This document shows, piece by piece, positions 1-64,000 of a stretch of 64,000 nucleotides of DNA. This stretch comes from Octopus vulgaris. Taxonomy: Eukaryota. The position numbers and the translations under genes are program-made. Where the stretch lies: positions 103,850,001-103,914,000 of the forward strand of contig OX597820.1 of assembly GCA_951406725.2 (NCBI GenBank), read 5' to 3'. The notes under the pieces were generated by a model. It saw only the letters and a program-made list of their open reading frames with translations. It searched no databases and was not told where the DNA came from. Each line of letters starts with the position of its first letter. Position 1 is the first letter of the stretch.

Positions 1-437
1 AAAATAAGGATGGACTATGTGAATTTGGTTTACCTTTAGAGTACCATTTAGAAAAGGAAGATTTTCAGTGATAATTCATCATTGTCATTGTTTTAACATC
101 CAGTATTCCATGTTTGAATGGTTTGGCTGGGATTTGTTAAGGTGGATCTTGTTCAGCTAGATGTCCTTCTTATTACCAACACTCACTCACTTCCAAATAA
201 GGTAATATTCCCCATTGCCAAAATATGTTTTCCACAAAAGATTGGAAATGGAAGATACTACTTACACTCACAATCATTTCGTGATGTCAAGGGAAGGAGA
301 ATATACACTAAAAGCTTCTGATAGTTTCTGTCAACCAAATCCATTTACATGGCTTTGGTCAGCTTAAAACTGCCAGAGAACTGATCCTGAGATCATGTGG
401 TTGGGAAGCAAACTTCTTACTACATAACCATACCCAT

Positions 438-845
438 GCCAGGAGTGGCTGTGTGGTAAGTAGCTTGTTAACCAACCACATGGTTCCAGGTTCAGTCCCA
501 CTGCGTGACATCTTGGGCAAGTGTCTTCTGCTATAGCCCCGGGCCGACCAATGCCTTGTGAGTGGATTTGGTAGACGGAAACTGAAAGAAGCCTGTCGTA
601 TATAAGTATATATATCTGTGTGTGTTTGTGTGTCTGTGTTTGTCCCCCTACATTGCTTGACAACCGATGCTGGTGTGTTTACGTCTCCGTCACTTAGCAG
701 TTCGGCAAAAGAGACCGATAGAATAAGTACTGGGCTTCCAAAGAATAAGTCCTGGGGTTGATTTGCTCGACTAAAGGCGGTGCTCCAGCATGGCCACATT
801 CAAATGACTGAAACAAATAAAAAGAGAGAGAGAAAAAGAGAGAGT
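438..845 (+). mobile_element. tRNA-derived SINE, family A (CORE-like centre)
   Basis: A box TGGCTGTGTGGT, B box GGTTCAGTCCC, CORE-like CTTGGGCAAGTGTCTTC, internal (TG)n, (AAAGAG)n-like tail. Many copies in the window. Confidence 0.85.
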
Positions 846-992
846 ATGCCAACCTATCAAAAATATCAGAATATCTCTTGTTTTCACTAAGAAATTCTAG
901 CAGAATCTCATTTTTTATAATAAACCAGAAATATAAATGTTACAGCAAAAGCATAATTTTATTAAAGTATTTTTGTTTTGTTTCTTCTTCAG

Positions 993-1054
993 AATACAAG
1001 CAGAGAATATCCTTTAATTTGGAAACCTCTCGAAATCTGTTAATGCTGTTTGAT
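993..1054 (+). CDS. Calpain-type penta-EF-hand (PEF) gene, internal exon (62 nt); upstream exons lie outside the window
   Basis: Polypyrimidine tract plus AG at 991-992. Translates (E)YKQRISFNLETSRNLLMLFD, resembling calpain 'GFSIETCRxMVxMLD'. Followed by the U12 donor GTATCCTTT. Confidence 0.85.
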
Positions 1055-1350
1055 GTATCCTTTTAAAAAAATAGTCAATTTTTGTTATATTTTACTTATT
1101 GTTAATTTTGAGAAGAGTCATAATTTAATCATACAACCATATGACAAAACCATATATATATATATATATTGATGTAAACCTATTATTTACGTTTTTATTA
1201 TTTTTGCAATTTACTTAATCCTTACTTTTTATTGTTATTTAAATTTTAACCTTTCTATTATATGTAATTTTCTAGATGGTGTAATTTAATTGTTCATTTT
1301 GAATTGATAAAAGGTGGTTTTTTAAAAATTTTATATATATATATATATAT

Positions 1351-1418
<68 letters not shown>

Positions 1419-1421
1419 TTA

Positions 1422-2017
1422 TATATAGAGGGCATTATACATACATGCCAGAGGGCATTATACATACATGCCACACGTAGTCATTTCTACCAAAAATATT
1501 ACTAATCCCACCGAATGCAATTTTTCAAAGTAAGACATTTAAAAAATATAGACCTGTATCACAGTGATTTCATACTTACGTATTCATCAGCAGGCCTGAA
1601 TGTATCATACATAAACAAACGACCCTGCCCCGCTTAAGTCGATCAGCTAACTGATCAACATCAACGAAGCACATGGGTGAGTTTACATATATTACATCCT
1701 GTAAATGGCATACTTTTACGAATTGCATTTCGGGAAAGGAAAAGTTTTTTCGGAATAAAAATTTAGCAATTAAGGACAACTACTTAATAAGGAAAACTTA
1801 ACAAGAAATTGTCAGGTAGATAGCGTGAAAACCTCATAAGAGAATAAATTTCGAAAATAATTATTTCTTATTGAACATATTAATTTATATATAGAGGGCA
1901 TTATACATACATGCCAGAGGGCATTATACATACATGCCACACGCTAAGAGGGACAATTAGTCATTTCTACCAAAAATATTACTAATCCCACCGAATGCAA
2001 TTTTTCAAAGTAAGACT
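1422..2017. repeat. Direct repeats of about 120 bp (about 1422-1537 and 1888-2017) flanking about 350 bp; PLE pseudo-LTR-like
   Basis: AGAGGGCATTATACATACATGCC x2 ... TAGTCATTTCTACC...CAAAGTAAGAC is duplicated and bounded by (TA)n. Confidence 0.6.
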
Positions 2018-2759
2018 ATATATATATATATATATATTTGATCAAGAGAGGAAGGGTTGAGAAGATATTTATGTCTGCTCACCACCACACAGGTACTGAA
2101 AACAGGAAGTGAAAGCATGGTGCAAGTTACCAGATTTTATTCATTTACAATGACAACTAAGTTTCCCCACCCCCTTATAATATGCAACAGCTGTAAAAGC
2201 ATTAAATATTATTCAAGACTACTAATTTCACCATGAACATTACAAAAGAAATATAATGCAGACAGTGCTTGTAAAATTAAATAATAAATGGTACTTCTGT
2301 TCCAAGTGATAATTATCATTTGTCTGGAATGCAACTCTTTACGTCACTTGAAGTTACTCAGAGGATTAGCTAAATGTTTAAGAAAAACAATAAAACTTGT
2401 CATCAACCAAAGAAGACTTGAAAGAGCATGAAAAGTAAATGATGAAAAAGATCCAATCAACTGCCAAACAAAATTTGATTTGGAAATTCTTTTGTCATTT
2501 TTTTGTAATAGTAAAACATACTTGAGAGCTGTCCATGAGTTTGTCTGATTTTTGATTATTAATTTTTGTTAAACATCAGTCACCTGTGCAGTATCTGATG
2601 ACCCCATGGTTATATCAAAAACATTAGTATATATTTGATGTAACAATAACCAAAACTCCAGCTGGCTGGTTGGTTCCATCATTTCTTGCTTCTTTGTGGT
2701 TAGAGCAATAATTATTTTCAACATTTTTTTAATGATTATTTAAAAGATGGTATTGTCTT

Positions 2760-4130
2760 CAACAGCCAACCAACTAAAGGAGAAGTGGGAGGTAGTTTTG
2801 AGAGGAAAATGAGCAACAATGACCATGATGACAATAAGAAAATACCAAATGAAAAGAACTTGTCAAACACCATCACTACTACAACAGTGGAAAGAGATGA
2901 GCAATACTACTGCTGCAACTATATCTGTTGCTATTCTAGCAACACCACCTCCACCATCACCAATGTGACTACCAATAGTGGTGGTAGCAGCAATACCACA
3001 AAGGTTAGATCCTTTGCAGAAGCTGCCACAAAAAATTGTCCAAGATTTTAAGGAGGCCAAACTACAAAAAATAGTGAAAATCTAATTAAAATAGATGACA
3101 GAAGAGTGGCATTAGAAGTAATGCAGAACTCCGAGAAAAGATTGCTTGAAGAACAATAGTTTACCTGTGTGAGTCAGTCAAACCCTGGAGTGTGGAAACA
3201 GCAACAGATACCCGAGTGGAAAGATGTTTGTGAGGGATCTGGATAGACATAGACTTTGTTACATCACTGGGATCTAACTTTTCAGATCATTGAACTATAA
3301 TTCCTGACAAAGGATCTCGCATTAAAGAACTGTCATTCCTTGCAAGTGAAGGGTTCATCCTCATTCCTACTTGGCAGTTGAATAGTGAGGGTTACGATAA
3401 CTTCTATGTCACAAGAGCTGGTCATTTGGTATTTTGTGGCCTGCATTGTTCACAAAGGAGGTGACACTCTCATGGGTGTAAACAAATATAGGCAGGAGAA
3501 TTCAGTCCAGAATTGGACTAGAGATCCTATTACAGAACACCTCAGAAAGGATCCATATCTTAGTCAGTTATCAAATAAAGTAGAACTGCACATCATAGTG
3601 GAAGGCATAAAGCCCAGGTGCTGCATATGTGGTATTGCCAACTATCTAAGAGTCTTCTGCTCCCAACAGAAGGTGAAAGTAGGAGGGCTTCACTACTAAT
3701 GCAACAAGCACAACAACACAATAACAGCAACTGTTGCAACAGTAATACAAACAGCCATGCCACCAAAATCAGCAATAGTAACTGTTACAATAGGTACAGC
3801 AACAGAAACAAAAATAGTAACCACTACAGCATCTGCAGCATCAACATGAAAGCTTAACAGCAATGACAAGACACAAACCTAAAAAAAGCAAGTAAGTAGA
3901 TAGGACAAAACTTTTCCTCTCAGACCAAGACCTTCATCAACATCTTCAAGCAACACTATTACCAACAAAGAGGAAGGTGAGGAAGGTGTTGCCTTCCAGT
4001 AAATGATATAACATGTCAGTCAAAGTGGCATAGCAAAATACACTTCTATGTAGCTGTAGACTGATGACAAGAACTGGGAAAAGGCACAAGCCTTTGGTGT
4101 ATCAGAGTTAACCAGAGGAGTGTGCAGGGT
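2760..4130 (+). pseudogene. Decayed non-LTR retrotransposon ORF1 (gag-like) remnant
   Basis: RSFAEAA motif and degenerate zinc knuckle VEGIKPRCCICGIANYLRVFC, with multiple stops. Confidence 0.45.
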
Positions 4131-4429
4131 ACCCAGAATCACTCTGTGGGGTTGTTCCTTTCTTTTATTGTTTTTAATTGTTATTACATGTTGTCTCTTT
4201 ATTTTTACTCTTTATTGTTATTATTAATTTTACCATTTTACTCTGTTAGTCCTATATTTGTTTTTTCCTTTCTTCGTTGCACTGTCTCTAAACTCTTAGG
4301 CTTTAGGCTTTTCTGAGTCTGGTTTTATGTCTGTGTGAGAAGTTATAATCAGTTTTATCATCGTTACCACCATCATTATCAATATAATTTTTGATGTTCT
4401 TGTTGTTGATCTTTAACTACAACTCTTAG

Positions 4430-4498
4430 AAAACTAAAAGTGGTCATGTGACAATGCCACAGATGAAAGAAGGTTGGGAAAAGGTGAAAGAATATGCT
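4430..4498 (+). CDS. Calpain PEF exon (69 nt), EF-2
   Basis: AG/GTAAGT boundaries. KTKSGHVTMPQMKEGWEKVKEYA. A 69-nt phase-0 exon, as in classical calpains. Confidence 0.88.
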
Positions 4499-4552
4499 GT
4501 AAGTAGAAATACATTTTATCTTAAAATATACTTTCTCCCTTCTTTTTAGATG

Positions 4553-4950
4553 CAGGCATGGCTGTGTGGAAAGATGTGTACTTCCTAACCACATGGTTCT
4601 GATTTTAGTCCCACAGCATTGGCACCTTAGGCAAGTGTCTTCTATTAAAGCCTAGTGCCAACCAAAACTTTGAGTGGATTTGCTAGACGGATATTGAAAG
4701 AAGCTTGCCATGTGTGTGTGTGTGTGTGTGTGTATTTATGTCTGTGTTTTTCCCCCACCACCACTTGATAACTGGTGTTGGTGTATTTATGTCCCTATAA
4801 CTTAGCAGTTTGGCAAAAGACTGATAGAATAAGTACCAGGCTTAGTAAAAAAAAATTAAGTATTGGGGTCAATTCATATGATTAAAAATTCTTCAAGGCA
4901 GTGTCCTAGCATGACTGAAGTCCAATGAGTGAAACTAGTAAAAAATAAAG
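4553..4950 (+). mobile_element. SINE family A, degenerate (another partial copy at about 5490-5760)
   Basis: Colinear similarity to 438-845. Confidence 0.75.
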
Positions 4951-5133
4951 GATAGCTATTTTTTTTATCAAACCCAGTCAGAAGGAAGGCAAAATTATCC
5001 ACAGTAAAGATGGATTCCTAACATAAAGAGACATAGCTAGCAGCACTAAGCATGTAACCTGGTACTCGACCACGCTTGCCATTTACTGCCCTTGTCATTG
5101 TAATCATGTTATATTTTCTTTGATATTTTTCAG

Positions 5134-5212
5134 AAAGTTTTCATGGAAACAGATACTGATAATTCCGGATTTTTAGAAATTGATGAGCTGAGTCAGTTGC
5201 TTAAAAAACTGG
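5134..5212 (+). CDS. Calpain PEF exon (79 nt), EF-3
   Basis: TTTTCAG/GTAAGT boundaries. KVFMETDTDNSGFLEIDELSQLLKKL(G) with canonical EF loop DTDNSGFLEIDE. Confidence 0.93.
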
Positions 5213-5223
5213 GTAAGTTTTAT

Positions 5224-5461
5224 ATATTTGGTGTTACTTTGCTTCAGTGTTATCTATTTTTTACATTAATCTTAATCTTATTTCAGCCAGAGTTCTTTCG
5301 TCACACTCCTGTGACCTCATCAGTGGTCCTTTGTTACAAAATGATACAAAATGGCTGATGGTTAGTAAGGAGAGACACAAATAAGAAAGAAGAAAACAAA
5401 GGACCACTGATGTGGTCACAGGAGTGTGATGAAAGAACTCTGGCCGAAATAAGATTAAGAT
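5224..5461. mobile_element. Palindromic PLE-like insertion with 15-bp TSD and two hammerhead motifs
   Basis: TSD CTGGGTAAGTTTTAT at 5209-5223 and 5462-5476. 67-bp inverted arms at 5269-5335 and 5395-5461. Confidence 0.75.
5286..5329 (-). ncRNA. Minimal type-I hammerhead ribozyme motif (intact core)
   Basis: Minus strand: GGACCA CUGAUGA G GUCACA-GGAG-UGUGAC GAAA GAACU C UGGC. Confidence 0.7.
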
Positions 5462-6124
5462 CTGGGTAAGTTTTATGCTTAAATATGCACAGGTGCTTGC
5501 ATGGCTTTGTTGTAAGATGTGTGCTTTCCAACCACATGGTTCCAGGATCAGTTTCACTGAGTGGGCACCATGAATAAATGTCTTCTATAGCTCTGGTCCA
5601 ACCAAACCCTTGTAAGTGGATTTGGTAGATGGAAACTAAAAAAAAGCCCATTGCGTGTTTGTTGTGTGTACATTTGTGTGTGAGGAAGGGAGAGTCCATG
5701 TTTGTGTCTCCTTGTCTTGCCATCACCTGATAACTGTAAAATTATTGTTGGTGTCATATAGAGCAGTGTAATTTATTTCCAATATTCTGTGATAACATGT
5801 TTAACCATGAGAAAATATTACCGCATGGAAAACTAAACATTAAAACAATGATGCAGTAGTGTCATTGCACTATAACATCAGTCTCTTGATATGTACTCAA
5901 ATACTTAAACCAGCTACTTAACCATCATCACCATTTAAACACCAAATGTACAGTCACAGCCAAAAGTTTGTAACTTTTTTTAAAAATTAAAATTGTTATG
6001 TCCAAGTACAATTTGATTCAAATACATACAACATAGAAATATACTTACCTAATAACAGATTCAATGGTTCAATATCTAGAAGAAAAAATTTTCAGACTTA
6101 TGTTCCAAACTTTTGGCCAAGTAA

Positions 6125-6445
6125 TCATCATCATCGTTTAACGTTCGTTCTCCATGCTAGCATGGGTTGGACGGTTCGACCGGGGATCTGGGAAGCCAGA
6201 AGGCTGCACCAGGCTCCAGTCTGATCTGGTAGTGTTTCTACAGCTGGATGCCCTTCCTAACACCAACCACTCTGTGAGCGTAGTGGGTGCTTTTTACGTG
6301 CCACCGGCACAGGTGCCAGGCGAGGTTGGCAACAGCCACAATCGGATTGGTGCTTTTTATGTGCCACTGGCACGGAAGCCAGTCAAGGCGGCACTGGCAT
6401 TGGCCACATTCGGATGGTGCTTTTTACATACCACCGGCACAGGGT
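6125..6445 (-). mobile_element. SINE/RTE-tail element, family C (related copies at about 75-260, 10480-10660, 56395-57170)
   Basis: (CAT)n tail followed by TTTAACGT..CCATGCTAGCATGGGTTG..TTCTACAGCTGGATGCCCTTCCTAA, recurrent in the window. Confidence 0.7.
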
Positions 6446-7138
6446 TGATAAAATAATAAGTACTGGTTGAATTGGGTGTGGTAATTGACTTGGATCCCAC
6501 CCCTAAAATTGTTGAATTTGTGCTGAAATTTGAAACCATTGTTATCATCATCTTTATTGGATGAAAGTCGCCGAGGTCGACTTTGCCTTTCATCCTTTCA
6601 GGATCAATAAATTAAGTACCAGTTGCGAACTGGGGTCAATCTAATTGAATGCCCCCTCCCCTAGAATTTCAAGCCTTGTGCCTTTAGTAGAAAGGATTAT
6701 CATTATTGTTATTAAATATAACTTTGAGCATTTAATATAAAAATTCTAAACTTCAGACCTATGTTCCAAATTTTTGGCCATAGACAGAATGTTGTGCTTC
6801 TTTGGGATCCTTAAAGAGAACCTGTGATTATTTAGTCACAGCTGCAACATTAAAAAGAGGAGATGGGAGCAGATGATGATGAAGAGGAGAAAGATATATA
6901 AAACTTACAGATTTTAAACTCTCTTCCTTTTACGCACATGAATGCACAAACATCTTTCTAGAAACTATGGACATTCAACAGCACTTGCACCAAACACATC
7001 CACATAACAACAGCACATCACACAAAACAGTACTGAAGTAAAATACCTATGTTACACTATAGAAACATTTTGTATTCACATCACACAGAGTATGATGTAA
7101 ATTTGTCTTATAGTTCTTTCTTTTTTTTTCTTTTTCAG

Positions 7139-7255
7139 GTTATGAAGATGCGGAAAGTCTGTTGAAGATCCTCAAATTAAAATTTGGTGGTCTACAAAAT
7201 GTATTCACCTTCATAGATTTCATTCAAATAATTTGCAAACTGACCTTAATTTTGG
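7139..7255 (+). CDS. Calpain PEF exon (117 nt), EF-4 region
   Basis: Long T tract plus CAG, donor GTAAGT. (G)YEDAESLLKILKLKFGGLQNVFTFIDFIQIICKLTLIL. The 69/79/117-nt exon series is characteristic of calpains. Confidence 0.92.
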
Positions 7256-8289
7256 GTAAGTTTTTATCACATATTTTGTGTAAATGATATTTTAAATGAT
7301 AACATTTCTATGAAGATGACCATAGAATGTGGTTGATCATTTGTTGGAAGATGTGTACAAGAGGAGTTTAATTAGAGGTAAACTGTTGTGCCCACAACCA
7401 ACAGAAGATAAAATTTTAGACCTAAGGTTACATACTACTGGCATTTGAGTCAACTTATACAATGTACATATTTTTTGTACAGAAATTCTAAGATTTTAAC
7501 ATTTTAGAAAATAAATATTTATACATACTGTTTTTATATTTGGATTGCAAGAGTCTTTATGTGAGTTCATGTGTTGAAGCATATTCTGTTGTGTCTGGGG
7601 GAAAGAGTCATTCTCTTTTAGTGCCTTATTATTTAACACACTCACCGATAAAATTTCCACTCATTTACTTAGTTATTTTTCTAAAATTTTGGTTGCATTT
7701 TGCAGTCGTTCAATAGTTGTTGCCTCTGTCCATTATTCAAGCTGCATTCTTTTTGTTTGTTTGTGTGCATGTGTGTGGGTCAGTATGTGTGTGCATACAC
7801 ATGTATGCATTTATGTATACATGCATGTAAGTGTGTGTATGCATGTATGTATGTGTGTGTATGCATGTATGTATGCATGTGTACATATGTATACATGTAT
7901 GTGTGTACATTTGTATGTATGTATTCTGCATAGTCATGTGTTTGTGTGTTTGTATGTGTGTGTATGTACCTCTGACTCCTTGTGTGCATGTCTGAATGTG
8001 TCTGTGTAGGGGGGTTTGTGACTGTGTCTGTATGTATGGATGGGCATCGCCATATGTGTGGATGTGTGTCTCCATATGTGTCCTTGTGTGAAGTGTGTGT
8101 GTGTATATGTTCATGTTTCAGTCTTCATTTGTATATGTGTGTGTGCTTGTCTGTTCATATAACCCATGTACCTATCTGTCTGTATGTCTATCTGTTTTAC
8201 TTTCATATCCATATGCCTACATACATGTGCATATTCATATACACACACACATACATACATCTATCTATATAACAGTCCACTAACTATTC

Positions 8290-8865
8290 TACTTGTATAT
8301 AAATATAAACAGTGGGTATGGGGATGTGATATGTATATTTCCTGTTTAGTACTGGGGATGTTTCATATATGAGGACATACTCCTGTATTTGTCTGAGTGT
8401 TGGGTCCTTTGGGTGCTTGGATAAAATGCGGATGTCAAATCGACCCAAGTTGCCTCCATGTTGTACCATGTTGGTACAGTATGGAGGACTGCTTTTATGT
8501 CATCATATTGTTTCAAATGTTCATTTAGTCTTTCTGAAATGCTCCTAGATGTCTTCCCTATGTATGTCATGTTCATGTCTTTACAAGCACCTTCTATGCA
8601 TCTTATCCTGTAGACTACATTTCTAGTTCTACCGTTAATGCCAGGGCTAATCCTACATACATGCAGTTATCATTGATGCGTATAGTATTCTCAAAGGGTA
8701 CATCCTACATAGTTGCGATCATGTGGAGTTCCCTGGCTTTTCAGCAATTTTAATGCTGAGTTTGGTCTCCTTCAGAGTTTTCCTCAATATACAGTCTAGT
8801 TCTTCAAGGGGAGTAGCCACTACAAACATCGCTCCTTGATATTTGTCAGTTTTATACCACGTGTT
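8290..8865 (-). pseudogene. Penelope-like element: RT C-terminus plus GIY-YIG endonuclease remnant
   Basis: Minus strand TWYKTDKYQGAMFVVATP ... RNVVYRIRCIEGACKDMNMTYIGKTSRSISERLNEH. Confidence 0.8.
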
Positions 8866-8869
8866 CATA

Positions 8870-9243
8870 TCCTGTTTGCTTTGTCACACACTCTTTGTAT
8901 CCTACCCATCTACAGACATAGATTTTGCAGTGGAGAAATGCATTGAGATAATCTGTGAGGGTGAGGTAGAGTTCCGTGAAGTCAATGCGAGGGAACTGGG
9001 CCTCCTCCTTAAACTAAACTGTGACAGTGACTATTTAGACAACCATGACCTCGGTAGATTCTGCCCCAATGGGTCATAGAGGGGAAGACCAACCACTATC
9101 ACTTCAACAGTGAAGAAACATTCTGCAGAGGCTGGACCATATACACCCAAGACCATGAAAACAACAATCAGGTGAAAGGAGTGATGGCATATGCAATAGG
9201 GGCCAGTGTAAGGACCACCTTGAAGTACAACATAGTAACATTT
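8870..9243 (+). pseudogene. Penelope-like RT fragment, inverted relative to the adjacent endonuclease piece
   Basis: YPSTDIDFAVEKCIEII...VNARELGLLLKLN...RGRPTTIT...[12 protein letters not shown]. Confidence 0.55.
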
Positions 9244-9438
9244 ATGTATATATATATACACATGTGTATATATATGTATATATCTGTATATATATATGTA
9301 TATATCTGTATATATATATGTATATATATATATGTATTTATGTGTATATATATATGTATTTATGTGTATATATATATATGTGTATAAATGTATGTGTGTA
9401 TATATTAATGTATGTCTCTAATATACTTTTGTTAACAG

Positions 9439-9506
9439 AAACCTTTAAGGAACATAAAACCTCATCACTTGGTACGAAGGAAGTTGCAGAGTTTAGTCTG
9501 GAGGAA
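9439..9506 (+). CDS. Calpain PEF exon (68 nt), EF-5 region
   Basis: AACAG/GTAAGT boundaries, phase compatible with both neighbours. (E)[22 protein letters not shown]. Confidence 0.82.
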
Positions 9507-10145
9507 GTAAGTAATAATTTACAACAAATATTTTCTATAAAAATAGTCATTGTTTTACCTAGATAAAGCATACACATGGTCAAAGGCCTTCTATTTGAGA
9601 CCATCTTGTCCTTTTGCAAACTTGGAGACAGCCTTTACAGGTGTGACAAAAAACCTCCCACATTTTACAGATTAAAATACTTCAGCAAATGCACAGTTAA
9701 CACTAATCCAAACCATGATGGTAACTTATGAAAAGAAAAAATGATAAAACATAAAGACGCTGTTACTACCTATCTAACATCATTAGCACTACACCAATAG
9801 TCATGTAAAATATGGGAGCTTTTTGCTGTAGAGCATCTTTCACACCAAGACGCATGTACATGATAACATTTCAAATCAGTTAAGATCAGAAGCCATGAGT
9901 GCCACTGTCTGGTATTGCATCAAGGCAATTGTTTTTATCAAAGATGGAGGATAGGTAGAATTGGACAAACTAACATGTGATATTTAGTTATTGTGCTTTA
10001 TATTCTAAGATCAAATCCTGCAAGTCATCTTCATCCAAGATCGATAAAATAAGTACCACTAAAGTTCTGAGACCATTGGTTTTGAAAATACTAACCTCGT
10101 CTTTTCAAAACCAATGGGTTTGTATCTTAGAAACAATTATTGTTG

Positions 10146-10183
<38 letters not shown>

Positions 10184-10904
10184 GAGTGAGAGAGCAGTGC
10201 ATGTCATCAAAGTGACACTAGAGTAAAATATACAAAGCCCAGTATACCCATCATGACTACCTACCTGATAAGGGTACACCAGGCAGATGCATCACAACCA
10301 TATGTGCGCAACATGGTGATCTCATATCAAGATAAACAGCACATGACCTTGCAAGTGGGGCTCAGTTAGAATTTTCTTCTGGTCGAGTAACCCATCCCAC
10401 TCAAAAGATCCCTGAATAAGGGTTGTTTAAGGATGTTTATTATTATTATTATTTTGATGATGACAACAGTAATAATAATGATGATCATGATCATCATCAG
10501 TTTATGTATGTTTGACAGGATCCAGCAAGTCACAGGGCTGCATCATGCTTTAGCATGGTTTCTACTAGTGGATGTCCTTCCTAATGCCAACTACTTTACA
10601 GCATGTACTGGATGCAATTTTTATGCCACCAGCACAACTGAGGTTGCCAATTAACTTGCAAGGCAGGAAGAGAACAATAAACGGAAAGGAAAGCCCTCAG
10701 ATGAATTGGGAAATGGGTATTTGTGAGGGGAGAGGTGACTTTCTACAAAGTATTGGGAGGTTAAAGTATGATAAAAGACACATGATAATGTGTTTAATTT
10801 AAAGATATTAATCCAAAATATTTTAATTGTAATAATTTTTTAAATTATTTTCTTGATTCATTTCTCTTAAATTAATAATTATCTTTTTGTCTTTCTATTC
10901 ACAG

Positions 10905-10931
10905 CTCATTGAGTCTTGCTTGATTTACTGA
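10905..10931 (+). CDS. Calpain PEF terminal coding exon
   Basis: Pyrimidine tract plus CAG. LIESCLIY-stop, a short last exon like calpain 'WLxxTMYS'. AATAAA hexamers follow from about 10978. Confidence 0.8.
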   Translation, partial: LIESCLIY

Positions 10932-11438
10932 AGAATCATCTCTACTGGGATATTGTGAATGAGAAAAAAATGACAAAAATAAAAATAAACCCTAAAAATG
11001 TTTTGCATGGATCATAGCATCAAGTCCAGCTATTAATCAATAAGAGTGAAATTTTTGCTATAGTTATTTTTTTTAATGCATATTAACATACATATACAAA
11101 TAAAATTACAGATAGCCAGGAGGCCAATTGAACAAAAGACATGGTTTAGAAAATATGTAACAGTCTTTACCTTGCATACAAATAAAAAGTTAACAAACTC
11201 TACACACTTCTAAATATGTGTGTATTGAGAACGTTTTTCTTACCATATTTCTGTTAAACTACACTACATGCATTCCAATTAATTTTGAAAATAATGAAGG
11301 GCTTAGTAAAATAATATTGTTATATTTGGAAAAATAAATTAACATGCAATCTCAATGAAAGGTTTTAATTTAGATCGAATTAAAACGAAAAGTTCATATC
11401 AAAGAATAAGGGGTAATCTGAGGCAAATTGGTATCATA

Positions 11439-11481
<43 letters not shown>

Positions 11482-11741
11482 GAAGTATGTGTCTGTATGT
11501 TGCAGAATGAGTATTTCTAAAGTACTGGAAATTTGATACACATTATTTTGGATACAGCTACAAAAAAATTAATAAATTAAAGAAAAAAGTGTGTACCTAC
11601 TGTGTCAAATAAAAAAAAATTAAGCTGATTACATTAGGTAAAAAAGATAACCTAATATAAAAATCCCATACATTCACACAGTTATATATATGCATGTGTG
11701 TGTGTGTATATATATATACACACACACACACATACATACAT

Positions 11742-11790
<49 letters not shown>

Positions 11791-14179
11791 ACATGTATAT
11801 ATATTTATACGTGTGTATGTATATATATATATATATGTATATACATATGTGTGTGTATATATATATATATATGTGTGTGTGTAAGGCTTGGTTCCTTAAC
11901 TTTGCAGATAGATACAAGTACAGATTAGAGATCAGTTTACTATTCTTCTTCTCTTAAGTATTGAAACCAAAACCCTTGTACACTGTCTTTCCATGCTCAC
12001 AAAACAAACCATTAATGTATATAAATGGCTTGATAGCAAAAATGAAACATACTCCAATTACAAGTAGCTGTATGTATGTGGGAACTCACATTCATATTAG
12101 ATATAAACTAAACATCTCTACCTGATAATAAGTTATAATTAAAATTCATAGGTAACCATATTGTTTGGCTAAATCTTTATCCATCTGAACCTTCAGCATG
12201 TTTTTAAATGGTTCTGGTTATCATATTGCTTATAATAGATTATGACAGTTAAGCAATCTGGAAAATGCACAAGATATAGTTTGAATCTTTTTTGTACCAA
12301 ATTCAAATATTCTCTATCCTTAAAGAATAGCTATAAAAAAATTATAAAAATTTTGGTATAGACAATTTTTGCCTCTCTCTCTCTCTCTATATATATATAT
12401 TTGCATTATATCAAAAAGTTTCCAAACTGCATATTAATTATTTGGGTACCTGTTTATTGCATATAAGTGCTTATCATTATTATAATTATTATTAGGGTGG
12501 TGAGCTGGCAGAATCATTAGCATGCCAGACAAAATACTTAGCATTTTGCCTGACTTTATACTCTGAGTTCAAATTCCACTTAGGTCGACTTAGTCTTTCA
12601 TCCTTTCAAGCTAGATAAAACACTGGGGTTGATTACATCGATCTCCCCCTCCCTCAAACTTGCTGGCCTTGTGCCAAAATTTGAAACCATTATTACCATT
12701 ATTATTATCATTAACAATACTGCACTACCAATATTACATCTCTGGAATACCTGCTGTTGCATTCTGTATAATAATGTCTGTTAATTCTACTCCAAGGCTC
12801 TTTAGGTTTTGTGTAAGAAAAACGGATTTTTTCCTTATATTAGAATATGAAGGTATTGTAAGTAATATATTTATCGTATAGCTATCCAAATGAGCTCTAT
12901 ATCAAATGTGTGTATATCATATATATACCTATAGAGACATACATGTATACATACATATATATGTGTATAGTAAAATAAAGAAAAAGATCAAAAGACTTAG
13001 ATCAAAAATTAAATACTTCTCTTCAAACAGAATTAGATAAATAGCATTTTGATTTTGAAAGGGTTTAAATAAATATATTTTCCCTATAATCAAATTCCAA
13101 TACATCTCATTTCACAGTTAATACATCTTAAGTAATAAAGTGATTTTTGAAATTAGTGGAACTTCTTAATTTCTAATTTCTCTTTTTTGTTTAATCCTAA
13201 TTTTTCTATTTGGAGTGGTATTATATTTTTTGCACAAATTCTTACCATTATTATCATTTTTTTCTTGTTGCTGTTGGGTTTTTTTTTTTGCCTTTATTTG
13301 CTTTTTCTTCTCCTTTTCTTCTACTGTTGTTGCTGTTGCTCCTGCTATTAATTTTTACCCTATCATATTCTCTTCAAAGCATTTAATATTTGTTTACATC
13401 AATACTTTGAAGAAGTAACTTTTACATGAAATAAAACAAAACTTTTCTGTCATTACATAAATGTATATTTTAATACTTATATTTTAATAAATAATTCATC
13501 AATATGCATTTATATCACTCTTTTATTCTTTTATTGATTTGATGAGGATTGGATTATGGCTAGCATGCTGGCTGGTGGGTGGACGAGCAATTCTGGAACT
13601 GCCTTGAAGTGTTTTAAGTTGATCATATTGTTGCCCTCCTCTACACCTATGCACACACTTTCAACCTGCTTAAAAACTGTCACATCCTTGGCCCTCCACA
13701 CTTCCTTTACAACTCCCTCATTTATTCTCCATCATCTTTATTGTCTTTCTTCCCTCACTGCCTTTCAAAATATTCTGGACATATTAAGCTACAAAATTTT
13801 GAATGTTTCTCAAATAAAAACCAATGCAAAATGGAAGCTCTTCTGCTGCTGAGAAGAAAATTCTCTTAAATTCTTTTCTACCTTCAAACAACACTGTGTG
13901 CTTCTTAGCTTCATGTAAATTTCTCCTTTTTCTCTTACTTTATATCTATCTGTTTGTTTTGTGATCATGAAGTCTTCTGTTCAATTCCATTCCAGACATT
14001 TTAGACTAGTTTTTGTTCCCCATAGTCTCAGTTCATCTCAAGCCTTATAATTGAAATTGGGAACTAGTTGAATGGAAACTGTACAAGCCTGTTGATGGAT
14101 TGTTGTGGACTTTCCAGCCATAAGTGAGAAATGAGGGTTTTGCAATCCATCAGGGATAATTGCTGAGACACTTAAATAA

Positions 14180-14525
14180 TTGATGAGTTAAAATACATGA
14201 TAGTTACACAAATACTTAATCAAGTAATAGAGGAAGGTATCATACCAAAGAGTGACATAGCAGTCTCATTATAAACTGCTATGAGGCCAAAATATATGCT
14301 ATACAGAGAGGAAATTATAGAATATATGAAATGCAGTTTAGTCTTGTGCACAGAAAGGGTACCATAAATGCAAACTTCCTCATAGGACAACACCAGGACA
14401 AAGACAAGGCTAAGAGTAAACCATTATATCTGGCTTAAATTGAGTTGGAGAAAGCCTCTGGCATGATAGCATGCTCTGCAATCTGATGGCCAATTAGAAG
14501 ATTAAGCATTGGTGAATGGCTTGTG
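14180..14525 (+). pseudogene. Highly decayed RTE-type RT fragment
   Basis: Remnants of RGNYR, MQFxxVxRKGTxxA and YLAxIELEKA motifs. Confidence 0.45.
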
Positions 14526-14985
14526 AGGGCAATTCAAGCTATGTACATATATTTGTGTGTGTGTATCTATATGTGTGTGTGTGTGTATGTATATGTGTGT
14601 GTATCTGTGTGTCTGTGTGTGTGTGTATGTATATGTGTGTGTATCTGTGTGTCTGTGTGTATCTATATATATATGTGTGTGTGTGTATACATTCATATAT
14701 ATATATATATATATATATAAAAACTTACTTGGAGAAAAGAAACGAAACGACGCGAGGGCACTCAGTCATACAATAGTGTAATAAATAAAATACATGCATA
14801 CATACATACATATATGTACGTACCTACATCTATATGTATATATACATGCATATATATATATGAGTACAGGACACCACAAATAAACGTAGAACACAACGAG
14901 AAGCGAAAACAAAAACAAACTAGGAAACGGACTTTTTTTTAACAACGAAAAAACAGAGTACAAGACAAACAATACAAGGAATATT

Positions 14986-15047
14986 CCCCTTCATCAGCTG
15001 TCCCTGGTTCGACTCAATGCGTGTTTCGAAGGTAAGGACAGAACACG
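14986..15047 (-). ncRNA. Candidate hammerhead ribozyme with permuted strand order, copy 1
   Basis: CGUGU U CUGUCC uuac CUUC GAA ACACG cauugagucgaaccag GGACAG CUGAUGA A GGGG. Confidence 0.55.
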
Positions 15048-15577
15048 ATCCGGTCGAAGCAATCCTTCCTGCAAAAGAATTAAATAAAATTCTTTTGCAG
15101 AGGGGTAAAACAAGGAAAGAAAAAAATGTGACAAGAACAGGACGTAAAAGCAATACAAATAAAAATACAGTACACATAAAGAATAAAAACAGGACAATGA
15201 AACCAACATTGAGGGCTTTTTTTTAAGCCAAGACGATGGAAAAATTCGGAGCGCAAGAAAAAAAGTCGATGTTGACTTGTAGAAAGCTGCGAGCAAAAGA
15301 ACGTTGGTAGTGCACTCAGCAGTGAGAGAGATGAGGGGGAGTGAGAGATGAGGGGGAGTGAGAGGAGAGATAGAGAGGAAAGGAAACCAGAAAGGGTGAA
15401 AAATAAGGAGAGAGACAGGTAAAGAGGAAGACAGTCAGGAAGGAAGGAAAGGTCAAGTAAAGGGTTACAGAGTTCGTGTCATAATTATATATAAAAACTT
15501 ACTTCGAGAAAAGAAACGAAACGACGCGATAAAATATATGTATACATACATATATGTACATATATATATATATATAT

Positions 15578-15910
15578 GAGAGAGAAGATGCCCTTCGGTC
15601 ATAAATGACCATGAAATTGCACCTAGTAAGTTACCCTCTGAGACACAAGTCCAGGCAAGTTTGTTTGTAGAAGGCCAACAGTTGCCCATGCATACCTGCC
15701 TCCCTCTCCACACCACTGATGTGATCCAAGGAAAAGGCAAAGGCCGATACAGCTTGGCACCAGTGATGTCGCAACTCTTTTCTACAACTGAGTTACCTGG
15801 AGCAACGTGAAATTTAGTGTCTTGCTCAAGAACACACCATACAGCCCGATCTGGGAATCGAACTCACAATCTCACGATCATAACCTCGACGCTCTAACCA
15901 CTGAGCCATG
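15578..15910 (-). mobile_element. tRNA-derived SINE (related heads at about 17120-17410, 38800-39000, 54840-55070)
   Basis: Minus strand A box TGGCTCAGTGGTTAGAGC, B box GAGTTCGATTCCC, then GTGTTCTTGAGCAAGACAC. Confidence 0.75.
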
Positions 15911-15968
15911 TGTATTTATATATGTATGTATATATATACGTGTATATATATGTATATATATATATATA

Positions 15969-16016
<48 letters not shown>

Positions 16017-16303
16017 AGCTTAGAGAAGAAGAAGAAACGAAACGAAACGAATAGAATCGACGCGAGGGCGCTCAGTCATACAATAGTGTAATAAATAAAA
16101 TATATGCATACATACAAACATATATGTGCGTACCTACATCTACATGTATATATACATGCATATATAAATATATATACGTGTGTACAGGACACCACAAATA
16201 GACGTAGAACTCAACGAGAAACGAAAAAGTAAAAACAGCATGGAACGGACCATTTTTTTAACAACGAAAAAACAGAGTACAAGACAACTACACAAGGAAA
16301 AAT

Positions 16304-16364
16304 CCCCTTCATCAGCTGTCCCTAGTTCAACTCCAGCGTGTTTCGAAGGTGCGGACAGAACACG
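16304..16364 (-). ncRNA. Candidate hammerhead ribozyme with permuted strand order, copy 2
   Basis: CGUGU U CUGUCC gcac CUUC GAA ACACG cuggaguugaacuag GGACAG CUGAUGA A GGGG. Differs from copy 1 only in the linkers. Confidence 0.55.
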
Positions 16365-16629
16365 TCTCGTCGAACGAATCCTTCCTGCGAAAGAATTAAA
16401 TAAAATTCCTTTGAAGAGAGGTAAAAACAAGGAAAAAAATGTGACAAAAACAGGACGTAAAAACAATACAATTAAAAACAAATACAAAATAAAAATACAA
16501 CCATCCTCCAACCATGAGTCTGCTGCCCTAACCACTGAGCCATTGCGCCTCTACTTATATATAAACATATGTGTGTGTGTGTGTGTATGTATATATGTAT
16601 ATACATATATGTGTATACATGTATATACA

Positions 16630-16670
<41 letters not shown>

Positions 16671-17079
16671 ATATATATATATATATATAACGGGAAGGTT
16701 TACAAAAATAAACAAAAGACGAAGGCAGGTGGAGTACAAACAAACAAATGTATTAGTATAGCGCTCAGGAATAGAAACAGAAAAAGTATTTTACGTTTCG
16801 AGCCTACGCTCTTCGACAGAAAGATACGCAGAAAAAAATAAGGAGAGAAAAAAATGCGTGCAGGAGCTAACGATCTATCATGATGTCCTGACTTCGGACA
16901 GTGGTCAGACACGAGAAGGACAGTAGGGGAAATAACAGGGCCAAGTGACTTCCAAAACGAAGGTGCCCCCAACACAAAGGTGCGTGTGTGTATAAGAGAG
17001 TATGTATGTGCGTGTGAAAGAGGGCTGGTGGTCTGGACGTGTGTGTGGGTGTGGAGATGTAAGGATGGGTGTGTGGGTG

Positions 17080-17119
<40 letters not shown>

Positions 17120-17423
17120 ATATAAAAAAACCGTCTCCCTTTTCAAGCCTAGCCAGGCTCATGAGCCCGGTTTCCTGTTTTTTGTGGCGTATGTGTTCCC
17201 CACAGCTGGTCGGGACACTAGTCCATCGTAGCATTACTTAAGAAACAGGAAGAGTGAAAGTTGTGGCGAAAGAGTACACAGGGGTCGCCACCACCCCCTG
17301 CCGGAGCCTCATGGAGCTTTTGGGTGTTATCGCTCAATAAACACACACAACGAAACCGCGATCCTCCGACCATGAGTCTCTGCCCTAACCACAGAGCCAT
17401 TGCGCCTCTACTTATATATAAAC

Positions 17424-17467
<44 letters not shown>

Positions 17468-17599
17468 ATATACATATATACACATATATGTGTGCATGTG
17501 TGTGTATATATATATATATACATATACACATATATATATGTGTATATACATATACACACACATATATATATGTATATACATATATACATGCATATATAT

Positions 17600-18430
17600 T
17601 GTTACGGACCACCTGCCGTCGTCCGGTCGATCAGGAAAGTTCGCCACGGAAACTCGGAGAGGAGAGAGAGATAACGACAACAACAGCAGCAGCAGAGAGA
17701 AGAGACACTGAGACACAGCGGAAGGCAAGGCAATTGGCTACGTTTAACAACTAGTTTATATGACTATTACAATTGTTACAACATCAAGATACATCAAAGC
17801 ATTTAAGGCAAACATTTAAAGGAGGACATGCACGTGACTACTCAATATAACAGTCCGGTAACGACACAACAAGTCATATATATATCAGCAACAGTTCAAA
17901 GCATTTAAAGAAAACATGCATGTAACAATATAACAATGTTCATTGACAAGCGAGTTCAGATCAAATAATGTTCACGATGCGTTACGGTCCAATCAGAACA
18001 GTTCGATACATTACATAATGTTCGTATCACAACAATTCACGTTACAGTTCAATGTTCATTATCGACTATATCAAAGTCCTCCTTTTTTTTCTCTCTCTTT
18101 CTTCTTTCTCTTTTTTTTCTTTTACAGTCTCTTTACATCGTAACGCATATCAATACATAATTAAATACAAACAAAACTTTACCGGACGTTCCTTTTCCGT
18201 CTGCAACAATTTCAGACAATTACTACTGTGATTGCCAAGCCCTCTCGCTGCAGTCTCTTAATTCCTTAACCTTCCCTGTCTTTCATCTGTCACAGCAGAA
18301 AACAACCTGTTACTTGCTCTGTCTTCGCCTGACTCGTCTCTAGCAGAGTTTCCGGCCAACTGTGTGTACAGCTCAAGGTTCTTCCTTTTTAAGCGGTGCT
18401 TAGAGCGAACTTTGGTTCACCTGAAAGGGG
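17600..18430 (-). mobile_element. Probable truncated LTR
   Basis: Begins TGTTAC at a microsatellite boundary, non-coding, ends at the RTE remnant. The second terminus and TSD were not found. Confidence 0.35.
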
Positions 18431-19700
18431 TCGTAGTTCCAAACAGAACCAATTAATCCACCTGAATCTGACAGGACAATGGATATATTCCAAATGTGGG
18501 TCGCCGTCTCTGTCCTCAAGCTGAACTCGCAACAATATTTACAAATCTTAAAGATATTGTTGGGAGATGGAAAGAACATTTTGATGAGTTGATCAATAGA
18601 CCCACTGAAGTTGATCTCTCTTTTTTTTGATAATATACCTGAGAGACCAATAAAACATCTCATAGCAGAAATTCCAGACCTGGCTGAAATAAAAGCAACA
18701 ATCAGGAAATTGATCAATGGAAAGGCTCCTTGTATGGATGGACTTGGTGCAGAGATATATAAATATAGTAGTATCATCTTTGTGCAATGTTGACGGATGT
18801 GATTCAGAGGGTTTGGCAAAGTGAAGAGGTTCCTCCTGATTGGCCTGATGCAACTATGGAGATACAATATAAATCTAAAGGTGGATAGGATGTCTGTGAT
18901 AATTATCACGACATCTTTATGTTAGCTGTTGCTGGAAAGGTCCTCTGTAGTGTGATGCTGGATAGATTGCTTCTGCACATAGCTTATGAAGTTCTACCAG
19001 AATTGCAATATGGGTTTAAGGATAGTAGGAGTACTGTGGATATGATATTTTCAGCTAGATAGTTGCAAGAGAAGTGCGTTGAACAGGATATGGACTTACA
19101 CCAGGTTTTCATTGACCTAACAAAAGCATTTGATTTTACCAATAGAATTGCACTTTGTGAGATCCTAGAAAAGCTAGGATGCCCTGCAAAATTTGTGAGA
19201 ATGCTTAGACAATTTCATGACAAGATGGAAGAGAGTTAATGTTGGAGGTACATTATATCTAATTTCTGCAGAAAATGGTGTAAAGCAAGGTGAAAGTTTT
19301 GCTCCTACACTGTATATTTCGCAATAGTCTTTCAATTAGCTTTTAAAGATTGCCCTGAAGGGGTCTATATAAGATACAGGACAACAGGAAAACTGTTCAA
19401 TCTCAAAAGACTCTGTGTCAAAGCGAAAGTTCTGCATTCTCACCTTATTGAGTTACTGTATGGCAGAATGTGATTTCTGCAGCATGTGCAGCATTGGGTC
19501 TAACAATCAATCTAAAAAACTGTTATAATGTAGCAGCCTGCTCCCTACAAGATGTATATGGAACCTTTTATAACTGTGAATGGTCAAAGGATGGAAACTG
19601 TACCTAGATTTATTTATTTAGGAAGTACTTTGCGCACTACTGATGAAATTTCATACAGAATCAGCAGGGCTAGTAGTACTTTTGGTAGACTTCATAGGCA
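18430..19700 (+). pseudogene. Decayed RTE-clade LINE (RT domain)
   Basis: IRKLINGKAPCMDGLGAEIYK, QYGF..RSTVDMIFSAR.LQEKC, FIDLTKAFD, FIYLGS, with many stops and frameshifts. Confidence 0.85.
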
Positions 19701-19899
19701 GTCAAAATGGAAAGGATGCAAGATGACAGGCTCAAAGACAGTCAAAATGGAAAGGAGAACCATAGATGCATGCATGCATGCATGCATACTGACATACATA
19801 CATGCAAACATACAAACATACATACATACATAGATAGATACATACGTACTTACTTGCTTACTTTACTTTACCTTACCTTACCTTACTTTACTTTCCTAC

Positions 19900-20860
19900 A
19901 TTTTTTTTAACTTTTATTTTTTTTAATTTTATTTATTAATAAAAAAATTAAATTAAAAGTAAAATAAAATAAAATAAAAAATAAATATTTTATTATTTTT
20001 AATTTTTTCATTTATCTATTTTTTTCATTTTATTGTTTTATTTTATTTTTTTATTCTATTTTTATTTTATTTTATTTTTTATTTTTATTTTCATTTTATT
20101 TTATTTTATTTTTTTATTTCGTTTTATTTTAATTTATAATTTTTTTTTTTATCATTTCATTTTATTTAATTTTATTTTATTTTTATTTCATTTTATTTCA
20201 TTTTATTTCATTTTATTTTATTTTATATTTTTTATATATCTTTTTATATTTTTTTAATTTTATTTTATTATTTTTATGTTTTTATTTTTTTTATTATATT
20301 TTATTTTTTATTTTATTTTATTTTATTTTAATTTACAATTTTATTTTTTTTGTTTTATTTTTTATTCTTAATTTATTATTTTTTTTTATTATTATTTATT
20401 ATTTTTATTTTTTGTTTTTATTTATTTTAATTTAATTTTATTTCATTTTTATTATTTTTTATTGTATTGTTTTTATTTTATTTTCATGTTATTGTTTTTA
20501 TTTTATTTTCATTCACTTTTATTTTTTTAATTTTATTTATTAATAAAAGATAAAATAAAATAAAATAAAATAATACAAAAATAAAATAAAATGAAATAAA
20601 ATTGCCAATCTACGGCAATCTCCGGCAAACTCCGCCAATCTCCGACAAACAAATTAAAAAAACAAATTTAAAAATTTTTTGATTTAAAAAATTAATAAAA
20701 GATTAAATAATACAATAAAATTTTTAAATTCAAAAAATAAAATAAAATAAAAATATTTATTTTATTTTTTATTTTATTTTATTTTATTTTTATTTTATTT
20801 TATTTTCTTATTTTTATTTCATTTTATTTTATTTTATTTTTTTTTTTTTTTAATTTTATC
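19900..20860. repeat. Degenerate (TTTTA)n low-complexity tract with local orientation flips
   Basis: Almost pure A/T with switches to (AAAAT)n at about 19935-19985 and 20540-20750. Confidence 0.9.
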
Positions 20861-23160
20861 TCCGGGTATTTCCGCCAATTTCCGCAAATCTCCGCCAATC
20901 TCACTCTCTCCCTCTCTCCCAGCATTATTGGGAAATCTCCCAAAATGCTATTCCGCCTATCTCCGGCAATCTCCGCTTATCTCCGCCAATCTACGCCAAT
21001 CTCCGCCAATCTACGTCAATCTCCGCCTATCTCCGCCTATCTCACGCTATGTCCGCCTATCTCACTCTATCTCCGCCTGTCTCACTCTATCTCCGCCTAT
21101 CTCACTCTATCTCCGCCTATCTCACTATATCTCCGCCTATCTCAATCTACCTCGGCCTATCTCACTCTACCTCGGCCTATCTCACTCTATCTCCGCCTAT
21201 ATCACTCTATCTCACTCTCTCCCAGGTGTTTTAACACCCAGCATTATTGGGAAACCTCCCAAAATGCTATTCTGCCAATCTCCGGCAATCTCCGGCAAAC
21301 TCCGGATTTCTCCGGCAATCTCAAGCAAACTCCGGCAATCTCCGGCAAACTCCGCCAATCTCACTCTATCTCTTCCTATCTCCGCCTATTTCACTCTATC
21401 TCCGCCTATCTCACTCTATTTTCGCATATCTCCGCCTATCACACTCTATCTCCGCCTATCTCCGCCTATCTCACCCTATCTCCGCCTGTCTCACTCTATC
21501 TCCGCCTATCTCACTCTATCTCACCTCTCCCAGGTGTTTTAACACCCAGCATTATTGGGAAACCTCCCAAAATGCTATTCCGCCAATCTCCGGCAATCTC
21601 AAGCAAACTCCTCCAATCTCACTCCATCTCTGCCTATCTCCGCCAATCTCACTCTATCTCCGCCTATCTCACTCCATCTCCGCCTATCTCCGCCTATCTC
21701 CGCCATTCTCCGCCCATCTACGCCAATCTCCGCCAATCTCACTCTCTCCCTCTTTCCCAGGTGTTTTAACACCCAGCATTATTGGGAAATCTCCCAAAAT
21801 GCTATTCCGCCTATCTCCACCAATCTCCGCCAACCTCCTCCCATCTCCGCCTATCTCCGCCTATCTCTGCCTATCTCACTCCATCTCCGCCTATCTCAAT
21901 CTATCTCCGCCTATCTCACTCTATCTCTGCCTATCGCAATCTATATCCGGTTATCTCAATTTATCTCCGCCTATCTCACTCTACCACCGCCAATCTCTCT
22001 CTATCTATACCTATCTCACTATATCTCACTCTCCCCAGGTGTTTTAACACCCAGCATTATTGGGAAATCTCCCAAAATGCTATTCCGGCAATCTCCGGCA
22101 TCTCCGGCAAACTCTGGCAATCTCCCGCAAACTCCAACAAACTCCGGCAATGACCGGCAATCTCTGACTATCTCCGGCTATGTCCGGCTATGTCCGGTTA
22201 TCTCCAGCAATCTCCGGCAATCTCCGACAAACTCCGTCAATCTCCGGCAAACTCCGCCAATCTGCGGCAAACTCGGGAAAACGACACCAATCTCACTCCA
22301 TCTCCACCTATCTTCGCCAATCTCTCCGCCTATCTCACTCTATCTCACTCTCTCCTAGGTGTTTTAACACCCAGGATTATTGGGAAATCTCCCAAAATGC
22401 TATGCCGCCTATCTCCGCGTCTCGCTGCGTATCTCTGACAATCTCCGCCTATGTCCGCAAATTTCCGCCAATCTTTACCCATCGACGCCAATCTCCGCCA
22501 ATCTCACTCTCTCCCTCTTTCTCAGGTGTTTTAACACCCAACAGTGTTGGGATATCTCCCAAAATGCTATTTCGCCTATCTCCGGAAATCTCCGGCAATC
22601 TCCGGCAATCTCCGCCCATCTCCGCCTATCTCCGCCTATCTCCGCCAATCTCCGCCAATCTTCACCTATCTCCGCCCATCTCACTCTATCTCCGCCTATC
22701 GCACTCTATCTCCGCCAATCTCACTCTATCTCACTCTCTCCCAGGTGTTTTAACACCGAGCATTATTGGGAAATCTTCCAAAATGCTATTCCTTCATCTC
22801 CGGCTATCTCCGGCTATCTCGGTCAACCTCCGACTATCTCGGTCAATCTCCGGCTATCTCGGTCAATCTCGGTCAATCTCAGTCAATCTCCGGTTATCTC
22901 CGGCAATCTCCGGATATCTCCGGCTATCTCCGGTAAACTCCGACAATCTCCGGCAAACTCCGGCGATCTCCGGCAAACTCTGGCAATTTCCGGCAAACTC
23001 CGGAAATCTCCGGCAGACTCCGGAAATCTCCGGCAAACTCCTGCAATCTCCAGCAATCTACGGCAAACTCCGCCGATCTCTGGCAATCTACTGCAAACTC
23101 CGCCAATCTCTAGCAAACTCTGGCAAACTCCGCCAATCCAACTCTATCCCCACCTATCTT
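20860..23160. repeat. 10-bp satellite with higher-order units marked by a double-hairpin cassette of about 50 bp
   Basis: Monomers ATCTCCGCCT / ATCTCACTCT / ATCTCCGGCA. The cassette GGTGTTTTAACACC-C-AGCATTATTGGGAAATCTCCCAAAATGCT starts at 21225, 21533, 21760, 22038, 22358, 22525 and 22744, with a partial copy at 20921. Confidence 0.92.
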
Positions 23161-23443
23161 ATATCTTTTTATCACTTACAAATTCAGCAAATTTCTTTAC
23201 AAAGGGAAAACTGGCCATCACTTTTGTGACGTTTCTACGAGCACCAGTACGCAGTTCACAATTAACATCCAAGCACGTTTTAAACTCGGGGCGAAATAAT
23301 TCAATCAAAAAGTTCACTACGTTGACATTTATATGTTATGTCGAAGAAATCAATAAAGACAGCGATAAACATTCAACTGTTAAACAGTTATCGTTTGTTG
23401 CTAATCTATCAATAAAGAGAACAATGAGTAATTATTACTCGTT

Positions 23444-23525
23444 GACGAGGTGGCCGAGTGGTTAAGGCGATGGACTGCTAATCCATTGGGGTCTCCCCGC
23501 GTGAGTTCGAATCTCATCCTCGTCG
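23444..23525 (+). tRNA. tRNA-Ser-GCT: tRNA-Ser(GCT)
   Basis: 82-nt cloverleaf: acceptor GACGAGG/CCTCGTC, anticodon loop CTGCTAA, variable arm GGGG-TCT-CCCC, T loop TTCGAAT, discriminator G, downstream T run. Confidence 0.97.
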
Positions 23526-23766
23526 TTTCCTTTTTCTATTTATTGTTTTTTTATCATTATTTTATTTAAATACTGTAGCCTGCTTAGACATGAAATATTA
23601 GGTAGAGTAACAATAACTAGAAATTACAAACCGCTTTCTACTTTCACTAAAACGACGTAATTGAGGCCACTTAAGAAGTCCCTACAACGGATTTCATTTT
23701 ATGTTTTGCTTGACATTAGTATATCGACATTATTTCAAATTACATTGCATCTGACTTAATTCTTTG

Positions 23767-24170
23767 GATATTTTCGGTTTGAACGGCAGTTTTTAACATA
23801 ATTTCTAGGTAACTAAAAAATTTTAAATTTCATATACTGGTAGAATGTGTTTATAAGACATCTTTTTCTCTTGGCTTTATTGAGAAAATTCTATAGTTTG
23901 TAAGATATTTGTTTTTTTTCTTCAATTTCTGCAATTTCAACCAATTAATGACGTCTATTGAGGTGAAAACATTCTGTGCCGTATGAATATGGCCCTAGTT
24001 TAAGAAACAGATTGGGTTTATTTACATTTGTGAAGAAAAAAGATATCCTTCCCCCCACCCCTAACCCTAAAACAGATTGAAATGCAATAGATCGATACTA
24101 GGGTTATAATTATGGGTGACAATTTCATATGACACCGCTAGGAAAAACTGCCGTTCAAACCGAAAAGATC
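23767..24170. mobile_element. MITE with TIRs of about 28 bp and an internal CCCTAA motif (copies at 32629-33054 and, truncated and inverted, 28383-28737)
   Basis: GGAT(C/A)TTTTCGGTTTGAACGGCAGTTTTT ... AAAAACTGCCGTTCAAACCGAAAAGATC. Confidence 0.85.
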
Positions 24171-24310
24171 TAAAAATTGTGCACAATGAAAATTTCAGCA
24201 CAGACTCATAGTACAAATTAAAGAGAACATTGTCAGCGATGCTGGTTCAATTCACAGAATAAACATTTTGTTTCACTTAAGTATTAATTTTGATATTTCT
24301 AACTGTAGAG

Positions 24311-24529
24311 CAGAGATTTTCAAACTTTTTGCTGGAGCGGAACCCCAAGGAAGCATTCCACTGGCTCGAGGAACCCCTGTGCAATAATTTAATAGTCTTA
24401 TGCACACATATCTGCACAGGAGAATTAAAAATTACTGCCGATTTTAGCAGTTTTGTAACTTCTTGCGGAACCCCTGGACTGTACTGGCGGAACCCTAAGG
24501 TTCCGCGGAACACTGGTTGAAAACCACTG
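24311..24529. mobile_element. hAT-type MITE (duplicate at 33194-33412)
   Basis: TIR CAG(T/A)GATTTTCAAAC / GGTTGAAAACCACTG with the 8-bp TSD CTGTAGAG on both sides. Confidence 0.9.
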
Positions 24530-25124
24530 CTGTAGAGAATAACCTGGAGAGTGGTCGGCACTGCTAGGATGAATAATCGTTTGGCACACCACATGAAGTC
24601 AAAGTATGTTGGGATGACCCAAATTCCCTTTATCTACGGAAAATATATTGTAATTATGATCCTTTTCTAGGGTCATAATTACGTGATATTTTCCAAGAAA
24701 AATATTGAAAATATGTTTCTAGAAGTAATACGTTTCTGTTTGTCATAAACAAAATATATTGCGAAACAAAAAGTTATATGAGTAGTTGTGATGTTCATGC
24801 ATTTTCGAAACATTGGACATTGTTTTCACTTAAATGGAAACCAGTCCGTGAATTCTTATCACTGTTTACCTATATATTATATATGCCGGTGCCCCAGCGT
24901 GACCGCAGCTTTGAAGCTGAAGCAATTTAAAGATTTGTGTGTGTGTGTGTACTAACAACTATCCGCCGAACAGAAATGATAAAATCTGAGTAACAATTCT
25001 GTGATAATTTTGAAGCTTTGATAAAAAGTATATTATTCTACCTTTGGTATTCGAGTACTATCGTTTCCACCGTGTTTTGCATTTATGTGCTCTGCTCACC
25101 GGTGTGTGTGTGTGTATGTGTTTA

Positions 25125-25161
<37 letters not shown>

Positions 25162-25527
25162 GTTTATGTGTGTGAGTGTGTGTATATATAAATATATATA
25201 TACGTTACACATAAACTCAGATACTTCATTTATGTAAGTACACATGTGCTGTTGGTGATATATTTCCTTCTCTGGACTTCTCCGTTTTCCTTTCTGACAA
25301 AGAGCTATGCTCGAAATGTCAAAAACTCTCTCTTTTTACCAAACGTCAAATTAATACATCCCACATACACGTCCTTTTGTTGTTGTTATTTTCAATGCTA
25401 GATTAAACGATTTGGCTACACATATAAATAGATATACACATATCTATGAATAAATATATATATGTACATATAGCTCCTGCCATAACAAAGTACGATGCTT
25501 AATTAAGACAATTAAAAAAAATGCAAG

Positions 25528-25609
25528 CGACGAGGATGAGATTCGAACTCACGCGGGGAGACCCCAATGGATTAGCAGTCCATCGCCTTAACCACTCGGC
25601 CACCTCGTC
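25528..25609 (-). tRNA. tRNA-Ser-GCT: tRNA-Ser(GCT)
   Basis: Identical to 23444-23525, with an oligo-T terminator downstream. Confidence 0.97.
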
Positions 25610-26042
25610 AACAAGTGACTACAGTAACCATTTGTTTGCTTTATTTGAAAATTAATAAGCAAAACCTACCAGATAGTTGAATGTCTGTTAATGCCTTCAT
25701 ATTGATTTACTCGCCCTGACACATAAAATGACAACGTATTTAGGTATAATAGCCAACATTCAAAGTTCAATACCTGCAGGGATCAGTTAAGCCACCTGTC
25801 AGCACAGGGTCGAAAAACTACTTACACTTCGAATACTATAATGATTTTGTCGATGGCATCATAATTCAAAAGTACAATGAATCGATTTGCTGAAAGGGAA
25901 AACGCATAAGCTTTGAGGTGTCCTTCATACGAGTTATATCTAATAGTGAATATTCACCATCAGATAATATGATTCTCAGATGAAGGACATTGCTCGAAAC
26001 GTTTGTATTTTCCTCTTCCTCATAACAAATCAGTTCATTCTA

Positions 26043-27329
26043 TTGGGTTGTCAGGAAAGTTCGTACTGATTTTTAAAGGAAAGAAAAAAGTCAATAAATA
26101 CTTACCATTACATTTTTAATCAACCAATTATATGAACCATTTTGTTTCACAATACGTCTCCATCTTTCCTTTAACTTGAAAACATCCTCTTCCCAGAATT
26201 GAAGTGGTTTCATGGCAACGAATTCAGCAAGGTATCTTTTGACGTCATCCAAGGAATTGAAATTTTTACCATTAAGACTATTCTGCAGAGACCTGAATAA
26301 GTGGAAATCCGAAAGAACAATGTCTGATGAATACGGAGGGTGGGGTGACACATCCCAGCCGAGCTGCAGCAATTTTTGTCTGGTTCCCAAAGAAACGTGC
26401 GGTCTTGCATGATCATGTTGGAAAACAACATCCTTCCTGTTGGCCAATTCTAGACGTTTCTCTTGAATTGCTGATTTTAACTCGTCCAGTTGTGTGCAGA
26501 ATTTCTCAGAATTAATTATCTGGTTACTTGGGAGAAGCTCATAGTACAGAATTCCTTTCCAATCCCACCAGACACAAAGCAAGACTTTTTTAGGGTGAAG
26601 ACCCGCTTTTGGGGTGGCTAAGGGTGACTCATGTCACTTACTCCAGGATCGCTTTCTCTGAACATTTCGGTAGATAATCCATTTCTCATCACCTGTCACA
26701 ATTTGCTTTAAAAAAGGTGCGTTTTCATTCCGTTTATAAAGCGAATGACAGATGGAAATGCGATCCAAAAGGTTCTTCTCACTCAACTCATGTGGCACCC
26801 AAGCTTCGTAGCTATTTGTGTTCCCAAGCTTTACCAGGTGCTCATGATCAACGGATTTCGATAGGTTGAGGCTTTCTGCCAATTCTCGGGTTGTGTAATG
26901 TGGGTTATTCTCAATTAATGACTGATTTGGTCATCATCTGTAGTGGATGGTCTGCCTGATCACTCTTTATCAATAAGGCTACAATCTCCAGCTCGGAACC
27001 TTGCGAACCACTTCCGTACAGTTCTTTCGGATAAAGAAACATTACTGTAAACTGCACATATTTCTTTGGTTGCTTGTGAGGCATTTTTCCCTTTACGGAA
27101 AAAGAAAAGCATCAAGTTCCGAAAATGAGCTTTCTTATCTTCCATTTTAAAGGATTACAGAATTAATACAGGTTATAGGAACATAAACCTCCTTCCACGA
27201 AAAGATAGCTTGAACCGTGCTCTAAATGGAGGTGTAGTCAAATCCTATTTTATGGACTCAACCATGTTCTAAAATAAGTCGAAAGGTAAGCTACTATATA
27301 AATCGGCACGAACTTTCCGGACAACCTAA
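26043..27329 (-). mobile_element. Full-length defective mariner transposon (mellifera-subfamily-like)
   Basis: TIRs of about 28 bp (TTGGGTTGTC..GAAAGTTCGT), TA on the left. Transposase pieces MEDKKAHFRNLMLFFFRKGKNASQA, WVPHEL, GDEKW, HDHARPH, HPPYSSDIVLSD, broken by stops and frameshifts. Confidence 0.93.
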
Positions 27330-27499
27330 AACTTTTTTCAACTGCAATATTCGAAATGAAACTTTTTTATTGGCCCCAAAAGGAGGGAAGGCGAAACTGA
27401 TCCCTGAGAAAACTGAACGTAGCTCTTAGTCAATTAAATACTGAGCACGATACGCTGCCATTCCTATGTCAAATCGAGAAAATCTTTTCTGAAATTTTA

Positions 27500-28170
27500 T
27501 GAATGGGGGCTAGTCAATTACATCGACCCTGGTACTCAACAGGAACTTATTTTATCCACCCCGAAGAGATGATAAGCAAAGTCGACCTCAGTGAAAATTG
27601 AACCCAAAAGGTGAAGCCGGAAGAAATACCTATTTCTTTAATACCCACAAGGGGCTAAACACAGAGAGGACAAACAAGGAGAGACAAACGGATTAAGTCG
27701 ATTATATCAACCCCAGAGCGTAACTGGTACTTATTTAATCGACCCCGTAAGGATGAAAGGCAAAGTCGACATCGGCGGAATTTGAACTCAGAACGTAAAG
27801 ACAACTTAGCGGCAGACGAAATACCTATTTCTTTACTACCCACAAGGGGCTAAATACAGAGAGGACAAACAAGGACAGACAAACGGATTAAGTCGATTAC
27901 ATCGACCTCCACTGCGTAACTGGTACTTATTTAATCGACCCCGAAAGGATAAAAGGTATAGTCGACCTCGGAGGAATTTGAACTCAGAACGTAACGGCAG
28001 ATAAAATACCTATTTCTTTACTTCCCACATGGGGCTAAACACAGAGAGGACAAACAAGGACAGACAAACGGTTTAAGTCGATTACATCGACCTCCAGTGC
28101 GTAACTGGTACTTATTTAATCGACCCCGAAAGGATGAAAGGCAAAGTCGACCTTGGCGGAATTTGAACTT
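27500..28170 (-). mobile_element. SINE family B, tandem array (paralogous array at about 36290-36855)
   Basis: Units of about 170-190 bp containing GAGTTCAAATTCCGCCGAGGTCGACTTTGCCTTTCATCC. Confidence 0.85.
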
Positions 28171-28171
28171 T

Positions 28172-28375
28172 CATACAGTTCGATAGCAAGTTGTGGGTCC
28201 GTAGAGATACCCCTAATGCGTTTGATGTACTAATGGGAAGTACAGACAGCACCCAGATAGCCGATTTGGTCGGAATTTATATTCTTTATGAAATGGCCGA
28301 CCAATTCCCAGACATCTGTGGAGGTCTTTATCGCGACGATTGTCTGCTTTACCTCCAAAACGCTTCGAACCAAAA
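28172..28375 (+). pseudogene. Penelope-like RT core fragment
   Basis: FDVLMGSTDSTQIADLVGIYIL...GGLYRDDCL, RT motifs including YxDD. Confidence 0.75.
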
Positions 28376-28978
28376 AAATACAGTATCGATCTATTGCATT
28401 TCAATCTTTTTTAGGGTTAGGGTTAGTTAGGGTTAGGGGTGGGGGGAAGGGTATCTTTTTTTCTTCACAAATGTAAATAAACCCAATCTGTTTCTTTAAC
28501 GAGGGACATATTCATACGGCACAGAATGTTTTTTTTACCTCAATAGACATCAGTGATTGGTTGAAATTGCAGAAATTGAAAAAAAAAACAACAAATATCT
28601 TACAAACTATAGAATTTTCTCAATAAAGCCAAGAGAAAAAGATGTCTTATAAACACATTCTACCAGTATATGAAATTTAAAATTTTTTAGTTACGTAGAA
28701 ATTATGTTAAAAATTGCCGTTCAAACCGAAAATATCCAAAGAATTAAGTCAGATGCAATGTAATTTGAAATAATGTCGATATACTAATGTCAAGCAAAAC
28801 ATAAAATGAAATCCGTTGTAGGGACTTCTTAAGTGGCCTCAATTACGTCGTTTTAGTGAAAGTAGAAAGCGGTTTGTAATTTCTAGTTATTGTTACTCTA
28901 CCTAATATTTCATGTCTAAGCAGGCTACAGTATTTAAATAAAATAATGACCAAAAAAACAATAAATAGAAAAAGGAAA

Positions 28979-29060
28979 CGACGAGGATGAGATTCGAACT
29001 CACGCGGGGAGACCCCAATGGATTAGCAGTCCATCGCCTTAACCACTCGGCCACCTCGTC
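28979..29060 (-). tRNA. tRNA-Ser-GCT: tRNA-Ser(GCT)
   Basis: Identical copy inside the inverted duplicate. Confidence 0.97.
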
Positions 29061-29364
29061 AACGAGTAATAATTACTCATTGTTCTCTTTATTGATAGAT
29101 TAGCAACAAACGATAACTGTTTAACAGTTGAATGTTTATCGCTGTCTTTATTGATTTTCTCGACATAACATATAAATGCCAATGTAGTGAACTTTTTGAT
29201 TGAATTATTTCGCTACGAGTTTAAAACGTGCTTGGATGTTAATTGTGAACTGCGTACTGGTGCTCGTAGAAACGTCACAAAAATGATGGCCAGTTTTCCC
29301 TATGTAAAGAAATTTGCTGAATTTGTAAGTGATAAAAAGATATACGTATATGTATGTAAATGTA

Positions 29365-29720
29365 TCTATTTACTATGCTACGCCAGACTTCACGGTCCAT
29401 CATGACATTACGGAGGTCCTGTTGCTGGATGCCTGTACCCCTGGAGATTACATCAGTGTAGGTGAGCGTGCGCCCTCTGGTATCGCGAGCAGATGGCTTC
29501 CAGAGGAGAAGAGTAGAAATTACTTCTTTTTCAGCTCTACAACAATGTCCAACAAACTGGACTCTTCTACCTTTCACAAGAGATGATACAGGTGTTGTAC
29601 TTTGGTTGGATGACGCTTCCACGAGAGATTTTGAGCTCTCATAAGGAGTGTAAGTTCCATCCAACCGCCTCTCAAGCGTCTTTGATAACGTCCAGATTTC
29701 TGAGCCATATAGTAGAATTG
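29365..29720 (-). pseudogene. LINE (RTE/RTE-X-like) 3' fragment
   Basis: ILLYGSEIWTLSKTLERRLDGTYT...RRVQFVGHCCR...LLLWKP...MMDREVWR. Confidence 0.75.
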
Positions 29721-29834
29721 TATACACATACACACACACACACAAAACAGTTTACTGTTCCGGTATAGATCAAATCAACAAAAAAGTACTCCATCAGGTG
29801 AGAGATATAATTTTAAATGATTGAATCAAGGCAG

Positions 29835-31845
29835 GTCATATAAGTCTGCTGAATTATCGAGTTTCCCTGGTATGAAACTAGTAGTCGCTCTTATATAAAT
29901 ACTGTGTATATAAATGATATTTATCTCTCTTTAGATGGAGTAATATTTTTGTTGATCCTGCCTATAACAGAACTGTAAACTATATATTTTTAACACATGG
30001 TTTTCTCCTACAACTTCATAATCCACATATGTTTGGCATGATAGCTACGTTAAGTTGAGTGGCTAAGAATTCTCCTAAAATCAATACACACAGTTATGAA
30101 TTTATACTACATGCATTACTCTATAAAGAATATACCTAAACCACCAAATAGCCTAATATCTTAGGAAGCTTTTGGGAAAAGTTGAAAACCTCGTGAGATG
30201 GAAGGCCTTATTTTTTTATGCACGTCCATTGAAATTTATGAACTAAAAATACGTAAATAACCACTCCAGATGAAAGATTTATCCCCTTTTGAGGCAGACC
30301 TCCTTAATTTAGTAACAAATATAAGATTTCTTAAGTAATATAATTCTCTCCAAATTAAACTAAAATCTGATATTAGATATTTTAAAAGTTCTAAAAATGC
30401 TCCAAGATCAATAACCGGTATGAAGTCAGATATGATCGAAATGCTTAGTTAATGCATCACTTCATTTCCACTAAATATAAGAAAGCTAAGATAGATAGAT
30501 ACAGTGATGTTAACGATGAGATTAAATTCCTCTCTAAAAGAAGTAAAATTGATGACAGTGTAGCGTGGCAGTTTCAGCTATTTTGAAATATGACTATAGC
30601 GATTGCTAATATCTTCACTGTGTGAAAGGCAAGGCAGAAATGATCTCGTTTGAGGTTACAACCATCTTTGGTCAACTTGTTCTTGTTCTAAACACTAACT
30701 TGATTGGCTGACAGGTGACACGAGTGGTCTCTACGTGTTTCGCGTCACTGGTTGACATGTGACACGAGGGTCCCTACGTAGTCCGCGCCACTGGTTGACA
30801 CGTGACGCGAATTGTCTCGACTTATTTCGCGCCATAATTGCGAATCAGCCAATCAAGACTTTCGGTTAAAATTCCATTTTCTGGAGTTCGGTGAGCCAAC
30901 CAAACAGTATATAAAGCAGGGTTCTACAGACACTTATGTCTTGAGTTCCAGTTCTTCTAAGAACTAACTTAGGCCACCTGCTGCTCAACTTAGAGATATG
31001 CGATTGTCTCTGCTACTACCTGTTGCTACGCTAATCTATACCACCACTGAAAGCCTCTCGAGTAGATTCCAGCACCTTGCCCTATGAGCAGTAAACTAAA
31101 TGCCATTGTTAATTCTATGTTCAGTACCTTTGGGTATGCTTCACGCCACCCGAACACACAGACACAAAACATGTTAACGCTTACGAACTCTTAAAATCCA
31201 CATGATTGTAAATTATGTAAAATAAATAATATTTATCTACCAACAGAAGACTTGTGTCAATTCACTTGTGTCCTATTGTCGTTGTATGTATTTTATGGCT
31301 TTGAATAATTCGTTAAGAGTAGAACCGCGTGCGATCGTATTTCCTACACGATACGACCACATGTGATCCTATTTCTTACAACAGGTTAGAATACTTAGCT
31401 GAAAGAGAAAGTTCCATTGCTTTAAAAGATCACAAACTAAAAGATATCAGTAATAAACTACCCAAAATTTTCAGAAATTGCACAGCAATTGCAAGCACTT
31501 GAAGAAATTTCTCGTGTAGAATCCTCTCTGGATTAAGCTGCTGTCTCGCAGACTTTGACCTCCTCACCCCTATGTTATTCTACACCAGCTAGATTGATTA
31601 TGATTTCTAAAGACAAAGAAGACGCAACATTTTTTTTGTCCTTTCTTTCCCCGTTTTTATTCCAGTTTTTGCATCAACCTTTATGTGTTTTCTCACAAGC
31701 CAGCGCAATAGTTTTTATATAGGGCTAACCATGTACACTCAGCCTGAAAGGTTACTTGGAGACTCAAGGCACGTTAGATAGATTTACCGAATTATCGAGT
31801 TTCCATGGCATGAAACTATTAGTAGCACTTATTTAAATACTGTGT
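29835..31845 (+). mobile_element. Decayed Penelope-like element with short direct terminal repeats, interrupted by a solo LTR
   Basis: Repeat of about 60 bp (GAATTATCGAGTTTCC..TGAAACTA..AAATACTGTGT) at about 29850 and 31788. Remnants FEADLLNLVTNIRF and KIDD|RLEYLAERESSIALKDHK rejoin across the LTR. Confidence 0.55.
30559..31380 (+). mobile_element. Solo LTR (822 bp)
   Basis: TGTA...TACA ends, 4-bp TSD ACAG (30555-30558 and 31381-31384), CCAAT boxes, TATATAAA at about 30908, AATAAA at about 31221. Confidence 0.85.
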
Positions 31846-34102
31846 GTGTGTATGTCTCTGTGTGTACATATGTACATGGTATGCATGTATGTATGTATAT
31901 ATATGTATGTATGTATGAATGTATGTATGTATGTATGTATGTATGTATGTATGTATGTATGTATGTATGTATGTATGTACGTATGTATGTATGTGTGTGT
32001 GTGTGTATGATTGTATGTATGTATGATTGTGCGTATGTACGTATGTATGTATGTATGTATCTTACAGATATTGGTTTTTACCTTTCGTCTTTCGGGGTTG
32101 ATGAAATTGTTATTCTTTGATTAAAATAGTGATTTAGTCGACTGTGAAATAGTTTTTAAAATGTCCAAGGAATTGTATGTCTGTGTCGTTGTAGAGAATC
32201 TCATTACCACTCGCTGGTAATATAGGAAAATGCTGTTGCGAGAGATGTAGAGCAACATAAGTTTCTTACGAAGAATGTTTCCTCTTAGCTGTGTGCGTGC
32301 ACGCACACCTTTTCGTTACGTTCTGAGTTCAAATTCCGCCGAGGTCAACTTTGATTTTCATCCTTTCGGGGTCGATAAATAAAGTACCAGTTTCGCATTG
32401 GGGGCGATATAATCGACTCAATCCCTTCGTCTGTCCTTGTTTGTCCCCTCTATGTTTAGCCCCTTCTGTGCAGTAAAGAAATATATTTAGGGGGAAAAAA
32501 ATGTGTGCAGACAAGGTTTTCAAGACGAAATACGAGGTTTGCTTCTTTTTTTTTTTTTTTTTGCTTAAATTTGAGTGATGGTTATTCTCATGGTTGCACA
32601 CAGGCATTGCAAAGAAAGAAAGAAATTGGGATCTTTTCGGTTTGAACGGCAGTTTTTAAAAATAATTTCCACGTAACTAAACACTTTTAAACTTCGTATA
32701 CTGGTAGAATATGTTTATAAAACGTCTTTTTCTTTTGGCTTTATTGAGAAAATTCTATAGTTTGTAAGATATTTGTTGTTTTTTTTCTTCAATTTCTGCA
32801 ATTTCAACCAATCAATGACGTCTATTGAGGTGAAAACATTCTGTGCTGTATGAATATGTCCCTCGTTTAAGAAACAGATTAGGTTTATTTACATTTGTGA
32901 AGAAAAAAGATACCCTTCCCCCCATCCCTAACCCTAACTAACCCTAACCCTAAAACAGATTGAAATGCAATAGATCGATACTAGGGTTATAATTATGGGT
33001 GACAATTTCATATGACACCGCTAGGAAAAACTGCCGTTCAAACCGAAAAGATCCAAAAATTGTGCACAATGAAAATTTCAACACAGACTCATAGTACAAA
33101 TTAAAGAGAACATTGTCAGCGATGCTGGTTCAATTCACAGAATAAACATTTTGTTTCACTTAAGTATTAATTTTGATATTTCTTACTGTAGAGCAGTGAT
33201 TTTCAAACTTTTTGCTGGAGCGGAACACCAAGGAAGCATTCCACTGGCTCGAGGAACCCCTGTGCAATAATTTAATAGTCTTATGCACACATATCTGCAC
33301 AGGAGAATTAAAAATTACTGCCGATTTTAGCAGTTTTGTAACTTCTTGCGGAACCCCTGGACTATACTGGCGGAACCCTAAGGTTCCGCGGAACACTGGT
33401 TGAAAACCACTGCTGTAGAGAATAACCTGGAGAGTGGTCGGCACTGCTAGGATGAATAATCGTTTGGCACACCACATGAAGTCAAAGTATGTTGGGATGA
33501 CCCAAATTCCCTTTATCTACGAAAAATATATTGTAATTATGATCCTTTTCTAGGGTCATAATTACGTGATATTTTCTAAGAAAAATATTGAAAATATATG
33601 TTTCTAGAAGTAATACGTTTCTGTTTGTCATAAACAAAATATATTGCGAAACAAAAAGTTATATGAGTAGTTGTGATGTTCATGCATTTTCGAAACATTG
33701 GACATTGTTTTAACTTAAATGGAAACCAGTCCGTGAATTCTTATCACTGTTTACCAATATATTATATATGCCGGTGCCCCAGCGTGACCGCAGCTTTGAA
33801 GCTGAAGCAATTTAAAGATTTGTGTGTGTGTGTGTACTCACAACTATCCGCCGAACAGAAATGATAAAATCTGAGTAACAATTCTGTGATAATTTTGAAG
33901 CTTTGATAAAAAGTATATTATTCTACCTTTGGTATTCGAGTACTATCGTTTCCACCGTGTTTTGCATTTATGTACTCTGCTCACCTGTGTGTGTATATAT
34001 AAATATATACGATACGTTACACACAAACACAGATACTTCATTTATGTAAGTACACATGTGCTGTTGGTGATATATTTCCTTCTCTGGACTTCTCCGTTTT
34101 CC

Positions 34103-34135
34103 TTTCTGACGAAGAGCTATGCTCGAAATGTCAAA
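34103..34135 (+). ncRNA. Minimal type-I hammerhead motif, GAGC/GCUC stem-II family (paralog at 25291-25323 has G8 mutated)
   Basis: UUU CUGACGA A GAGC-UAU-GCUC GAAA UGU C AAA. Confidence 0.6.
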
Positions 34136-34319
34136 AACTCTCTTTTTTACCAAACGTCAAATTAATACATCCCACATACACGCCCTTATGCTAACTTATT
34201 CGATTTGACTACACATATAAATAGATATACACATATATATGTATAAATATATATACATACATATAGCTCTGCCATAACAAAGTACGATGCTTAATTAAGA
34301 CAATTAAAAAAAATGCAAG

Positions 34320-34401
34320 CGACGAGGATGAGATTCGAACTCACGCGGGGAGACCCCAATGGATTAGCAGTCCATCGCCTTAACCACTCGGCCACCTCGT
34401 C
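34320..34401 (-). tRNA. tRNA-Ser-GCT: tRNA-Ser(GCT)
   Basis: Identical copy inside the direct duplicate. Confidence 0.97.
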
Positions 34402-34837
34402 AGCGAGTGACTACAGCAATCAATTTGTTTGCTTTATTTGAAAATTAATAAACAAAACCTACCAGATAGTTGAATGTCTGTTAATGCCTTCATATTGATT
34501 TACTCGCCCTGACACATAAAATGACAACGTATTTAGGTATAATAGCCAACATTCAAAGTTCAATACCTGCAGGGATCAGTTAAGCCACCCGTCAGCACAG
34601 GATCGAAAAAATACTTACTCTTCGAATACTATAATGATTTTGTCGATGGCATCATAATTCAAAAGTACAATGAATCGATTTGCTGAAAGGGAAAACGCAA
34701 AAGTTTTGAGGTGTGTCCTTCATACGAGTTATATCTAATAGTGAATATTCACCATCAGATAATATGATTCTCAGATGAAGGACATTGTTCGAAACGTTTG
34801 TATTTTCCTCTTCCTCACAATAAATCAGTTCATTCTA

Positions 34838-36118
34838 TTGGGTTGTCCGAAAAGTTCGTGCCGATTTTTAAAGGAAAGAAAAAGGTCAATAAATAATTAC
34901 CATTACATTTTTAATCAACCAAATATGAACCATTTTGTTTCACAATACGTCTCCATCTTTCCTTTAACTTGAAAACACCCTCTTCCCAGAATTGAAGTGG
35001 TTTCATGGTAACGAATTCATCAAGGTATCTTTTGACGTCATCCAAGGAATTGAAATTTTTACCATTAAGACTATTCTGCAGAGACCTGAATAAGTGGAAA
35101 TTCGAAGGAGCAATATCTGATGAATTTGGAGGGTGGGGTAACACATCTCAGCCGAGCTGCAGCAATTTTTGTCTGGTTCCCAAAGAAACGTGCGGTCTTG
35201 CATGATCATGTTGGAAAACAACATCCTTCCTGTTGGCCAATTCTGGACGTTTCTCTTGAATTGCTGCTTTTAACTCGTCCAGTTGTGTGCAGAATTTCTC
35301 AGAATTAATTATCTGGTTACTTGGGAGAAGCTCATAGTACAGAATTATTTTCCAATCCCACCAGACACAAAGCAAGACTTTTTTAGGGTGAAAACCCGCT
35401 TTTGGGGTGGCTAAGGGTGACTCATGTCACTTACACCAGGATCGCTTTCTCTGAACATTTCGGTAGATAATCCATTTCTCATCACCTGTCACAATTTGCT
35501 TTAAAAAAGGTGCGTTTTCATTCCGTTTATAAAGCGAATGACAGATGGAAATGCGATCCAAAAGGTTCTCACTCAACTCGTGTGGTACCCAAACATCGTA
35601 GCGATTTGTGTGCCCAAGCTTTACCAGGTGCTATTGATCAACGGATTTCGATAGGTTGAGGCTTTCTGCCAATTCTCGGGTTGTGTAATATGGGTTATTC
35701 TCAATTAATTACTTGATTTGGTCATCATCTGTAGTGGATGGTCTGCCTGATCGCTCTTTATCAATAAGGCTACAATCTCCAGCTCGGAACCTTGCAAATC
35801 ACTTTCGTACAGTTCTTTTGGATAAAGAAACATCACCGTAAACTGCGCATATTTCTTTGGTTGCTTGTGAGGCATTTTTCCCTTTATGGAAAAAGAAAAG
35901 CATCAAGTGCCAAAAATGAACTATTTTATCTTCCATTTTAAAGGGTTACAGAATTAACACAGATTATAGGAACATAAACCTCCTTCCACGAAAAGATAGC
36001 TTAAACTGTGCTCTAAATGGAGGTGTAGTCAAATCCTATTTTATGGACTCAACCGTGTTCTAAAATAAGTCGAAAGGTAAGCTACTATAAATCGGCACGA
36101 ACTTTCCGGACAACCCAA
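34838..36118 (-). mobile_element. Defective mariner, segmental-duplicate copy
   Basis: Same TIRs and same flanks as 26043-27329. Confidence 0.93.
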
Positions 36119-37002
36119 AACTTTTTTCAACTGCAATATTCGAAAATAAACTTTTTTATTGGCCCCCAAAAGGAGGGAAGGCGAAACTGATCCCCGAGGA
36201 AACTGAACGTAGCTCGTAGTCTATTAAATACTGAGCACGATACGCTGCCATTCCTATGTCAAATCGAGAAAATCTTTTCTGAAATTTTATGGATGGGGGC
36301 TAGTCAATTACATCGACCCTGGTACTCAACAGGAACTTATTCTATCCACCCCGAAGAGATGATAAGCAAAGTCAACCTCAGTGAAAATTGAACCCAAAAG
36401 GTGAAGCCGGAAGAAATACCTATTTCTTTACTACCCACAAGGGGCTAAAGATAGAGAAGACAAACAAGGAGAGGCAAACGGATTAAGTCGATTACATCGA
36501 CCCCAGTGCGTAACTGGTACTTATTTAATCGACCCCGAAAGGATGAAAGGCAAAGTTGACCTCGGCGGAATTGGAACTCGCAACGTAACGGCAGACGAAA
36601 TACCTATTTCTTTATTACCCACAAGGGGCTAAACACAGAGAGGACAAACAAGGACAGACAAACGGTTTAAGTCGATTACATCGACCTCCTGTGCATAACT
36701 GGTACTTATTTAATCGACTCCGAAAGAATGAAAGGCAAAGTCGACCTCGGCGGAATTTGAACTCAGAACGTAAAGGGCAGGCGAAATACCGCTAAGCATT
36801 TCGCCCGGCGTATTAACGATTTTGCCAGCTCACTGCTTTTGCCAGCTCATCGCCTTTTGTCCACTTGCAGCTTTTATTTTTCTTAGTACGTTGCTTTCCA
36901 TTTAGAGAAAATCAATAAGAAGACATTAACGAACGCTTAACTGTCAGCCAGTTGTCTGTTATGTATTTTCAAATAGACAACAATAGCAGTGACTTATCAG
37001 TT

Positions 37003-37084
37003 GACGAGGTGGCCGAGTGGTTAAGGCGATGGACTGCTAATCCATTGGGGTCTCCCCGCGTGAGTTCGAATCTCATCCTCGTCG
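37003..37084 (+). tRNA. tRNA-Ser-GCT: tRNA-Ser(GCT)
   Basis: Identical copy with T runs downstream. Confidence 0.97.
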
Positions 37085-37412
37085 ATTATATATTTTGTTT
37101 TTCACTTATTTAAACATCGTATTCTACTGAGGCTGAAGTTATATAGATATTGTGATGGTGACTAGAAATCACGGAGCTGGTTTCCAATTTACCTTAGATA
37201 AAGTTAGTGCGATGTTTCGAAAATGCAAGAACATTACAGCTAATTATTTCACAACATACTTTGTTTGTAATGGTTTCAAATTTTGCAACAAGGGCAGGAA
37301 TTTTGGTGGGAGGGGATGGGTCGATCTAATAAACACCTACCTTTCTCTGTATAAACGCTGCCACAGAACAACAGAATACTTAAATAAGAGAATTAGAGAA
37401 AAAAAAAATGAA

Positions 37413-37490
37413 CGACGAGGATGAGATACGAACTCACGCGGGGAGACCCCAATGGATTAGCAGTCCATCGCCTTAACCACTCGGCCACCT
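37413..37490 (-). pseudogene. tRNA-Ser(GCT) pseudogene
   Basis: First 4 nt of the acceptor stem are replaced by SINE sequence, and the T loop reads TTCGTAT (A58 lost). Confidence 0.9.
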
Positions 37491-37845
37491 GGTACTTTTA
37501 TCAACCCCGAAAGGATAAACGGTAAAGTTGATTTCAGAACGTTGCGACGGGCAAAATACTGCTGAGCATTTCGCCCGGCGTGCTAACGATTCTGCCAGTA
37601 ACTTGTATTATTCATTTTCGCTTTTTTTTATATATTTTTTTGAAAAATCTTCCGGACAAGTTCTCGATTTAGGTATGGTTATGTGATTAAGAAGCTCGTT
37701 TTGAACCATGTCGTTTCTGGTTCAGTCCTTCTACTGTAGCCCCGCTTTGACTAATGATTTGTGAATGAATTTGGTAGATGGAAACTGTATAGAATATGGA
37801 AGCCTGTTGTGTGCGTGCGTGCGTGCGTGCGTGTGTGCGTGTGTG

Positions 37846-37911
<66 letters not shown>

Positions 37912-38340
37912 TTTGTCCCCCATCACAGCTTGACTACCGGTGTTGGTTTTCTTACGCTCCCGTAACGTCGCGCGGTTTAGCAAAAAAGAGAGAAGAAAGG
38001 CAGAGGGAGAGAGAGAGAGAAAGAGAGAGGGAAGAGAGAGAGAGAGAGAGAGACGAATAGAATATGTACCAAACTTAGAGAATAAGTACTGGGCTTGATT
38101 TGTTCGACTAAGCCCTATTAAGCCCTTTCAAAGCGGTCCCCATCATGGCCCCAGTACAATGACTGAAACAAGTAAAACATCAAATATAAAACGTTAACTA
38201 TGACTCTTAAAAGGTCCTAGTTACGGTATATTTTTCATAGTCAGAGGGATTTGTCTTTATGAAATAAGTTATGCAATTGCCAATCCTTGCAGTGAGGAGC
38301 ACTCACCAGATGAACCAGCGATACAAGTTCAATTTACAGT

Positions 38341-39556
38341 ACTCTTTCACTCTTTTCAGTCATTTGACTGCGGCCATGCTGGATCACCGCCTTTAGTCGA
38401 GCAAATCGACCCCGGGACTTATTCTTTGTAAGCCCAGTACTTATTCTATCGGTCTATTTTGCCGAACCGCTAAGTGACGGGGACGTAAACACACCAGCAT
38501 CGGTTGTCAAGCAATGCTAGGGGGACAAACACAGACACACAAACCCCCACACACACACATATATATATACACATATATACGACAGGCTTCTTTCAGTTTC
38601 CGTCTACCAAATCCACTCACAAGGCATTGGTCGGCCCGGGGCTATAGCAGAAGACACTTGCCCAAGATGCCACGCAGTGGGACTGAACCCGGAACCATGT
38701 GGTTGGTTAGCAAGCTACTTACCACACAGTCACTCCAGTAGATATTTTTTTTTTCATTAAGGATTTATTTATATATATATATTTCTTGACATATTTAAAA
38801 AATGGGATAATGCTCCTTCTCGATTCATACAGACTCATAGGGCTGTTTTCCCGTTTACTCTGGTGTATATACTCCCCACTAGACTCGACGCCGGTCCGTT
38901 GCTGAGTAGACTGGCTCAACGTGAAATGAAATATTTTGATCAAGAACACAACGCATCGCTCGGTCCAGGAATTGAAACCACGATCTTACGATCAAAACTG
39001 CATGAAGGCAACATGAAGTGGTGACCCAGATACCCTTTAACTGTGAAAAATATATCGAAACTATGAACTTTTTAGTCACGGGATAATTTTTCAGGAGAAA
39101 TTAAAAAATATAAGTTTTATATGAGTAAGGTTCTTCAGTTTATTATACTCTTTACTCTTTTACTCTTTTACTTGTTTCAGTCATTTGACTGCGGCCATGC
39201 TGGAGCACCACCTTTTGTCGAGCAAATCGACCCCGGGACTTATTCCTTGTAAGCCCAGTACTTATTCTATCGGTCTATTTTGCCGAACCGCTAAGTGACG
39301 GGGACGTAAACACACCAGCATCGGTTGTCAAGCAATGCTAGAGGAACAAACACAGACACACAAACATATACACACACATACATATATATATACATATATA
39401 CGACAGGCTTCTTTCAGTTTCCGTCTACCGAATCCACTCACAAGGCTTTGGTCGGCCCGAGGCTATAGCAGAAGACACTTGCCCAAGATGCCACGCAGTG
39501 GGACTGAACCCGGAACCATGTGGTTGGTTAGCAAGCTACTTACCACACAGCCACTG
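38341..39556 (-). mobile_element. Two SINE family A copies (38341-38718 and 39146-39556); a + copy at about 37685-38180
   Basis: Reverse complement of the 438-845 element, near full length. Confidence 0.85.
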
Positions 39557-39713
39557 CGAAATAAGAAATGAAATAAGCTGATGTGATGTTCATGTATTTT
39601 CCAGATATGTAACGAGGCCAATTCGTGAACTCTGATCACTGAGAGTCTACCTTTCTCTGTATAAACGCTGCAACACAAGAACAGAATACTTAAATAAGAG
39701 AAAAAAAAATGAA

Positions 39714-39795
39714 CGACGAGGATGAGATTCGAACTCACGCGGGGAGACCCCAATGGATTAGCAGTCCATCGCCTTAACCACTCGGCCACCTCGTC
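39714..39795 (-). tRNA. tRNA-Ser-GCT: tRNA-Ser(GCT)
   Basis: Identical copy that shares its 3' flank with the pseudogene at 37413. Confidence 0.97.
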
Positions 39796-40607
39796 AGCCA
39801 CTTGCGAAACAAGGAGAACTTGATTTCTTTATTTGAAAATATATTATACATGATAACTGCCTGACTGTATTTCTTGAATGTCTTTATAAAGATGTAGGTT
39901 GGCAGAGTCATTAGAGCGCCAGAAAATATTACTGCGTGGTATTTATTCTGAAACTTTATATTTTCTGTTCAAATCCCGCTGAAGTTAACTTTGCTATTTA
40001 TCCTTCAACAGTTGATGAAATAAAGCACAAGGTAAGTTTTGGGTGATGTAATTGACTAATCAATTTCCCCGAAAATTACTGGCCTTTTGCCTCAATTACA
40101 AACAATGTCTTCGTATTGATTTTTAAGAACAATAGAAATAACAGCGTATCATGCTAATATTTAATAGACCCAAGGCAGCGCCTGGCAGAATCATTAGCAG
40201 TATTTAGTCCGTGTTTACATTCTGAGTCCAAATTCCGCCGAGGTCGACTTAGCCTTTCATCCAATCGGGGTCGATAAAATAAGTACCAGTTGAGTACTTA
40301 TTAAGTACAATTAATTATTTAGGTCGATGTAATCTACTTACCCACTTTCCTGAAATTGTTGGCCTAGTACCAACATTTGAAACCAGTATTTAATATACAC
40401 AGTTCTGAGTTCTATTTCCGTAAGAATTATTTTTGTTTTTTTATCTTTCCAAGGTCAAAATAGATAGTATCTGACAACAGCACTCATTGTTTTGTTTTGT
40501 TTTGTTTTTGTTTTGTTTTCATCGAATGGCTTTATATTTAAATTTATTGCAACATATTTTATTCACGCTAGATTGTGCATAAACTATCATGTAATTTGTA
40601 ATATGTA

Positions 40608-40638
<31 letters not shown>

Positions 40639-40654
40639 TGTATGTATGTATGTC

Positions 40655-43190
40655 TTAAGGCTGTATCATGCGCGGGGACAGAAATAATCGGACTGAATAC
40701 CCGATCGCGCGGTTAAACCATTTGCTGTGTAGAACTCCTAGCCTTTGTTGGGGCATCCTTCTAGGAGAAGGTAACTCAGGTAACTGACATAACTCCGACA
40801 TAAAACCTGCGGCTCAGTGGTTACCGATGATGTTGACTTGTTCTTCTTTTCGGATTATGGTTGCTGTTGCTTAGTGAGTGGGATTGACTCAGTGCACAGC
40901 CTTTCCCCACTTTAAAAAAAAGTCTTCTTGCACAGGCATTGCACGATAACAACATTGATTAAGCTTCGCGCAATGGCCATACTCGATAACGAGGGGGCAG
41001 CCACCATGTATGTATGTACGTACATACGTATGTATGTATGTACGTACATACGTATGTATGTATGTACGTACATACGTATGTATGTATGTATGTATGTATG
41101 TATGTATGTATGTATGTGTGTAGGTAGGTAGGTAAGTAGGTAGATAGGTATGCATGAATGTATGTTGATGTTACTGAGTAATGAGCTCTACAATCTTAAG
41201 AAGCGAGCAGGTGTAGCAGCTGTAGCTCCCCTTCGCTCTAAGGATGGAGAAAAACTGTACTCTACTATGGAAACAGCGCTCCTCTGCTCTGCTCGACAGG
41301 TATACTGAAGCAGATCCTACTGCACAGTAGAGTCTTGATCAGTTGTCGAAAACCTCTACAATCCACCAACTATCAACGAAGTAAAATTAATTATTGGTCA
41401 GCTAAATACTGGCAAGGCGACTGGCAAAGGTTTATCATGGTAGTGAGAACATGATACTCTTTATGCACAAGATCATTCGCGTGACAGGCAGGACACTATC
41501 ATGATACCTCTCTACAAAAGTAAAGTACCACGTGAGAACCGTGAAAAATGTCGTGGTATTGCTCTGTTGGCAACTGCAGGAAAGATCGTTGCCGCGCTAC
41601 TTCTGACAAAGCTAAATGTCCACATCACACAGACAGGATCTTTCCTGAATCTCAGTGTGACTTCAAACCAAACCGAAGTATAACAGGTATGATATTCACG
41701 GCTAGACAAGTTCAGAAAAGTGTTTTGAACAAAGCCTCTACCAAATTGATCTAACAAAAGCATTCGACGCCGTACATTGTGAAATTACTACGGTGCTTCT
41801 ATGATGATATAGAAGTCTGTGTAAACGTAGGCAGGATTATCACAGAGCTCTTTAAGGTGAAGAATGGTTCAAAGATGACGGCCTTATTGCACCATCATTA
41901 TTCGCGATCTTCTCTGTAGTTCTTCTTCACGCTTTCAGAGACTGCGACGTGGATGTGTATATACATTATCGATCATCAAGTAGACTCTTCAACATTCAGC
42001 ATTTTGCAGCAAAGACGAAAACTCTTCAGTCTTTAGTGCGTGGTCTCTTACATACCGATGACTGACATTGTGTTACACATCACACAGGGAATATAAAACT
42101 TGATGGACAGACATTCGAGCGTCTTCAAAGCTTTTAGTAGCACCATCAGCCTTGAAAAAAAACGGTAGCAATGTACCAACTTGCACATGGAGTGCTATGC
42201 GTAGAGGTATAAACTGAAGGTGGTTGTTAAGTTTACATACCTAGGTAGCACTATCAGCCGACACTGTTCTTTAGATTATCAGATCAAAGCACGAATATTA
42301 AGGGTCACAGATGGCTTCGCCGCTCTGAACAGTTGTATCTAGTCCCAAAGAAACTTGAAAAATAACACCAAGTTAGCAATCTTAAACCCTGCGTACTGAT
42401 ATCCCATTATTTTCGTGTGAAACACGGGTAGCGTACCGTCATCACTTAAAAACATTTGATCGATTTCATCAACAGTGTTTGAGAAACATCTTACGCATCC
42501 ACTGGATGACTCTTACCCTAGATATGTGGTTTTAGAAAGAGCCAAAGCAGCGAGTATTGATGCCCACATCCTGTATGCGCCGGGTTGGTAATGTAGTGCG
42601 TCATGACAGCAGAATCCCCAAGCAAATGTTGTGTGGCGAACTGTCACAAGCCACTCGACCACAACATAAACTAAGAGAGAGATTCAAGGACAACTTAAAA
42701 GAATCACATGGAATCTGTGAGAACAGGAGTGGGAAGATATCTTAGGTGATAGGAAAACCTGGAAGCAAAGACATTATGACAGAGTGAACTTATTCCAGCG
42801 AATGCAGACGAGTGACCACGCATGTGGAGATCAGCACAAAGAGACAATTCCGTTGACTCTACAGTCCCTCACCTAGTCTGTGAAATCTGTGACCACATAT
42901 GTATGTCTTGTGCATGCTTGGTGAGCCTCTAAAAAAGTCACACAGAAAGATCTGTTATAAACCACAACGGCTTTCTTGTTGGGGCCAATCTCACATGCAG
43001 TGTCTGCCAGAAAACGTACATAAATTACTCGGGTTTATCTAGGTACACCAGGCTGCTAAGAGAAAAATTATCAGAGTGGTCCGGAACAACAAGAAGTCAA
43101 AAGAATTTACATGAATGTTGAACCTGCAACAAGTCCTGTAAGTCGTGTGGCAGGATCCAAGAGCCATTGTCGCTCTCATAACATGAATGC
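40655..43190 (+). pseudogene. Decayed RTE LINE with probable 5' UTR (about 40655-41000)
   Basis: IPLYKSK..CRGIALLATAGKI, FPESQCDFKPNRS..MIFTARQ, DSRIPKQMLCGEL, C-terminal zinc-finger remnants. Confidence 0.8.
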
Positions 43191-43515
43191 TGTGATGCAC
43201 TTTATTTAGTCACCCATGTTCATACACGTTGAACGAGTCGGCATCCACCATGTCTGTCTGTCTCTCTCTCTCTCTCTATGTATGTATGTATATATGTATG
43301 TATGTATGTATGTACGTATGTATGTATGTTCTTTTATTCATTGTGCTGCGGCCACACTGGGGCATTCTCTTGAAAGGTTTAGTTTAACAAATTGTCTCGT
43401 ACTTGTTATTCTACCCATTCCATTTTGCCGAGAGTGGTTGTCAAGTGATGTAGGAATACACTCGTAGACACGCATACATACACATATTACACACAAGCAC
43501 ACACATCTTATGTTT

Positions 43516-43600
<85 letters not shown>

Positions 43601-43717
43601 CGTGTGTGTGTGTGCATGTGTGTGTGTGTATGAACTAATATATATACATATATATATTTATGTATGTACTTACATACAGGTCCAAAAAGGGTACGGGTGT
43701 CGCTATATATATATGTG

Positions 43718-43978
43718 TGTATATGTAAAAAAATACAAACTGGGACAAGAACGCAAAACATTTAGAAGACGATACGAAAAACACGGACGGGACATTCGAA
43801 GCCTTCAATCTTCAGTCAAGAACCGGATCATCCTCGCAAGATTAATCAGCCGAAATTGCGAGGATGATCCGGTTCTTGACTGAAGATTGAAGGCTTCGAA
43901 TGTCCCGTCCGTGTTTTTCGTATCGTCTTCTAAATGTCTTGCGTTCTTGTCCCAGTTTGTATTTTTTTTACATATACA
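43718..43978. repeat. Long palindrome (arms of about 120 bp, 16-nt spacer), PLE-like fold-back insertion
   Basis: 43718-43839 is the reverse complement of 43856-43978, with one mismatch and one A indel. Confidence 0.92.
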
Positions 43979-44996
43979 TATATATTTATGTATGTATGTT
44001 CCTTTAAATACGCCGTCATTGGCCAGAGTTAAAAGTAATCAATTGAATAATAATCAAGGGGAAAGAAACACAGCATCAAGAATATTGATGTTTGTCATAA
44101 GTTGTCTCCCTTGTAATTCTTCCGTCTTGCTATGATGTTTTAGTTATTTCCCTTAGACAATGCTATATGAGGATATTACTGTAGTAGATAATATCAGATA
44201 GTCATCCATGTAACATATTTTATATAACTGATGTGAATCAAAATTTTACTTTATAAAGTAATTAGTAGCTCTCGTTGCAATCGTACGGCGACTTGAATAG
44301 AAGTAAACTAATCCTGATGAGCTCAAATAACAACGAAGGTTGTCGTTTCAATTCTTATTCGAAGCTTCTAAAAAGACCAGTCGTATTTTCACAAGACCTA
44401 AATTGGTATGACTCTTTATGCATATTTATTCCTAACACAAGCTGTATTCGTACGCAGTCAAAATGAGGAAGTTTTGTTTTTTAAATTAGAATTATCTCCC
44501 CTGACAATTAACACATTTCTATGTTGTTTATTAACAATATATTTCCTAGTTATTTATACCACATCGATAAATGCATGACGAAACCCATAGGATGATTGCA
44601 GTTTATTGTAGTTGATGCATTTATAATTTTGTATATCTTCTTAAAATTTTGTTTGTAGGAATGCAAAATACACATAAAATTACGGGCGCTGATGTCAGCG
44701 CCCGTAACTCATAGGAGAGAAAAACCAATAAATACAGGGGCCTGGCTGCTATCAGTTTACGTCGGTCGGCGTCGATACGTCGAGTGTTCTGAGACCCCGT
44801 GCTACTGATTTCCTCCGCAAAATCGGGATAGCAGCGTCCCGTTGGAGAAATGAGCCCCGCGGAGTGAAGTGGTTGTTGCAATGAATGTCACTGGTCAGTC
44901 ACCGCAGCAACGCCATCACGATAGTTACTGCCGGGCGCGGTTGAGCACCTCACTTGTTCTGAGATATGCTGTTCATCTCCCTTTCCCTCGGCTGCT

Positions 44997-45221
44997 TTAC
45001 ACTCTTTACTCTTTTATTTGTTTCAGTCAGTTGACTGCGGCCATGCTGGAGCACCGCCTTTAGTCGAGAAACTCGACCCCGGGACTTATTCTTTGTAAGC
45101 CCAGTACTTATTCTATCGGTCTCTTTTGCCGAACCGCTAAGTGACGGGGACATAAACACACCAGCATCGGTTGTCAAGCAATGCTAGGGGGACAAACACA
45201 GACACACAAACACACACACGC

Positions 45222-45281
<60 letters not shown>

Positions 45282-45440
45282 GACGGGCTTCTTTTCAGAG
45301 TCCGTCTACCAAATCCACTCACAAGGTTTTGGTCGACCCGAGGTTATAGTAGAAGACACTTGCCCAAGGTGCCACGCAGTAGGACTGAACCCGGAACCAT
45401 GTGGTTGGTAAACAAGCTACTTACCACACAGCCACTCCTG
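44997..45440 (-). mobile_element. SINE family A
   Basis: Full-length reverse-complement copy. Confidence 0.85.
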
Positions 45441-45529
45441 CTTTGCCCCCATCCACTTCTTTTTTCTTTTTGATCTCACTTCTTTCTTATTTCTTAGTAT
45501 TAAAAAATTCTAATAAAATAAAATTTAAA

Positions 45530-45745
45530 TCGCTGATGGCGGCTCATAGGTGGATGTTGTTTACCTTGACTTTGTTAAAGCTTTTAATTCTGTGCCACGC
45601 AAAAGACTTGTGGCAAAACTCTCTGCAATGGGTGCGAAAGATGATCTTTTTAACTGGTTGGAGTCTTCCATTCTCAGCCGAAAAGATATAGTCACAGTTC
45701 TAGGACAGCATTCTTCACCCCATGAGATGTCATCTGGTGTACAAA
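45530..45745 (+). pseudogene. CR1/Jockey-group RT fragment
   Basis: VDVVYLDFVKAFNSVPRKRLVAKL..LFNWLES..SSGV. Confidence 0.75.
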
Positions 45746-46121
45746 TGGAGTAAGTACTACTTTTGCAAAGAATAAGTTCTGGTGTCGATTTCTTCGACTA
45801 AAACCCTTTAGGCGGTGCTCCAGCATGGCCGCAGTCAAATGACTGAAACAAGTAAAAGAATTAAAAAATAGAAGAATACCAAAAGAACCGACAACACAAC
45901 GGTTGGCACTCGGTCTTGGATACATGTGAATGCGCTTCACATTCTTGACGCTGTCGACCTTCAGCAATTTGATGGCAACCTGGAAAAAAGAGAAAAAAAT
46001 CCTTCAGCCTGTGAAATTCGTCCTCTTTACTATTTCAACTTGTGCCCTTGTCCACTAGCTCTATTTGGTGCCGTTTTACCATGGGATATGAACGTTCATA
46101 CGTTCATTGTGTGTGTGTGCG

Positions 46122-46186
<65 letters not shown>

Positions 46187-47159
46187 ATTTACTGTACTTC
46201 ACTGCACATGACAAAAAATTATTAAAACAAAACAATTAAAATGTGTAGGAGTGAGTTGAAAGAAAGGAGAGCAATAATAATACTAATAACCCTTTCTACT
46301 AGGCACAAGGCCTAAAATTTTGTGGGGGTAGAACTAATCGATTGCATTGGCCCCGATACTCATCCGATACTTATTTTATCGATTCCGAAAGGATGGAAGG
46401 CAAAGTCCACCTCGGCGGAATTTGAACTTAAAACTTAAAGACGGACAAAATACTGCTTAGCATTTTGTCCGGAGTGTTAACGTTTCTGCCAACTCGCCGC
46501 CTTATATTCAATATTGATTTCAAATTTCAGCTCAAGGCCATTAAGTCTGCGGGAAGGGATAAGTCAATTACATCGACTCCAGTCAACTGGTACTTAATTC
46601 CTCGCTCCCCCACCCCCACCCAGTGGGTGAAAGGCAAAGTCGATCTAGGTGGAATTTCAACTCAGAACGTTTAGACGGACGAAATGTTTTACGTTCTGAG
46701 TTGAAATTCCACCGAGGTTGACTTTGCTTTTCACCCACTCGAGCTGGACACAAGGGTAGATGCAATCGACTGGCACTAGGACCGTTGCTAAGCCCCTGAA
46801 ACCCTGCGGTCGCAGGGGGCCTCCGCAGTTGAGAGGCCCCATGTTAAAATCAAAGTACATAAATGAGCCATCTAATTACTTTGGTTAAGATGTTAACTGA
46901 AAATTTTAAGTCAGACGAAGAAAAAAATACGAAGGTGTACCATAAATAAATTTAAAAGGAACGAAAAAACTAAAAGGAAAAAGCTTGTCAACGAATTCCC
47001 TAAGGGGATAAAAGAAAGACGAAAGTAATCCAAGGCAATGAAAATAAGAACTTCAACAAAAAAGACGAAAAAGGAAGCAATGGTGATGAAAGATGGGGAT
47101 GTATACTTATACATACATGCAAACGTACGCACATACATACATACATACATACATACATA

Positions 47160-49607
47160 ATAATAATGTTCGTCCTTCGGGTTCGAAGATGACCACTGAC
47201 ATCATCTGGTGGAACTGCCGCTATGAGACCGAAGGTAGCTGGTGAGGCCAATCCGGGCAAGGAAGCCCCTCCCACAGGTGGGGCAGAAGTGGGTAGGGGC
47301 TGTGCTACTGGTGCAGGCGGCTCTGGCTTTCCGCATCTGGCGTTTCTGCTCTGCTGACCGAATCCGTCCCTCCTCGGCTGTCCCTGCTCCTGTGGTGATT
47401 GCGCTGCGCCAGGATGAGCGGTCGGCAGCAAGTGTCTCCCAAGTCTCTGTGCCGATTGAGAAGTCTTTGAGAGAGACCTTGAGACTGTCCTTGAAGCGCT
47501 TCTTCTGCCCTCCGACTTTGCGTTTGCCCTGGCTGAGTTCACCGTAGAATAGCTGTTTTGGGATGCGAGTGTCGGACATGCGGGAGACGTGGCCCGCCCA
47601 TCTCAGCTGGGCCTTGCGCATGATCGTGATGGTGCTAGGGAGATCTGCCTGCTTCAGAACTTCCGTGTCTGGGACTTTGTCCTGCCAGCAGATGTGAAGG
47701 AGGTTCCGAAGACACCTGAGGTGGAAGTGGTTTATCTGGCGCTCGTGCCTTCGGTAAGCAGTCCACGTCTCGCAGCCGTATAGTAGGGTGGTAAGCACGA
47801 CTGCCCGGTAGACTTTCAGCTTGGTGTTGAGGCTGATTCCTCTCCGCTCCCAGACTTTCTTTCGCAGTCTCCCAAACGCGCTGCTTGCCTTGGAGATTCT
47901 GTTGATGATTTCAGCATCTATGTTGGCATTGCAGGAGAGAGTGCTGCCCAGGTAGGTGAAGTTTTCCACCGCTCGTAGGATCCGTCCGTTCACCTTTATC
48001 TGAGGCTCATGGTATTGTTTGCCGGGGGCTGGCTGAAACATCACTTCGGTTTTCTTGGCACTGATGGTGAGACCGAAGTTGTCACAGGCTGATGAGAACC
48101 TGTCCATCCCGAGCTGCATCTCCTGCTCATCGAATGCATTAAGGGCGCAGTCGTCAGCAAAGAGAAAGTCTCTGACGACTGTCTCCCTTACCTTTGTGAC
48201 GGCCTGCAATCTTCTGGAGTTGAAAAGTTTCCCGTTTGTCCTGTACTTGATGTCGATACCGGACTTGCAGTCCCTGAAGGCGTCGGACAGCATTGCCGAG
48301 AACATGATGCTGAACAGTGTTGGGGCCAGGACACAGCCCTGCCTGACTCCGTTGGTCACCTGGAAGGCTTCAGATGAGTTGCCGTCTTCAAGGACTCTGG
48401 CTGTCATTCCGTCGTGGAACTGGCGGACAATTGCAATAAATTTGCTGGGGCAACCAAATTTTCCCATTACCTTCCATAGTCCTCCCGACTGACTGTATCG
48501 AAAGCCTTAGTGAGGTCAACAAAGGTCATGCAGAGGTCAAGGTGCTGCTCCATGCATTTCTCCTGGAGCTGGCGGGCGGCGAATATCATGTCAGTGGTCC
48601 CTCGACCCGCGCGGAAGCCACACTGGCTCTCAGGGAGAAGGCCTTGCTCCAAGTGTTCCAGAAGGCGGTCAAGCAGGACTCGGGCCAGGATCTTGCCTGC
48701 TATGGACAAGAGGGAGATTCCTCGGTGGTTGTCGCAGGACTGCCGATCTCCTTTCCGCTTATAAATGTGGACGATTGTTGCGTCCCGGAAATCTTGAGGG
48801 AGTTGTTCCCTGTCCCACATCGACTGGAACAGGCTGGTGAGCTTACTGATCATGGTGGGGTCGCCCGACTTGAACACCTCTGCAGGGATGGCGTCAGAGC
48901 CTGGAGCTTTGCCGGTGGATATTTTTTTGATGGCTCTGCTCACTTCCTCGACTGCAGGGGGAACAGCCAGCTCGTGGTTTGTCGGTACCTGGGGGAGTCG
49001 TGCGATGGCTTCCTCGTTGATCTGGGCTGGTCGGTTGAGCACGATGTTGAAATGCTCCGCCCATCTCTCCAGGATCAGCTTCTTGTTAGTCAGGAGTGAG
49101 GTTCCATCCGAGCTGAGCAGGGGGGTTGATCCAAAGGAGAACTGCGGTCCATAGACAGCTTTCAGCGCCTCGTAGAATTTCTTGGTGTCGTGTTTGTCTG
49201 CGTATCCCTGAATCTCATCCGCCTTGGCGCTTAACCATGCATCTTGCATGAGGCGGAGTTTTGCCTGGACTGTGCTGCGAATGTTGTTGAAAGCAGCCTT
49301 CTTTGCCGTGCAGGTGGTGTCATTTTGGTGAGCCCGCAGCAGACGGCGATTCTCCTCCAGGAGCTTTTGGATTTCCTGGTCGTTTTCGTCGAACCAGTCC
49401 TGGTGGTTCCTCGTAACTTGGCCTAGAGTTTCAAGGGCGATGGAATGAACCGTGTCCCTGAATGATTCCCACTGCTCATCGATACTGGACTGGTCATTCC
49501 GAATGTCCAACAGTTTGCTGTCCATACGTGACTGGAGATCTTGTGCAGTCAGCTGGTTCTTTAATTTCGTGATGTTAAGCTTCCTCGTCACTTTCTGACC
49601 CTGCTTG
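47160..49607 (-). mobile_element. Young 5'-truncated RTE-clade LINE; ORF split by a single frameshift near 48480
   Basis: ORFs 48467-49636 and 47202-48467 join into about 800 aa (GKAPGSDAIPAE, PESQCGFR, DLTKAFDTV, GVRQGCVLAP, FADD, YLGS, CPTC..SH). The 3' end GGTCATCTTCGAACCCGAAGGAC is followed by an (ATT)n/(ATGT)n tail. Confidence 0.95.
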
Positions 49608-50477
49608 CTTATATAATTATCTAGAAGGATAGACATACCATTGAGAACAATAGATTTAGTTGGTGGTCTTGTTATCTATTCTAGCTTTTGGTGAAGTAGA
49701 AGAGGTTAGAAAGGGTCAAGTGGTGAAAACATTATTTCGGCCTAGCTAAAGGCATCTGGAAAATGTAAAACTGCTGCCAGAGAAAAACCATAGTTCCACC
49801 TTTTGAAAAGTTCTGTAGTAGTGTTAATTTAAATTTGGCTATGGTGGATCGAATCCACTTCATGCATGCGATATTCACTACACACATATATAGCGATACA
49901 GATATTGTTTGCTCACTGTCACCAAGCATCTCAATTCTTCAGTGGTAACTAGTTTGTGATCGCGGTATTTTATTTTGTAAGGTATTATTTTCCCATGTGT
50001 CCTCTATCAACCCTTGACAACTGATGCTGGTTTATTTACGCGCCCGTAACTTAGCAGTTCAGTCCAGCAAAAGAAACCGATGGAGCTGCCTCAGCACAGT
50101 TCAATGAGTGAAAGAAATAAGAGATTAAAAAAACAGACAATTATGAAATTATCTCCCTTCCCTTATATTTTATCAGATTTAAATCTCGATAGAGAGGAAC
50201 CAGGGAAGATTGGACCTAACAACTTCCATAAGAAAACAATATTGCAGTAATTCTTTAAAAATATCCTTGACTCTATTATAGTAAGTTGATATTTTATATA
50301 ATTATTTTAATTAAATACCTTAATATATGATAGTGTTATTTCTAAGTTGACTACTTTATTATATTCTCTTCATACTTCTGTCTTTTTATATCTACCATTT
50401 ATATCTACCATAGAATGATAGTTTAGATTGTTACAGGAATAAATTCCATAAATGCTCCACGAATGCATTTTCTATTA

Positions 50478-50597
50478 CAGTAATCCCTCGTCATATCGCG
50501 GTTCACTTATCGCGGTTTATCATTTAAGCTTACGTCGATTCCTCCGTGGTGTTATTTTGCATTTATAATTAAATTATAATAAGAGATAAATATATAC

Positions 50598-50635
<38 letters not shown>

Positions 50636-50889
50636 ATCCAAACAAGAAAACACAGAAAAAAACACAGCAACGCGAGGACGTGGAACAATTAAAGTATTAT
50701 TTGACGCTCAGGAAAGAAGGGAAGGAGGGTTTAACGTTTCGAGCGGAGCTCTTCGTCGGAAACAAAGGAGAAGGAAAGATCCCGAGAAGGGAAGACAGAA
50801 TACTGTACAGTACTGTTTCTATTTCGCGGATGTTCACCTATCGCGGTGATTTTTGGAAGGTAACACTCGCGATAGTCGAGGGATTACTC
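50478..50889. mobile_element. Tc1/pogo-type MITE interrupted by a hammerhead-bearing PLE-like fragment (about 50600-50800)
   Basis: TA-CAGTAATCCCTCG ... CGAGGGATTACTC-TA. Confidence 0.75.
50729..50763 (-). ncRNA. Minimal hammerhead motif, GAGC family (identical copy at 55708-55742; variant at 16788-16823)
   Basis: GUUU CCGACGA A GAGC-UCC-GCUC GAAA CGU U AAAC, with palindromic ACGU stem III and a U4C core variant. Confidence 0.55.
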
Positions 50890-51123
50890 TATAAATGTTT
50901 CTCTGAGTTCAAATTCCGCCGAGATCGACTTTACCGTTAATCCTTTCGGGGTTGGTGAAATAAGTACCAGTGAAGCACTGGGGTCGATATAATCGGCTAG
51001 CCCTCATTCCCCCAATTTTCAGGCCTTGTGCCTTTAGAAGAAGGGATTATACACTTCTGCATTTTTTGTTTATACGGTGTTACTTTTGTATATATTTTGT
51101 TCGAAATTCGAGTTAGTTATTTT

Positions 51124-52223
51124 GGTCAATATACAGTTTTAAAAAAAACAGCCTACTAGACGTGAAGAAATATGTAGAAACGAATATGAAAATAAGAATT
51201 CGCGCAAACGAACGGGGTGGGGAGAGGACTTTCGGAAAATTCACAAGATCCGATTTTTCCTTCATAACTTTCAGGAAAATGGATATATATTCGTGAAATT
51301 TTATGGAAATACCGTTCAAATGGCACAAATTACGATTATAAAGAAATTTGTGGGGAAAATGTGGGGAGAGGGCATTGAAACAACAATGCGAAAATACCTC
51401 ACTCTAACAATTTTGTAGATAGCCCCCAGAGAAAATAGACACACATTGAAAGACTTTGGAGAGACATTTGCTCGGAAAACATTTTCTCCAAAAATTTCTT
51501 TATAATCGTAATCTATGCTGTTTGAAAGGTGTTTCTGTAAAATTTCATGAAAAGATATCCATTTTCCTGAAAGTTATGTGGGGATCGTGTGAATTTTCCG
51601 AAAGCCCTCTCCTCCACCCACTCCCCGTTCGTTTGCGCAAATTTTTGTTTTCATATTCGTTTTCTACAGGTTTTTTTTTTTTTACACCTGTTAGACTGGT
51701 TTCTTTTTTTTTTTTTTCATTTTGGTGACCGGGCACTAAACTAGATCCTGAAAGTTATGAGGGGAAAAAACGGATTGTGTGAATTTTCCGACAGCCCTCT
51801 TCTCACCCTTTCGGAGAACATTTTCCCCACAAATTTCTTTATAATCGTAATCTGTACTATTTGAAAGGTGTTTCTGTAAAATTTCATTAAAAGATATCCA
51901 TTTTCCTTAAAGTAATAAGGGAAAAAATTCGGATCGTGTGAATTTTCCGAAATCCTTTCCCACTCCTTCGGAAAATTTTTCCCCACAAATTTCTTTATAA
52001 TTGTAATTTGTGCCATTTGAACGGTATTTCTATGAAATTTCATTAATATATATCCATTTTTCTGAAAGTTATGAGGGGAAAATCGGATCTTGTGAATTTT
52101 CCGAAAGTCCCCTCCCCACACACACACACACACCGTTCGTTTGCGCAAGTTTTTGTTTTCAAATTAGTTTTCTACGCATTTTTTTACACCTTGTAGGCTG
52201 TTTTTTAAACTATATATTGACCG
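51124..52223. mobile_element. Foldback-like element with internal repeats of about 160 bp (fragments also at about 54195-54410 and 57550-57730)
   Basis: 51124-51370 is an imperfect reverse complement of about 51975-52223, and the unit AAATTTCTTTATAATCGTAAT..TGTGAATTTTCCGA is repeated. Confidence 0.65.
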
Positions 52224-52534
52224 TTATTTTTTTTGAAAATGTAAGTTTTATACTACTGTTTTTTTTTTCTGTTTTGTTCAACGTCCTCTCATATTCTTAT
52301 AGGCAACAAGTCTTATTTCTGTTTTTCTTTAAACGTTATTCTACTTAACCCTTTCACACAGAAATGAAATTGCAATACTATTCCAGTAATGACGTTAACT
52401 ATCTACCAAAAAATAGGATTGGTATTTTCTTCAAGTTACGTTGCCTCAATAAACTTGACATATCCCAAAGAAAAATAGTGTCAAACATGATATTCTTCAA
52501 CAAGAGGTAGATTGCTATATAAAATTGCTTTCCG

Positions 52535-53222
52535 CAGGGTTCTCAGCCATTTTAAATCTATGAACCCCTTTGATTACTATTCGGCGCCAGTTCAAAGTAT
52601 GTTTACATCATTCAAATATATCAAGTTATATACTTTGCATTCAAATATATTTAAATAAAAAGCCTACAGTTTGTTTTTGAGATTATATTAGAGAAAGAAC
52701 TTTGAGCACCTTTTCAAACTCCACCTGTCTAACACCCGTGGACATGTTTACAAAGTCAGAAAACAGCACAGCTCCCATAACTTTGTAAACATTTTTTCAC
52801 GTTAAGAGTTGCTGAAGTATGGAACAAACTACCAGCATCAGTTGTTAGTTGTCGGAGCACTACATCCTTCAAAACTTCCATGCTTCCTGAGATTCGCCAA
52901 CACTACACCTGATTTCCCCCCCGCCATACACACGCAAGCATGTCTCTGACTCATACACTGTTCGCTTTACATTACTGCATATGTTTTATACGCACTTTTG
53001 ACAAGTTGTGGTGCACCTGAGCACTGTATACAATAATTTCATTTTTATTATTTTAAGAAAGCAGTTGTTTCTTGCAGTACATACCAATACATACATTTAA
53101 AGCGATTTTTTTTTCAGGGGTCCTTAAAATACTAACGTGGATCCCCAGATTTACTATTTTGTTGAGTTAGGCCCCCCTGCCCCGAAAAAAAATCTTATAC
53201 GGAACCCTGTTGAGAACCACTG
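52535..53222. mobile_element. hAT-like MITE remnant interrupted by a CR1-type LINE 3' end (about 52695-53050, +)
   Basis: Ends CAGGGTTCTCAGC / GTTGAGAACCACTG. Internal HFFTLRVAEVWNKLPASVV. Confidence 0.6.
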
Positions 53223-53970
53223 GGTTAATAGATTATTCTTATATTAGTGTATGTTTTCCTACTTATTCTTGGCCAACTACGCGTTTTTTCTTCTCTTTTA
53301 GTATTCTGTAATTTTTCTTTGCTACTCTTAATGTCTGCTACTTTTAATTATAACCGTAATTTTCCTTATTAAATATACTACCTAATTCATACATTCAATT
53401 TTTCTTCAGATTCTCTTCCCAAAGCTAACCAAAGATAATACTAATATACAGAATATTCCTTTTCTATTCTTCTTATTAGAATGTACTCGATTTATTTCCC
53501 TTTAATTGACTTCCAAATATGCTTTGTCAGGGGATTAGTTTTTCCAGATTTGGCAACATTTTGAAACGTCTAATTCTTAGAACGACAGTAAATGAATAGA
53601 TATACTAGAAATCAGTTCATTCGATCGCTTATTAAACTGTTTGAATGATATCTGATTTTCAAATTCGATCTCCTGATAACACAGTTTACTGTATTCAGTA
53701 TTCATTCACTGAACGATTTCAACTTTTGATTTCTTTTCTTAAAGCACACTTCATTACATATCTTTTGGTTTATTCTCACTTTTTGTGTAGGTAAAAGATA
53801 CCCCAATAAGAAAAATACCCTGCAACACTCCAGTTAACGTAAAACAATAAAAAATTGGAGATTGAGTTACACAAAAAAAATTTCGTTCTAGCTAACGATT
53901 CCTTATTAGGGATTGGGGTTAATGTTTGCTTTAACTCCCGGTCACCAAAAAAAAAGGAGAAAAATATGTA

Positions 53971-54191
53971 ACCCTTTCGTTACTGTATTTATTTTGAGAT
54001 GCTCTGTGTTTCTTTCAATTACTTTGAATATAACAATGAATTTAGTAAAATAACTTAGTTATCTTTCAGCTGGTGTTAGGAACATAAATTGTGACTAAAG
54101 TTTGGTGGAAGATTTTAATTCAGAACTTATGAAAATAAGACATTTGTACTCAGAGCCAGAGCCGGTTTCAGCCGGGTTGGTATCAAAAGGG
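53971..54191. mobile_element. piggyBac-like MITE
   Basis: (g)TAA-CCCTTTCGTTAC ... GTATCAAAAGGG-TGAA, with degenerate TTAA sites. Confidence 0.55.
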
Positions 54192-55342
54192 TGAATATGA
54201 AAGCAAAAATTTGCGCCATCGAATCGGGGTGGGAGAGAACTTTCGGAAAATTCACAAGATCCGATTTTTTCCCTCATATCTTTTAGGAAAATGGATATCT
54301 TTTGATGAAATTTTATATAAATCCCTTTCAAACGGCAAAGATTATGATAATAAAGAAATTTGTAAGGAATTTTTTTCCGAGAGAGTGGGGAGAGGACTTT
54401 CGAAGAGAGAGAAATTCATAAATTATTTTTTTGCTTGAGTGTAAGGGAAAAAAGTTTGAAAAAGGTTTTGGAAATGATCCCAACGGTGGAGATGTGCTAA
54501 AATCAACAGCTAAATCGCCCTTAACTTTTTTTTTCTATAGTGAAACCATATTCAACACTGTATTTGTGAATTTGTTTCTCTCACCATAATACATGGGATC
54601 TTTTTATAAACCTTTTTCTATTACTCAAACGAAAAATAAATGAATCTAAAACTTTTCTTTTATCTAACTTATTTCCATTACACTCAAGCAAAAAAAAAAA
54701 ATATAAAAATAATAGTAATAATTTATGAATTTCTTTTTCTTCAAAATTTATGAATTTCTTTTACATCACCTCGGAAAAAATTTCCCCCACAATTTTTGAA
54801 ACACACACACGTAGTAAAAAAAATAGATCAAAGGTCCTTCTCGAACTATAGACTCATAAAGCCGCTTTTCTTGATTCTTCAGCGTAGTCATTCCAAGTCC
54901 CTGAACAGGAATCCGGTCCTTCGCAGTATTACCCATGTATGGCTGCTTAGTGAACTGGAGCAACGTGAAATGAAGTGTTTTGCTCAAGAACACAACGCAT
55001 CGTCCGGTCCAGGAATCGAAACCACAATTTTACGATCATGAATGCAACGCCCTAACCACTAAGCCATGCGCTGTCGCTATGTACGTATGGCTTTGTGTTT
55101 GCCTCCCCTCCCCACCATCACCACCGCTTAGCAACAGTGTTGGCTTGTTTACGTGTCCATAACATAGCGGCTCGGTAAAAGGACTGATAGAATAAGTACC
55201 AGGTTTTATGAAAAAAATATGGGGAAACAGAAAAAAGAAAAATACTGGGGTCAATTCGTTCGGCTAAAACCCATCTGCATGATGGCAGTTCAATGACTGA
55301 AATCGATCAAATACAAAAGAAGGAAAAGAATCATATTTTCTA

Positions 55343-55970
55343 TACTCTTTTACTTGTTTCAGTCATTTGACTGCAGCCATGCTGGAGCACCACCTTTAGT
55401 CGAGCAAATCGACTCCGGGATTTATTCTTTGTAAGCCCATTACTTATTCTATCGATCTCTTTTGCCGAACCGCTAAGTGCCGAAGACGTAAACACGCCAG
55501 CATCGGTTGTCAAGAAATGCTAGAGGAACAAACACAGAGGCACAAACATACACACACGCACACATATATATATATATATATGTGTGTATGTGTGTATGTA
55601 TGTATATATATATATAAAGTTAATCCAAACATGAAAGCACAAAAAACACAACAAAGCGAGGACGTGGAACAAATATAGTATTATTGGACGCTCAGAAAAG
55701 AAGGAGGGTTTAACGTTTCGAGCGGAGCTCTTCGTCGGAAACATAGGAGAAGGGAAGATAGAGGGAAAAAAATCGCCAACGGTACACACGCGGTCACATT
55801 TTGAATACGACGGGCTTCTTTCAGTTTCCGTCTACCAAATCCACTCACACGGCTTTGGTCGGTCCGAGGCTATAGTAGAAGACACTTGCCCAAGATGCCA
55901 CGCAGTGGGACTGAACCCGGATCCATGTGGTTGGTAAGCAAGCTACTTACCATACAGCCACTCCTGCACC
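55343..55970 (-). mobile_element. SINE family A with a hammerhead-bearing fragment (about 55615-55805) inserted in its microsatellite
   Basis: Both SINE halves are colinear around the insert. Confidence 0.8.
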
Positions 55971-56338
55971 TGTCGATTTTTTTTTTTTTTTAAATTTCAC
56001 CCCAAAATTCCATTGCTGTCATACTTTTGCTTTTTTATAAAACCTTACTCTATACGGCATAGAAAGTAGATAGGCGAACTTTAGTTTAAATGAACTTTAG
56101 TTTAAATGAAACCAGTACAAATCGACATAATTCGAGCCAAATCGAGTTTTACGTTTTATTTAGCGAAGGTGTGGCAACAGACAGCTATGATAGAGAGAAG
56201 AGAAGTGAAAGCAAGAGAGAGTTTGATCCATTCATATATTTGAAATTATTGTATTATAGACATATAAGACGTGGCTATGTGATAAGAAGCCTAGTAAGTG
56301 GATTTGGTAGGCGGGAACTGAAAGAAGCCCGTCTTATT

Positions 56339-56391
<53 letters not shown>

Positions 56392-56599
56392 CATCATTAT
56401 CATCATCATCATTTAACGTCCGTTTTCCATGCTAGCATGGGTTGAACGGTTTTGACTGAGGGCTGGCTGCACCAGGCCCCAGTCTTGAACTGGCAGAGTT
56501 TCTACAGCTGGATGCCTATCCTAACGCCAACCACTCCGAGAGTGTAGTGGGTGATTTTTACGTGCCACCTGCACGGGGGCCAGTTAGGCGGTACTGGCA

Positions 56600-56829
56600 T
56601 GGCGAGTTGGCAGAACCGTTAGCACACCGGGCGAAATGCTTAGCGCTATTTCCTCTGCCGTTACGTTCTGAGTTCGAATTCCGCCGAGGTCGACTTTGCC
56701 TTTCATCCTTTCGGGGTCGATAAATTAAGTACCATTTACACACTGGGGTCGATGTAATCGACTTAATCCCTTTGTCTTGTCCTTGTTTGTCCCCTCTATG
56801 TTTAGCCCCTTGTGGGTAATAAAGAAATA
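56600..56829 (+). mobile_element. SINE family B, full length, nested in a family C element
   Basis: 10-bp TSD GGTACTGGCA (56590-56599 and 56830-56839), A box TGGCAGAACCGTTAG, B box GAGTTCGAATTCC. Confidence 0.88.
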
Positions 56830-57984
56830 GGTACTGGCAATGACCTCGCTCGAATCTTTTTACACGTGCCCACCGGCACAGGTGCCGGTGAAGCGACGTT
56901 GGTAACGATCACGCTCGAATGGTGCCCTTTTACGTGCCACGGGTACGGAAGCCAGTTGGCTACTCTGGCAATGATCACGCTCGGATGGTGCTCTTGGCAC
57001 CCTACTAGCACAGGCATAAGTGCCAGTAAGGCGACGCTGGTAACGATCATACTCGAATAGCCGCTCTGTCAACGATCACACTCCTATGGTGCTCTTCGCA
57101 TCCCGCTAGCACGGATGCCAGTCATCGAAGTGATTTTGATTTTGATTTGATTTCACTTGCTTCAACAGGTCTTCGTAAGCAAAGTTTAGTGACCAAAGAA
57201 GGAAAAGCTACGCATAAGCATATATATAAAGTTAATCCAAACATGAAAACACAAAAAGAAAACACAACGCGAGGACGTGAAACAAATATGGTGTTATTGG
57301 ACGCTCAGGAAAGGATGTGTGTGTGTTTCTTTGTTTTCTGTGTTTGTCCCCCCACCATCGCTTAACTAACGATGTTTGTGAGCTTACATCTCTCTAACTT
57401 AGAGGTTCGGCAAAAGAGACTGATAGGATAAATATTAGGCTTATAAAGAATAAGTCTTTGGATTAATTTTTTCAACTAAAACCTTTTTAAGATGTGTGTG
57501 TGTGTGTGTACACATACATGTATGTACGCATATGATATACGTGTGTAATCTACACACTCTGAAAGGTATTCGTAAAAAATACCCATTTTACTGAAAGTTA
57601 TAAGAAAACAAAGCTGACTTGTGTAAATATTCCGAAACTCCTCTCTCCACTCACGGTAAAAAAAACAAAAGTTTTCACGAGGAATTTTTATATAATCGGA
57701 ATCTACGCCATCCGAAGCGTATCTGTTCAAAAAGCGAGCTTGTGCGCGAGCGCGTGGTTTGTGTGAGTGTGTATAGGAATGAGGGGGCGTACTTTACTGT
57801 TGAGGAAAGAATGAACCAAAAAAAGAAAACTAATGTGCTTCATCCGGCAAAAGTTAAATATTAACTCATGAATATTGCAGAATTGTACACGCGACGCGAT
57901 TCGAGCCCGCCTGAATATTGTAACTGTCAGCTACAAGTTCAGGTTGCACTGGTCGTCGTCAGGCAAAAAAAAAAAAAAAAACTG

Positions 57985-58112
57985 CTAATGTATCGGCCGC
58001 TCTCCGATAGGTTTATGGTTGAGACCTCCGGCGTTCTTGGGCCCCGGACCATATCCCTGCTCACCGCTATCGGGACAGAGATCGCTGTTCGCAAGGGCGA
58101 GCCCCGTCAAGT
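57985..58112 (+). pseudogene. Restriction-like-endonuclease non-LTR (CRE-like) C-terminal fragment
   Basis: FMVETSGVLGPRTISLLTAIGTEIAVRKGEPR matches the 'vET.G.wG..a..f...ig......g.pr' pattern. Confidence 0.5.
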
Positions 58113-58113
58113 A

Positions 58114-59486
58114 AGGTACTACTAAAGAAGAGGGCGTAACTTCGGTATAAGTACTGGAAGTACCGGATATATTTCAAGAGTCTTTTTTTATATATATGGA
58201 GGGGGTTAGGGGTGGGAGAAAAGGGTTTCTGTTATCTTCAGAAATGTAAACAAAGCCACTTCCGGTACTTGCGGTACTTATACCGAAGGATCGCCTTAGG
58301 CGATTTTTCGTCGATTTCCGTAAAAAACTTCTTTTTTTACATAAGGGCTTGCGGGAACTTTTGAAATAATGAGAGCGAAAGAGACTAAGAGAAAGCGATT
58401 GTATGACGAGGGAAGTTCTTTTGAAGTTACCGTGCATGGGAGCATTGATGTACATGCTGTGTGTGTGTGTGTTTGATGGGGTGTGGGAGACAGTATGTTG
58501 TGTAAGTGAAGTGCTTCTGTTAGTGTGTGTGAAGAGACAGAGAGAGTAATGTGTGAAAGAAAGAGATAACTGAAATTTTTTACTCGGTGTATGTGTATAT
58601 GTATGTATGCATGTATGTGTGTGTGTGACCAGCGATATGTAGCAAAAGTTTTAAGTCAAACGGAAAACACATCAATTGATTTAGCAAAGCCATGTTGATT
58701 CTTAAGTCTGGATGAGTTCGTGTGCCGTGGGGAGAAGAGGAATTTGGCATTTCGGAACTGTCCCTTCGTCTCAAAACAACACAAATCACTGTACTGACTA
58801 GACTGTCGGATGTTGCTACATATCGCTGGTCACAATGCGCTTCCTCGCATTGTTGTAGCTTCTGAGTGATGCCACCCTGAGGCTAGACGGGTAGGGTTGC
58901 CCATTTAAAACTGTGTCGATCGTAGTAACGTGAAACGAAGCCTTTTGCTCAAAGCCTTTTCCTTTGCATGCAACTCTTTTCTCACGAGAAGAATATCTCC
59001 TCCTCATTTTATAACTCTCCCGTCTTTTTCTTACTATTTCACCATCGTCACATCAACAGAGACATTGAGGCTGCACAGTAGCAGTCGACAAGACATGTAT
59101 AACGATTAAATTAAAAAAATTTTGTCTATATCTTCGATCACTGTCATTATTCCATTGAGTCAACCTCATTATTTTCTACATAGCAGACCGTTACATAAAC
59201 AGGCAAAGGTAATCTTTCGTTTTAACTCGCAATAATGTAAACATTGAATCGGCCATACATACACACACATACGCACATACATACACACACACATACATAC
59301 ACACACACACATACATAGATACATACACACACACACATACATGCATACATACATATACACACACACCGAGTAAAAAATTTCAGTTATCTCTCTCTTTCAC
59401 ACATTACTCTCTCTCTGTCTCTTCACACACACTAACAGAAGCACTTCACTTACACAACATACTTTCTGTCTCCCACACCCCATCAA

Positions 59487-59517
<31 letters not shown>

Positions 59518-59812
59518 CATCAATGCTCCCATGCACGGTAACTTCAAAAGAACTTCCCTCGTCATACAATCGCTTTCTCTTAGTCTCTTTCGCTCTCATT
59601 ACTTCAAAAGTTCCCGCAAGCCCATATGTAAAAAAAAAGAAGTTTTTTACGGAAATCGACGGAAAGGTCTACTAGAGACGAAAGATTGCCAAATTACTTA
59701 TTTTGTGTTTTATTTACTTTGCTAGGTAGTCGTTGTAAGATCGACTAGTCACGACTAGCTAGCGCTGATGCACGAGTGCGCGCGCCGGGACCACTCTTCT
59801 TAAGTAGTACCT
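58114..59812. mobile_element. Non-autonomous foldback/TIR element
   Basis: Terminal IR AGGTACTACT(A/T)AAGAAGAG and internal inverted arms of about 290 bp (58309-58590 and 59363-59661). Confidence 0.8.
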
Positions 59813-60200
59813 ATTTCTTTACTACCCACAAGGGGCTAAACACAGACGGGACAAACAAGGACAGACAAACCGATTAAGTAGATTACATCGACCCCAGTGC
59901 GTAACTGGTACTTATTTAATCGACCCCGAAAGGATGAAAGGCAAAGTCGACCTCGGCGGATTTGAACTCAGAACGTAGCGGCAGACGAAATACGTATTTT
60001 TTTACTACCCCCAAGGGGCTAAACACAGAGGGGACAAACATCGACAGACATAGGTATTAAGTCGATTATATCGACCTCAGTGCTTAACTGGTACTTAATT
60101 TATCGACCCCGAAAGGATGAAAGGCAAAGTCGACCTCGGCGGATTTGAACTCAGAACGTAGCGGCAGACGAAATACGGCTACGCATTTCTACCAGCTCGC
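59810..60200 (-). mobile_element. SINE family B tandem dimer (other copies at about 12495-12690, 32310-32485, 46290-46780, 50900-51050, 62619-63020)
   Basis: Same body sequence as 56600-56829. Confidence 0.85.
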
Positions 60201-61122
60201 CCGTCGAGTAAGAGTATCTGTTCCAGCGCATCTCCCTCGCTATTCTCCGGAGCAACGGCTTTTCCATTTTGTCTAATGGGATCATGAGCAATGTTTCTGT
60301 ATTGTGAAAAGCAGTAATTAACTGAATGACTGATCATAGATTAATTGTAACTTATCCGAAGAGGAATCTTAAAAAGGGCGTCCCGTTGGATCGATCACAT
60401 TTTTTGTTTTTGCTTTGTATTCTACCATCAACGGAACAATACACTGTTTAGCTCCAACACGTTTACACCACAAATTCATATTTCACATATGAACTGGCAT
60501 CATAGCCACGACAATTTAAGCTGAAACCTCCTAGAATTCTACCAAAACAATATGCAAAATCGGATTTTTACGGGCCAAAAAAACTTTCTATAGTCTGTCT
60601 GTCTGTCTGTATGCATGCATGCATGCATGCATGTATGTATGTATGTATGTATGTATGTATGTATGTATGTATGTATGTATGTATGTATGTATGTATGAAT
60701 GAATGAATGTATGCATGCATGCCCCTCCCCTTTGGACTTTCTTCAATACATCCAACGAAGGGTTATGCTCCAAACATCTTTACATTTAATTTTCCCGCTT
60801 CGAGTCAAACTAGTTACATTCACTGTGAACGTCCTTGTGCTTTTGTTGTTTTTGAATTTTCTTGTAGAAGTTGTTTACGTGTTACAACGTCCCACTTTGA
60901 CCTACTCTCTCTCTCTTTCTCCTCCCATCTCTCTCTTTCTCTTCCCCCCTCTCTCTCTCTCTCACACACGCATACACACACAAGCACTTTGTTTGTTTCC
61001 GTCCGTATAGGCTTATTTTCATATCGATAAGTTTGCAAGTGAGCTTTAAAGAAGCTGGCTGCATTAGTAAATATTTTACTATTTTCTATCATATCATTGT
61101 GGATTTAATTAAAAATTTCGAT

Positions 61123-61821
61123 ATGGATGCCGAGTTTGAGAGTTACGAAAATATGTGTGATGAGGATTTGCCACCCAGTGCATGGGTTCATTTTAAGAAA
61201 GTAATTTCTGCACATATCTCACTTTCAAACAGCGATACATTGTTTAGACATTCTATTTTCGGTAAACTATTAGCGCATCTAAGAGGAATAGAGTGCGAAA
61301 ATGCAGCGACTGCTTTTGACAACATGGAATTATACACACGTCTTCTTTATCGATTCCCTTGGAAATATGAATATCGGACTTTAAAAACTTATAATGGATT
61401 TTACAGTACTATGATAGATAACTTGATGCCATGCAATCGTGAAATTTTTAAAATGCTTGGATATACTCCTAATAATGAATCTATTCTTGAAGGAAACGCT
61501 ATTTTAGAGTTAGCTATTGTTCCCACGTCTCAAACTTTGTTAACTATTGGATTTGATTGCCTTGTTGCAAGCGCACAGTGCAAATTGAGACGAAATAAAT
61601 TCAGTCATAATATGCAGTTCAGAACTGTCGATTATGAAACATCAGATAATCACAAACAGTTCACAAAATACAATAAATTATACCTGCAGGAACACGAGTG
61701 GGCTTCTAGTAGTTTAGAAAAGACCTTAAGTATGAGTAAGTACTTAAAAAGCTACAAGAGTGATTTTCACGATAAAAAGAGACAGTCGAAACCGAGGAAT
61801 CAAATGATTTATAATTACTAA
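61123..61821 (+). CDS. SPATA2/tamozhennic-like PUB-domain protein, 232 aa, single coding exon
   Basis: Clean ORF in AT-rich DNA, ATG in GATATGG context. AFDNMELYTRLLYRFPWKYEYRTLKTYNGFY...IFKMLGY matches the SPATA2-family PUB signature. A possible 5' UTR acceptor lies at 61009-61010. Confidence 0.8.
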   Translation: MDAEFESYENMCDEDLPPSAWVHFKKVISAHISLSNSDTLFRHSIFGKLLAHLRGIECENAATAFDNMELYTRLLYRFPWKYEYRTLKTYNGFYSTMIDNLMPCNREIFKMLGYTPNNESILEGNAILELAIVPTSQTLLTIGFDCLVASAQCKLRRNKFSHNMQFRTVDYETSDNHKQFTKYNKLYLQEHEWASSSLEKTLSMSKYLKSYKSDFHDKKRQSKPRNQMIYNY

Positions 61822-62337
61822 TAACGCCAACAAACTATATGTTAAAAATATATTTTTTTATATTAACAGGTTAACTACAAAAAAAAATGTGTGCGTATGT
61901 ATGCGTGCACTGTGCGTGCAAACACAAAATAATGCTAAACGTTGTCATGCACAGACATAAAATAATTGTTATAATTTGCAATATTCAGTGAAAAGGAACA
62001 TGTTTATTGTTGTATGTTCGTTTTTTTTTGTTGTTGTTGTTTTTTTGTCAAATAAGCATACAAACTATATATTCCTTCTCCATTCGTTTATGGCATGACT
62101 TCGCAAGTAAATACCAACTTTTTCGAAGCGACGTTTCTTTTCAATTGCGCTCTTCATTACAGAAATCAACCTAAACTCATACGACTTAAAGCCACAAAAA
62201 GCAGTCCGAGACTTAAGAGTTGATATTGCAAAAACTCCCTATTTATAATTTATTACATAAATTTCTTAATATAAATAAATTAGGTACATATATGAACTGT
62301 TAATCGTGTATTTATGACATAACGTATTTATGACATG

Positions 62338-63240
62338 CTTGATACACTCAGGCAATAACTATTTTCTATGAGCTTGTATATGTATATATTTATGTATATG
62401 TGTGTGATTGTAATAATTATTTGTGACACAACAGATAGAATATGGATGATAAATCAAATTAATACACTTCTCAATGTTATCTAGTGGTTGTATTTTGAGA
62501 TGTGACATCGATCATCGTTAATTACTGAAAGAACACTGGGTAAAAATTTCTTAAATAAATTAAGAACACGAACAAGCTGTTAAATTAAGATGTTTTGTTT
62601 ATAGTATACTTTTCAAAAGGCGGCGAGGAGCTGGCAGAAACGTTAGCACGCCGAGCGAAATGCTTAGCGGTATTGCGTCTGCCGTTACGTTCTGAGTTCA
62701 AACTCCGCCGAGGTCGACTTTGTCTTTCATCCTTTTAGGGTCGATAAATTAAGTATCAGTTACGCACTGGGGTCGATCTAATCGACTTAATCCGTTTGTC
62801 TGTCCTTGTTTAGCCCCTCGTGGGCAATAAAGAAATAAGAAACGTTGGGACGCCGGACGAAATGCTTAGTGTTATTTCGTCTGTCTTTACGTTCTGAGTT
62901 CAAATTTCGCTGAGGTCGACGTTACCATTCGGGGTCGATAAATTAAGTACGTGTTGCGTACTAATCCACTGGCCCTCTCTCCAAAAAATTTCAGGCCTTG
63001 GACCTAGAGTAATAAAGTATTATATACTTTTCAATTGCAGTCGTTTTATATTCTTGATACACTCAGGCAATAATTATTTTCTCTAATGAAATTGTATATG
63101 TTTGTGTGGGTGTGTGTGATTGTAATAATTATTTGTAACAAAACAGAATAGGGATGGTAAATCAAATTAATACACTTGTCAATGTTACCTAGTGGTTGTC
63201 CGTTAAGATGTGACATCAATCATCGTTAATTACTGAAAGA
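62338..63240. repeat. Direct repeat of about 190 bp (about 62338-62532 and 63053-63240) flanking SINE B copies
   Basis: CTTGATACACTCAGGCAATAA...CATCGTTAATTACTGAAAGA is duplicated. Confidence 0.8.
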
Positions 63241-63763
63241 GCGTTGGTTCTCACATGCAAACATTCACATACTTCTCTTGTACACGTACACACATACACA
63301 CATATACTCACACAGAGTTGAAACGCTGTTTGATTTTTCTTTTCAGCGTTGAATGTTCACCATCCCACTACCATTGCACGCACACACACACACAAATACA
63401 CACGCACATTCACATACCTCCCTTTTACATACACACACATATACTCAGAGTTGAAACGCTGTTTGATGTTTTTCACCGTAGAATTTCCATCATCCCACTA
63501 CCACTTTGCCGTTACCTCTTCCTTCCTTATTCATCTATCACCCCTTCCTTTCTCATTCATATGTTGTAACTGAGAAAAACACAAGTGTATTTATTATAGT
63601 AGATCTTTATGAAAAATTTAGATTAATTTTTGCATAGCTTTTGCTCAGCATCGGCAATTATCTGTTTCACAAAAAAAATATTGTAATATTTTCAGATTAT
63701 ATAAAACAGTATTATAAAACAGAGGTTAAAATTCTTTTTAAAAAATGTATTTGCTTTTTTGTT

Positions 63764-63795
<32 letters not shown>

Positions 63796-63824
63796 TGTAT
63801 GTATGCATGTATGTATGGTATGTG

Positions 63825-63964
<140 letters not shown>

Positions 63965-64000
63965 TGTATTATGTATATATATATGTATATATATGTATAT

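What the first reader, a model, noticed from the sequence alone, without database searches (positions are those of the whole stretch)
43718..43978. Second, unrelated family with the same permuted hammerhead, folded back at the predicted cleavage site
Seen (+, 43837-43895): CAAGA-uuaauc-AGCC-GAAA-UUGC, 14 nt, then UCUUGA-CUGAAGA-uugaa-GGCU. Stem I CAAGA/UCUUG and stem II AGCC/GGCU close in the same A-C-B order, with the same short (6 nt) and long (14 nt) linkers, yet the stem sequences are entirely different from the 15-16 kb family. The upstream half of strand A (expected GCAAU-H) is missing, and at exactly that point the sequence turns into a 120-bp inverted copy through a CAA microhomology. 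Inference: the template RNA began at the self-cleavage site, reverse transcription ran off that 5' end, and the cDNA snapped back to prime its own second strand. This would be independent support for the topology and a mechanism for palindromic PLE insertions.
Basis: partly seen in the sequence, partly recalled or inferred. Interest (0 to 1): 0.85.

Follow-up and report, generated by a model that had tools for sequence, protein, structure and literature searches.

The report
Rewired hammerhead in octopus retroelement tails
This spot is a head-to-head pair of clipped copies of a jumping gene whose family, in thousands of copies, carries a predicted self-cutting RNA wired in an order I could not find in print, and the copies' clipped ends pile up at the predicted cut, which likely records cutting inside living cells.

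Summary
The palindrome is real (113-nt arms, 99%, flanking direct repeat). It is one insertion of a non-coding Penelope-like repeat with at least 1,459 copies. Two parts are revised. (1) Stem II pairs with an upstream strand, not with GGCU: family-specific pairing p<1e-4 versus p=0.68. The fold is a circular permutation of the type-SGC hammerhead (Eckert 2023, metatranscriptomes only), opened at two helices inserted between A9 and G10.1. (2) Snap-back is unlikely here: the short arm carries a 41-nt tail that the long arm lacks; 18 of 26 fold-backs have one tail, none two, split 9/9; two separately primed cDNAs fit better. The two window families are distant relatives, not unrelated. The same block order lies behind Naiad RT remnants here and in published octopus and squid Naiads, said to lack canonical hammerheads. 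Cleavage is untested. One scan note on another genome mentions a rearranged hammerhead at a Penelope tail (unchecked).

The parts
43642..43668 (+). Left copy of a ~25-nt direct repeat flanking the whole unit (probable target-site duplication in AT-rich microsatellite; differs from the right copy by one AT unit)
   Evidence: families D2, D3
43663..43703 (-). 41-nt 'tail': the family's sequence that follows the 3' end in tandem units; present on this (shorter) arm only
43704..43724 (-). (TA)/(CA) spacer between element 3' end and tail
   Evidence: same spacer in tandem copies
43725..43839 (-). Left (short) arm: element copy 5'-truncated at +21 relative to the predicted cut
   Evidence: L147
43837..43839 (+). 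3-nt CAA overlap joining the two arms head to head
43837..43971 (+). Right (long) arm: element copy 5'-truncated at +2, one base after the predicted cleavage site; no tail. It lacks the upstream half of the ribozyme, so this copy cannot fold the ribozyme
43837..43841 (+). Stem I strand 3' of the cut (U1.1 missing)
43847..43851 (+). Stem II 3' strand (CAGCC); its covarying partner GGCUG lies 23-19 nt upstream of the cut in intact copies and is absent here
43852..43859 (+). GAAA core and stem III strand
43866..43872 (+). 3' strand of the bridging helix P0 (equivalent in place to the stem I-II interaction helix of type-SGC); partner upstream is absent here
43874..43886 (+). Stem I second strand and CUGAAGA core
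43889..43903 (+).
43972..43996 (+). Right copy of the flanking direct repeat
14975..15105 (-). Intact copy of the same ribozyme scaffold in the related clade-2 family (approximate bounds)
16293..16425 (-). Second intact clade-2 copy (approximate bounds)

Best explanation
The locus is one head-to-head insertion of two 5'-clipped copies of a non-coding Penelope-like repeat, whose family carries a predicted rewired hammerhead ribozyme that likely cuts the element's RNA in vivo, the two copies likely being two separately primed cDNAs joined through three shared bases. Fold (covariation shown, activity inferred): a nested scaffold (open helix after A9, hairpin H, helix P0, stem III) leaves four single strands; the loop of stem III holds the cut, the stem I strand, the stem II strand and GAA, and pairs as two pseudoknots with an upstream strand (stem II) and the strand before CUGANGA (stem I). 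This is the cyclic block order of type-SGC, opened at a new helix so that A9 and G10.1 are not joined directly but leave a nick in two stacked helices. Cycle (inferred): read-through RNA of tandem units is cut after GCAAUC; reverse transcription starts near the element's 3' end at an AT-rich target nick and, on a cut RNA, runs out of template after ~130-175 nt; the cDNA end loses 0-12 nt on joining to the target. About a third of copies end there; the rest came from uncut RNA. Sometimes both target strands are primed, one from each of the two start sites that bound the tail, and the two cDNAs are joined head to head. The protein partner is likely a Naiad-type RT-endonuclease; it was not found for this family.
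For: Predicted strand present in intact copies (38/39 ATC triplet, 37/39 intact CUGANGA and GAAA). 5' ends: 24/82 at +1..+13 versus 26/594 in ten other 13-nt bins, Fisher 4e-11; genome-wide TA junctions 198 for about -13..+17 versus 24 for about -39..-10, with 14 of 98 listed at +1/+2, 4 at -3/-4, none further up (by eye); clade 2, own cut site: 10/30 at +1..+11, 1 at -1..-11, 1 at -12..-35. Own versus cross-family pairing in 11 representatives: stem I 5.55/2.62, stem III 5.14/2.60, upstream stem II 5.50/3.24 (all p=5e-5), helix after A9 7.14/5.54 (p=0.002), downstream stem II 3.05/3.15 (p=0.68). Of 115 distinct contexts with stems I+III, 87 pair stem II upstream, 4 downstream; 0 of 95 chance core pairs from viral contigs pass stems I+III. 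Nested scaffold is the minimum-energy fold in two natural copies, z -3.7 and -4.5. Motif lies ~850 nt behind RT remnants with the Naiad DKA motif on the same strand (RVT_1 E=1.2e-4, below Pfam cut-off) and at the 3' end of Naiad_Obim, Naiad_Ovul and Naiad_Esco in the supplement of PMC8557442 (read by eye). Tail on exactly one arm in 18/26 fold-backs, both 0, 9 longer/9 shorter; tail-only ends in 6/91 ordinary anchor copies, 3 of them in inverted pairs. PMC11167929: a Penelope protein extends both strands and starts at two sites that bound the tail.
Against: No cleavage assay and no RNA evidence. I found no published hammerhead with helices between A9 and G10.1; PMC10085705 states that only 1-2 nt insertions are known there. 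Most ends lie at +8..+13 (19 of 25), where TTAATC offers microhomology to (TA)n. The upstream partner was chosen after seeing the sequences, and the 11 representatives fall in three related groups, so the p-values are optimistic. The Naiad copy L318 shows no stable nested fold (z +0.8); the squid stem II is imperfect by eye. The 91 copies include tandem and inverted pairs. PMC11167929 found ribozyme cleavage dispensable in vitro and no RNA ends at the site in its element. No autonomous partner for this family.
Confidence: 0.66

Rival explanations
1. One reading: a plain type-SGC hammerhead with stem II = GGCU/AGCC after a 5-nt insertion; the upstream pairing is an off-state switch.
For: 4 Watson-Crick pairs in family 1 and 4-5 in L271, L276, L299; 84.5% of cells paired in clade 1 with one pair changed on both sides; keeps block C in one piece as in PMC10085705.
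Against: No family-specific pairing (p=0.68); 4 of 115 contexts versus 87 for the upstream strand; only 2 pairs in the L279 group; the strand is taken up by a longer helix in the minimum-energy folds; 5-nt insert exceeds the 1-2 nt known.
Confidence: 0.13
2. Palindrome made by snap-back of one cDNA at the cut end, with the tail later trimmed from one arm.
For: Junction geometry and 3-nt overlap fit; arms 99% alike and share a minor allele; self-priming was proposed for Penelope inverted junctions (PMC3846280).
Against: A self-copy cannot add a tail that the template arm lacks; tail is on the shorter arm here and in 9 of 18 one-tail loci; overlap is 0 or an insertion in 13 of 26 junctions.
Confidence: 0.22
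3. The pile-up of 5' ends marks a transcription start site in the terminal repeat, or RT stalling plus microhomology to (TA)n, not self-cleavage; the fold has another role or is a dead ribozyme.
For: Penelope terminal repeats hold promoters (PMC3846280 passage); AT-rich letters at +6..+11 match the target; over half of copies read through.
Against: The boundary falls at each clade's own predicted cut despite different sequences; clade 2 has little AT there; other AT-rich stretches upstream show no pile-up; the catalytic letters are invariant across groups at 55% mean column identity; an extra G, as a cap could leave, precedes few +1 junctions (1 of 14, by eye).
Confidence: 0.17
4. The palindrome is an assembly or chimeric-read artefact.
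For: No contig bridged the junction in 4 runs.
Against: Arms differ (one substitution, T-run length, tail on one side); flanking direct repeat; 30 comparable loci with different junctions. Contigs of a high-copy repeat cannot bridge it.
Confidence: 0.03

Closest known systems
Type-SGC non-circularly permuted hammerhead (HRIMA-1; Eckert et al. 2023, PMC10085705; parts 2-6 of 8 of the text read, supplements not seen)
   Same: Same cyclic order S-G-C, same core letters, short link from stem I to stem II strand, and a helix joining the far ends of stems II and I (here P0).
   Different: Opened at another place: the stem II 5' strand and its half of the joining helix come first, and two helices sit between A9 and G10.1, which breaks the paper's uninterrupted block C. 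[quoted passage not shown] Not assayed.
Minimal type I hammerheads in Penelope-like pseudo-LTRs (Cervera and de la Pena 2014, PMC4209133; passages read)
   Same: Hammerhead core near the 3' end of a Penelope-like element; proposed to cut tandem precursor RNA.
   Different: Those have canonical order and weak stem III and work as dimers; this has full stems, permuted order and two core pseudoknots, and shows a genomic trace of cutting.
Naiad Penelope-like elements (Craig et al. 2021, PMC8557442; passages, metadata sheet and 3' ends of about 18 consensus sequences read)
   Same: (TA)n targets, 5' truncation, tandem and inverted copies, one-sided tail; the cephalopod Naiads carry the same block order at their 3' ends.
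   Different: The paper reports no canonical hammerhead in Naiads (two cephalopod entries flagged 'half core'); the family here is non-coding, ~700-860 nt per unit, and its 3' end and tail do not resemble the sampled Naiad. Nematode and spider half-cores seen were in canonical order, so the form is not general to Naiads.
Animal non-LTR retrozymes (bioRxiv 10.64898/2026.07.22.740005; parts 1-2 of 5 and word search read)
   Same: Non-coding, ribozyme-bearing derivatives of Penelope-like elements in tandem or as monomers.
   Different: Defined by type I hammerheads; no molluscs sampled; here mostly dispersed truncated copies with a permuted ribozyme.
PK hammerhead (Zhan et al. 2024, PMC11300833; introduction and structure sections read)
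   Same: Natural hammerhead with a pseudoknot at the helix II position.
   Different: A9 is still followed by the G10.1-C11.1 pair and the block order is not described as permuted.

Membership tests
Hammerhead ribozyme | Core letters CUGANGA, GAAA and a UH cleavage site | tested here: met
   37/39, 37/39 and 38/39 intact family copies; C, GAAA and CUGA-GA invariant in 20 sequences of three groups
Hammerhead ribozyme | Stems I and III flanking the cut, with covariation | tested here: met
   88.9% and 93.3% of cells paired, 4 pairs each changed on both sides; own versus cross-family p=5e-5
Hammerhead ribozyme | Stem II next to G12 with G10.1-C11.1 | tested here: met
   5-6 bp with an upstream strand starting with G opposite C11.1 in all 11 representatives
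Hammerhead ribozyme | A9 linked to the stem II strand with at most 1-2 extra nucleotides | tested here: not met
   Downstream strand shows no family-specific pairing (p=0.68); it pairs with a distant upstream strand
Hammerhead ribozyme | Site-specific self-cleavage | not testable with these tools
   Indirect only: 5' ends pile up at the site
Type-SGC hammerhead (Eckert 2023) | Cyclic order S, G, C and a helix joining far ends of stems I and II | tested here: met
   46 SGC hits, 7 CGS, no other order in 623 kb of loci enriched for these families; P0 86.7% paired, its both-side changes inflated by a register shift between subfamilies
Type-SGC hammerhead (Eckert 2023) | Three uninterrupted blocks, 5' end before block S | tested here: not met
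   Block C is split and the stem II strand comes first
Penelope-like element | 5' truncation, partial tandems, head-to-head inverted copies, optional 30-40 nt tail, microsatellite targets | tested here: met
Penelope-like element | Own RT and GIY-YIG reading frame | tested here: not met
   Unit is ~700-860 nt, non-coding; no linked frame in held loci: non-autonomous
Naiad clade | RT with DKA motif upstream of the 3' UTR | tested here: inconclusive
   Met for a related family with the same ribozyme scaffold (L334, L335, L337); not shown for the window's own family
Naiad clade | N-terminal GIY-YIG and CxC linker | not tested
   Held copies are truncated and broken before that region
Non-LTR retrozyme | Tandem units each with a type I hammerhead; circular RNA | tested here: not met
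   Order is not type I; circles not testable

The most novel reading that the evidence does not exclude
Cephalopod Naiad-type retroelements and their non-coding satellites carry, in many thousands of copies, an active hammerhead of a new architecture: a doubly pseudoknotted type-SGC core with its ends moved to a two-helix domain spliced in between A9 and G10.1. It is the first non-circularly permuted ribozyme family in an animal genome, it explains part of the 'Naiads lack hammerheads' puzzle, and the truncation map is a fossil record of its cleavage in vivo, setting the 5' end of about a third of all new copies.
Probability: 0.62. Interest if true: 0.86.

Novelty: new variant of a known kind. 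Interest (0 to 1): 0.78.

Why it matters
Two open questions become testable. First, whether Penelope-like ribozymes cut in vivo and shape insertions: PMC11167929 found cleavage dispensable in vitro and saw no RNA ends at the site, whereas here hundreds of genomic 5' ends stop at the predicted cut in two clades. Second, how far the hammerhead core can be rewired: non-circular permutations were known only from unassigned metatranscriptome and metagenome contigs, under the assumption that CUGANGA and its stem II strand are inseparable. A natural form that breaks this would be missed by all current descriptors (Rfam found nothing in the window), so more may hide in elements said to lack ribozymes. 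The one-tail rule also gives a simple test of how Penelope inverted insertions form.

Tried and rejected
Rfam at gathering score: only tRNAs in the window. A first search ranked by similarity to 43837-43970 is biased toward copies reaching the cut, so truncation counts use position-ordered pattern hits (91 copies; 10 of the 100 listed places were not fetched). (first end-mapping) was discarded because references with (TA)n flanks gave false extensions; one search replaced it. One search had helix P0 off by one column; one search is the corrected count. The Fisher test printed used rough totals; one search is the one cited. A young 775-aa Penelope-like frame next to a family copy (L027/L221) is a separate insertion with its own canonical-order core, not the partner; four other endonuclease fragments near copies are also separate. 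A pairing of G8-A9 with the linker, seen in family 1 and clade 2, is not kept in older clade-1 relatives and was dropped. A canonical C-G-S reading using the CUUCGAAU after the core has no stem III partner downstream (by eye). Sequencing runs: no RNA holder listed; contigs of 4 runs did not bridge the junction, which proves nothing for a repeat. Viral contigs gave only chance core pairs, used as a control. Bivalve, hemichordate, fish, nematode, spider and ostracod Naiad 3' ends seen in the supplement did not show the permuted order by eye in the last ~450-500 nt; Naiad_Omin and Naiad_Adux consensus ends showed none either (both incomplete). Literature searches that found no report of this form: (open-licence library only; Lunse 2017 and Arkhipova 2017 not read; supplements of PMC10085705 not seen and could list eukaryotic hits).

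Full report
Observation. The unit is larger than reported. Read on the minus strand, the left arm runs through a short (TA)/(CA) spacer into a 41-nt stretch (about 43663-43703) that in tandem copies follows the element's 3' end. The right arm has no such stretch. A direct repeat of about 25 nt flanks the whole unit, as a target duplication would. The arms differ by one substitution and one T. These signs, and 35 pattern matches at 30 loci with other junctions, argue against an artefact; contigs from 4 runs did not bridge the junction.

The family. A 27-mer from the arm has 1,459 exact matches in G000, reversed control 0. Units are about 700-860 nt, non-coding, 5'-truncated, inserted in (TA)n or (CA)n, in partial tandems and inverted pairs. 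This is the pattern of Penelope-like elements (PMC8557442, passages; PMC3846280, passages). The genome looks like an octopus, judged from the near identity of one repeat to published octopus Naiad 3' ends (by eye).

First prediction met. Intact copies read GCAAT-C-TCAAGA, or GCGAT-C in a subfamily, which keeps a G-U pair; 38 of 39 intact copies have the ATC triplet, 37 of 39 each keep CUGANGA and GAAA.

Second prediction met. In 91 position-ordered copies anchored 3' of the ribozyme, 25 of the 82 at risk ended at +1..+13. After dropping five internal deletions (one in this bin, four elsewhere) this is 24/82 against 26/594 for ten other 13-nt bins, Fisher p=4e-11; 36 copies ran past -92. Genome-wide, (TA)n junctions number 198 for about -13..+17 and 24 for about -39..-10 (anchors differ and only about 60% of copies survive to the second window, so roughly fivefold). 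Of 98 distinct listed junctions, 14 reach +1/+2, 4 reach -3/-4 through letters shared with the repeat, none goes further (by eye). In clade 2, which includes the 15-16 kb family, 10 of 30 ordered loci end at +1..+11 of their own cut, 1 at -1..-11, 1 at -12..-35; of 98 distinct listed (TA)n junctions 7 lie clearly upstream of the cut and 3 are ambiguous (by eye; the pattern sees upstream junctions less well). Against a clean reading: 19 of the 25 family-1 ends lie at +8..+13, where the element offers AT microhomology.

The fold, revised. That order is type-SGC of Eckert et al. 2023 (PMC10085705), shown to cleave in vitro but found only in metatranscriptomes. Older relatives confirmed stems I and III and an extra helix P0 (88.5% of cells paired, 0/500 shuffles; slid controls 23-45%). 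Stem II did not behave: the strand before GAAA changes (CAGCC, CGGCC, UGCCC, UGGGC, CCUUC, GUGUC) and the strand after CUGANGA does not follow it. A strand at a fixed place upstream does (GGCUG, GGCCG, GGGCA, GCCCA, GAAGG, GACAC). Across 11 representatives, own versus cross-family pairing was 5.50/3.24 for the upstream strand (p=5e-5) and 3.05/3.15 for the downstream strand (p=0.68); stems I and III gave p=5e-5, the helix after A9 p=0.002. Of 115 distinct contexts with stems I and III, 87 pair stem II upstream and 4 downstream; none of 95 chance core pairs from viral contigs passes stems I and III. The strand after A9 instead pairs, within 0-2 nt of A9, with a strand 5' of a long hairpin whose 3' end abuts the stem II strand. 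Plain folding of two natural copies gives this scaffold, z -3.7 and -4.5; a Naiad copy does not, z +0.8. Limits: the upstream partner was picked after inspection, representatives are related, and 3 of 15 clade-1 copies favour the downstream strand.

What that fold is. P0 joins the 3' extension of the stem II strand to the 5' extension of the stem I strand, the place of the interaction helix in type-SGC. Joining the ends of type-SGC and reopening between A9 and G10.1 gives the order seen here. So the RNA is a circular permutation of type-SGC in which two helices replace the A9-G10.1 link; if they stack, A9 and G10.1 leave one nick side by side (inference). That position tolerates 1-2 extra nucleotides in known hammerheads; I found no report of helices there (the PK hammerhead keeps G10.1-C11.1 after A9). 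The window's copy lacks all upstream strands and cannot be a ribozyme; it is a product, not the machine.

Link to Naiads. The same order, with stems I and III and P0, is at the 3' end of the consensus entries for Naiad_Obim, Naiad_Ovul and the squid Naiad_Esco in the supplement of PMC8557442 (identity of each entry taken from file order; read by eye). In G000 the motif lies about 850 nt behind RT remnants with the DKA motif on the same strand (RVT_1 E=1.2e-4, below cut-off). Craig et al. report no canonical hammerhead in Naiads and flag two of these entries as half cores. Nematode and spider half cores were in canonical order and bivalve ends showed another motif, so the form is so far cephalopod. 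The RT that moves the window's family was not found.

How the palindrome arose. In 26 of the 30 fold-back loci, the longer arm ends between -4 and +16 (8 at +1..+3), so junctions share the zone but not one point; the pattern cannot see beyond about -14. The tail is on exactly one arm in 18, on both in 0, on neither in 8 by script (one of the 8 shows it further out); 9 on the longer arm, 9 on the shorter, the window among the latter. Among 91 ordinary anchor copies only 6 end in a tail, 3 of them in inverted pairs. A snap-back copy cannot gain a tail that its template lacks. A purified Penelope protein cuts and extends both strands and starts at two sites that bound the tail (PMC11167929, parts 1-2 of 4). 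Two cDNAs, one from each nick and each start site, joined at their 3' ends, fit best (about 0.65 for this step); snap-back with later trimming remains (about 0.22). The long arm's template most likely began at the cut.

Verdict. Shown: the locus, the family, the conserved core, covarying stems with the upstream stem II, the truncation pile-up, the one-tail rule. Inferred: catalysis, in vivo cutting, twin priming, a Naiad partner. The palindrome itself is a known kind of Penelope insertion; the ribozyme architecture is a new variant of a rare known kind, in an animal genome, with a genomic trace of activity. Not found in print; scan notes show one rearranged hammerhead at a Penelope tail in another genome, details unseen. 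Interest 0.78.

Noticed in passing
window 23444-39795: Seven tRNA-Ser-type genes on both strands, six with the same score, within 16 kb; they seem to sit in a larger repeated unit (26304 and 35097 share flanks).
   Followed up: no
L221 and L191-L220 (e.g. G000:C2:60203676-60204722): A very young Penelope-like family (open frame of 775 aa or more with RT, cysteine linker and GIY-YIG; 116 scored matches at 99-100%); one copy sits in the (TA)n between this family's 3' end and tail. Its 3' UTR has a canonical-order hammerhead-like core.
   Followed up: partly
G000, pattern: 5,050 matches of the clade-2 G..C core order (control 0), from at least six subfamilies with different stem I and III letters.
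   Followed up: partly
window 16790-16830 and L002 upstream flank: Other repeats carry canonical-order cores with altered letters and one extra A before stem II.
   Followed up: no
window 62410-62450, minus-strand index: One canonical type I (CGS) hammerhead descriptor hit in the window.
   Followed up: no
PMC8557442 supplement, 3' ends before Naiad-2_Skow, Naiad-2_Pfla, Naiad_Sglo, Naiad_Pmar, Naiad_Mcor: Hemichordate and bivalve Naiads share a different conserved 3' motif with no hammerhead core; scan note e1-7769516 calls a clam Naiad tail motif a twister. Naiads may have swapped ribozyme classes.
   Followed up: no
L114, L085, L089, L102, L086: Internal deletions between short direct repeats inside the ribozyme region; dropped from the truncation counts.
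   Followed up: partly
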